A DNA stretch of 53,790 bases, filler included, from Sphacelaria rigidula (lineage: Eukaryota), in NCBI GenBank assembly GCA_964200075.2. It is 3 parts of 3 records of this genome, joined end to end, with 100 filler letters (N's around TTAATTAATTAA, not from the genome) between each part and the next. Parts side by side here need not be neighbours in the genome. Positions count along the whole stretch, not along the records: positions 17,965 to 35,828 come from CAXNAA020000977.1; 2 more parts are not named here. One strand, given 5' to 3'. The notes beneath the pieces are model-generated. The model was not told the DNA's origin and did no database searches. It worked only from the letters and a program-made list of their open reading frames with translations. Below, piece after piece: positions 1 through 53,790 of this stretch. Both the position numbers and the translations under genes were made by a program. Positions within the stretch are counted from its first letter, which is position 1, and each line of letters opens with the position of its first letter.

Positions 1-1452
1 GTCCTTGCTGCGCGGGAGTCCGTTTTATTCTTGAGTTTCCAGACACCGAGCATTTGAGAATTCCGCATGTTCCACCTCGATAAACGCTGCTGTTCCTGAA
101 GCCGCAAGTGCGGATTTTTCACCGCAGATATCTCGGCAACGAGGCAGAGGATTGAACTGCGGTTTGATGCGTGTGCTTCCCACACACCAGAACTTTTCAG
201 CGCCAAGCGGTTTGCCGTAACGCGTGCCGCGGAGCCCGCAGCACTCTGCAAACCGCCAACATGTACTAAAAACGCGTTATCTTCGACGTTCGGGGGCGTT
301 TCGGATCCGCTGGGGCGAATTGAGCAAGCCCGTTCTGGCGCTGAATAGATCTAGTGTGTGCGCGGGGGGCTGTCAAGTGCCACAGGCCGATTTGCTTCCT
401 GTCTCGAGAAATATTCGATAAAAAAATTACAGCTTTTGCATACTAAACGTAGGTAAGTTGGGGTGGAGCGTGTGCTCTGTTTGGAAGAGGTTGGGCACAG
501 GTCCGACCAGTCAATGACGTCTTCAATACATCTTTAATATCCTTCCGCGTTCGTATTTTTTTAGTTGACCACGGATTTTTGGTCGGTAAGGCCTTCATTC
601 ACCCCCATAACTGTCTCGAAGAAAATGGTCATGCAGCGCCTGATGTTTGGTTTCAGGCTGCATGAAGTGCCTCATATGAGCAACATTGGCGAAAACGAAC
701 CCAAGCATGGGAATTCCCAGCTGCTCGTCTGAGTATGATATTCTGGCAAATGTATCTTATCAGAACTTGTCTGTTTATCGAGCATATACTTGGATGGAAG
801 GTCATTTGAGTTCCAAGGGGGCTGACAAGCTAGTTGAGCTCTAACGGACACGTTTGGCAAGTGAGTTCGTGTCTCATCTCTAGCTAAAAAAATAATTTCC
901 AGAGTGAAAAAAAAAATCGTGGCAGACCGCTAGTTGGTGGACTCAGGATTTTTTTTCCATCGATTTTTCATCGTTTTTTTTTTTTTTTTTTTTTCTGAAT
1001 GGTAGCTACCCTTCCGAGAGTTACAAGAATGTGGAAGGGCAGACGAACGGGAGCAGACTTGGGACCGTGGTACGACTAGAAACATAAGGCGCAAGAATGC
1101 ACATAGCGCTACACCTACGCCGCACGAGCTCTGGTGCTCTCGATGCAACAACGCCTACACCGACGTGTAGCTCTCGGCTGGTTGAGCTCGGTGAATGTTT
1201 TGACGGTTGGATCCAGCAAGAACTGAATGAGAACCGATGATTTTAGTAGCCATGGCGGAGTCAAAGTAGTGCAAACGGTGTCGAATACGCCCATTTTTCA
1301 TCATGAAGCTCGCGAGTCCATGGTGCCTCTTGTTCCCTCCTGAACCGATTTCCGTGAAGTGGGGCTTCGTATACGTAGCCGAGAGGACCATGGTTAGATC
1401 GAATGTCGCTGTGCTTTGGTGCTCCACAACTGATAAACCAAAATGATTGAAC

Positions 1453-3475
1453 ATGGAGGAACATGTACGTTTTCATGGTCTTGTGGAATGCCACTAAAGA
1501 AGCACGCTTGCTTTCAACGTGATCGCCAGGCCAAAACGCACATGAAGCACACAACCGGAGCTCCTTCCCCTCAATTTTTTCATTATCCTGAGCCCCGGTG
1601 ACCGTAGGGTTGAGCAATGAAGAGCTGTGATACAAGATCAAATACCAGTACCGCCTGCAAGATTCGTCTATCCGTTATTCGAGAGCGCGTTCTGTGGGGG
1701 CCCCATGGTAATGTGTGTGTCTCACGTTCGTACCCACAGATATTCTTGACGGGCAAGCTAGCCGCTCTCGGGATTGATGAGGACCTGGAGCTGTCGGGCG
1801 GCGAAGAAGAAAATGACGACCCGAGTCCAACGGTCGCTGACAGCTTCTCTGGCTGTCCTGCCGGCAGTAGTGGCAGCAACAAAACTGAAAATAACTCAGT
1901 AGGCCCAAACGACGACCGCAGCGGCACTTCTGAAGCGCCGCCGAATGGCAGCAATATGCGGACAGGCGAGAACGGCTCCAACAGGAGAAATAATGCTGAT
2001 GACGGCCGTCAAACTTGCGCGGCACAGCCAGCTGCTGAAGCATCATCCTCACCATCGTCACCATCGTCGAGGCCCACGGCAGAGCGAGGTGAGAAAGTGG
2101 AGGCGGGAGAGTTGGAACCCGGAGAACTGTTGCAGATGCTGGAGAGACCACTGCAAACGTCCCGCTCTAATTCACATCAAAGGCAGCAGCAACAGCAGCA
2201 GCAGGGTTCATCAACGAGGGGAAATAACAAGCGGAGAAGTAGCAAGCCATCAACCAGCGGAAATAACGGCCGTGCCAAGGGACGCAATGTCACCGTCAAG
2301 GAATGCGCCAAGTGGGTGTGCGAGCGCCTAAAGGAGCCCAAATACTATCTCATGTGCCAGGTTGTGGCGGAAATCGGATACAACAACTCGAAGCGATTAC
2401 TGGAAGAAGTGCGACAGACGCAGGTGGGGAGAGGGAAGATATACGTTCGTTGCTGCGGGGGTATGGAATGGCAGTGTTGTGGGGGACTGACTGACCTGTC
2501 CTCGAAATATCATTCTGGGACGGTGACCGGAATTGCTCACACGGCATTGACTCGCAGGGCGTGTAGCTTCTCTCTGGCTTGTCTTCTTTCTGTTTTTTAG
2601 TCTGCTTGTTTTACCTCTTGCTCTTCCGGGAAAAACCTCTTTCGTGGCACTGTTTGAGCACAGTCAAGCGCCGGAATGTTGTGTCAAACACCAGAGTGCT
2701 GTGCGTACCTGAGCTGATCGTTTCCAAACATGACTAGCTCCCGCTTCGAAAGGTTCCCCCGACATGCGGTTGTCACAGCTGGAGAGAAGCGTATCTTCCG
2801 TGCCAGGGTTCTTCGCGTCGTCTTCTACCCTTGGTTGGAGTGAGCGGTGTTTTCCGGTTTTGTCTTTCTTGTGTGTGATTTGTCTCGTGCTGCCCTGAAT
2901 CCCCCCGTATGCTCGTAGCCCTCAATCGAAGTGCACCCTTGGGTGTTGGAAACTTGTCCACGACGAGCATAAAAAACGAATACGCACAAGGCGCCGATCA
3001 AATCATTTCCCGTTCCACAATTTCGCGGCATTTAGTGAAAAAGAAACAACCCCATTTCGACAACCAAGCGATCAATTCTGCCGCGCAATGCACCGTAAAA
3101 ACCAAAATGTCTACAACGAAACAGGAAGCGGGAGGTATGTCAACGGCGGACGGAGCCCGAAAACGTACTCCGGGGGGCGTCTTCTTCACTCTGCTCAAGC
3201 AGCACATGGAGCCCGCACGACTGAAGGCCCTCTACGCCGACGAAATACGCGTCAAAAAGGAGAAGGAAAGGAAGCGCCGGGCGGCCAACAAACGCAAAGC
3301 TGGGGCCGCCGACGCGGGCGACGACGTGACGTTGGCGACGCCGCGAGATTCGCAAAGAGTGAGGGAGCAGCGTAGCAGATACGGAAATGGCCCCGGCGGG
3401 AGAACCGTAGGCGAGTGGACTGGGCCGACGTACGATTGCGATGTCAAGCGCGTGCGCGCCGCGGCGGGTCCGTAG
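1453..3475 (+). CDS. PHAX: PHAX (phosphorylated adaptor for RNA export) RNA-binding-domain protein, ~348 aa; join(1453..1464,1740..2423,3125..3475)
   Basis: Splicing CAG|GT at 2423/2424 to AG|GAA at 3124/3125 (phase 0) gives ...CERLKEPKYYLMCQVVAEIGYNNSKRLLEEVRQTQ-EAGGMSTADGARKRTPGGVFFTLLK..., the PHAX RBD signature (GGxxTxDGxRxRTPGGVFxxLLK). Acidic/Ser-rich N-terminus and basic C-terminal tail. The 12-nt first exon (ATG GAG GAA CAT|GTACGT) is phase-compatible with the acceptor at 1738-1739 but is tentative. Confidence 0.9.
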
Positions 3476-5240
3476 TGATCATGGTCCAAGTGTGGCGGGA
3501 GAAATGAGAAGTAGACCTTCATCGGTGCGGCGATGGAACTGCAGCGCGTGTGGAAGGGGAGGCTAGGGCGGGGGGATTGGGGGACGGAGGGTCCGCGTAG
3601 GTTTGAGGCGAACGGTAAGCATACTCAATTGATCGGCGACCGCGCTGTTCGGGAAAGTGGCTAGGCTCACCGCTTCTCCTATTCTCGCGTCTATGCTTGA
3701 GCACTTTTCCACGCTTGTTGCTGTGCTGAAACTTGGCTCAACGGTTTCTTCGGGAGATGAAGACTGCGAAGCAACATGCTGCTGGGGCTGAAGGGGCTGC
3801 GAGAGTGGTAAACAAGCAATATCCCATGGGCTATGGTTGGTGGTGCGTAGGTTGTGAGGATGAGCACGATATCGCGCCGCGACCGCTCATTGGGTGTCCG
3901 CGCTCGTGGCTGATCCCTGCGGGTGCAACTTCATGCACGGTCGACTTTTCCCCGTGAAGTGTCCTTTGGAGTCGTTGTGACGGCCACTGGGCCGTAGTTC
4001 GTCTCGGGGGTGGTGATGTTCCCACGCGAAATAAAAAAAAAAGCATTTCTTGTGAATCTGGTGGATCCACCGAGCATGCTGACCTTGTGCACGAGCCGAG
4101 CGCAACCGCAGGAAGATGTTTTTGGCTCGCAAGTTAAGGAAGGTGTGGTTGCATGCGATGGGTAGTGACGTAGCTGGCTTGGAACACAACAGTTCGCGGT
4201 CGGTTGTGAATTCACTGTCGGAGGATGAGAACGCGGTTGATTCAAAATGGATGTTTCAATGAAAACCTAACCCAGTCGGTAGGCAGGTGTATCTTGACAT
4301 TATTCTGGTGCAACTCGTGGAACCTCGATCAGGTGGCGGCTCGTCACTTTGAGGGGGGAAATGTTTGCCCGGTTGCGTCGCGTATTCGAGTTCATGTAGT
4401 TCAAGCACGTCACAATTTGAACTCGAGTGTTGCTGATGGAAGGCTGTACAAGTAGGCTGTCTGAGTAGAAATGTACCCGTAGCCGTTTACCCGTCGCCTT
4501 GGAAAAAGCGTGGTATCAGCAGTCGCATTTGATGCTACAGGTCACGCCCTCGACTGTGTATTAAAAGAGTGATGTAATGGTCGCACGCCAAACCTACGTC
4601 GCACATGTGCGCAACGAAACGGTATCATATCGCGTCTGCTAACGTTGTAGATACGCGCGAAATGCGCGCTTGCGTCTCTTGTGGGAGATATGTTGAATTT
4701 CAACACAGCGTTGATGCCTGGTCGCTCTGAGAGATAAAATGAGCCAACGACGTGTCAACTCTAATAACACGAACAGCTGCTCGTGATGATGTCCCTCCAG
4801 TACCCTTTTTCGAGTCAAACTGCCGATTCCTTCCCTCCCAGGACAAGTCCGTGGTCTCACGGCATCAACCCATCTCTTGCCAGTACCCGACTTGCAATTT
4901 ATCGTCGAGCATTATTCGATCTTGACTATCAGCACTCCTGCTATCCGTCCGCCCTTCATCGTTTCGTCGTTGGCTCACGTACTAACGCTTTCCACAATGA
5001 AATAAAGAACATGAGCCGTTGATTACTGTCGGGATTCGGATTCGCTGCTACGCCTAAACTGCCCCATGCATGCGAATGCTGTCCCGGTTTGACCAGCAGG
5101 ATGCAGCGGCGAAAGTGAGTTTTTTTGTGTGGTGGACTTTCTTGTCCCAACATTTAAATACACATTCGACTGTGAACACTTGTACTAACACGCGACTCCT
5201 TGCTTGTGACTTGTAAATTTTCATATACGTCATGCACTTT

Positions 5241-5450
5241 CATGGCATTCCCATCTCAGTTCTCACGTCTCCCATCTCCATGGCGTTCCCATCTCGTTAC
5301 TCTCGTCCACAATTTTCATGCATTCCCATCTCATTAATCACGTCTCCCATCTCCACGGCATTCCTATCGCAATACTCATGTTTCCCATCTCCATGGCACT
5401 CCCATCTCATTTCTCATGTCTCCCATCTCTATGGCGTTTCCCCTCTCACT
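5241..5450. repeat. Degenerate minisatellite, ~38-bp unit (CATGGCATTCCCATCTC...CACGTCTCCCATCTC), about 5 copies
   Basis: CCCATCTC and CATGGC motifs recur at regular spacing; they explain the repetitive 'PISxxTSPIS' translation of ORF 5232..6008. Confidence 0.8.
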
Positions 5451-5605
5451 CTGATTCTTGAGTGCTGGAGCCTAATACCGTTGCGGCCACAAAATCCGCG
5501 TGATGGTGTCAACAACGCGAAGGGGCGGAAATCTACGAAGATACGATTAGCCGAAATGGCGGCTGGCTTCCGATCCTGCGTGTTCGCCTCGCAAGTCCCC
5601 AATTT

Positions 5606-8600
5606 TCAGTGCCCTTGTCGTTGGATCGAACGCGCAGCGGCGGCACCGCCGAAGAACTCCTTAAAGACCATGAATCGATTAGGCTGGTCTAGGCCGTTCT
5701 CCAGACGCAAGTGCTTGCTGAGGAACAGCGGCAATTTTGGAGATGGTCGGTCGTACGCGATTTCTGTCGGGTTCACCCCTTCACTCTGCCGAACAAGAAG
5801 AATCGAGTCGGAAGACGTCATGAGGAGAAGACGCGTACTGAATTTGTGCGGCAATGAGGGTCAGAGAGCGACTCTTTCCTCTGTGTGCGTTCGTCTGTGG
5901 CCGATGGACCCTTCGCTCCAACCAAGCAATCCTCGCCCCACACCCTGGAGCCTCGGTCAGTACTTCGTTGCAATTGACCAAATGCTCCAATTATTGCCGA
6001 AGCGATGAATATCGCCTTCCTGCGAAAACTTGCCGAACTGACGAACAAAAGCAGTCAATAGCAAGAAGAGTATTTCGTCCCGCTGTTGTAGCTCGTTGCC
6101 GAGCTCCAGCTGTTTGAAAAATAAACTAAATCGTCAGGACACACTGTCTTCCCCGTTCGTTCAATCGTCACCCGCGAGTTAGTTTCCGGATTCCTACATC
6201 CATCACCCCCTCGCAACATGGGTGCAACACAATGAACGATGTGTCAGCAAGTGGTCAGTGCCCACCTTGAGAGCTGAACTGAACAACGCGATTCCTAGTC
6301 CCTTCCGTTGCACAGTTTCGTGAACGTAAAAATCCAGTAAACACAGCACATCCTCCTCGAACATGGATCCGCCGTCGTCCTGCAATATGTTGGCCTTGAA
6401 GGCCGGCTATGCAACGTCAGCTCTCGGGGATATAATAGAAGTTCGTACAAGTACATGGGGCAATGTGCACGAATGCTTCAAGCTCCCGAAAACTCTGTTT
6501 TCCCCCCCTTGGGATAGGGTATATCTTGCGCTACATGGACCGAGAGAAGATTATTGGAACACGATCAAGGCAACAGCATATGATGAAACTGCAATCGCCG
6601 GTAAAATAACTCGTGTATCTCCTGTCGGTCAGGGCGCACGAGGTGTCGAGTGATGCTACGGTAGGGGTGCAAATATATTTTCTGACGTTAGAATTGTTAG
6701 GAGCCCTTGATCTTTTCCAAAACACGACTTATGAAAACATGTGAGAGTACGTCAGGATTACTATTCCAATGTGCTAGGGATATCCCGACTGAATTTGCAA
6801 ACGGGGATGTCCTGACCTATATTCTTGTGCATCTAGAACCGTTAGGAGCCCCTGAACCAGACAAGATTTCGCGCAAAAAGTGCATCCCTACCGTGGCATT
6901 GCTCTGTCCGATTCGCCTGTTACTAGAGTAGGACTCGCCACCATATAATATGCTCTGTGATGAGCAAGATCTATTCAGCACATTAGTACCGGTACATCGC
7001 ACGCTCCAAGCGAGAATAGAAAATGTCGAATTCACCACTCGATGAAAGAGATACCAACCACAATGTACACAGGCTGTACCATTCCCGTTCGAATCCCGAC
7101 ATTATCTTGTCTCACCGGATACAAGAAAAGATGTTTTTCCCCAAGTCGCAAGAAGCCCTGTATGGTGTCCGCCTTGTCGTTGCAAACGATGTAAACGTTG
7201 TCAGAAGTTTCGCGGAGCTTCTCGGTAGTGGTCAATGGCGAGCTCAACCCCTGCGCCTGGACACAATTCGACGATATGCACGAAATGCGGTGCACATGGC
7301 GGGTGCAGGTAGGTGATTTGTTTAAGCTGTCCTAGAGATCCTGACGCCTTCTGACCCGCAAGCCACTGCACATGTACGTACATTATTGGGCGATTTATTC
7401 GCCTACGATGCATAAATTGACAGAAGGGACTACACAGGTGAACACTCAGGACGTGAACACGCCGCCGATAGGATGCTACTCGGGAGTTGGCATAAAATGC
7501 TACTATCCGAGCCAGGCTTCAGCTTTTGATGGTATGTCTGGTTTTAATTAAAAGCTTTACTAACGGCAGCGCGAATACAACCGTCCATTTTTGTACGGGT
7601 AAAATTGGCATTGGTACACATCAAATAAGTTATTCACCGAACGAAAGCTAACCACGAGGACATGAGAGTCTTCGCAGTCGATCGTAGAACATGGGGACGA
7701 GATTTTCTTCGGGGAACGAACAGAGGAGATAGAAATTGTACATGATATTGAACGTCGTGCCCGTCAGGGGTTACTTCCAAGGCACGTTTGACCGGTACTA
7801 GGCTCAATGATTGATTGATTGATTTGATTGATTTGATTGATTGATTGATTGATTGTCGCACTTTAACTGACCACCCAGGGATCCAGCCGTGATGACATGA
7901 TGGACGTACCCGAGGCGAGACAAAACCGAGACACTCGCCGAAAAGAAGAGAAGAAACATGGAAAGTGAGACAAAACAGCATTGTGGACTACGACTTAAAA
8001 TACAAAAACAAATTCATGACAAGAGAAGAAGATAATAGCAAAGAAAGAAATGGCCGGTCTTGGCCACATGGCTTCGGCGGAAAAGGTCTTGCGCAGAACC
8101 ACACTCATACCCAGTCGTGAAAAACAAAAGGCCATGGAAAGGAAAATATTGCAGCTCATCTACTACAAACGCTCTATTTTGGTTGTGAACCTTCTCATCC
8201 ATGAAGAAACACAATGTAGCGAGGTACCACACTGCTCTGGAATACACAGACAGGGAAGAACACGTATTTATACTCGTAGAAATATGGGGAAAGGGAGGAC
8301 CTGGTGAAGCCCAAAGAATTCAGGGCAGCAAAGTAGATGAAGACACACACCAGGGGGCACCGCAGCGCCACCGTCTAAGGACACTATCAACAACCGATAT
8401 AAGCAGACAGGATTCTTCGATAAGCAACCCTCAACCCAACAGTCTCTCGCTTGTGACGGCGGTTCGATTCTCGTTTGTCCGCACGCGTCGCCACGTGTCC
8501 TCAAACTCTTCCGCTCCTTTTTCGACTCCAATATGCATGCCATTTACCCAAGTTCTTCGCCGCAGTGACCCAATCGTGTGCATCAACATCATGTACAATT

Positions 8601-9831
8601 TCGACCTCAGTGCATTCCCCTAGAAACATTTCGTTCCCATTTTTCAATACGTGCCTGTTTCCTCCTGACCGCACCCTGCGTACCCGTATCTGCAGCAGTT
8701 TTCTTATCAGGCGTCAGCTTTCCAGCCCTATTATACGGTATGCGTTTTTCGGACCCTCATGGTTTTGTCATCGAGCGACTACCGCCCAAAACAGTAGAGA
8801 CTGGAACATTTACCAGAGATCGCGTTTCTGCTACAAGTGAAGGGTTAATATATCGTACTGCACACAGTATCTCTCGCCGGAACAAGTTGCTGGCGAGAAA
8901 CACAGGCAGTAAAAACATGACGTAAACTCTAGTCGCACTTGCGATCTTTTTATACTGCCCTAGACAGCCGAACTATTATAATAGCGGTACAACAGGTATT
9001 CTTGAGATATATCATCATTGTTTATCGCTGAGCGCGCAACATGAAAAATCGGATCTCCAAATGTTTGTGGCACACTACTTGCTAGTGGCACGCATCAATT
9101 ACTCTCAATTTAAGTCGTGAAATATGTCTGGTACCTTTCCGTACGAGCATAGCAACATGCTACTAGTTTCGAAAGTACACGCGGCGTATCAGCCGACACT
9201 ACAGTACGTAGGAGGAGGTCGATTGGAGCAAGGTGTTTTTTGCTAGGAATCCATCCCCGGCCACCTTGCGTGGGAGGAAAGGGTGGGGAATGCGACTTGC
9301 TTAGTCCCCTAGTTACATATGGAGATTGCACAGGTATGTCAAGGCTACGGCTGGCCTCTCCAGATGGTGTCGTGCAAAACAGTACAACACAAGGGTACAA
9401 TATACTCTTCGGCACGGGTGATAGATTCCTGACCTGGCGACGAGATGTGGAGTTACCTGACTCGAGAGTTGACCCATTTTGTTCAGGACTCGCTGAAATT
9501 CGTTTGATTCCTCCGGATTTAAAGCACCTGTGGCGGCGGACAGAACAAGGATAACGTTGTGGCATCTGTGCCTGCTTCAATCGCCGTTTGCGCTTCCTGG
9601 CTTCGCAGGCTACTGCTGTGTGCACTTCAATGGGATGCGCTATGCTTGAACAGAACGCGCGATGCGGTCACGTTTGCTCCATTATGGCTATAAAGACCGA
9701 CAACGAAAAAGTTGTTCTGCTTTTGAGTGGAGGCAGATTCCGCCAATCCAGATTTCATCCTCACCAACCCTTTGAGCATTCCAGCACGATATCCCTGGTT
9801 CCAAGATTATCAGGGAAGAAGTCAGTTCCAT
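5606..9831 (-). CDS. ATAT1: Alpha-tubulin N-acetyltransferase (ATAT1/MEC-17), 190 aa; complement(join(5606..5785,6266..6379,7116..7256,9457..9527,9765..9831))
   Basis: Five exons with GT-AG introns and matching phases (1,0,0,0) give MELTSSLIILEPGISCWNAQRVGALNPEESNEFQRVLNKMGQLSSQAQGLSSPLTT...GFLRLGEKHLFLYP...VLCLLDFYVHETVQRKGLGIALF...IAYDRPSPKLPLFLSKH...QPNRFMVFKEFF. This carries the MEC-17 family motifs AQxL, CxLDFYVHE, QRxGxG (acetyl-CoA binding) and DRPS. Confidence 0.95.
6648..6904. mobile_element. MITE (~255 bp) with ~24-bp imperfect TIRs, copy 1, inside an ATAT1 intron
   Basis: Left end GAGTGATGCTACGGTAGGGGTGCA and right end TGCATCCCTACCGTGGCATTGCTC are inverted; a colinear diverged copy lies at 31245-31498. 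Confidence 0.85.
7808..8790 (-). mobile_element. 3' end of a non-LTR retrotransposon (LINE) with (CAAT)n tail, decayed, in an ATAT1 intron
   Basis: (GATT)n tract at 7808-7854 preceded on the minus strand by ...GGATCCCTGGGTGGTCAGTTAAAGTGCGA; upstream is a frameshifted remnant DWVTAAKNLGKWH..GVEKGAEEFEDTWRR (~8470-8580), also seen at ~18820-18880. LINE assignment is by recall of similar ORF2 C-termini. Confidence 0.6.
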
Positions 9832-10720
9832 AGTTGTGGCCGGTTTCCGTACGTTGAGTATGTTCTCGTGTGTCTGCTGCTGCTCAGCTACTGTTGTCCG
9901 ATTGTAGCGGGCAGAGTCGCGGCGTTGAGGATGCGGGCCAATTATATCGCTGAGTGCTCGGACTGGGTAGTTAAGCCGCATTTCTCAGTCAGGATCTTGG
10001 TAACTTGGTGCAATTCTGACATACGAATGCTCATGTTCGGATCGTGTGGACCAGGGTTCTTTGGGAAGCGGAGCGGAGAAGGGGAGGAGGAGGAAGAGGA
10101 TGATCCGCGGCGACCTCGTCGACATGAAGGTGTTGTCTATATCCAACCCGCGCCTCCGACGATTTCACTCCATCTGCTGTCCTACCTGTTGTCCTGTATC
10201 ATATGCCCCAAGTGGGTGACGGAATATTACACCCCTGTCAATCACTCACCAACAATGATTTCTCTTGAGAATCATGGCTCCTTTCTCACTCCGAAGAAGC
10301 CTCTTTCGCCGGAAAACCTTAGCGGGATAGCTTCAAGGACACTACCCCTAGCGGTATGGCTCCTGCAATGGTTTTGAAAACAGTCAGGATTGAAAAACTT
10401 ATGAACGAGGGTGTCGACACTGCCAACTGCGTGCGGCACGCGGTTCGCAGGTCCTCCTAGAAATTCTTCGACTACGTGCTCCACGACAGTACAGTTAGTT
10501 GTAGCTGGCTACATGTATGGCTGCCCCCCGCGCAAGAGTTGGTGTACCACCATCTATGTATCTAGCACTCGATTTCTATACGAAGTGTCGCCCTCACGCG
10601 CGGCAACGGGGTAAAGAAACATTGTACAGCGACACACGGTTTGGAAAAAAGCATGAGTTTCACCGGAAATGGAAACTGTTCCGAAAGTACAGAAGAAGTA
10701 AATACTGTTCTCTACCATTG

Positions 10721-10978
10721 GAGAGCGACGATGTCGTGGGTACACAAAATTCGACTTAATGGTCGACGAGGGAAAGGGCCTGCTGAACCCCTCTCGCGAT
10801 AAAAAATAAAAAGGCAAGCACCGCAGAAGGAAGGTGGGGTACTAAAAACAAATAAAAAAGAAAAGCTAGGCCTCTGTGTTGACCTTCCTCCTGTGTGACC
10901 CCGGCTGATGCGCCCACATATCCCGAAAGGGGTAGACTGGCGCCCAGAATAAATGGGACGACAACACACACACACACA
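10721..10978 (+). mobile_element. SINE, 5'-truncated copy with (CA)n tail; same family as 42383-42695
   Basis: Shares GTGGGTACACA..TCGACTT, AGGCAAGCACCGCAGAAGGA and TAGACTGGCG.CCAG...GGGA.GACAAC plus a microsatellite tail with the copy at 42383-42695. Confidence 0.7.
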
Positions 10979-11562
10979 ATTGTGTACTGATGAATCTGGA
11001 CCGCACCGACGAACCAATCTTAAAGATGATGTGACTACAGCAGTCGACGAATAATAACACGTGTATGTACCGATGACTGCCCACAATATGTGCAAGTGTT
11101 CCCAAAAAGGATTACGTATCACAGACCAGCGAAACAACGAAAAACTCTAGATTAAATTGAAGATATCAATAACTATATCAACCACTAGCAAGTTTTTGCC
11201 ACGTGCACTTCAATCCTAACTTCAGGCCAGAGAGCTCACTGTCTTGCGCTCCACACGGAAGCCCTCATGTTGGGAACTCTCCAAGGTTGCGTTCTGTGGG
11301 GTATATCTGTGTCAGTGGGGGATTTTTGGTTGGCACACTAAACCATACCGACATGTGTACCGTACCCTCTGGCGGTGTGTTCGGCAGGGTGTCGAGTCGC
11401 ATTCCGAACAATTCGGTATGGTTCGGAAGGATACTTGCTGATAAAATACCTCTTTTATTTTTATACCTCTGCAAATAACCGAATCTCAGGCGGTACAGTA
11501 TACCCGACAGAACATACCCTTGGAACAAAACCCCTTCTAGAGATTTTTCGTTCGGCTGTAAA

Positions 11563-11998
11563 CACGGGATCTTACAAATCGGGGATGGATCTTTCATTGG
11601 GCATGAGAAACCCGGAGAATTAAAATCTTCGCATCCACACCAAATCTTCGAAATATGGTTCCCTTTCTTCACTTACTGATAGCTATTGACAACTGCTACA
11701 CGCCATAGGAACTTGGATTTCGATCACCGAAATGTTGGGTTCCTGGGTGAAAAACCAACTTCGGAACCATTCCGGCGTCCGTTCGGACACCCGGAATTCT
11801 CCACTATTGGTTTTTCACCTAGGACCCCAACATTTCGGTGATCGAAATCCAAGTTCCTATGGCGTGTAGCAGTTGTCAATAGCTATCAGTAAGTGAAAGA
11901 ATGGAACCATATTTCGAATATTTGGTGTGGATACGAAGATTTGAATTCTCCGGGTTTCTCATCCCCAATAATCCATCCCCAATTTGTAAGATCCCGTG
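11563..11998. mobile_element. Foldback MITE (~436 bp) with ~195-bp inverted arms and TTAA-type target site (piggyBac-like), copy 1
   Basis: CACGGGATCTTACAAAT...GTGAAAAACCAA is mirrored by TTGGTTTTTCAC...ATTTGTAAGATCCCGTG with a short spacer. Right flank is TTAA (11999-12002), left flank TAAA; the second copy at 35449 follows TTAA. Confidence 0.85.
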
Positions 11999-12002
11999 TT
12001 AA

Positions 12003-14933
12003 TAGCCTATTTCCAAAAGGCGATATCCCCGTGAAACTCTCAGCCAAGGTTCACTGTTTGTCTCACCTGACGTTTCTTTTTCGCGGCTAAGTGTAGGTCG
12101 GTGAGGCGTAGTAGTTGCCATACGAAGTATTTTCCGGATCTTACAACAAACGGGAGGTTCCATAGTTTTCCAGCTATGCCTAGTACGTCTTGCGCGGTCG
12201 CGCGTGTCTTGCCCGCGGGCCAGTCGCGCTTCAGCGATTCTTTGATTGCTTCGACCTTTTCTCGAGTGACCGCTATCCTCATGGTGTGTGTGTCGATCGT
12301 GAATCCCAACGCGTCTACACTGGTGTCCCAGTTTGTACTTTTTTTAGGTGCGAGGATGGGTATCTCGCCTGGCTCTCCGGGACCGAACAGTCTGATGTGA
12401 TCTGAGGCTAGCGAAGCTGACGCGGCTAGCGCCGATTTATCTTGCGCGCCGTGCTGTACCTTTGCTAGGATATAGTCGTCCACATACACGCTAACGAAAG
12501 AGGGGTCGTGCAGTCCCCCCCCGTTTGCCGGGGGAATAGCAGCGTCGGGCGGGACCTTTGTAGGTGTCCCTTCTTCCCAGGGCTCGACTATGGTCACGTG
12601 CTCCATCATCTCTCTACCTCCTTTGAGTATTGCGGCGTTGAGTATTGTGATATTGCAGTGTGCGTGTTCAGTGGCCTGTGATAAGAGTCCCCAGTAGCCG
12701 GGGGATCCCGTCCACCCAAACGTGAGCCGAAAGTCTGCTACTATAACGCCGTCTACCACGTAGCAGCAGTATTGCGCCTGGTCGGGCGCGATCCTGACAT
12801 TTCTGAATGCATTCGAGACGTCCGCCTTTGACAGTAGGATTCTTCTATCCGGAAACTTGACAGGGAACTTCAGGCGTTCATTCAGTAGTTTCAGGAGTGC
12901 CTCGCCGCAGAGGCATTGCGACACTTCGTTCACAATCGTGTCCCGGTTGAGGCCACCTGTTTGTCCCTTCGGTAGGCTGGGGTCGAACGAAAAATCGTTG
13001 ATAATCCTGACTTTGCTTGTTACTACTGCCCCAAGCGGGGCCACTCTGAGGTCGCTGATTTCGAGCGCCGCCCCTTTTCCAAACACGAGGCATCTGTTCC
13101 TTCGTACATTATCTACCAACTTTTCCAGACTTGAGGCATATGTTCTTCAATACTGTGATGATTACCGTATTTCAGCGCTCCTCGAGGATCGGGACCGCGA
13201 TACGATGTGTTCATTGGGACTCCGTACTCGATCATGTGCAGGAGCTCTAGTATCCGAGGGAAGTGTCTTTGGTTTCCGAAACACTCGTGGATGTCTCTCA
13301 GGTTCATCGGCGGCGACACCAAAGTGCCGCCGAGCCCCTTTGCTACGTCCCCGATTCTTCCGTAGTTGAGTCGGACGAGACTCGTGCAGATGGCGGCTAG
13401 GTCTGTGATGATGCGTTCCATTCCTGTTAGATCTATGTGGGTATTTGATAGTTCTTGCTGTTGCTGTTTCCACCGGGTATTGACGTTTTTGCTTGGGTAG
13501 TCTGTGTGTATGGTTGGGCTTCGGTGGCGTGTGGTCCCAACTGGAGGTGAGTTCCTCACCGACCCGAAATTTCGCCTATCGGTGATCTCATTACTGTCGG
13601 TGTTTTTTTTCTTCTCTGCGGGCTTCTCACTCGTCAACGTGTAGGAGCCGTTGTCTGGTGCCATCTGTGTGTAACTGTTGGTCAACGGTTTTGTTTTAGT
13701 GCACCAGGTGCTGCTTTGAACTCGTGCACGCTTTCCGCTTGTCGACATGGACGTGCCGTTGTCCAGGGTTCCCTCGGAACTACTAGAACATGGGTCTTCT
13801 TCTGCACCTCTATGCTTATGTTACTCGTTATTGAGTGTGCACGCTTTGCGCTCGTCAACATGGACGTGCCGTTGTTCAGGATTCCCTTGGAACTGCCGAA
13901 CGCCGTGTCTTCTTCAGCATTAGGTGTGATTCGAATGTCACGGGGAGCGTGAGTTCTGTTATTGTCTGATCTACCGACGTTCAGGGTTACTTGTGCGTAA
14001 CTGCCGAGCGCCGGGTCTTCATCTGTGCTGCGATGATGGTTCGTTCGAAGTCTTGCATGCTTTGCGCTCGTCAACATGGACGTGCCGTTGTCCAGGGTTC
14101 CCTCGGAACTGCCAGACAACGGGTCTTCTTCTGCATCTCTATGTTCTTTTGCTCCCCTTACGTTACTGGTTATCGAGTTTGCACGCTTTGCGCTCGTCAA
14201 CATGGACGTGCCATTGTTCAGGGTTCCCTCGGAACTGCCGAACCCCGTGTCTTCTTCAGCATTAGGTGTGATTCGAATTTCACGAGGAGCGTGAGTTCTG
14301 TTATTGTCTGATCTACCGACGTTCAGGGTTACTTTTGCGTAACTGCCGACCGCCGGGTCTGCTTCTACACGTCTCCTGTCTGTAGGGATGTGCGAAGTCT
14401 GCGTGTACTACTGTTGTTTTCATTAGTCATGGACAAGCAGATTACCTGATTTTGTTGCTGACTTACCTGTGCACGCTCGTGAATTCCGTTGTACCTCAGA
14501 GTCGACCGGTTACTGTGGTCGTGCGGGCCGTTGTTCGCGTGTTTGTCGTTTTGCGTGTTATTGCGCGGGGCGGTGATCTCATCGAATATTTCATGCGTGT
14601 GAGCTCTACCGTCCAATCTAGTGTACCCTGCCGACATTTGCATGTTACAGTACGTCTTGGTGGGGTAGGTCATCGACTTTTTTGTCGGGCGTGGGTAATG
14701 CGGAATGGGATCACGCGATCTACCGCTGTGACGTGCTTGAGCGTTGCTACATGCGTCGGTACTTCTGTTCTCACCGTGAAAGAAGCTTGCCGCCACCAAT
14801 CCCGGTTGGGGGGCCTGGGCGATACCCACCGACCTCGCTGAGTCCGTGACCGGTGCTCCTCCTCCCCCCAGACTGGTAGGCCCCGCCGACTGGCGGAGCC
14901 CACACCCTCAGGTGCCCCGCCCAGCTCCGCCAT
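12003..14933 (-). pseudogene. Disrupted pol / reverse transcriptase ORF of the DIRS/Ngaro-type element (RT core ~12003-13450)
   Basis: ORF 13113..13748 (...ALKYGNHHSIEEHMPQVWK) joins ORF 12040..13119 (LVDNVRRNRCLVF...YVDD) across a 1-nt frameshift at ~13121-13124. Beyond 12040 the frame reads LG*EFHGDIAFWK*AI with two stops at likely Trp codons. A probable start (MAELGG, 14933) overlaps the end of Gag. Confidence 0.85.
13722..14362. repeat. Internal higher-order tandem duplication (A-A-B)x2, period ~340 bp, in the pol N-terminal region
   Basis: CGCTCGTCAACATGGACGTGCCGTTG..CAGGGTTCCCTCGGAACT occurs 4 times (~13735, 13848, 14065, 14190); TTAGGTGTGATTCGAAT...CTACCGACGTTCAGGGTTACTT occurs twice (~13920, ~14262). 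Confidence 0.9.
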
Positions 14934-16882
14934 TTCCGCCGAAGTTGAGGGAAAACCGCGCCACTGTACTCGCTGCGGCCGCCGGTGCCGCTGGTGCTAG
15001 TGGTTTTGCTGTCGCCGCGGTCGGGGGTGTTGGAGTTATCTTGAACACCGCTGGCGGCTGGAGGGGAGGGCCTTCGACGGCTTCATGCTTGCTGGTGTGG
15101 TCCGGGAGGCGGCAGCCGCGCCCCCGTGGGCACGTGAGGCCCTGCCATGCTCGTAAGCAGACGCCCGCCGGCGGGGTCCATGATGTCAGTTCCGTGTTGA
15201 AATCGGTGTTCGGCGGCGTGAGGTGTAGCCACTGGGGCGGGTACGACGGAGGGTGGGGAGCGACGCGTTTTACCGCGTTGCTCGTGCCTCCGTCGGGGAG
15301 CGCCTTCCGCTTGACGGCTGTCTTGGAGGCGAGCTGTGCGGGTGAGCCTACTACCGTGAGCCCGGGGTTTTGGCGTCCAATGACGCTGCTGGGGTGGCCG
15401 TCAGCGGTGAGTGTCTTCACGCGGATGAACGCTGGTATCGGCGTCGCGGAGCCCTGCCCGTCGGTGAGTGGGGCGGCGGGAGCCTCCATGCGTAGATTCA
15501 GCCCAGCGTCCCTGCAGTCTGTCAGCCACCCGTTGATGTCGTGATTGAAGTCGGTAATTATGCGGGTTTTTACTGCCGCCTCGTCTCTGTGTAGAGCGGC
15601 GTAGTTTTTCCCGGTGTACGCGTCCAGCGCCGACGTCATCCTCGTCAGCTTTCCTGTGATGAAAGCTCTCCTTTCCCGCTCGTCGTCGTTATCGTTGGTG
15701 CCGAAGTTGATGATGATGATGGCCAGCGCCTTGGTGAATGTGGTGACGTGAACCTCGGCGCGGAAGTAAGTTTTTTCTATGCCAGGAGGCACCGGGGAGT
15801 GAAAGTTGGCGACGTCTACGTCGGCAAACGTCTGAAGGTTGATGAGCATGCCCCGGTTGGTGTCTGCCACGTCGCGGAGTTTAAGCTTCAGGTTTGTATC
15901 GGACATGGGAATGGAAATGAGGACCCCGCCCCCGAGAATGTGCAAGAATGCCTTGTTTTCGTCCGAGAGCCAGCTGTTAATCTCCCGCTTCTCCTGCATT
16001 TCTTCGGCCTTCTTTGTACTGGCGGGGGCGGTGTTGGTCGCTTCTATTGCATGAATGAGTTGTTGGATCTGTCCCCCTCCCCCACCATTGAAAAGGTGGA
16101 GGAGTTGGTGGATCTGGGATTGCGACTGTGCTTGGTAGTATTGCTGTGGTTGATGTTGATGGTGTTGTTGTACGTGGTGCTGATCCGGCTGCGGTTGCTG
16201 ATGGCGCGGCTGCGGCTGCGGCTGTTGGTGTTGGTGTTGCAGGTGCTGCTGAGGTTGATGATGTTGCTGCTGCTGTTGCGGTTGTTGGTGATGGTGATGT
16301 GGCTGCGGCTGTTGGTGTTGATGATGTGGTAGCGGCCCTCCGATGGATGGCGGGAGTGGGACGTTGGGTGTGAGCAGGGGGAACCCGTATACTCTTGCCC
16401 GCGCTATGTGCTGTTGCTGTGCGGCGCTCGCCGGCTGCCGGCCGGCCCCGCCTTGCGCGGCCCCGCCTTGCGGTTGTGGTTGTCCGTACTGGAGAAGATG
16501 CACTGGCTGTTGAAGGGTCGAAATTGCTTGGCTCTGCTGCTGTTGTTGTCTGTGCAGGTTTTGCTGGTGTTGCTGTTCCATGTTGATGTTTGTTTTTACC
16601 TGTGCCTGCAGGATTTGAGCTAGAATGTCTGACGGCCGGCTTGGGCCAGGTGGGGGTCCGAGTGGAGGTGGTGGGGGTGCTGGTGCGTCAGTGTTTAACT
16701 GGCCTGCACTACCCTGCGGGCCGGCGTGCTGATTGGTGGAGGTCGAGTTGCTGTGCGCGCCTCCGGCTTGCGGTACCAGAACTCGGCCTGGTTTCCCTCC
16801 TGCGGCCCTTCCTCCTTTTGCTCCTGCCGTTGCTCGAGCTCTTGACGTGCCCCTGTGCTGGTGTTGGCCTTGGCTCTGCGAA

Positions 16883-16915
<33 letters not shown>

Positions 16916-16938
16916 CCCGATGCTGGTGTGTCGTCCAT
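14908..16938 (-). CDS. Gag-like ORF1 of the retroelement, 676 aa, with poly-Ala and Gln/His/Pro-rich N-terminal half and C-terminal CCCH zinc finger
   Basis: Uninterrupted intronless ORF directly upstream of pol on the same strand; motif CLRAWQGLTCPRGRGCRLPDH (C-x8-C-x5-C-x4-H). Confidence 0.8.
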
Positions 16939-17864
16939 CGTAAAAATCGATCAAGTGCCAGGGACTACTGTACTACTGAGACTGCTGGCGTGTCGCTGTC
17001 TGGTCAACTGGTCTCGAGTGATACTGTCTGCTTCTTTGGTGCTCTTGCACCAGACCAATCTCGCCCGCTTGAACCAACTCTGCGGCGGTTGCGCCTTGGC
17101 CACGCGATCCCTTATATCTTATTTCAAGTTCGGCATACACCAAAGTACATCCCTTATAACTTGTCATCCGCCAACACAAACCTCGTATTCTTACTGAATA
17201 CACCCATTTGTCCTTGTGACAGGGATGGTAGGGAGAATCATACGAGTACGCACCTCATGCATCTTTCGACGGCTTAGTACTGTATTATCAGTACAAGTCA
17301 ACCGCTACTTTGCTTGTGAATTTCTCCGCCGTGTCTGAACGAATCAGCCTGAAAATTGGCACAGAGGTAGATCACAACACAGATAGCATATTTTCGAATC
17401 GGTGGCACGTTTTACGTGGTGCGCAAGACGCACAAAGCGAACATGGAGTTTGGGCAATGCCATCGATACGCCCTCAAAATGGAGTCCCCTCGGCCCAGAC
17501 TGGGTGAGACGTCAGCGAATGCATATGTGGACGAGCAGATGCGTTCACTTCCACATCATGACCGGCTGGGTGGCTCTTGCCCCCGCGAATTAGCATCGAT
17601 TCGTATTGGGCGCACTCTGGATGATGTGTCATTCTACGTGGTACCTATCTTGGTATCGCCTGTAGAGGAACCCACTTCAGGAGGCACGGTCGTGCAAGCG
17701 CTGTCAAACAAGGTTTTCGTGAGATTGAGAGTTGGGTGCGGATTGAGAGTGGCTTTGATCATTCTCTTTAACTTGGCCAATTTTTTATTCCGTGTGTGCT
17801 TTTCTTCGTCTCATCACTGCCATGTGCTTACAGCTACACATTGATACCCTACTCAGGGGTATCG

Positions 17865-17964
17865 NNNNNNNNNNNNNNNNNNNNNNNNNNNNNNNNNNNN
17901 NNNNNNNNTTAATTAATTAANNNNNNNNNNNNNNNNNNNNNNNNNNNNNNNNNNNNNNNNNNNN
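17865..17964. other. Scaffold gap (N44-TTAATTAATTAA-N44 linker)
   Basis: 100-nt N run with a central TTAATTAATTAA all-frame stop linker; identical to 35829-35928. Confidence 0.97.
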
Positions 17965-18050
17965 GTCTCTGGCCACCATCTATCCCCTAGTATAGCCATC
18001 GTTTTCTCTCTACTGTCTAGTGCATCAAACGATTCCATCGACGCACCGGG
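17965..18050 (-). mobile_element. Fragment of a LINE ORF2 C-terminal region running into the gap
   Basis: Minus-strand translation ASMESFDALDSREKTMAILGDRWWPE resembles, from recall, the C-terminus of non-LTR RT ORFs common in brown algal genomes. Confidence 0.55.
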
Positions 18051-18119
18051 GGCGAACAAGAAGCGGAAGAATGGATGAACAAATAACATGGATAAACGGA
18101 GTGAGTTGAGAAGCACGAA

Positions 18120-18155
<36 letters not shown>
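18120..18155. repeat. (AAC)n microsatellite, about 11 units
   Basis: Directly visible AACAACAAC tract. Confidence 0.95.
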
Positions 18156-18239
18156 GACGAACCAGGGAAATAAGTGAATGGGAATGAAGAACTAAGCAAG
18201 CAAAAGGAGAGGATGGAGTGACGAAATTGACTTAGAAAT

Positions 18240-18900
18240 GCCCGGCCGTTGCAACATGTCTTCAGATGGAAAAGGCTGTGGGAACAGGGGGCAGCTCAGT
18301 TTTATGGGACCATTCTAGGGGGGCATGAACACTCACCCATGAGCTCTAAAGAAGCAAGGCACCACACTGCTACTGTTCAACATTGATAACGAAGAATCTC
18401 GTCGAGCATGAACTCTCACCCATGAGTCCTAACGGAGCAAGGCACCACACTGCTACTGCTGAACACTGATAGCGAAGAATGGGCGAGAAAAAGACAGAGA
18501 TGTAACGAGAAGGAAGCATGGAAAGAGAGAGAGACATGGAAAGAGGGAGAGACAGCAAAGAAGATGACAAACACAAGAGCGATGCTAACCTGAGAACAAT
18601 GCAAATTATGTACAAGAGCACAACCGGGAATACCGCAAGACTCTAGGCCGAGAAAAAAGTCAACAGCCACTGAGAAAGATTAGAGGTAGATCAGTTTCCG
18701 TCTCTGGATTCCTTGAATCCCGTCGTTGTTGTATCAACAGTGGCGGCACTCGAATAACGCCTCTCGCCATAGCAGCCTCTCGTTTGTGGCGAAGGTCCGA
18801 GTTATTCTTTGCCTCCGCGTCACCATATCTCCTCGCACTCTTCTGCGCCTTTCTCGATTCCTAGGTGCTTTTTTTCTCCTCCTACCCCCGACCGCCGCCC
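18240..18900 (-). mobile_element. Decayed LINE 3' end (related to 7808-8790) with an ~82-bp direct duplication in its 3' UTR
   Basis: Minus-strand remnant KHLGIEKGAEECEEIW matches GVEKGAEEFEDTW at ~8500; CCATGAG..CTAA.G.AGCAAGGCACCACACTGCTACTG.T.AACA.TGATA.CGAAGAAT occurs twice at ~18337 and ~18419. Confidence 0.55.
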
Positions 18901-19189
18901 GACTTGGGATGTTTTGTGTCGGGGTAAGCGAACCCCAACTAGAACCAAACGACACAACCTCGCGTAGGAAAGAGTGGCATGACCTCCAGACCAGTCTGTG
19001 TTTTGTGACAGCGGCGATGCGACTGGGCAGCGGCACACGCCATTTTTGGAACTCAAACTAAACCCTCCAGCTGCGAAGTTTCACTCTGTACGAGGATCCC
19101 AACTACATCCCACAGCTGCAGAGTGTTGCCCGAAGCTGAGGCACTGTCACAGGAAAAGCGCACTACTGGGAATGATGCACGTGTGAGAT

Positions 19190-19545
19190 AACCCCTGATT
19201 CGGCGGATCGAAGCTACCGACCCTTGAGGGCAGGGCGACACCCTCCCCGCGAAACCAAAACGAAAGGCAAACGCCATTACCAACGTGCCAAGGTAGGATT
19301 TGAATGAAAACAAACACTCGCAAGTAGGTTAGGGAGAATGAGACCCCAGAGGAGGGCACAACAGAGAGAGAAAACGTGTGAATATTGGGGTCCGGCTGGA
19401 GCTAGACTGCATATAGAGGAGCTCAAAGTGGCGATCTACAACGTTGGTACACTGTCTCTAGCGGGAACGAACGGGCTGGACATGATTTTGCGGTCCTGCA
19501 AAACGTCAGGTGGTGGGATATGACATAACTGCAAGAAACATGGAG
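19190..19545 (+). mobile_element. 5' end of an APE-endonuclease LINE (RTE-like), decayed
   Basis: Translation ELKVAIYNVGTLSLAGTNGLDMILRSCKTSG, continuing in another frame to ..YDITARN, matches the first strand of AP-like endonucleases (LxxxTxNVRTL ... DIxxLQETR). Confidence 0.55.
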
Positions 19546-22500
19546 GCCGGCTTGAACCGAATCCTCGGCTGCGGGATACCGTGTCCCTTTGCTGTTGATA
19601 AAACCCATTTCACTAGCTCCGTTTGCAGACGAATCTGTACCAACAACAATCACTTTGTGTCTCGTCGGAAACTCAAAATTGTCCAGATGTACAGGCTGGT
19701 TTAGGGCGAGTCCCCAAAGTTGACCCCCTGTAGATACAAAACGCAGAAGTGACCCGATAGAAACACATTTGGTATCATAGTGATCCCCACAAGCAAGGCA
19801 ACAGCGTGGCATGGCCAGATTTCTCGCGTCCTTCGCCGTTGCGCTGTTATTGAAAATGTTGTCAGGCCAATCGGCGGCCTTTCAATTATCTGGAATTAAA
19901 GCTGCGAATTTCCGACTCGGTTTGTACCCATTCTTATCACGAATCGAACCGTAGTATCTGCCATCAGCTGGGGAATCCAATGCACAAAGCAGATTTTTGG
20001 GGAGGGTTTGTATGGGATCGATTGATACCTCCAAAATGTGATGGTTCCGTGATGCGGGGGTTTGACGTCTTCCGATTTCCGCTGATGGTATGCATCGAAG
20101 ATCTAGAAGGCCCCTTGATCTTCCTTGTAGCTTTCGTAGAAATGCTCGGATTATCCTCGGCCTGTGCAGTCTGGCAGATATGGGTCCTAGGAACGTTCGT
20201 ACAAAAGTTTGTAGCGTAGCTCAACCAGCTGATCCCAAAAATCGATTTCAGCTCAAACGCACAGGAAAAACGTGGAGAGCATACCATGACCAAGTTCCGC
20301 GTTCATCTGCATACTTCAACGCACAAGCGGCCAATTGCCCACACCTTTTGTTTTACTGAGACCCTAAACGTTTGCACACGGGTGCTCTGATATAGCTGGT
20401 AGGGCTGTTTGAATCCGGTCTTTCGATTTTCGGCGTCCCAGGAGGGTGGGTACCTCGAACCAGTATCGAAGCTCGATTTTTGCACAGCTTGAAAAATGCG
20501 GCGGTTGTAGCAGTGAGCGTGCAATATTTCTCCACTGTTGACAGTACAGAAAAGACTCGACAAAGAGGCACGACACCTACCGTATGCACCAATCCCGGAG
20601 AAGCACGCACAGACACCCACCACCTACGCACGTGAGCTCCACCGCTAGCCCTTGCTATCTAAACACAGCAGAAGAGTCTTTGTTCGACGTGAATCCGTTC
20701 CGTATTGGAGGAGGGGCGACGGCATGCGTGTCAATTTCAACCGAACACGTACTATTGCTGGCCCTCATATCTGTGTTTCCGCCGCGCCTCTGACACGAGC
20801 TGTTGTGCTTTTTGGAATCTTGAGCGATTTCATCGAAGCCCAGGCAAGCACGTGCTTAGCTCATCAACAGCCACAGCTTGATCTTCATTTGTTTCGTTCG
20901 CGGAGGCAGTGGAACTCTCCATTTTGTTAGTGCGTGGTCGTTTTGGGTTGTGTGTCACACCTCTGGATGAGCCTTTGCCGATGGTACACTTTCGTCCCCT
21001 TTCTTTCGACTAGGCTGATCATTGGTTCGGCTTCACCGATGTGAATTCATCCCATACGAAAGTTCAGAAATATACCGACGCAAGCCGATTTTTTTGCCTT
21101 TTGTCTGAGAAGGTGTCGAGTATCGCATCGACGAATCTCATCTCACATACAGCAAACAGATCTTTGAGACGGCTGATTCCTCCGTTTCGACGAGACAGGC
21201 CTTAACGTAATTGAATTGAGCGCAATTCTTCTATGATCATCTTTGAACCGACTCGGAAACAAGAATACGTACTAACGACACACGTACAATGCCGGACACG
21301 TGAACAAGAAGTGATGATCCAAGGGATAGAGCATCTCAGTCGAGGCACCACCACCCTAGTCCTTCTACAAGTTATACTCCAGCGGGAAGGGCAGGTACTC
21401 TGGATCCAAGCGGGTAAGCTATCACACGTGGTCAGACTTCTACAAATTAACGGTGTTTCATATTTTATGTGTGACCCTTTTGGAACCCACTGATGACTTT
21501 TGTTTATGTGAATCGGCATCATTCTCAGTGATTTCAAGTCAAGATGATGCTGATTCACAACGACAAAAATCGTCAGTGGGTTCTCAAAGGTTTGAATGTG
21601 CATGTGCTGATCACTGGGGTGAATGCTTGTGCACAAGTACATGAACGTTTGTCGTGTGCATGCTTTCTGTGACTTCACAACTAATCACGCCCTGCAACTC
21701 TTGAAACGTTGCATGGAGTCAGTCCAGCTTGTTCAATAGGTACGAAGTGAAGTTATTTCCTTCCCACTGGCAGAGGTATCCTCCCAGACATATCCGGGGG
21801 TGCAGGTGGTGATACTGGGGTCAAGACGTATGTTTTGGGCGGCATGGGGCTTGGGTTCTGCTAAACCCAACTACTCAAACCTGGGATGGAGGAAATAAGT
21901 GTTTTTTGGGCGAAGGAATACTTGGTAGGTCGACTCTAGTTTTGGGTTGGGTGTGAAGTGTTTGGGCGACATGTAGAGAAGGCCAACGTGGCCTGGCTGA
22001 GGTTGTCATGGTGAAAAACCCACGAAGCTGCTACCATTTGCCTCGCACATCGCTTTCATCACAGATACACTAAACTTGTCTGGACTGGACTGGACTGATT
22101 GTTTGATTCAACACTCGTGCTATTGCTGGCTTCGCTGTAGGTGTACCATCTATACTGAAAGGTTGTTGCGATGGCGTAGCTAGATCTGTTTCGTGAATCT
22201 AGGTCTGCCTAGGTGTAACTTCCAACGTATAAGCTATGAAGAACGCCGACCTAGCAGTATGACTTCAAGATGTTGGCCCGAAGCATGGGCTGTTACAGAG
22301 TTGTCCTCTATGTCGGTTTTGAGAAATGGTCGCATGGTACGGTCCATGATCCGCGCTATATCGCTGAGATGCTACTCCATTTTCTTGGTTCCGCTCGGAT
22401 CACGATATGTGACTATTTGAAAATTGCTGTGTCACACGTGGCTGGAGCACTGCGGTACCTACTGCGTTGAGTTTCTATACTTGCGGAAATCTAAGTTCCG

Positions 22501-22571
22501 CAGTAATCACAGCCATTTGCACGCCGTACAGGCTCGGCCAGCCTACAAGCGGATTTGTACCTTTGCAGGCG

Positions 22572-22833
22572 AATTCGCAATTTTTCTCTTGGAGTTGGAA
22601 AGTAAAATTTCGTATGGACAATCAACAGGGCATGAAGAAAAGCTGCTGTGAGGTCCCGAAGGTCTTTTTTTTTTTCATGAGTGAAGGGGATTTTATTAAA
22701 ACCTCAAAGCTGATTATTGACCTTAACTCATGAAGAAAACAAAATGGGAACCTCACAAATAGCTTTTCTTCATGCCCTGTTGGTTGTCCATACAAAATTT
22801 CACTGTCCAACTCCAAGAAGATAAGTTGTGAAT
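22572..22833. repeat. Foldback inverted repeat, ~110-bp arms with ~40-bp spacer
   Basis: TCTTGGAGTTGGAAAGTAAAATTTCGTATGGACAATCAACAGGGCATGAAGAAAAGCT is mirrored by AGCTTTTCTTCATGCCCTGTTGGTTGTCCATACAAAATTTCACTGTCCAACTCCAAGA; both strands give the same peptide (IFLELDSEILYGQPTGHEEKL). Confidence 0.88.
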
Positions 22834-25800
22834 TTACCACTGAAAAACCGGGCCGGCGGAAATTCGGAACAGTATTCTGCAGGCCGTTTATCGGCCTACG
22901 GTTGGTGTTTGTGGGTTAAAACCTTTGTGCAGGACCTCGATAGGTCATGATGAACCAAGAAAAATGGGTGAGATTGTTTTTTGTTTTTATTTGTCAATGA
23001 TTGAGGGCGTTTTAGTATGGTAACGGCCACTTTTTTACCAGAACGCCCGAATCTCTCACGAAAAAAAATGAAAGCCCATTTTTTTCCTTTCTTCGCAGCA
23101 TACCTCTGTCGTTCTCCATGCCAAGATTCAAATCTCAGTTGTAAAAATTGAGCTGAAAAATTGAGATAAGGCCCAAGAGCAATGTTTATTTCTCCTCAAA
23201 ACCCTTCCATAAACACGAAAAAAGATTGAAAATAGACGAAGCCCCCCGAAAAAGCCGTTTTTTTATTTCATCATGCACTAGCGGTTCTCCATACCAATTT
23301 TCATAGCACAACTCTCAAAAACTGAGGCGCGATATCCACATTTAGGTCATCTAGTGCCTCTGCTCGTAATGTACTGATTTTAGTATAGAAATTCGTATGC
23401 GCCATATCTCGAGGTGGATAATAAACTAGGTGAAGGTGGGGGTATCTATCGTCTCCCCGTGCTCCAGGGAAGGTCCACACCAAAAATCGTCATCATCCGC
23501 TTAATAGATCGTTCGGGGTTTCGTATAGAGTTTTGTGTGGACGCTATATCCGCAAGGTATAGGAATTACTAGACATGGGGTTCAATCAACCAGAAAAAAT
23601 TGGCCCAGATATCTGAGTAGATGGGCGCCTTCCCCTTGATTAGACGATTAACTCGATATGCGGATCACGGTCCGACTCGTCTGTGTCGTTGAGATATCGC
23701 TTTGAGAGCTTAAATCCGTTTCTAGGCTGGCCCAGCTCGTACGCACAAGCGTACTGTACGGACGCATCCATATGCGCTTTTTAAGTAAAATAGTCAAATA
23801 TCGCAACTCCGATAGTCATCGTGTAGGTACATGAAGGAAGTCGGAATTTGGAAACCGTCGATGGTCAGGAACGGTGCGGCGGACGAGCGTGACGTGCCAC
23901 CACGTCCTAAGCAAGCACTAGCTCCGCCGTCGCGCGTGTTTCTGAGGTTTCGAGTTGAAGTTGAAATACCGAATTCGCAAAATCACCCTTCCTAGACAGA
24001 AACGACACGGCTCGCCGCACTCGAAACGAAATTGTACTTCATCATTCAACCGTCACTATGATCAATTTAGACAGGGGAGATTGTGAATAATTCCACTGAT
24101 GATGGAGACCTCCCTCACAAAAAAATTAAAAAAAAACGAGAACAGAACGAAGAAGTTGGAAATCAAGCATACATGCGGACAAAACGATAATACGACAGCA
24201 CCGTTTTGCTATGTTTTTCAGTCATCATATGTCATATTTCGTACATTTCTCGAAGCCTTCGTCACAAATTTTAAGCGACAAGAAAAAAAAAGGAATGCCG
24301 GATAATGAACTCTTTAAGATTGAGGCTGCATGGGATTCGCACGCACGTTATTGACGTTGATTCGATGGCACATGTTCCTTCGAGCAACATGACATCATCG
24401 GCTGTTGGGCATGTTTTTATGTTTTTTATCGTCTTCGTCCAGTGCGGTAAGGGTGTATTCCTCAGCTTACACCGTACGGTCTCCGTGATTAGTGCCGCGC
24501 GCGTTAGGGTAACCCACGGTGAGGTAGTGGGGCATGGTACAGTGGGTTCGCAGTGCGTGCTGCACGGTGAAGTGAAGTACGACCTTGCGAGATCCCGCCG
24601 TTGATGGGTGCTGCATTTGGCAAATTTGCGCGGCACCGCGGATGGTACCCCGGTACGGCAATGAATATCGGTTTGTTTGACAGCGGTACGAGCGCCGAGG
24701 ACAGCCCTGGGCTATTACTGTGCAACTCGCGAAAGGGTTCCGAGAAAGTAGCTGTATTCAAAGATATAATGTCCGACCCGGTTGGTACGGAAACACGGAT
24801 GATCTCTCGAAATACGCGTGATGGGCTGGCTGTGTCACCACTAATTTGACAGGCCCATCGCTGAACTGGGCACAAGTACCACATGGTCATCGTCGAACTC
24901 GACACAGCAGAAGTGAACGAACCACGTCACCATAGTTGAATTAGGCACAAGTCTCCCATGACCACCTCCGAACCGGTTCAAAAAAACAGACACGTGAAAG
25001 ACATCCGTTATACCGGTTTTGTCAAGCTTGGGCGTTGATTCGCGATAATAAATGAAAACTACATGGTGAGATATCGACATTCATCCAAAGTGTGCTCGTT
25101 CCAGGCTTTGTTGCAAATCGCCACGACCTGCCGACAGGAGCTTGCTAAGAAGTTACAATTCGGAATAGCTATACTCTGTCCTGTGTGCTGTAACATCTCG
25201 CTGCAGCTTTGCTGATCTCGATAGATACTGAGCTTCCGCTGAGACATGCGATAAGCCACTGTGGAGGTCATGAGCATACCACTACATTCGTTCTATCTTC
25301 ACGTCTTCCTGGTGCCATAATGGTGGAGAAACAAGGCCTTTCATTACTGACATGACCATGACTGACACAAAACGGTCAGCAACATCCTCCCCCCAAGCGG
25401 TTTCCCAGAGCCAAACAAATCGCTGCCACCACGTCAAAACCGAATATCTTCCTGTCGAACAGGACAAAGTGCACACAGGTGAAATGCGGCAATACAGACG
25501 CCTGGATGCCTTGCAGCTCGTGTTTCCTTCAGTAGGTTGGCATTTCTCGTCCGATCAGGATGAAGCAAACAAACACCTTGCGGATTCTCAAGCTTGGCCT
25601 CTGGACCGCCAGGGTGAGATATGTCAGTTTTGCACTTATATATCGAGTGAAAATGATGCTGACTCAACAGAAGGCTCATTCTTGCGGTCAATGGGTCATA
25701 TAATGGTTGAAGCGGTCAGAGTTCCGGTGGCGAAGGTAATGTAGGTTTGCTGTCGCATATGGATGGCTTTGCTTCTTACACAACGGTGCTAGTGCGTCAG

Positions 25801-27059
25801 TCTTTTCGTCTGCATTTTTTCCTCCCCGCATTCACCGTACTATCCGACGGCGTTGTCTTGTCGTTTTCATGGCTCTTCCACCCAACATATGGATTGGTCT
25901 TGGACATGCGCTGTTCCCCGTGTGGAGCACAGTTTTTACATTTCCCAGAGACTCTGCTCGGAAGGAAGGCATATGCTGTCGTGGAGAGCGTGTGTTTTGC
26001 GGTAAACCTCAACACGAGTAGTATCCAATGACTTCGCCACGACACAAGTTCGATTTTGCATCGTATCCCGATCGACAGCAGTTCATGTCCGTGTTGGAAC
26101 GATTCCAAGGGCATATAAGAAATCGGATGTGCCTCTCGAAATGTAGCTCAACTAGCTAGTGTACTGCGAGTTTCGGAGGACGGCCACTCTTTCCCGCTGG
26201 AGCGTATGCGGCGAGAAGTTGTGTTGTCCCCGTGGTTTTATGAACGAACCGGTGTATCACATATCCCCACGTAATGGGCCTCGAGAGTTTCGAGGAAAAA
26301 TGATGTGTGGCGCGTTGTTCCGATTCCACATTTTTGGTCCGACCTAGATCCTTTTCGGCGCAAGAAACGCGAACATGTACATTTTCTACACGAAGGCCCA
26401 GAGCACAGAGCACCAGTCCTACCCATGCCTCACAGGCCCCTTCGCACGCCTGCGCACCTCTGGTAAAGCTGTTCCCTGCGGTACTAAATGCATGAACCGT
26501 GTCCCCATGATGGCGTCGTGACAGCCTATGGAGTCATGTGGGCTGAGATTGTCGTCATACCGATGGCAACTCGTCTGCTGTCCGCAGTTTTATTGCAAGC
26601 CAGCTGTCCAGTTTCCGTCTCATTTCTGTTCTTATAATCGATATGGTTTCACCGGATTTTAGAAGGTATCATGAAGGCGGATCGAGCGGGCGCAGTCGCT
26701 ACACACCTCGCAAACTGCTGAATTGTTCACGAAGGCCGCAAAGTGATCCCACCCCAACAACACTCTCAACCTAGGTAGGATTTCGTTCAGCGGTTCCAGG
26801 TTCTGCTACTCCAGCTAACCCCATAAAAGTCTCCCAGCACAACGTGATACACCCTTGATATATTCGTCCAAACCTTCCTCTGCTTTGTCATCATATCTTG
26901 AGTGTGATCCAGAGATTAATAGCCAGTTCCATGTAGAGGTTCATGGAGTTCCTGCCATCATATATGTAGTGCATGAAAGACACGTTCGTTGTCGAGTTGT
27001 CCTGTTCGGTGCTTGAAAATCGCTGTGACCCATCATATATGTACAGATTTTCACACGTC

Positions 27060-27815
27060 CGACGAGCACGAGTATGAACCGTGGCACTCGCACTCGTTGG
27101 GCTGCTCGTTGGCCGTAAAAAATACTAAACCGAGTGCTTGAGTCATTGCCCGTTGTGAAATTATTTTTATAGGGCGAGCACTCGAGTTATTGCTTGTTGT
27201 GGGTAAGTGAACGACTCGAGCACATGAGTCATCGCTCGGGATAAACAACTTGATTGGAGTAGTCAGCAAATCGACGAGCAAATAATTCCAGTGAGCTGTA
27301 GGACGATCTTGTATCTAGGATCTTCAAGTTCATATGCATATTTGCACATGTACAAGCGTTTGTTCGACTTTTTTCGTGTCCCTTCTTTTCTTCAGCGAGT
27401 GTTTCAGTTTTGCTTTTCTTGAGTACGTCTATCATGCCACCACGGCTGGACCCCTGAGGGGTCAGTGAGAGTGCGGCAATCAATTAATCATCATTCTCAA
27501 GAAGCGTGAAGGTCCAAGGCTGATTTTCATTTCATTCCACCCCCCAACCCACACACAGATATTAGGCTTCTACTAAAGCAGCGGCGAGTATCTCTTGCGT
27601 AGTACTTTATGGGGCGAGCACACGAGTCATTGCTCGCTGTAAAAAAAAGTAATGACTCGAGCACACGAATTGCTCGTTGTAAAACAAATCATTGACTCGA
27701 GCGCACGAACCATCACTCGTCGTGAAAAACGTGATGACTCGAGCACGCGAGTCATGCTTGTTGTGTTTGCAAAACACATCCATGAGTGCACTCGTTTCGA
27801 TGAGTAATGACTAGT
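27060..27815. repeat. Degenerate ~40-bp tandem array (core GACTCGAGCACNCGAGTCATTGCTCGTTGT) in two blocks, ~27060-27240 and ~27610-27815
   Basis: CGAGCAC/CGAGTCAT/GCTCGTTGT motifs recur at ~40-nt spacing with A-rich linkers; the blocks are separated by ~370 bp of unrelated sequence. Confidence 0.7.
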
Positions 27816-28665
27816 CCGCAAAATTTATTGCACGATTGAGTATCGAAAAGGACTTCTCCCCACCGCGCGCTCGTGCGAGTACATACCCAAGTATAAAATG
27901 TATAGGGTGCTGCAACACGGTTACTCAGTTCGTCGACAAAGCTGTGTGGTGCTTTACATGCGAACTACTTCCCAGCTGGCTCGGGTGTGACACCCATGAG
28001 GCAGTGTATAAGCTGTGGCTGTCTCTGGAAGTGGCGATACCAGAAAATGAAGCAACTCATTGAAGACCGTCATCCAAATGCAAGATAATCAGTAGGCTTC
28101 GGGCCGAACAATCCTAGAAGAGGGCAGCTCACCCTTCATGTAACGCGCCGAACGCACCACGGCGCTTCGCGCTTTGTGACTGAGTGTGAGCCTGGTCCGG
28201 CGAAAACCCGGCGCGCTCCTTCCCGGCTTTGTAATGATGCGAGGTCAATGGTCTCATGACTATGACATGCATGATCATGAATACACCCCCCCAGCTGGCT
28301 CGTCATATCTGACCTAAGTGCTATTTGTTACGGTGGGCGCGCTGTGGCATTTGTATTTTGCTCAAACATTCTTTCCAACAAGGTTGTTCTTACCTTTCTA
28401 CTTGTGCATTGCTCTTTTCGCTTCTGATCCGTACTCTCTTCGTGTGGAAGAGGTCGCAGCACCTGAATCACCGTGGGCAGAATGTTTACAGCTGTGCGAA
28501 TCAGTTGATGTGAAGTGCCAACCAAGTGGATGCAGGTATCTCTCGTTCTTGCGGTTATTGTGCAGCAATAGGAATATCGCTCGTTCTACGAAATAGATCA
28601 AGTAGCTCACGTACAAACTCCCTTCCGCTTGGTCAACTGTGCTACTGTGAGCAGTTTGCTCTCAG

Positions 28666-31190
28666 GAAACCGCCCGAGGAGGGAGCTGACGGCGAACGTA
28701 GCGAGAGGAAACTGCGGCAACAAGGGCTGCTCCGAGCGCCCATCACACGGTTTACGGGGCTACAAGGCGGAGTTCTCATCCAAGCATGGCCGCGCGGGAA
28801 TGGTAAATAACAAACGCAATAAATGCAGCGATAAAGGCTGCTACGATCAACCGTCGTTCGGTGTAATGGTAAGCAAACAGGCGCAGTTCTGTGTCAAGCA
28901 TGCTAGCGCGGGAATGGTATATGTGAGGAGTAAGAAGTGCGGCGACGAAGCCTGCGCCACGCAGCCGACGTTTGGTATAGCGGGAAGCAAAAATGCGCAG
29001 TTCTGCTCCAAACATGCCAGGGAGGGAATGGTATATGTGAGGAATAAGAAGTGCGGCGACGAAGCCTGCGCCAGGCAGCCGACGTTTGGTGTAGCAGGAA
29101 GCAAAAATGCGGAGTTCTGCTTCAAACATGCCAGGGAGGGAATGGTTAATGTGACTAGTAAGAAGTGCGGCAACGGCGGCTGCTCGAAGTGCCCGTCGTT
29201 TGGTGTAGCGGGAAGCAGGAAGGCGGAGTTCTGCTCCAAACATGCCAGGACGGGAATGGTGGATGTGTTCGGTAGGAAGTGCGGCAACGAAGGCTGCTCC
29301 AAGCATCCGTTGTTTGGTGTAGCAGGAAGCAAGAAGGCAGAGTTCTGCTCCGAGCACGCTGCAGTGGGAATGGTTTATATAATAAACAAGAGGTGCGGCG
29401 ATGAAGGCTGCTCCATGCATCCGTCGTTTGGTTCAGCGGGAAGCAAGAAGGCGGAGTTCTGCTCCAAGCATGCCAGGGCGGGAATGGTGAATATCAAACA
29501 CAAGAAGTGCGGCAACGAAGGCTGCTCCAAGCACCCGTCGTTTGGTCTAGCGGGAAGCAAGAAGGCGGAGTTCTGCTCAAAACATGCCAGGACGGGAATG
29601 GTATATGTGAGGAGTGAGAAGTGCGGCGACGAAGGCTGCTCCAAGAAACCGTCGTTTGGTCTAGCGGAAAGCAAAAAGGCGGAGTTCTGCTCCCAACATG
29701 CCAGGGCGGGGATGGTCAATGTGATCAGTACGACGTGCAACAACGAAGGATGCTCTAAGCAACCGTCGTTTGGTGTAGTGGGAAGCAAGAAGGCGGAGTT
29801 CTGCTGTGAGCACGCTGGAGCAGGAATGGTCAATGTGATCCGTAAGAAATGCAACAACGATGGCTGCTTTAAGAAACCGTCGTCTGGTGTCGCGGGAGGC
29901 AAGAAGGCGGAGTTCTGCTCCGAGCATGCCAGGGCGGGAATGGTCAATGTGATCAGTAGGACGTGTAACAACGAAGGATGCTTCAAGCACCCGTCGTTTG
30001 GTGCAGTGGGAAGCAAGAAGGCGGAGTTCTGCTCCGAGCACGCTGGAGCAGGAATGGTCAATGTGATCCGTAAGAAATGCGGCGACGACGGCTGCTCCAA
30101 GCTTCCGTCGTTTGGTGTAGCGGGAAGCAAGAAGGCGGAGTTCTGCTGCAAGCATGCCAGGGCGGGAATGGTCAATGTGATCCGTAAGACGTGCAGCAAC
30201 GACGGCTGCTCCAAGCTTCCGTCGTTTGGTGCAGCGGGAAGCAGGAAGGCGGAGTTCTGCTCCGAGCATGCTAGGGCGGAAATGGTCAATGTGATCCGTA
30301 AGACGTGCAGCAACGAAGGATGCTTCAAGCAAACGTCGTTTGGTGTAGTGGGAAGCAAGAAGGCGGAGTTCTGCTCCAAGCATGCCAGGGCGGAAATTGT
30401 CAATGTAGTGAGTCAAAAGTGCGGCACCGATGGCTGCTTCAAGCGTCCGTCACTTGGTGTAGCGGGAATCAAGAATGCGGAATATTGCGTCCAGTTTGCC
30501 AGGGCGACTATGATAAGTGCGGTCACCCAGGGATTCATCGAAGAGGGATGCTCTAGATTTGATATATTTGAGAGGCGCACCTCTGACAAGATAAAGTACT
30601 CCCGACGGCTTGCTACTGCACACAAGAAAGCTCTCGTTAGTGATACCGGAGAGACCAACCCTGGGATGACCACCTCCGGTCGTGGCCAGACGGGAGGAGA
30701 TCGAAGAGGCGTTGCTGACGTGCGAGAAAAGAAACGAAAGCGTGCAGCCTGTTGGGCTTCTGGTGCAAGCGACAGTGTTGGTGCTCGTCGGAGTGTATAC
30801 TTAGACCCTAGGCGGAGTGGTACGACACCACCGTTGCTTACAGGGCAGCCTCCCACAGGGGCTGATGGTGAAATATCTTCAGAGGCAAGGACTGAGGTAG
30901 TAATGAAGGTAGAGCTGGCAGTCTCTTCTGATGCACGCGGTGTCGATGGGGTCAGAGAGGGTAGCAGGCAGGCCGCCCCTTCGCGGAGTTGGAGCAACGT
31001 AGATAATGGTGGTAGCCCCAGCATCAGTAGTCGTGGTTTCACCACGGGACGGCTGTGTGGTTTGCCAGCAGTGATGCGTGGGTGCACTGGCGCGTTTGAT
31101 GACGCGGAAGCTGAGGAGGCTAAGGAAATTTCAAACGTGAAGTTGGAGGTAGGAGCATCTCGTTCTCTCCCTTGGACGCCGCAACAATGA
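28666..31190 (+). CDS. EsV-1-7 cysteine-rich repeat protein; 16 tandem ~38-aa C-x4-C-x16-C-x2-H repeats plus ~220-aa low-complexity C-terminal tail
   Basis: ORF 28629..31190 with consensus xKKCGNEGCSKxPSFGVAGSKKAEFCSKHARAGMVNVI, the EsV-1-7 motif first described in Ectocarpus siliculosus virus 1 and expanded in brown algae. Likely acceptor CTCTCAG at 28665 (candidate donor at 28536); first in-frame ATG at 28800, so the true start is uncertain. Confidence 0.92.
28704..30524 (+). repeat. Coding tandem array of 16 units of 114 bp (first unit 111 bp)
   Basis: GCGGAGTTCTGCTCC, CCGTCGTTTGGT and GGAATGGT recur with 114-nt period. Confidence 0.95.
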
Positions 31191-31244
31191 CCGATGCTGT
31201 GCGTTCTTTTGCCGGTTTTGACGTCAAGATTCTGCGAGGAGTAT

Positions 31245-31498
31245 GAGTAATGCTACGGTAGGGGTGCACGGTGTTTTCTGAGGTTGAAGTTGTTTGGAGC
31301 CACTCATCTCATCCAAAACACGTCTTACGGAACATGTGAAAATACGCCAGGATTACTAATCCAATGTGCTACGGATATCTCGAATGGATCCTCAACGGGG
31401 ATGCCCTGACCCGTATTGTTGAGCATCTAGAATCGTGAGGAGCTCCTGCACCAGACAAGGTTTTGCGCAAAAAGTGAACCCTTACAGTAGCATTGCTC
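31245..31498. mobile_element. MITE with ~24-bp TIRs, copy 2 (family of 6648-6904), 55 bp after the EsV-1-7 stop codon
   Basis: GAGTAATGCTACGGTAGGGGTGCAC ... GTGAACCCTTACAGTAGCATTGCTC; interior colinear with copy 1 (CAGGATTACTA.TCCAATGTGCTA, CCAGACAAG..TT.GCGCAAAAAGTG). Confidence 0.85.
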
Positions 31499-32262
31499 TC
31501 TGCCGGCGTGCGCTAGGGTTAACTGTCAACACCTTCCAACGAGAGGCAGCTGGTGTTTTGTTTTCTTGTCTCGAGGGGAAGGAGTTTATGAGACAGTGAG
31601 GTTCTGGTATCCTAAACCATGTCCCACCAGGGTTTGTTGAGCAATGGTCATCTAGATGCGCTGCCATATGTTTTGGTACCAATATGCCATGATTTGGGTA
31701 GAGTAGATGCGATGTAGTCGTGAGCTATTCAAGGAACTATGACACTGCTGTCGGACTGTTAGGAACGCGAATCGCGGAGGTATTAGCCTCCGAATTCTAT
31801 CAGGCTGTTGGACGAAGTTTTATCGATCATTGATAACCCATCCTCTTTTCCTTTCTTCCATGCAGACATCATTTTCCGGTTTTCCAGTTGGTAAATGTCT
31901 CAGGCCATTTCGAATTTGGTATTGGATTTCTGTGACAAAAGAATATGTGACGGCAAAGTGTTTCGTTTTTCAGCATATTTTTTGGGCCTTTTCAGAACCA
32001 ATCAGTACTTTTCAAGAACCTTGCACAAAAATCGCCTCAGACGTAAGCCCTGTCCCACACACTTTGATCCCTATCATTTTTTTAACAGAAACCACACAAT
32101 GTCATCACCAGCAGTAGCCACGCGTGGCGGACACACTCCACGTGCACAGCTCCCACACAGAGATGCGCCCAGCTATATGTCCCAAAACTTCGCCAAGTAA
32201 GCGAGCATGGACCCGTCGGCGGGTAGTACGTACCAGCGCTGTCCAGCACGGTATTTACCACT

Positions 32263-32484
32263 CGCAAGGTACGTGGGTGTTGTCGCACGGTCGAAACGCG
32301 GACCGTCTACCAATCTTCAGCATCAGCAGCAGCATCGGCACCGGTACCGGCTGATTCAGACCCACCTCCAGCCGCATACATTTACTGTCAACATATATGC
32401 TGCTAATACTACTGCTGCTGCTGCCGCTTCTCGTGCAGGAGGCGGTCCGCGTCTCGACGTGCGACAATACCCATGCACCTGGCG
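32263..32484. repeat. Imperfect hairpin with ~45-bp outer stem and complementary (CAG)n/(CTG)n inner tracts
   Basis: CGCAAGGTACGTGGGTGTTGTCGCACGGTCGAAACGCGGACCGTC pairs with GGCGGTCCGCGTCTCGACGTGCGACAATACCCATGCACCTGGCG. Confidence 0.8.
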
Positions 32485-33133
32485 CGTTATTGCCTCCTGC
32501 CTACTTGAAATCGACTGTGAGCTGTTTGCGTGTTGTTACCCACATAGCATTTTCACTACGAGTACAGCACGCATCAATTAACAGCCGATCCTATTTTTTG
32601 GGGTTGAACTATATAATGAGGTTCAACCAGGAAATCGCTTCCGTTGTGAAAATTCCTTTGAGGCCCAAGGCCGAAAAGGGTTCTGCTGGACCGAAATTCA
32701 AAAGGTGTCCGGTTGTCCTATCGTAGCCGTCCGCTCTCACAACGAAGGCCAGAACCACACCTTTTTTTTCTCGAATGGATTCGAAGCCGCGCTGCGCGAA
32801 AAAACCACCCCATCGCCCTTCTAACATCAATCGAGATGCCCTCAAGAAGTTTCAGCTCGATTGGTGCTCATGGCGTTGTGTTTCGCTTCTGCCTGTGAGC
32901 GGTCTCAAGAACAGCCCAGCTCGACCCCCTTTTGACCACGCTGGTCTTGACAAAACTTCTCAGACTTGACTCTCGCAACTTCAAACGAGGCACTTTTGGA
33001 GGTTGGAGGCATCACACGCAGCAACCGGCTCTCCCAATCACTTTGAACACCCTCGAAAAGCTTCAGCTTCATTGCTGCTTTTTTCTGCTTAGCGTGTGGC
33101 GGCGAGATCGGGGTCAGCACCCCGTACCACCGC

Positions 33134-33593
33134 ATGTCCGATCCTACCGGCGTTATAGACAAGGTCTACGCCCACGCGGACGGGTGCGCGTGCGTAAAAA
33201 CCCTCGTGAAAGCGGCCGAGAAGTGCACTCATCCGTGTTACGAGTGTACAGCAACCCTGTCCCAAAAACCACTCTATGATATCTCGGCGGGGGATGGCGA
33301 ACCGAGCTTCCACAAGGTGTGACCTCTGTTTTTACGACACGCGTGCCACGCTCCTGTCTGATTTCCAACGGCACTTGTTAAAGGAGAAAACGTCATATGC
33401 GTCAAGAAACGACGATTCGACACCCCGCAAAGCACCGCGGGTCAGTGAGGACTCCCTGTCCCCTCCCGGAGACCAACCCGTCACGCCACCAACTAAGATC
33501 TCTCCCCTCGCAAAGGGGAAAACAGTATGACCCGACAAGGTAGCCAACCCACGGCCACCAGGAGCGGAGCTGGGAGCTAAACCGCCGCTGACG
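33134..33593 (+). pseudogene. Possible decayed exon encoding a Cys-rich (CxxC...CxxC) domain and Pro/Ser-rich tail, family unknown
   Basis: ORF 33134..33322 (...HPCYEC...SFHKV) continues as CDLCFYDTRATLLSDFQRH... after a frameshift in a GTGT run near 33320; in-frame stop at 33528-33530 and a GTAAGT donor at 33594. Confidence 0.35.
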
Positions 33594-34124
33594 GTAAGTA
33601 CCACAAGTGGCCATTCGTTGTCCCTGTTCAACTCCCTCTCAACTATGTGTAGTATATTGTCATTCTGCCCTCTGACACCTTCAATGATTGCTCTCGTCGG
33701 TACCGGACTTTTCTTTCGTTATTTCTTCCAACATGCCTCAGTGTAATCTTCGGCCCGCACGCTTCAGCCTGCACGCTTGTTCACGTCTCTTCGTTCCTTC
33801 ACCTTCCCCTTGTCTACCTTCTTGATACCGTGCTGCGTTTCAAAACCAGATGTCTACACTCGGGACGTGACGAACTTCGTCAGATCCGACATCATCCACC
33901 TCAGCTTCCGTCAGTCTCTTGTGACGTTTTAGCGGCGTCGTTTCTTCTCGTTTTGGGCTCCGGTTCTTTCGGCGTTGTGTAGTCTTACAGTAACGTCGTC
34001 AAACCAACTTCTTTTTCCCAGTACTTTTCGGGGGCCAGGATTGGGGGGCATTGGGTGTGTCCTCAGTTTTATATTGCCTTCGTTCTAAACTGCTCCCGAC
34101 ACATCACGGCAACATCTGCTTCTA

Positions 34125-34430
34125 GCGCCCCTGTGGTGTATTGATCCGACGGTTGCCATTGGGGCGGAGAGAACGGGGGTTCGATTCCCGATTGGTTGGG
34201 ATTTTTCTTCGTTATGTACGATTTCCACCGTGGAAAACGTGAGTACGCGGGTAAGCAATATTAGCCGACTGGGTTTGTGTGACGTGGGTTGACGCGGTAC
34301 GGAATTGCTGACCCAATCCGCAAGAGCGAAACGAAAGGCGCGTACCGGGGGCGAGGTGAGTTGATCCCTCGAGACCACGGACTCATTCCGAGGAGGGGGG
34401 GGGGGTTGAAAGTGAGGGGAAAAACAAAAG
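34125..34430 (+). mobile_element. tRNA-derived SINE
   Basis: A-box-like GTGGTGTATTGA and B-box GGTTCGATTCCC (~34178-34189) at tRNA-like spacing without a full cloverleaf, followed by a ~240-bp body. Confidence 0.6.
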
Positions 34431-35448
34431 GGCAGGTAGATTTGAGTTTCTCGAACTTGGATTAGCTCTGGGTAATCACACCGAACTAATATTAGGGTGG
34501 TCAACTCACTTGATGTTGATCCTTAGCCAAGTCAGTTGATGTTTCATCGATGAAGCCATCACCTAATTTCCTTGAACCTGGGATATGCTTCAATATTATG
34601 AAGTCTTTTTCGGGGTGGTTTTCTCCGCCTGCGACATGTCGATTCCTGCGTTTGCTGTTCCTACATGTACATGCAGCAGGGGGTGGTAATTTGGTCGTCT
34701 AGATCGCACGCCGGTAATTGGCTGGCTTGCTGTGTGTTCCTCGTTGCTCGATCGGTTTTGGCAGGGTGATTGTTTTCTTGTACAGTTTTTTGTACAAAGA
34801 CGCCCTCTGTCGACTCTTGGTTTTATGGTCATCGGTGGTGAGTTCCTTGCACCCCGTGACCACGGGTCGGAGATAAAAACTCATGTAGTGAATGAATTGA
34901 ACTAATGTGACGTGAGCTCTGAAAATCGAAGATGACAGTACTCCGCCGGTGGGAGTTGAGATGAAACGTGCCCGTGCCATGTTTTTTGCGCACGAATTAC
35001 ACCCGTGTCGTGCCTTTCCCGACTCCCTGTAAAACAAAAAGAATCCTCAAAGGACGAGCACGGCGCCCAAACTAGTCGCGGTGCTATCAACAATGAGAAC
35101 TAACGGTCGTCCGCTACCCACCAGTACCGATACAACAGATGCGTGTCCTAGGACGGGTGGGTCCACTGAAAGACATGAATAAAGCTTTGGTGCCATGTGG
35201 CTTCAGCGAAAGTGGGCGGACGACTTCATGCTGTCTTTTGGGTGGTCTTGACGCAGTATACTTTACCATTCGCAAGGGGTTTGTTGGCTCATTTTGACCT
35301 TAGTGTTGAAACCGAAATCCGAATCTTTCAGGGGGGCTGTGCTCCTAGCATGCCCAGAACGCATTTTTGTCTAAATCGGCGCCTGGGGCGCCGATTTGAG
35401 CTCTGGCAACTGACTTTTTGCCCATGCAACACGTTACTCCCCCCTTAA

Positions 35449-35766
35449 CACGGGATCTTACAAATTGGGGATGGATCTCTTGTTGGGGATGAGAAACCCG
35501 GAGAATTAAAATCTTCGTATTCACACCAAATTTTCGAAACAAGCTTCAATTCCTTCACTTACTGATAGCTATTGACGACTGCTACACGCCATAGAAAATT
35601 GGATTTCAATCACTGAGATGTTGGGGTCCCAGGTAAAGGACCAATTTTGGGGAATTCCGGGTGTCCGAATGGACGCCAAAATGGTTCCGAAATTAGTTTT
35701 AGACCTAGGACCCCAACATTTCGGTGATCGAAATCCAAATTCTTATTGCGTATAGCAGTTGTCAAT
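35449..35766. mobile_element. Foldback MITE copy 2 (family of 11563-11998), right arm truncated
   Basis: TTAA|CACGGGATCTTACAAATTGGGGATGGATCT... colinear with copy 1; the right arm stops at GCAGTTGTCAAT and is followed by CAGGGTTGCCAG (35770), which resembles a hAT-type terminus, then the gap. Confidence 0.85.
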
Positions 35767-35828
35767 GAACAGGGTTGCCAGAAAAATGAGAACGTATTTT
35801 GAAATGAGAATCAACCGCTCCCCGGGAT

Positions 35829-35928
35829 NNNNNNNNNNNNNNNNNNNNNNNNNNNNNNNNNNNNNNNNNNNNTTAATTAATTAANNNNNNNNNNNNNNNN
35901 NNNNNNNNNNNNNNNNNNNNNNNNNNNN
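35829..35928. other. Scaffold gap (N44-TTAATTAATTAA-N44 linker)
   Basis: 100-nt N run with central TTAATTAATTAA. Confidence 0.97.
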
Positions 35929-35994
35929 CATCAATTTCAAGTGAAAAAAAATATGCATGATCCAGAAAGACTAATCTCGCGGTCTAAGGGTTAA
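35929..35994 (-). mobile_element. piggyBac-like terminus (…AGGG|TTAA), related to 44499-44625
   Basis: Reverse complement TTAA CCCTTAGACCGCGAGATTAGTC...GGATCATGCA...TTGAAATTGATG matches ACCGCGAGGGTAGTCC...GGATTATGCA...TTGAAATTGATG at 44571-44624, which lies just after TTAA|CCCTTA at 44495-44504. Confidence 0.55.
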
Positions 35995-38900
35995 CCCGGC
36001 ATTTCTGTGTTGGTGTGTACACACGTGCGCTACTCAAGCCCCATGTACCGCAGAGAGGTCAGCAAGTTGATATTGTTCGTGTTTTTTTCATGCCGAGGCC
36101 AGTTTTGGGCTTCATTTCCCTCCGCCAGCTGGCTACAACCCAGAACAGTAGGGTAAATCGAGGATATTTTCAAAAGCACCATGTCACGGTGATGAATCAA
36201 GCTTAGGGTACACCTTCGAACGGCGGCGGTGCTCTAGCACACGGGGTCGCACACACGAGAGAGATACCCGTTTATGTTAGCTGTCCTATGATTGATGTGT
36301 ATAGTACTTGGTCGTCTCCGCTATTGCATCTCTAAATAATTTCTGGTGCGGCACCGACTGTATCTTTACCGCAAGATGCGCCAACCCTGGGCAGGCGGTG
36401 GGCATCGCGTGAATACAGTACTGTCTGTACGGCACCGATCAACACGAGCTATCGAAAACAAAAGCGCGACGGCCAACAGTAGGGAGTCAGCAGTATTGAT
36501 GCCGATATGATCATTTTCTCGGGGTCGTGCCGTCCGGGAGCATGAAACAACGCACAATGGCGACGATAGCACCGTCTTATCTCATGCCCGGCCTGTATCC
36601 AAAGGCGTGGAGGGCACAGGAGGGGGAGCAAGTGGAGCGCAGATGGAGACTGCAACGCCAACCCCGGCCACCACGACCATGCTACAAGCACAACGATGCT
36701 CATAGCAAAATTTTGGTACATCAAACCATGTACAGAAAGATGAAGCACTCCTTGTGAGACTGTTGTTGTCCTGGGATTCCGCTGCGCATGTAACCACTTG
36801 TCCCATTCTCATTATATTCATGACGATACTAGTTTCGATTTCTGTAAGCAGACCCGTCACTGGGGAGTTTGGTGTGAACAGAACAGTATTGTACAGAAAC
36901 ATCGATACAATAGAGAGCACCCTACTAGCAAGGCAGTCCATTATTACAGTACAACAGTCGGGAAGTGAGTAGTACACTACAGTAGTTGGTACGATACAGC
37001 AGTCTTGCAGCGAGTCGAGCGGCCTACAAGTGCGGTCAAGTACCAGGTACCCGCGCTTTCCATATCAGGAGCAGGCACGGCGAGTAGCACTTCGGCGTTG
37101 TTGGTGGTGGAAGGAAAAGATATCATCAAGGAAAGTCGGCTCAGCGTTGTGGATCGGCACGCAATTTAACAGGAGACCAAGAAGAGCATCGTTTGATTCT
37201 TGGAGGCTGCAGCAGGCCTCTCGCCCTCGCATGCAGCGCAGCCATTCCGATTCGTCGCGGGGAGGTATGCCGCCATCGACGTCGCGTGCTTCTCAGGGGT
37301 CGGAAGTAGGTGAGTGTATCCATCCATGGTGTGTGTTCACGCCGCCTGTTCGCCTGTACTCGCTTCATGGCTATGTGCCATCACGTGACAATCCTTCGTT
37401 TCTCGAAAAGACACGTGGTTTCGTCCGGCCAAGTCGAAAGTGTGTTGTGTTGGTGTGAACATATAGCTGTACGACCCAACCGTTTTGTTGCCGTAGTTCC
37501 GGAACTACTGTTGTCCGGACCGGTTTCATTGCACCCCTTTTAGGTTGGGAAAAATGCTTTGAAAACTCTGGTCCTGTTTTCCTACACCCCACGTGGTCCC
37601 GTACAAAAGCACAGACGGTCAAAACGGTGACTTACAACTATACTGTAATCTGTATCCCTCGGGAAGTCCCACATCGTGCGTTTGAAAAAGTGCTGAAGTT
37701 GCTGCGTACCTTCTCTATATTTTTCCCTCTCAAAATCCATTCCTCGAACGTGCTTCTCCTCAACACTGGCGCACCGTACAGCCCTTTGCGCTGAGGGTAC
37801 GACAAGCCCGCATCCCCTATCCCTCGTGAGGATCTAATTTGAATGCCTTCCCTCCTCCTCTTTCCCTCACGGAAACACCACACTCTCCCCCTTTCGCGTT
37901 CCGGGACCGGTCAGTTTCGCCGGGCAAAACAACCACAGAGGCCAGACGGCGTGTGTCGTAAGATGCTCCGAACGTTAAGCACCAACAACAGTACACTGCA
38001 GTACGACAACGAAAGTGTGCACACTACTGTACCCCTAAGCTGTAGGTCCGTTTCCGAGAGCTGGTGGTGCTGGTGATGATTCTTGGACACGGTTGTCATG
38101 TTCGTCATGGAGAATGAAGTGATTTACCTGTGAGGTTTTTCGCACCTGTGTCTTACCATCACGCGACCACCCAACACTCAACTATGCCTTTGCAATTCTT
38201 GCAGCTGTCGACCACACGGTTTTCTCCCTTCATATCGAAAGCCTGTGTAACTGATCATATGACTCAACCGCCTGTAAACTACACACCACCTTATCTGCAG
38301 GTGTGAAGGTGACGCCGCGATGAACACGAAGTTTAGTATGTAGTGTACTGTAAGTTGCAGTGCTTTCTGAGCAAAAAAATCCAGGAGGAGTGCTTGGTTT
38401 GTCGATCCTGTCAGTGCTTCTGTTGCTGTTGTAATGCTCGTACGCGACATTGTTCTTCACCATGATGATGATTTTCATGCGCTGAGCTTGGTAAAATGTT
38501 CCGTACTACCTGCCTGTGCATGTACAATGTCAAAAACAGCAAGATGATATAAAGGTACAAAGGTCCGTAGATCAAGTATGTTACAGGGAGTCCCGTGCTA
38601 CTGTTGATTGCACGATGACCGACCGGCCGTCACCATTTGGTGAGGGGTGGTTGAAGATGCCTTGCTTGGGCTGGCTTTTCCAGCCCGACATCGTTCATCT
38701 CACAACCCGTTCTTTACGTTGCAGTTGTAGTTGTTGTCGACGTTGTTGTTCTTATACACTGTGCAACCCACCCCGAACCTCCACCGTGCACATTACCACG
38801 TCCAATCACAGCCAGTATCAACCGCTGGTCAGCATCGCAGTCAGTCGTCAAACATGTGCATTGAGACAGGCATAACCGTATTCAGGAAGTCGTACATCAT

Positions 38901-41900
38901 CTCCTCGGTGTGTTGCGCGACACCGCCAGCCGTAACCCTCATCGTTCGTACGTGTGCTCTGCGATTTTTTGCTGTGAATGCAACCAGATTCGTGCGTGTA
39001 TACAGTATAATCTCCTTTTCATCCCCTGTCCCCGAACTGAAATCAACCTCCACCTCTTTTCCATCAACTTGTTTTGTACAACAGTACTTGAAGGCGCGTC
39101 TACGGGCGATTACCTCTGCAGTCTGGAGCTGTTCATGAAGTGCATGTAGTAGCATGTTCTTAGTACGTATGGTTCTTTGTCTACAGGCTACGTCCTACAG
39201 GCGCCATGTTTTTACAAATAGTAAACGTTCAACCGACCGGTTGTCTCCTGTGTACATGAGAATACGCCGATGCGCACCAGAAATTATACAACACCAGGGC
39301 TGCTCTCCTCCACTGCTCTACGTGACGCCAGGCCCTGTGATGGACAGGTAGAGCACAATTTTAGACCCTTGACCTCTGTCCAGCACTGTCCGTGTGGCCG
39401 ACAGAGATCGATGGATTCTGTAGCCACCATCCGACCCTTACATCAGCCCGTTTTGCATTTTCCACTCTCTTGTGCTATTTCTCGTGACACATGATCCGAC
39501 GCGGCGGAGAGCACGGGTTGGTCGCCGAAGTTCATGGCTGCAGATTGTTTTCGTTGAGTCCCGGGGCCCAGCCCCAATCCCAACCGCAACCCCACTCCTA
39601 AGGTGAACCAATAACCTTCAGGGAGGCGGGCGATCATATCTTTGCACAAAAAGTGTGCGTTTGCAGAGCTCAAATCGGCGCCGCACGCCCTAACTTGAGC
39701 GAAAACGCATCCCGTGCACGCTGCCGTAACGATGTGTTAATTCAACTGTTGATTTTGGCGACCAACTCCCGTACACTCTACTGTATCCGAGGGTGTCGGA
39801 TCGAGAAACCACCAATAATGAGGCCCAGGCCCCCATCGAAGAATCTGAAGTCCCTTCAAGATCTGCCGAGCTGGAGGCGTTTTGTTTCCCCCAAAACATG
39901 AAGATCGGTGTCGGTAAAGAGATTGGGGAGGGTTGGCGCAGGGTCGTTCTGACCGATTTCACGGTACAATGTGCCCGTTCGAATCGTGCACATGGGCAAT
40001 CATGAGTCCCAAGATGATGAGCGGTCGACGGCCGGCCGGCGTATATTTGCCTGTACAGGCAGATAGATTCACAAAACCTGCCTGTACGATAGAGCCAGTT
40101 CCACAGCACCTTCGAGCAGACTCACTAGCCTAGGGCCGTGTCTAGTCAAATGTTTTCGTGTCGAAAACGTGCGGTGGAATCATATTCGCTCTACACGCCC
40201 TAAGACCAACTCTTCTGGGAGCGTTTGAAAAATTATTTTGCAACAATTTCAGAGGAGTTTTTTTCTCAATCTCATCATGGTGTGAACGGGCACAAAATAT
40301 ACAACTACGGCAAAGAAGGAAAAAAAAAGTCGTTTCAAATTTTTGCAAAAAAAAAAGAAAAAGCTCCCATAAGAGTTGGCCTAAGGACGAAGACTTTTTT
40401 TCATTTACCCACCACGCTCGAAAGAGACAGCGCACCATAATTTATCGCCTGGGCTGTTGGGCGCCCATGACCTGCAGTCCCTTGGAGGATGGTATTGTAG
40501 GCGAGGAAGACCCGACCAGAAGTCCCGGGTCTCGGGTGCTGGAACAATTCCGCTGTTTTACCCCATCTGAATCATCGCAGCAACCCTCATACCCTATTGT
40601 TATTCTCCAAATAAGTTGCGCAACTGAAAATTGGAGCAGACCCATGGGCGCTGAAAGGTTTTAGGTACCGTTCGACCCTTTTGATGGAGCGATTCACATC
40701 CCTAATAACAAGAGTACCGTCAACTGACAGGCCCCTGTGTGAATGCGGGAGGTTGAAACCTTTTTTCCTAGGGATGGGGGATACGAAATCCGGGCTGAAC
40801 CGAAAACAGTAAATGCTTTGTATTGGCACATCGACCATGTGTATTTGAAAAACCTGAAAAAATTGAGCGCCACGTAGTCTCAGAGAGCGGTTTTTGATAT
40901 TTTGACTGGTCGCCTGGTCCAACATTTTTCCATGCAAGTGGCCTGTCTGCGCCCACTTCGTGGTCAAGCCGTCTGTTGTGGCTCGAGAGTTCTGGTTGAT
41001 GATTTGGTTTTATAGCTGATGATGAGACATCAGCAAAAATATACGAAAAGCCCTTCGATATCCACCCTCGAAGGTTTCCCGTCAAACCAACCAGTTTGAA
41101 CGCATTGGGATTTTGTTCCGATTTCCACCGTTTACACCCCGGCGAGTTATCAGACATCAACTTTCCCCCGATCTGTAGCGTAAATTTAGGAAATTCGCAC
41201 GAAAAATGAAAAATCCCGATCTACGCTCCCCCCGATCTGCGTACCGATCAAGATTTGTGACTGCCATGGTGAACGATCTGATGTTGAAAAAACGCCAGCT
41301 GCACAGGGTACTTGGTGAAAGCAATGAGGATACGCGTGCCAGTAGCACTTTGCTAATCGTGTGCACCTTTTCTTGTCCTTCATATATTATTGTGTATCAT
41401 TCGGACACGAAACTTGCCGATCTTGTAGTCCTAGAGCAGTGGCTACCCCCGCCGCACTCTAGGCGCGTGCTACCTATACCCAGCACGGTTACTGTCGAAG
41501 CGTCTATAACTACAGAGACCCGACTGCCATCGCGGGGGTAGTTGCTGGCAATAGGGAAGTGTAAGGATGACCAGCTCACCTTTTGCAGGCCCATGCGCGT
41601 CGCTTGTGCGTGTCATTTTAGTTGTGTACGTCCTGCTGCGTAGTTGGCGGCAGGGCTTGACAGCAAAATCCGCAAACCTAGGGCCAAAAACAAATGCACC
41701 ACGCAACCACACCCGGACGCGGAAAGGCCACGCGTACAGTACATGCTTCCTCTCACCAAATACGCCATGCCCTTGAGCTGATCGGCATAGATGCGTATTC
41801 ACTTCTTGTCCCGCATTACCTCTTTTCTTGGGCTACAGGACGGTAGGTGGGAAATATGAACAATCCTATGCAAAGTACGCTCATTTTTGTCACAAAATGA

Positions 41901-42382
41901 TGCAAGTTTGGCCTCTCTCACGTGGAACCTGCTCGTTGCTAGCTGTGGGCGAACAAGGCCGTCCTCTTGCTGGACACACAGACAGCTCTCATGTTTTCTA
42001 GCAACCGCAGTACTGCTCATTGTCGTGGTTACTTTTTTTACTGGAGGCGTTTCTTCAGTCGACAGGAAGATGATGCGTGGTTTCAAGTACGTTTCCAAAA
42101 TTCCCAACGCGTGCACGCCTCTGGAAAACAATGCTCTCGTATTGGGAACTGTATTGATTGGCCCAAGCTTTGGCGGCCATTGAGCTTTTCCAAGTACACA
42201 GTGAAACGAAGTATTTCTTGCCGTTCGCGCAGCCTCTACGAATTGTTTGCCCCCTCCTGTGTTGTCATGAAGCATGCGGCACACAGTTGTGTAATACTGA
42301 CGGAGAGACTTGAGCAGGCTGGACTGTGTGTTATCTGCAGTTCAATGGGTTGATACGTTGATTGTACTCTCTGTTACAGTAG

Positions 42383-42695
42383 TCGGTCGCCCCGATCCCT
42401 GAGGTGGTATCGTCTAAACGGTTAGACGGTTGGGACGGGTTCGAATCTCGGTAAAGTTGCACGACCGGACTTTTTTGTCACATCATGTCTAACAGTGGAG
42501 AGCGTCCATGTGGGTACACACAGTCGACTTCACGCTCGGCGGGGAAAGTGGCCGCTAAACCCTTTTAGGTAGGCAAGCACCGCAGAAGGAACGTGTAATC
42601 AATCAATTCATCAATTCATCAATCAGTCATATACCGAAATGTGTAGACTGGCGTCCAGCGCAGACGGGATGACAACTCACTCACATACCCATCGT
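42383..42695 (+). mobile_element. tRNA-derived SINE, near full length
   Basis: A-box-like GGTATCGTCTAAACGGTTAGAC and B-box GGTTCGAATC (~42438-42447); body and 3' end shared with 10721-10978; tail GACAACTCACTCAC. Confidence 0.7.
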
Positions 42696-44014
42696 ACTGC
42701 TTTTTGTTTCCCCGCCGATGAAAAAATGAATTGAGGGTTCAGCACCGGAACAATGTATGCTAGGGGGTGTGATGGAAAACGCACTTCAACATCAATAAAT
42801 TTTCTGGCTGTGTGACCCCTGCCCCAGAAGAATGTAGCCTGCGGAAGCACTGGGGGAGGGTGTCTTGTTTGGGTATGTCGCAGCAGTGGTGGTGAACCAG
42901 CGTGCTCTCGATTTGAAAATATTTACTCAAAATACATTGTTCATGGCGAAAATGTCGAATGCCGACTTGATTTGACCCAGAACCGACCAGGGATTCCCCC
43001 CACTATTTTCTACTGCTGCTCAATGGACGTGTTTCGCAATGAAGAACGACAGGCACAAACCCCGGTTGATGACAGGCGATCTCATGCGATCTGTGAGTGG
43101 TGGATCCTAGTCGACAGGCTAACTATAATGAAAATCAGTGAAGACCTGGAGTACCCTTCGAAGTATGGCTGTTGTACTTTTACCCCGCGATCCCTTTGGA
43201 GTCGGATACATTCCTGTCTCGTGTCACGTTTTTTCATATCCTGGAATCTTGGCTACCGAGTAGGGGCAGATGGCAACAATGACGTAGCGACACCTCATAC
43301 TGTACACAAGCAGGTGCCGTCTCTGTGGATCGGAATAGAACGCTGCTCGCCAGGAAAGTGGTCGATATACGGCTTGGCCTCGAGATTGATACAATCAACC
43401 AGGCGCGCTGTATAGCACCATGCTCCTGATTTGATTTGTACACAGTCACTCCGCTCACCTTGACCGTTCTCTTCGCGAACAGACATTTTGAAGGGGAAGC
43501 AAGAGTTCTTGACCCCTCTAAAAGTTGAAAGCAGTCATCCTTGGGATACTACGAGAGCGGCCCGCTGTAAAACAGCCAGCTTCTAGAGCGCCCGAGTTGC
43601 TACGGGCCAACCTAGAAACGAACTCAAATTGTTACAAATCTATGTCATCGATGGAGACGGATCCGACCGTGATACGCACATCTTCTCGATCGTCTGATGG
43701 AGGTGCAAATGTAGATGCCGATCTCTACTCAACAGCCCCGTCAAATGCTTCCTCGTGCGATTGTTGCGATTATTGCGTCGTTGAAGCTTGAAAACAAAGG
43801 TGAATATGAAGGCAGGGATGTCATTCCCTTGTTTCATGTATTTTTAACACGGGAGAACAACGTAAATGACACTATAGCGGCGTAATAATTGTCGGATATT
43901 ACCGAAGCGTTACCTCTCCGGCAGTGCGAACCGCTCGCCCTCCTCCCCGATACATCTCTGCGAAACCCAGGCACATCCAAGCCAGCATCCCCACGACGAC
44001 AGCTCCGTCGGGGC

Positions 44015-47000
44015 ATGCAAAGATCTGTAACCACGGGCAGCGGTCCAATAGCGCCCGCTCGGATGGACTCGGTGTCCAGTTATCGCGTTGGAAACAGAGA
44101 TGCGGGCGGCGACGACTCAAATAACGTGTACTCTTGGTGGACTCCGGGTTACGCGCGACCTGGACCGGTTGTGTTGGAGGGCTGGATGAAAAAGCGCGGC
44201 GGCAGGATCAACCATTGGACAGACAGGTAGGCCCCTCATCCAATAGTGTTGAGCGAGACAAGAAAAGACGAGAAGAAAAAAAGTGAGGATGCGCCGTGAT
44301 TGTGACTGTGATTCTGGCGGTTTTGGTGATTGAGTTTTTTCTTGCCCTTCCGATTGCTTGAGGGCTGATGGGCAACCAATTGGAAGGGAAGAATAAGAGT
44401 AAACATACCGAGAAATGCCGGAATCGTTCTCGCTCTCACGGCGCGTGGTGACTAACTACAGACTGTTTGCACTTTTCTTGTTCGTCGGTTGAAATTAACC
44501 CTTAATACTTTGTTGGGTTGAAGTTGGCCTGCTTGGTTTCGAGTGTAGACCCCGAAATTCGGATAGTTCGACCGCGAGGGTAGTCCAACTGGATTATGCA
44601 CGATTTTTTCAATTGAAATTGATGCCGATTCAACCGATGATTCACTCTCGCCGTCTACGGGTCAACGGGGCTGAGCTCCTAGCGTGCGAAGAACGTGTTT
44701 TTGTCAAAATCGGCGACTCATCATACAACAGCGTAAATTTCGGGAGTGGGAATTACACTTGAGGCACCTGCACCTCCTGCCGGAATTTGAAGGCACCAAC
44801 GGTATACTGTACTTTGAGATACGCCGTAGGCGGGCATGGAATGTAACAAGGAGCTGAATAAGTGTTGCTCGTCCGCTCATCCGAGACGTCTATTGTTTTT
44901 TTTCTTCTCATGAGAGTCAAAGCAACATTCGAAGGACACGTGTACCGATATATATCATGAGCCGCATTTCGATACCCTGTATCACCTCGCGCGTTAGTTG
45001 TTGTCTACCTTGTTCTGCCTGGGCTACTCTGGGGTGCAGTGTTGAGTATATGGTGCATTTACGGCGCACAAGCAAGAATGAACGATGTCAGTTTGTTGAG
45101 TTTGGGATACTGAAAATCGTTCAGCCAGGTTTGTTCACGGCGCAACCTGGACGGGAATTGGATATCACGTTCCCCTTTGTTTGCCGGGAATATCTAGTAT
45201 CGCTTCCGGTCCACACCTGTACTGCAAGGAAAATGGAGCAAAGCAACTGTTACAATGCTTGGCATATCTTGTGAGTTGTGGGCACCTCAGCGGCGCTGGT
45301 ACCGATTTGACACGTCGACAAGTCAAAGATGTTAAACACGAATTTCAGCTATATTTAGCATCAATAAATACCTCTGTGTACCCTGAAGTGGTCATGAACA
45401 AAGGTATACCTTCCTTTTGTCCACTGTTGTATTCACAATCATGGTTCGTTACACAAAGTCCTTGTCTTGGCGCCTCCCTCGATGTGGATGTGGCAGGTAC
45501 TACGTTTTGCGGGAGAGGACTTTGGCGCAATTCGGAAAGGGAGAAGATAATGTGAGTGCCGCCTGCGCTTTTCGCTTTTACGACTGTCAAGATAAGAAAG
45601 ACACCCTTGAATAACCAGTAGTATTGTCAGGTGATTTTCTGCTCGTTTATTTTATTTCGTCTGTTCACGCCGACTTGTCCCTGGGAGTACATGAGTACAT
45701 GCACTGTACTGTAGCGGTCCTAGCTGCTGGAGCTATAGCACTTGGGTACTCAGACTTGAATGCGTGTGGGTGTATGATGACAGCTGGACGATTCTGCGGG
45801 AAGCGGATGATGACGGTGTACAGCTTTTAGTGGCGGGGAGGTACGGCATGACGCAAGGGTCATGTCGCTCGTCTTCCCGGGCATGATGGCATGATGAGAT
45901 GATGCTTTTGTTGTTTGTTGGTGCGTTTCAATGCTAGACACACACACCCACACGCTCCGTCTCTCTCTCTCTGCGTGCGCTACCCAATAACTTTGTCGTC
46001 CTGCAGACTTCCGCGGAGCCGAAGCACGTGTACGAGCTGGACCCTGGTTGCTCGATCTCCGAAATTAAGGAGGTGAAAGCCGGTGGGAAGATGATATTTT
46101 TGTTCCAGGTGAATTGGCCGCAGTTGCCAAACGCTAAGGAGGAGGGAGCCGAGAACAGGTGACTTGTGCGTGTGTTCTGTGTTCTGTCTTGCTCTTTTTT
46201 CTCGCTTGTTTGCCTTGGCTGTGTTGGCCGTAGTGAGCACCTCCGGGTAGTGGGGATGTGCATCAGCTGTGAGCCCATATCGATATATCAGGCCAAAATA
46301 TTGGTGCTTGTTATACTAGGAACGTGAGAGGTGGTACTCGATATATCGATATTTCACGGTACCAGATGTTGCGTCAGGCTGATTTCAGGACTTGAGACCG
46401 TTTCTTACGGTTGGTATTTTTGTTTTGTCTTGTTTTGGGGGGGGAGGGTTCGAGTTTTGGAACATTTGACTCGGTCTTTCGCCCACAAACAGGGAATATC
46501 GTCATCGCACGTCTTGCGCACTTTACTTTACCCCACCGAGAGGAGTCTAGCCTACTCTTCCTATTAACTTGCCTCCGAGGGTTGGAGGATGGCCTCTGAA
46601 CAAAAATAGATGATGAACACGTCCACGGCAGGAGGTTTTGTGTGTGAAATTCAAGACGTGGAACTCGCCTGGGCATTGATAGGACGAAATTGAGTGAAGT
46701 TGTACTGTTATATATGGGATCTGACAAATTGGGTGTTCGGTATTCTTTTTATCAAATTTCTTTCAGGTGTTCGATCCTGCGTGTCCTCCGTTTTTTTCAA
46801 AGCATGCTTGCGACACTTACGCGCTTCTATCCTGTGAGTGGTTTGCGTCCATGTTGATGTTCGAAACGTGTTGGGCGGATAAGGGACGAAGAACGTGCAG
46901 TTGATGAAATCGGTGTACCATGTACCATGCTTGTATTTGTACCTGCAGTGTGTGGCGCCTTCGCCAGACGGAGCAGCATGAAGACGCTAACAGTACGGAG

Positions 47001-50000
47001 TTCGGTACATTGTCGTGACGAGACACTACACTTACCCAATGTACTGCATTGCTGCCTGTACACCCCACTCTCTCGTCGCCCGCCCCCAACACACAGAAGT
47101 AGACCGGAGTTGAATGTTTTCCAGTTGTCGGCTTGAAAAAACGCGATTGATGGGGTAATGAAATCGAATTGTGCGGTCTGGGGCATATGAAAATGTGTTT
47201 GTCACCTTGTATATACTTCCAAGTATAGATTTGAAGAAGGGCAGATATGTATATTTTGCTCGATCCAAATGCACCAAATTGCTACTAACAACACGCGACG
47301 CAACACATTCCCAGGGCCGGACAAGAGGAGGACTCTGGCGACTCTGAGGGAGCCAACCCGTCGTACAATTCGCCGGCTAGCGGCATACCCACGCCGGTGG
47401 ATTCTCCTGTGGATGCGAAGAGCCGAAGGTCGGGGGAGGACGAGTCGGGATTGCCGCTTGCCCCCCCGTCCATGCACAGCGTTAGAAGCAACGGGTCTTT
47501 GGTGGTGGCGAATGGCACGTCGTCTTTGCTGGGGTGAGTCGCCGCACGGCGCTGCGCAGTACAAGTAGTGAGCTGCTCTGCTGCGCAGTACCGTGCTGTG
47601 CTGTCTTGTGCAGAAAGGAGTGAGGTGACTGAGGCGCATAATGGTTTGGATGGGTCTTCGTTGGCTGCGTGCGGTGTAGTACAGAAGGACAGAGGGGCAA
47701 AGGGAGGTTGGACGGTCGAGTATATTGAAGGGAGAGTACTTTGAACGTAGACGAATACGCCGAGTATGCGATGGAAAATAACGAGGCTACACCTTTTCAT
47801 TATATGTCATGATGTCTGTCCATAGTATCCCTAATCCTCATGATTTTGAAGTGCGGTATGTGATGTGTGCTGTGTTGAGGACGTAAATGTATATAATCTA
47901 CATATGTGTTGAAACTTTTGATGAAACGTTTGGCTTTCAGGCCGGATGTTATGTCAACAGATTTTTGAATCCTGGTGGAATAAATCCGCGGCAAATTTGG
48001 GTTTGGAAACGATCTTATGGCAGCACACTGATCTTCATATCAGTTTGTTCTGATTTGTATACCTCCATCAGGGTTTCGAGTTTTATGTGTAGCGTGTTTC
48101 AAGAGCTCACAGTGCCGTAGGTGTCTTATGTGTTGTGGTATGCTGTAGTGATGCAGCGTCACTGCCGCATAGAGACCATCACCACCCCACTAACACCAGT
48201 GCCGGTTCTTTCGAGCACATACATAAGCGACCATGCCCCCCTCGTTGCTGCTAAAGTTGAATCCTTCATCGAAGGATCGCAAAGCGACCCGCCAGACAGC
48301 GACAGTGCGCATCACATGTCTCCTCTCTCAACTTCTCTTCAATGCTTTTGCCAGGAGACCGACGAGCAAGGCGTGTCGTTTTTTTTCGTACGCACGAAGC
48401 GGGCTCATTGCGCGTCGGGTTCGGCGTGTGTTGTTGGTTGTGGTCGACAGTATCACTCACAAAGGCGCAGCTAGTACGCAGGCAGATGGGCAGATGAAAG
48501 AAAAACGGGGCGTGATCCCAATATGACGGTCTGCCGGCCAAAACGCAAAAATCTGTGCTTGTCGACCCCCGCCAGTTTGCCAAAAAAATCTGTGGGACCC
48601 GGGCCCCGAATCTTGGCCGCGAATTATTTTACCCAACGTTTTTAATAATCTGTATCCATAAGATGGATGTAACAGGAATTATTTCAATTCTGAAGATCCG
48701 CAGCCGAAAATCTGTTGCCATATCATCCGGCGTTACTTCTACACCGTCGCTGGCGGTGCAAGCTTCAACAAATATCCTAACGGCATGCGTTGATCCGGCT
48801 TGTTTTTGGGCCTGCTTACTGAGCTGTTCCAGACAGCCGCAAGAGCTCAGGAGGCGTGCTCGGAGCAGCATCACTCCGAGCGCGTTGGGATCGAACTCCG
48901 GGGTTCACAGTGGAATTTCCAGCAGTGCAACATCTACGGTCGCGTCGCCCGCGTTAGCAGGCGCCAGGAAAAAGGGCGGGGAAGATGAGGTGAAGAATGT
49001 TCTACTCTTTATTTGCAATGTGTGCTTCACTTGAGGATCCCCACTTCTGAAGTTCCTACTTCTTCAATTTTGATAACAGCTGTAGCGTTGTGTAGTGTAG
49101 CATGGTATCTCGAAACCCCAGTTTATCTGTACCAACGTCTTAGGCGAGAATGACTCGGGTTTCACTCTCCTGGATCTTTGTATGCCTCAACCAACGTGCC
49201 GTCTGAAGCATGTTTCCCATGAACAATTGATCTTGGGGATGGACGTTCCAGACGTGAACCCCCCCCCCCCCCCCCCCCCTCCCCAGAGAAGACTGACCAC
49301 TGGTACGCAAATTCTAAACAAGTACCGTATATACACGAACTCGCTACACATTCAGCAGCAAAAGCCACGTGCGGCGAAACCGCCATGCTTGTACTGTTGC
49401 TCTTAGTGAGCGTCTCGACCGCATCTTGTATGCTCAAGCACCCGGGTACAAAAGTTGGAGACTTATCTACCCACCCCGCACCTACTGAGATAAATCCTCT
49501 TGCTCCGGAAAGCTGACACGCATAGTGATCAGAACACAGCACACCGAGTTCCAAGGAAACACACGGCCGTCACCAATGACATATCTAAGGCAAAGATGAA
49601 ATCACGAGCAGCGAAAACCAAACCAATGCGTGAGGTCATAACTGCAGTATTGGGCTTTATCGGTGGCCTCCCAGTATGCTCGCTTGTTAGTGGGATGTAG
49701 GCGATCGAGCGAGCGGTGGCCGGCCGCCTAACCATTTTAGCCTGCTGCGATGCTATTTGTTCAAGAGCGCCTGACGATAAGTTGTTTCGGCGCGCGGACG
49801 TCCTGCTAGATCTTCCTCGTCTGCCGAATCGCCATCCTCGACGGGACTGTCAGGTCTCACAGCAGGCCGCGGGCGGGTAATGTTCTCACGTTTGTCAGTT
49901 TTTCTCTTCCCAAAAGCTAGTATGAGTCGGGCTGCCCTGTCCATCTCTCACTATTGTGCGTCGTTGCCCCCAACAGTACCAACCTTCCCCGCCCCACCCA

Positions 50001-50310
50001 CCCACCCCCTTTTTTTTCAAGTGTCGAAACGAAACGATCGAGCACATGGTGGCGGCCCAGCGAGAGGACGAGATGCGACGGGCGCTCATGAAGCAGGAAG
50101 AGATGGAGCAGCTGACGGGGTACGAACAGGAGAGGGTGCGGAGACAAGACAAGCTCAGGAAAAAAGGAAAGAAGGCGGTAGGCAGCAGAGGGCAGGCGGT
50201 CGCCGCCACTGCTGTCGGTGTCTCTTGGCTGACCGCCGGTATTGCAACGGGCGGTCTTGTGCTCGCGGGAGGGTTGGTTGCTGCCGGGGTTGCTATGGGG
50301 TCTGTGGGAG
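44015..50310 (+). CDS. PH-domain protein, 5' part; join(~44015..44226,45497..45551,46007..46158,47315..47533,48833..48989,50022..50310), continues downstream
   Basis: Phase-consistent GT-AG exons (2,0,2,2,0,1) give VVLEGWMKKRGGRINHWTDR-YYVLRERTLAQFGKGEDN-TSAEPKHVYELDPGCSISEIKEVKAGGKMIFLFQVNWP..., a clear PH beta1-beta6 pattern, then Ser-rich linkers, a coiled coil and a Gly/Ala hydrophobic segment. Start codon uncertain (frame open from 43889; acceptor candidate at 43924); small extra exons are possible; no stop reached. Confidence 0.8.
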
Positions 50311-51190
50311 GTGCGTGACGAGACGATCGAAGTCGTGGCTCTGAGGCTATTTTGTGGTGGGCACGTACATAATATTTTTGTGAACATGATGGATGAAGGT
50401 TGTGTTGTGGTCAAGCCTGCGATGGGGGGGGGCTAACGACCAAAAATCCTCTCGAAACAAGAAGTAATAAGAAACGCAGAGCAATAATGAGCACGTCAGG
50501 GGGTGGTCGCACCTGTGCCGAGGCCCTCACGAACAGAACACACGCTTCACCACTTATTAACATGGGTTTAGTACTGGACAGCTGTAGCACTTGAGATCGC
50601 GCGGTTCTCGACACAGGAAGAAAGCCGGCCCAAGGCACTTCACAGCCCCCCGCATACACATACTGTCGAAAACACCTTATTTTTCTATATTTGGGCTTAG
50701 TATGGCTTGGTACCACGCGCACACGCAAAAAAGTAGCTCGGTGACCTAGCTTGGGTGTGTGGGAAGTGCACGCAAGAAACCGCAGTCCAATCCTCTGCTT
50801 CGTTGCCGAGATCTAAGCGTTGAGCGATCGGCACTTTTGGGTTGAGGATCAGTAGCGTCTTTCGAGGTCAAAGATGGCAAATTCTCAAAAATCGGTGCGC
50901 ATTTTTTTTCTGCCCCAAGCAATTTGTGACAACATGCAGTTTGGTTGCGTGCCGCCAGGCGCTGCTTTGTCCTGTGCGGCTGTGCACAAAAGGTGATTTC
51001 GCCGTTGAACAGCGGGTATCCTTTCAACTGTCGAATTGCGGAGGGAGATTTCACAGAAAAAAAGACGAAGCTGACGGCTGCTTTGTTTCAGAGGGATCCA
51101 GTGCAGAAGCCAAGGCGTCGAGAGCGACTGTACAACGTGCACTGCTTTATATCTGCGGGTGATAGCGATCATATATTTAGTAACTGTCTA

Positions 51191-51559
51191 CACTTCCTCT
51201 GTGCCATAAGTTAAGGTCCCTATGATTGCACCGAGCCTTAAGGTTGTGATATTTTATTTTCGATATTTTTGTTGCACTCGTCGGCGAATTTTGAGCTCGA
51301 ACCCACATTCTTTCTCCAACGTGGGTGCTTGACCCATGAGCCGCGCGGCCGAGAAAAAGTAGGTGGGTCCAAAAACGACAATTTTTCGCTCGACGTGAAA
51401 ACGTCCAAAATCGGTCAATGATGAGGTGTAGATGGATCAAAAAGGGTCAAAATGGAGTATATTTCGATATATAACCCAACAACCGGATGATCGTCAACGT
51501 TGAAATACCAAAACGATTAAAAGCCCAAGAAGACTTTTACTTATGGCACACAGGAAGTA
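51191..51559. mobile_element. MITE with ~22-bp TIRs and TA flanks (Tc1/mariner-like)
   Basis: TA|CACTTCCTCTGTGCCATAAGT ... ACTTATGGCACACAGGAAGTA|TA. Confidence 0.75.
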
Positions 51560-52200
51560 TACTAATATAAGAATTAGATGCAAACTATGCAACGTTCGAC
51601 AAACTTCGTTTTGGGCTGTGTGTCGTTTGTACCAAATCGGGGCGGAAAAAATCAGGGGGAGGCACGATCTCACAACGGTTTCCCCCATTTGTTTTCGAAA
51701 AAAATGGGGAAGAAATCGTTGTGAGATGGTAACTCGACCCAATCTTTTTGAGGTGGCGTACGTGCGTCGACGTACAATGGTATCGTAGAAGGCGTTTGGT
51801 ATTTTTGCAACCGCAGCAGAAGACAGTCTCGTGACAGCGCAGGACGTGCCTGCCCGCGCCAGCTGCTGAAGCAGCTTCGCACGGGGCTCGACAAACGGAT
51901 ATTAAGTGCTGACGCCGTTTCCTGCCACAATGAAAATATTTTATGCTGCGCTACGCTGCCATATGTGTCACTGTAACGAACGGTACTGTACTCTCCTAGT
52001 CTGTTGTCGATGTACTAGCAGGGTGATGTGTGAGACTGCTGGGCCAGTGCACTCTGCCCGCGCACTAGTTGTTCACTGTTCTCGCGATACCGAGTGTGCC
52101 GTCATGTACTACCACACGGCATCATCATGTACTGTACTATTTGAGTGCACCGCGCTGTATTACCCTAGGGTTCCAGCGGAGAAGCCAGGGCGCCAATAGC

Positions 52201-52672
52201 GGTTTTATTTTCGACAACGCACTGACTATGTATGACCAGGTCAGCAGAGCCACGATGTTTCAAGTGACTGCCCGTGCGTACTGCAAAGAATATGTAAACC
52301 ATGAGATTTGCGCCCAACTTGCATCTTCGACCAAATGTTATTTTCTGGCAGCAATCAATATCGTGACATTCGCTTCTGTGGCGGTCCACCATGTGCTGCT
52401 CTGTTCTGTGGGGATGTGCGCAAAGGACAACCTCACGTATCTTTAGCGAATACCCTTTTGTCCCTTGGCTTGTAGAGAACAATTTCGCCGATGAAATACG
52501 ACTGTCTTGTGACGGACGTTTTCGAGACAGAACCGAAGGCGTCTGGATGAACGGTTTTTACTTTCGATGACACCGGCCATGTATGACCGGGTCGGTAGAG
52601 CCATGATGTTTCACGTGACTACCTTCACATACTGCAAAGAACATGTAAGCTATGCGACTTTCGCCAACTTGC
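52201..52672. repeat. Diverged direct repeat with ~350-bp period; a further partial copy at ~50880-51120
   Basis: ATGTATGACC.GGTC.G.AGAGCCA.GATGTTTCA.GTGACT...TACTGCAAAGAA.ATGTAA occurs at ~52228 and ~52579; GCTGCT.TGT.CTGTG.GG.TGTGC.CAAA.G occurs at ~50961 and ~52395. Confidence 0.75.
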
Positions 52673-53790
52673 TGTTAAAACGGGACACTGTACAGGCGAG
52701 AAGGAGCGCAGTCGATGACTCACCAATTCACCTCATTCGAGGAGCGTCGCACCCTCCAATATTACTATCCATCTCGTCTCGGCTAGCCTCTCAACTTTTC
52801 CCGTCACGTTTGTTTAACTTCATCCCTCATGAGATTTTGAAATGAGGGGATAGTTGACGTTGACACTGTTGATCTTGGCAGAGCATACCAGACCGTGCCC
52901 AAACGACTGACGAGATGTCTCCCACTCATGCCATGACCCTGACCCATGGGGCCCATGAAAAAATCATTCTCCGCTCCCGCACTCACAGCGATGTGTAGGA
53001 AATGCGGCGCGCAGCCAATCCGCACAGCATGAACCTCTTGACCGTCAACATCATCAACATCGTTCTCAGCAGTTTCCACATGCACGACGCTGTTGCTCAT
53101 GGTCCCCAAATTTCCGTACTTTCTCGTTCTAGCACCATGTTAGACACGCATTTCACTGCAGCTACGTTAGTGTGTGGCGGCCACAATTGCTGCTGTTCAT
53201 GTTCTTGTCTTGTTGTCTTCGCCATGGCGGTAAATGTGGGGTGGCAGCTCGGGGGCGTGTGCTTCTCCAGTAGAACAGCAGCTGGACACTAGCGCAGCAA
53301 GAGTCTCCACCCACTGATCTGGAGCGAGTTATCCGGAGGAACAAAATCATCGCAACACCGACCAATCACAGGCTTGAAGATATGTACTACTATATATATA
53401 GTACATTTCATTCGAGCCAGGTCATTGTTTTGAGGTGACGCGCGTGTTTCCTCTATGACTGATATGATTCGCCCGATTGCGGTCCATTTCCTACGCATAT
53501 AGCGCTTAGGGCGCAGTTTCCCGGAATATAGTACCCAAAATCGGGCCTCATTCCCACGCATAACTGTTCTGTCCAGAATCACGTACGATTTTTGTGAGTA
53601 CATTTGACGGTGTAGGCAGAGGTCAGTGTGTTTGTGACCCATCATGCACGTAACAGTTGATACGGGATTCATCGCACGGAAGCATGCCGGCAACTTATTT
53701 GCGGTAAAATCCACGGGTTCGCTTGGCCGTGCCGTGCTGTGCCGGCATTCATATGAGTAGTTGTCTTACAATCCCCCCCCCCCCACCCCC

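What the first reader, a model, noticed from the sequence alone, without database searches (positions are those of the whole stretch)
28704..30524. EsV-1-7 array with a fixed hypervariable residue per repeat: candidate TALE/PPR-like recognition code
Seen: 16 head-to-tail repeats whose scaffold (C-x4-C, PSFG, GSKKAEFC-x2-H, GMV) is nearly invariant even at DNA level, while the residue before the Pro after Cys2 reads R,Q,Q,Q,C,H,H,H,K,Q,K,H,L,L,Q,R (codons CGC/CAA/CAG/TGC/CAT/CAC/AAA/CTT/CGT) and the inter-repeat junction also varies (R-SK, R-NK, T-SK, F-GR, I-NK, K-HK, R-SE, I-ST, I-RK). Known: EsV-1-7 motifs are shared between phaeoviruses and brown algae, occur in the developmental regulator IMM and form a fast-evolving family with no established ligand to my knowledge. 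Inference: a basic Zn-binding solenoid with localised variability could read a nucleic acid sequence one repeat at a time, as TALE, PPR and PUF repeats do.
Basis: partly seen in the sequence, partly recalled or inferred. Interest (0 to 1): 0.78.

Follow-up and report, generated by a model that had tools for sequence, protein, structure and literature searches.

The report
Zinc-repeat array with repeat-specific residues
A brown-alga gene encodes sixteen small zinc-binding EsV-1-7 repeats, and the one residue that differs most from repeat to repeat is kept almost unchanged between species in related genes, which marks it as a likely contact point for a still unknown ligand.

Summary

Column 9 is the most variable column in this array (2.40 bits). 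It is not alone: linker columns 35-37 reach 2.0-2.2 bits, and at least ten columns vary.

Its excess of nonsynonymous change is not significant in this array.

The new result is family-wide. In 11 ortholog groups of brown-algal relatives (50 repeats), column 9 changed twice. The mean for variable columns was 9.7 (p=0.003). Column 9 is nevertheless the column that differs most between repeats of one array. So each repeat keeps its own residue there under purifying selection.

Columns 9, 11 and 33-37 flank the zinc knuckle. They look like one repeat-specific patch, not one residue.

Giant-virus relatives join such arrays to a Vsr-like nuclease fold. This hints at DNA as the ligand.

A single-residue TALE/PPR-like code, the ligand and the geometry remain untested. 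This scan noted the viral nuclease fusions before, on other DNA.

The parts
28653..28654 (+). Inferred 3' splice site (AG); the coding exon would begin at 28655, as the third base of a codon
   Evidence: contigs of runs X5, X6 and X7 (kind only guessed as RNA) start to fit at 28652-28654. In X5 and X6 they carry 94 and 85 further letters that do not fit here. Contigs of run X1 run across the site. There is no in-frame ATG between the upstream stop and residue 58 of the ORF.
28655..31190 (+). Last coding exon of the gene, up to stop TGA at 31188-31190. It holds the repeat array and a low-complexity tail. The 5' exon or exons were not found.
   Evidence: ORF; stop codon checked; contig cover.
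28713..28823 (+). Repeat 1, degenerate: 37 aa, Cys3 replaced by Ser
28824..30419 (+). Repeats 2-15: fourteen 114-nt (38-aa) EsV-1-7 units with intact C-x4-C-x16-C-x2-H
30420..30530 (+). Repeat 16, degenerate: His replaced by Phe
28737..30446 (+). Span of the sixteen column-9 codons. They sit at 28737, 28848 and 28962, then every 114 nt up to 30444. They encode the repeat-specific residue before the Pro.
   Evidence: One search lists each codon and residue.
28815..30527 (+). Span of the sixteen column-36 codons (linker, three residues before the next Cys1). They read R,S,N,S,G,N,H,S,S,R,S,R,R,R,S,T. This is the second hotspot.
   Evidence: family statistics
30531..31187 (+). 219-aa Ser/Gly/Arg-rich tail with no recognised domain. 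It holds a basic cluster, KKRKR, at 30729-30743.
   Evidence: No homolog's tail aligns to it: tblastn of 8 homologs gave 53 hits, and the 3 outside the gene all had E >= 0.36.
31191..31900 (+). Probable 3' untranslated region
   Evidence: contigs of X5-X7 run from 30930 to 31851-31905. Their depth falls to 0.4-3.7 in the bin 31927-32127.

Best explanation
This is a spliced host gene of a brown alga. It is probably transcribed. It encodes a new member of the EsV-1-7 family: 16 tandem 38-residue CCCH zinc modules followed by a disordered basic tail.

Shown:
- Each module has a constant scaffold. A few positions are individual to each repeat: column 9 first, then the linker columns 33-37 and column 11.
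- In related brown-algal genes these positions are the most different between repeats of one array. Between orthologs they are among the least changed.

Inferred:
- These positions lie on either side of the Cys1-x4-Cys2 knuckle. They would form one exposed patch per zinc module, built from the linker of repeat i and the start of repeat i+1.
- The patch contacts a ligand, so the array reads an extended ligand module by module.
- The most likely ligand is nucleic acid, probably DNA. The protein would then be a nuclear sequence-specific binder.
- If so, it works more like a C2H2 zinc-finger array, with several residues per module, than like a one-residue TALE/PPR code.
For: 1. The array and its family are certain.
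2. Among 62 arrays of 5 or more intact repeats from 197 homologs, column 9 has the highest mean within-array entropy: 1.80 bits, next 1.47. It is top or co-top in 24 of 62 arrays.
3. Among 151 intra-protein repeat pairs at least 75% identical, column 9 differs in 66% and column 36 in 64%. The next column reaches 42%.
4. Excess identity between adjacent repeats is lowest at columns 37, 9, 36, 33, 11 and 35 (0.06-0.18). The other 26 variable columns lie at 0.22-0.73 (576 adjacent pairs).
5. In orthologs, 11 groups with 50 repeats gave 279 minimal changes. Column 9 changed 2 times against a mean of 9.67 per variable column (one-sided binomial p=0.003). That equals Pro10, Gly13 and Gly16. The six patch columns took 35 of 232 changes where 58 were expected (p=0.0002).
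6. At matched identity over the other 37 columns, column 9 differs in 80 of 127 (0.8-0.9) and 11 of 19 (0.9 or more) intra-array pairs. It differs in 0 of 15 and 0 of 25 ortholog pairs.
7. Two same-species paralog pairs changed column 9 in 4 of 5 and 2 of 2 repeats, at about 25% overall change.
8. Column 9 holds R 25%, Q 22%, I 8%, H 7% and K 7%. Asp occurs 0 times and Glu once in 428 distinct units.
9. The array has pI 9.39 and net charge +52. The tail holds KKRKR.
10. At least 409 proteins share the C-terminal domain of giant-virus protein L001:3004-4773, and all 120 listed carry PF19114. A model of that domain (pLDDT 71) is closest to Vsr endonuclease 1cw0_A (Z 7.5, rmsd 3.6, 112 aligned) and to the I-Bth0305I catalytic domain 3r3p_B (Z 6.1, 95 aligned).
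11. Column 9 of one repeat covaries weakly with columns 36, 33, 37 and 35 of the repeat before it. These are four of the seven best of 176 junction-spanning pairs.
Against: - No call tests binding to anything.
- The ortholog evidence comes from other family members (Ectocarpus, Pylaiella and unnamed records), not from this gene. Its best relatives are only 52-60% identical.
- The ortholog groups are few. Pairs within a group are not independent. The patch test was framed after seeing the data.
- In this array column 9 has the most nonsynonymous changes: 12.2, next 8. Its rate is only about 0.9 times its own synonymous rate, or about 1.9 times the array-wide rate. This is not significant over 38 columns.
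- The three closest repeat pairs differ at columns 14 and 24 in 3 of 3, and at column 9 in 1 of 3.
- The link to DNA rests on distant viral relatives (39% identity over the array). It also rests on a middling structural score: Z 7.5 is under the tool's own caution line of 8, and Foldseek found nothing at E <= 0.001.
- This protein has no nuclease domain.
- Known base-reading codes (recalled) use acidic residues, which column 9 lacks.
- The patch geometry is inferred from sequence symmetry and the model's strands. I did not measure it.
- The runs taken as RNA are only guessed to be RNA.
Confidence: 0.45

Rival explanations
1. One residue per repeat (column 9) specifies one base, as in TALE, PPR or PUF arrays. 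The sixteen repeats would spell a 16-nucleotide target.
For: Column 9 is the single most repeat-individual position. It is conserved between orthologs. Its residues are mainly R, Q, H and K.
Against: - Column 36 is as individual as column 9, and columns 11, 33, 35 and 37 follow.
- In the viral nuclease-fused arrays column 11 is top in 25 of 62 arrays, and columns 24-25 and 7-8 also vary.
- At least 19 different residues occur at column 9. That is far more states than a four-letter code needs.
- The repeats have a zinc/beta fold, not helical hairpins.
Confidence: 0.1
2. The array is a scaffold that binds proteins or peptides. The repeat-specific patches would each dock a different partner or a repeated peptide ligand. 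Nucleic acid is not involved.
For: - Conservation between orthologs combined with diversity among repeats fits any specific ligand.
- Column 9 also holds I, L, V, Y, W and F in about a fifth of units.
- A 2026 preprint states that no Ectocarpus EsV-1-7 protein carries any other Pfam domain, so no DNA-related partner domain is known in the algae (passage read).
Against: - The array carries a strong net positive charge, and acidic residues are nearly absent at column 9.
- Viral relatives place the array in front of a nuclease-like domain, where a DNA-targeting module is the simplest reading.
Confidence: 0.3
3. The variability carries no information. Column 9 and the linker would simply be unconstrained surface positions in a structural or zinc-storing repeat.
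For: In this array the nonsynonymous rate at column 9 is near the synonymous rate, not clearly above it. Overall dN/dS of the repeats is 0.47-0.61.
Against: An unconstrained site should be among the first to change between orthologs. Column 9 changed 2 times. Columns 29, 7, 25 and 2 changed 20, 17, 17 and 15 times. Column 9 ranks 25th to 31st of 38 in ortholog pairs.
Confidence: 0.1

Closest known systems
EsV-1-7 cysteine-rich repeat family (Pfam PF19114 / IPR043822): EsV-1 gene 7 and the brown-algal family that includes the developmental regulator IMMEDIATE UPRIGHT
   Same: The motif C-x4-C-x16-C-x2-H, the 38-residue period, the tandem arrangement and the absence of other domains are all the same. 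The family is large and expanded in brown algae (passages read).
   Different: - This gene has 16 repeats. From recall of Macaisne et al. 2017, which I could not read, IMM has five.
- The 79 relatives have 1 to 11 repeats by my HMM.
- The nearest relatives are only 52-60% identical.
- No paper I could search assigns a ligand or names specificity positions.
Giant-virus EsV-1-7 arrays joined to a Vsr-like / EDxHD-type nuclease domain
   Same: The repeat unit is the same: 10 PF19114 stretches and 39% identity over the array. Variable positions also cluster after Cys2 and in the linker.
   Different: - The window's protein has no nuclease domain. Its tail is low-complexity.
- The viral units mostly have one residue fewer between Cys2 and Cys3.
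- In the viral set the variable columns change fast between relatives. In algal orthologs column 9 is conserved.
C2H2 zinc-finger arrays (for example KRAB zinc-finger genes)
   Same: Both are tandem zinc modules with a constant scaffold and a few individual positions per module. From recall, C2H2 contact residues are conserved in orthologs and diverge in paralogs. The pattern here is alike.
   Different: - The ligand order is CCCH with a 38-residue period.
- There is no beta-beta-alpha helix in the model.
- There is no Pfam C2H2 match.
- DNA binding is not shown.
TALE, PPR and PUF repeat codes
   Same: Both have long tandem arrays of 33-38-residue units with localised, repeat-specific residues.
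   Different: - Those repeats are helical and hold no zinc. This model has strands at columns 12-14 and 31-33 and almost no helix.
- Variation here spreads over at least ten columns.
- No one-to-one reading is shown.

Membership tests
EsV-1-7 cysteine-rich repeat family (PF19114) | Match to the Pfam model above its gathering score | tested here: met
   717.9 bits against a cut-off of 25, with 16 stretches.
EsV-1-7 cysteine-rich repeat family (PF19114) | C-x4-C-x16-C-x2-H spacing in tandem units of about 38 residues | tested here: met
   14 of 16 units are intact. Repeat 1 lacks Cys3 and repeat 16 lacks His.
EsV-1-7 cysteine-rich repeat family (PF19114) | Zinc binding by the four ligands | not testable with these tools
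   It is inferred only from the invariant Cys and His residues.
TALE repeats | Two-helix repeats of 33-35 residues | tested here: not met
   the units are 38 residues long, with strands at columns 12-14 and 31-33 and almost no helix. There is no Pfam TALE match.
TALE repeats | Variation confined to the two-residue RVD in otherwise near-identical repeats | tested here: not met
   at least ten columns vary, and repeat DNA is 59-94% identical.
TALE / PPR / PUF codes | One repeat reads one base | not testable with these tools
   This needs binding data.
C2H2 zinc-finger arrays | C-x2-4-C-x12-H-x3-5-H beta-beta-alpha units | tested here: not met
   The ligand order is CCCH. There is no C2H2 family among the Pfam matches up to E 10.
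Viral EsV-1-7 / Vsr-like nuclease fusions | C-terminal Vsr-like nuclease domain after the array | tested here: not met
   The window's tail matches no NCBIfam family. No Pfam family other than PF19114 reaches its cut-off on the whole ORF. No homolog's tail aligns to it.
Viral EsV-1-7 / Vsr-like nuclease fusions | The C-terminal domain of the viral relatives has a Vsr / PD-(D/E)xK-like fold | tested here: inconclusive
   Z 7.5 to 1cw0_A and 6.1 to 3r3p_B, with the next row at 5.5. Foldseek found nothing at E <= 0.001, though its top rows are PD-(D/E)xK nucleases at E 0.13-0.8. The model has pLDDT 71.

The most novel reading that the evidence does not exclude
EsV-1-7 arrays may be a further natural class of modular, programmable nucleic-acid readers. 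Each zinc module would present a small patch flanking the Cys-x4-Cys knuckle. The patch would be made of columns 33-37 of one repeat and columns 7-11 of the next, with column 9 as its key residue. It would specify one or a few bases. Brown algae would have expanded these proteins into hundreds of sequence-specific regulators, and giant viruses would use them to aim nucleases.
Probability: 0.17. Interest if true: 0.9.

Novelty: new member of a known kind. Interest (0 to 1): 0.6.

Why it matters
The EsV-1-7 repeat defines one of the largest gene families of brown algae. Passages read give up to 335 genes in one species. The family includes the developmental regulator IMM. The papers I could search still call its function unknown.

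Column 9 is individual to each repeat yet as conserved between orthologs as the scaffold Pro and Gly. This turns 'unknown repeat' into a concrete, testable model: a modular binder with named specificity positions. The viral nuclease fusions make DNA the ligand to test first.

If the model holds, the expansion of the family would read as an expansion of sequence-specific regulators. The repeat could also become a new engineerable scaffold.

Tried and rejected
- **Whole genome.** I used 284 and later 436 database proteins instead.
- **Macaisne et al. 2017.** The paper is not held. What I say of it is recalled or taken from citing passages.
- **Supplements.** They are closed. Table S17 of the 2024 preprint lists EsV-1-7 proteins of 31 genomes and may hold this gene or its orthologs.
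- **PDB by sequence.** No hit for six repeats up to E 10. For the viral C-terminal domain there was one chance hit at E 1.2.
- **Fold search with the 606-residue array model.**
  - Foldseek found nothing at E <= 0.001.
  - VIA-align's best was Z 3.8, mostly on the low-confidence unit 490-536. A20-type and other small zinc fingers scored Z 2-3.
  - This says nothing firm about the fold.
- **Model coordinates.** They are not given to the script box. Solvent exposure and the direction of the variable residues could not be measured.
- **Viral loci.** The search for related loci failed with the big alignment. With the 38-column repeat alignment it found 32 pattern matches and confirmed none. The single-protein query gave one locus.
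- **Runs on record as RNA.** No RNA holder is listed. The four runs guessed as RNA were used only for what their contigs cover or bridge.
- **Orthologs of P0011.** None closer than 59%. The ortholog groups came from other proteins in the same answer and from clusters.
- **Covariation of column 9 within one repeat.** Nothing notable; the highest APC-corrected MI was 0.069.
- **Protein atlas.** It returned only EsV-1-7 clusters, mostly of Nucleocytoviricota.
- **Other database checks.** Pfam on ten other ORFs of the window gave one weak PHAX match and no viral hallmark. There are no earlier notes on this genome or on look-alike stretches.
Full report
**What is there**

Window 28629-31190 (+) is one open frame of 853 codons. 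Tandem Repeats Finder reports a 114-nt unit, 15.1 copies, 82% matches, no indels and score 1908. [quoted passage not shown] An HMM built from the repeats finds exactly these 16 units at 28713-30530 and nothing else in the six frames of the window.

- Units are 38 residues long, except the first, which has 37.
- Fourteen keep C-x4-C-x16-C-x2-H. Repeat 1 has Ser for Cys3 and repeat 16 has Phe for His.
- The long antisense ORFs over the array are a by-product of the repeat.

**Gene and context**

The frame has no ATG before residue 58. Contigs of three runs whose kind is only guessed as RNA begin to fit at 28652-28654. In two of these runs they carry 85-94 further letters that do not fit here. 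Contigs of another run cross the site. The three runs cover 28655 to about 31900 and then drop. I read this as a splice acceptor at 28653-28654 with an upstream exon that I did not find. This is an inference.

The tail (30531-31187) is low-complexity, matches no family and aligns with no homolog's tail. It holds KKRKR. The array has pI 9.39 and net charge +52. Ten other ORFs of the window gave one weak PHAX match and no viral hallmark. With the splice, this looks like a host gene, not an inserted virus.

The best database relatives are brown-algal proteins 52-60% identical. The representative library holds 6406 relatives at E <= 0.001.

**Is variability localised in this array?**

Column 9 has the highest entropy, 2.40 bits. 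Columns 35, 36, 37 and 14 follow at 2.22, 2.18, 1.97 and 1.79.

I ran a parsimony count on a tree of the 16 repeat DNAs:
- The array has 61.8 synonymous and 141.2 nonsynonymous changes, omega about 0.61.
- Column 9 has the most nonsynonymous changes, 12.2. The next are 8 at column 36 and 7 at columns 2, 14 and 24.
- Column 9 also has 2.8 synonymous changes. Its rate is about 0.9 times its own synonymous rate, or about 1.9 times the array-wide one.
- This does not survive correction for 38 columns.

Pairwise Nei-Gojobori values average dS 0.43 and dN 0.20 over 91 pairs. The three closest pairs differ at columns 14 and 24 in all three and at column 9 in one. So the scaffold is not invariant at DNA level. 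Column 9 is first among several variable positions, and there is no proof of positive selection in this array alone.

**Family-wide pattern**

From 197 homologs I took 669 intact, gapless units.
- In 62 arrays of at least five units, column 9 has the highest mean within-array entropy: 1.80, next 1.47. It is top or co-top in 24 arrays.
- Its overall entropy (3.42) is no higher than that of columns 2, 7, 14 or 28. What sets column 9 apart is diversity within an array.
- In 151 intra-protein repeat pairs at least 75% identical, column 9 differs in 66%, column 36 in 64% and the next column in 42%.

In 576 adjacent repeat pairs, the excess of identity over chance is lowest at columns 37, 9, 36, 33, 11 and 35 (0.06-0.18). 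All other variable columns lie at 0.22-0.73. Those other columns follow an array-specific consensus. These six are individual to each repeat.

**The decisive comparison**

I asked whether these individual residues drift or are kept. All-against-all BLAST of the fetched proteins, plus one cluster look-up, gave 11 groups of close homologs. Most are from different Ectocarpus species.

- Over 50 orthologous repeats and 279 minimal changes, column 9 changed twice. Columns 29, 7, 25 and 2 changed 20, 17, 17 and 15 times.
- The mean of the 24 variable columns is 9.67 (binomial p=0.003). Column 9 is as stable as Pro10, Gly13 and Gly16.
- The six patch columns took 35 of 232 changes where 58 were expected (p=0.0002). 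I framed this test after seeing the data.
- A first, smaller version gave 1 of 43 for column 9, against 139 of 1032 for other variable columns (Fisher p=0.034).

At matched identity over the other 37 columns:

| Identity over other 37 columns | Intra-array pairs differing at column 9 | Ortholog pairs differing at column 9 |
|---|---|---|
| 0.8-0.9 | 80 of 127 | 0 of 15 |
| 0.9 or more | 11 of 19 | 0 of 25 |

In looser pairs (65-71% identical) the picture splits. Two pairs changed 1 of 8 and 1 of 6. Two same-species paralog pairs changed 4 of 5 and 2 of 2.

An unconstrained site would be among the first to change between orthologs, and column 9 is among the last. So the residue is selected for in each repeat and differs from repeat to repeat.

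Caveats:
- The groups are few.
- Pairs within a group are not independent.
- None of the groups is the window's own gene.

**One patch rather than one residue**

The individual columns lie on both sides of the Cys1-x4-Cys2 knuckle. Columns 33-37 come just before it and columns 9 and 11 just after.

The AlphaFold model has mean pLDDT 75, above 90 over most of residues 190-490. It places a strand at columns 31-33 and another at columns 12-14 of the next repeat, symmetric about the knuckle. If these pair, column 36 of one repeat faces column 9 of the next.

Covariation gives weak support. Column 9 couples with columns 36, 33, 37 and 35 of the preceding repeat. These are four of the seven best of 176 junction-spanning pairs. 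Column 9 hardly couples with column 36 of its own repeat.

I had no coordinates, so this geometry is inferred.

**What might the ligand be?**

Column 9 holds R 25%, Q 22%, I 8%, H 7% and K 7%. It holds almost no acidic residue: 0 Asp and 1 Glu in 428 units. The array is strongly basic.

Earlier notes of this scan said that giant viruses join EsV-1-7 arrays to a Vsr-like nuclease. I checked this on an example of my own.
- Locus L001, from a viral contig, encodes ten PF19114 repeats followed by about 200 residues with no Pfam, NCBIfam or PDB sequence match.
- At least 409 database proteins share that domain, and all 120 listed carry PF19114.
- The model of the domain (pLDDT 71) is closest to Vsr endonuclease 1cw0_A (Z 7.5, rmsd 3.6, 112 aligned) and to the I-Bth0305I catalytic domain 3r3p_B (Z 6.1). 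The next row is at 5.5.
- Foldseek found nothing at E <= 0.001, though its top rows are PD-(D/E)xK nucleases.

This is a middling match, consistent with the earlier notes but not proof. In that viral set the most variable columns within arrays are 11, 9, 7, 24, 25 and 8. Positional repeat pairs between relatives differ most at columns 25, 11, 9, 24, 7, 36 and 8. That count used 636 non-independent pairs whose positional homology is assumed.

A targeting array in front of a nuclease is the simplest reading, and it makes DNA the ligand to test first. The window's protein has no nuclease domain, and nothing here tests binding.

**Comparison with what is known**

The gene is a clear member of the EsV-1-7 family. 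The papers I could search describe that family as follows:
- It is a possible new class of zinc finger, greatly expanded in brown algae.
- It is present in the regulator IMM.
- It has no other Pfam domain in Ectocarpus.
- Its function is unknown (passages read).

Eleven papers in the library hold the term 'EsV-1-7' and two hold the Pfam or InterPro accession. None has it in the title or abstract. In the passages I read, none names a ligand or specificity positions. The 2017 paper that defined the family is not held.

The array is not a TALE, PPR, PUF or C2H2 repeat by fold or motif. In evolutionary behaviour it resembles C2H2 arrays most: constant scaffold, a few individual residues per module, conserved in orthologs, divergent in paralogs. 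That comparison is recalled, not tested.

**Verdict**

There is a repeat-specific, selectively maintained position, as a recognition model needs. It is part of a patch of several residues.
- The ligand is unknown.
- A one-residue code is unlikely.
- The gene is a new member of a known family. The ortholog pattern is the part worth following up.

Noticed in passing
window 27907-28308: Summed contig depth here is 1-4 million in run X1 and about 80,000-107,000 in X5-X7. Neighbouring unique sequence lies around 70. Many joints and loose ends sit at 28069-28117. This is probably a very high-copy transposable-element fragment inside the presumed intron or promoter of the gene.
   Followed up: no
window 27615-27709: A 40-nt tandem repeat of 2.3 copies with 83% matches. 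It lies upstream of the gene, in another high-depth stretch.
   Followed up: no
window 17865-17964 and 35829-35928: Two pairs of 44-base runs of N, each pair 12 bases apart (one search counted 176 N in all; one search lists the runs). They are masked or unresolved stretches.
   Followed up: no
window 1614-2600 (+): An ORF of 328 codons with a weak match to the PHAX RNA-binding domain (PF10258, E 4.4e-05, 23.8 bits against a cut-off of 25). It is possibly an exon of a host gene.
   Followed up: no
window 29622-30077 (repeats 9-12): Repeats 10 and 12 are 94% identical in DNA, and repeats 9 and 11 are 86% identical. This suggests a duplication of a two-repeat, 228-nt block. Repeats 13/14 (93%) and 3/4 (91%) look like single-unit duplications.
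   Followed up: partly
P0234, P0210 and other homologs: Some EsV-1-7 repeats also reach the Pfam model PF24906, 'WRKY19 zinc finger domain', for example 31.3 bits against a cut-off of 27 in P0234. The two models appear to describe overlapping motifs. This hints at related repeats in plant WRKY19-like proteins.
   Followed up: no
L001:3004-4773: In the giant-virus relatives the C-terminal domain is 62-80% identical across 120 listed proteins, while total length runs from 329 to 676 residues. So the number of repeats changes much faster than the nuclease-like domain. Invariant residues include E102, C103, D104, E105, Q107 and H108 of the domain.
   Followed up: partly
window 28776-30449 (-): Several long antisense ORFs (up to 342 codons) overlap the array. 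They repeat with the same 114-nt period. I take them as a by-product of the repeat, not as genes.
   Followed up: no
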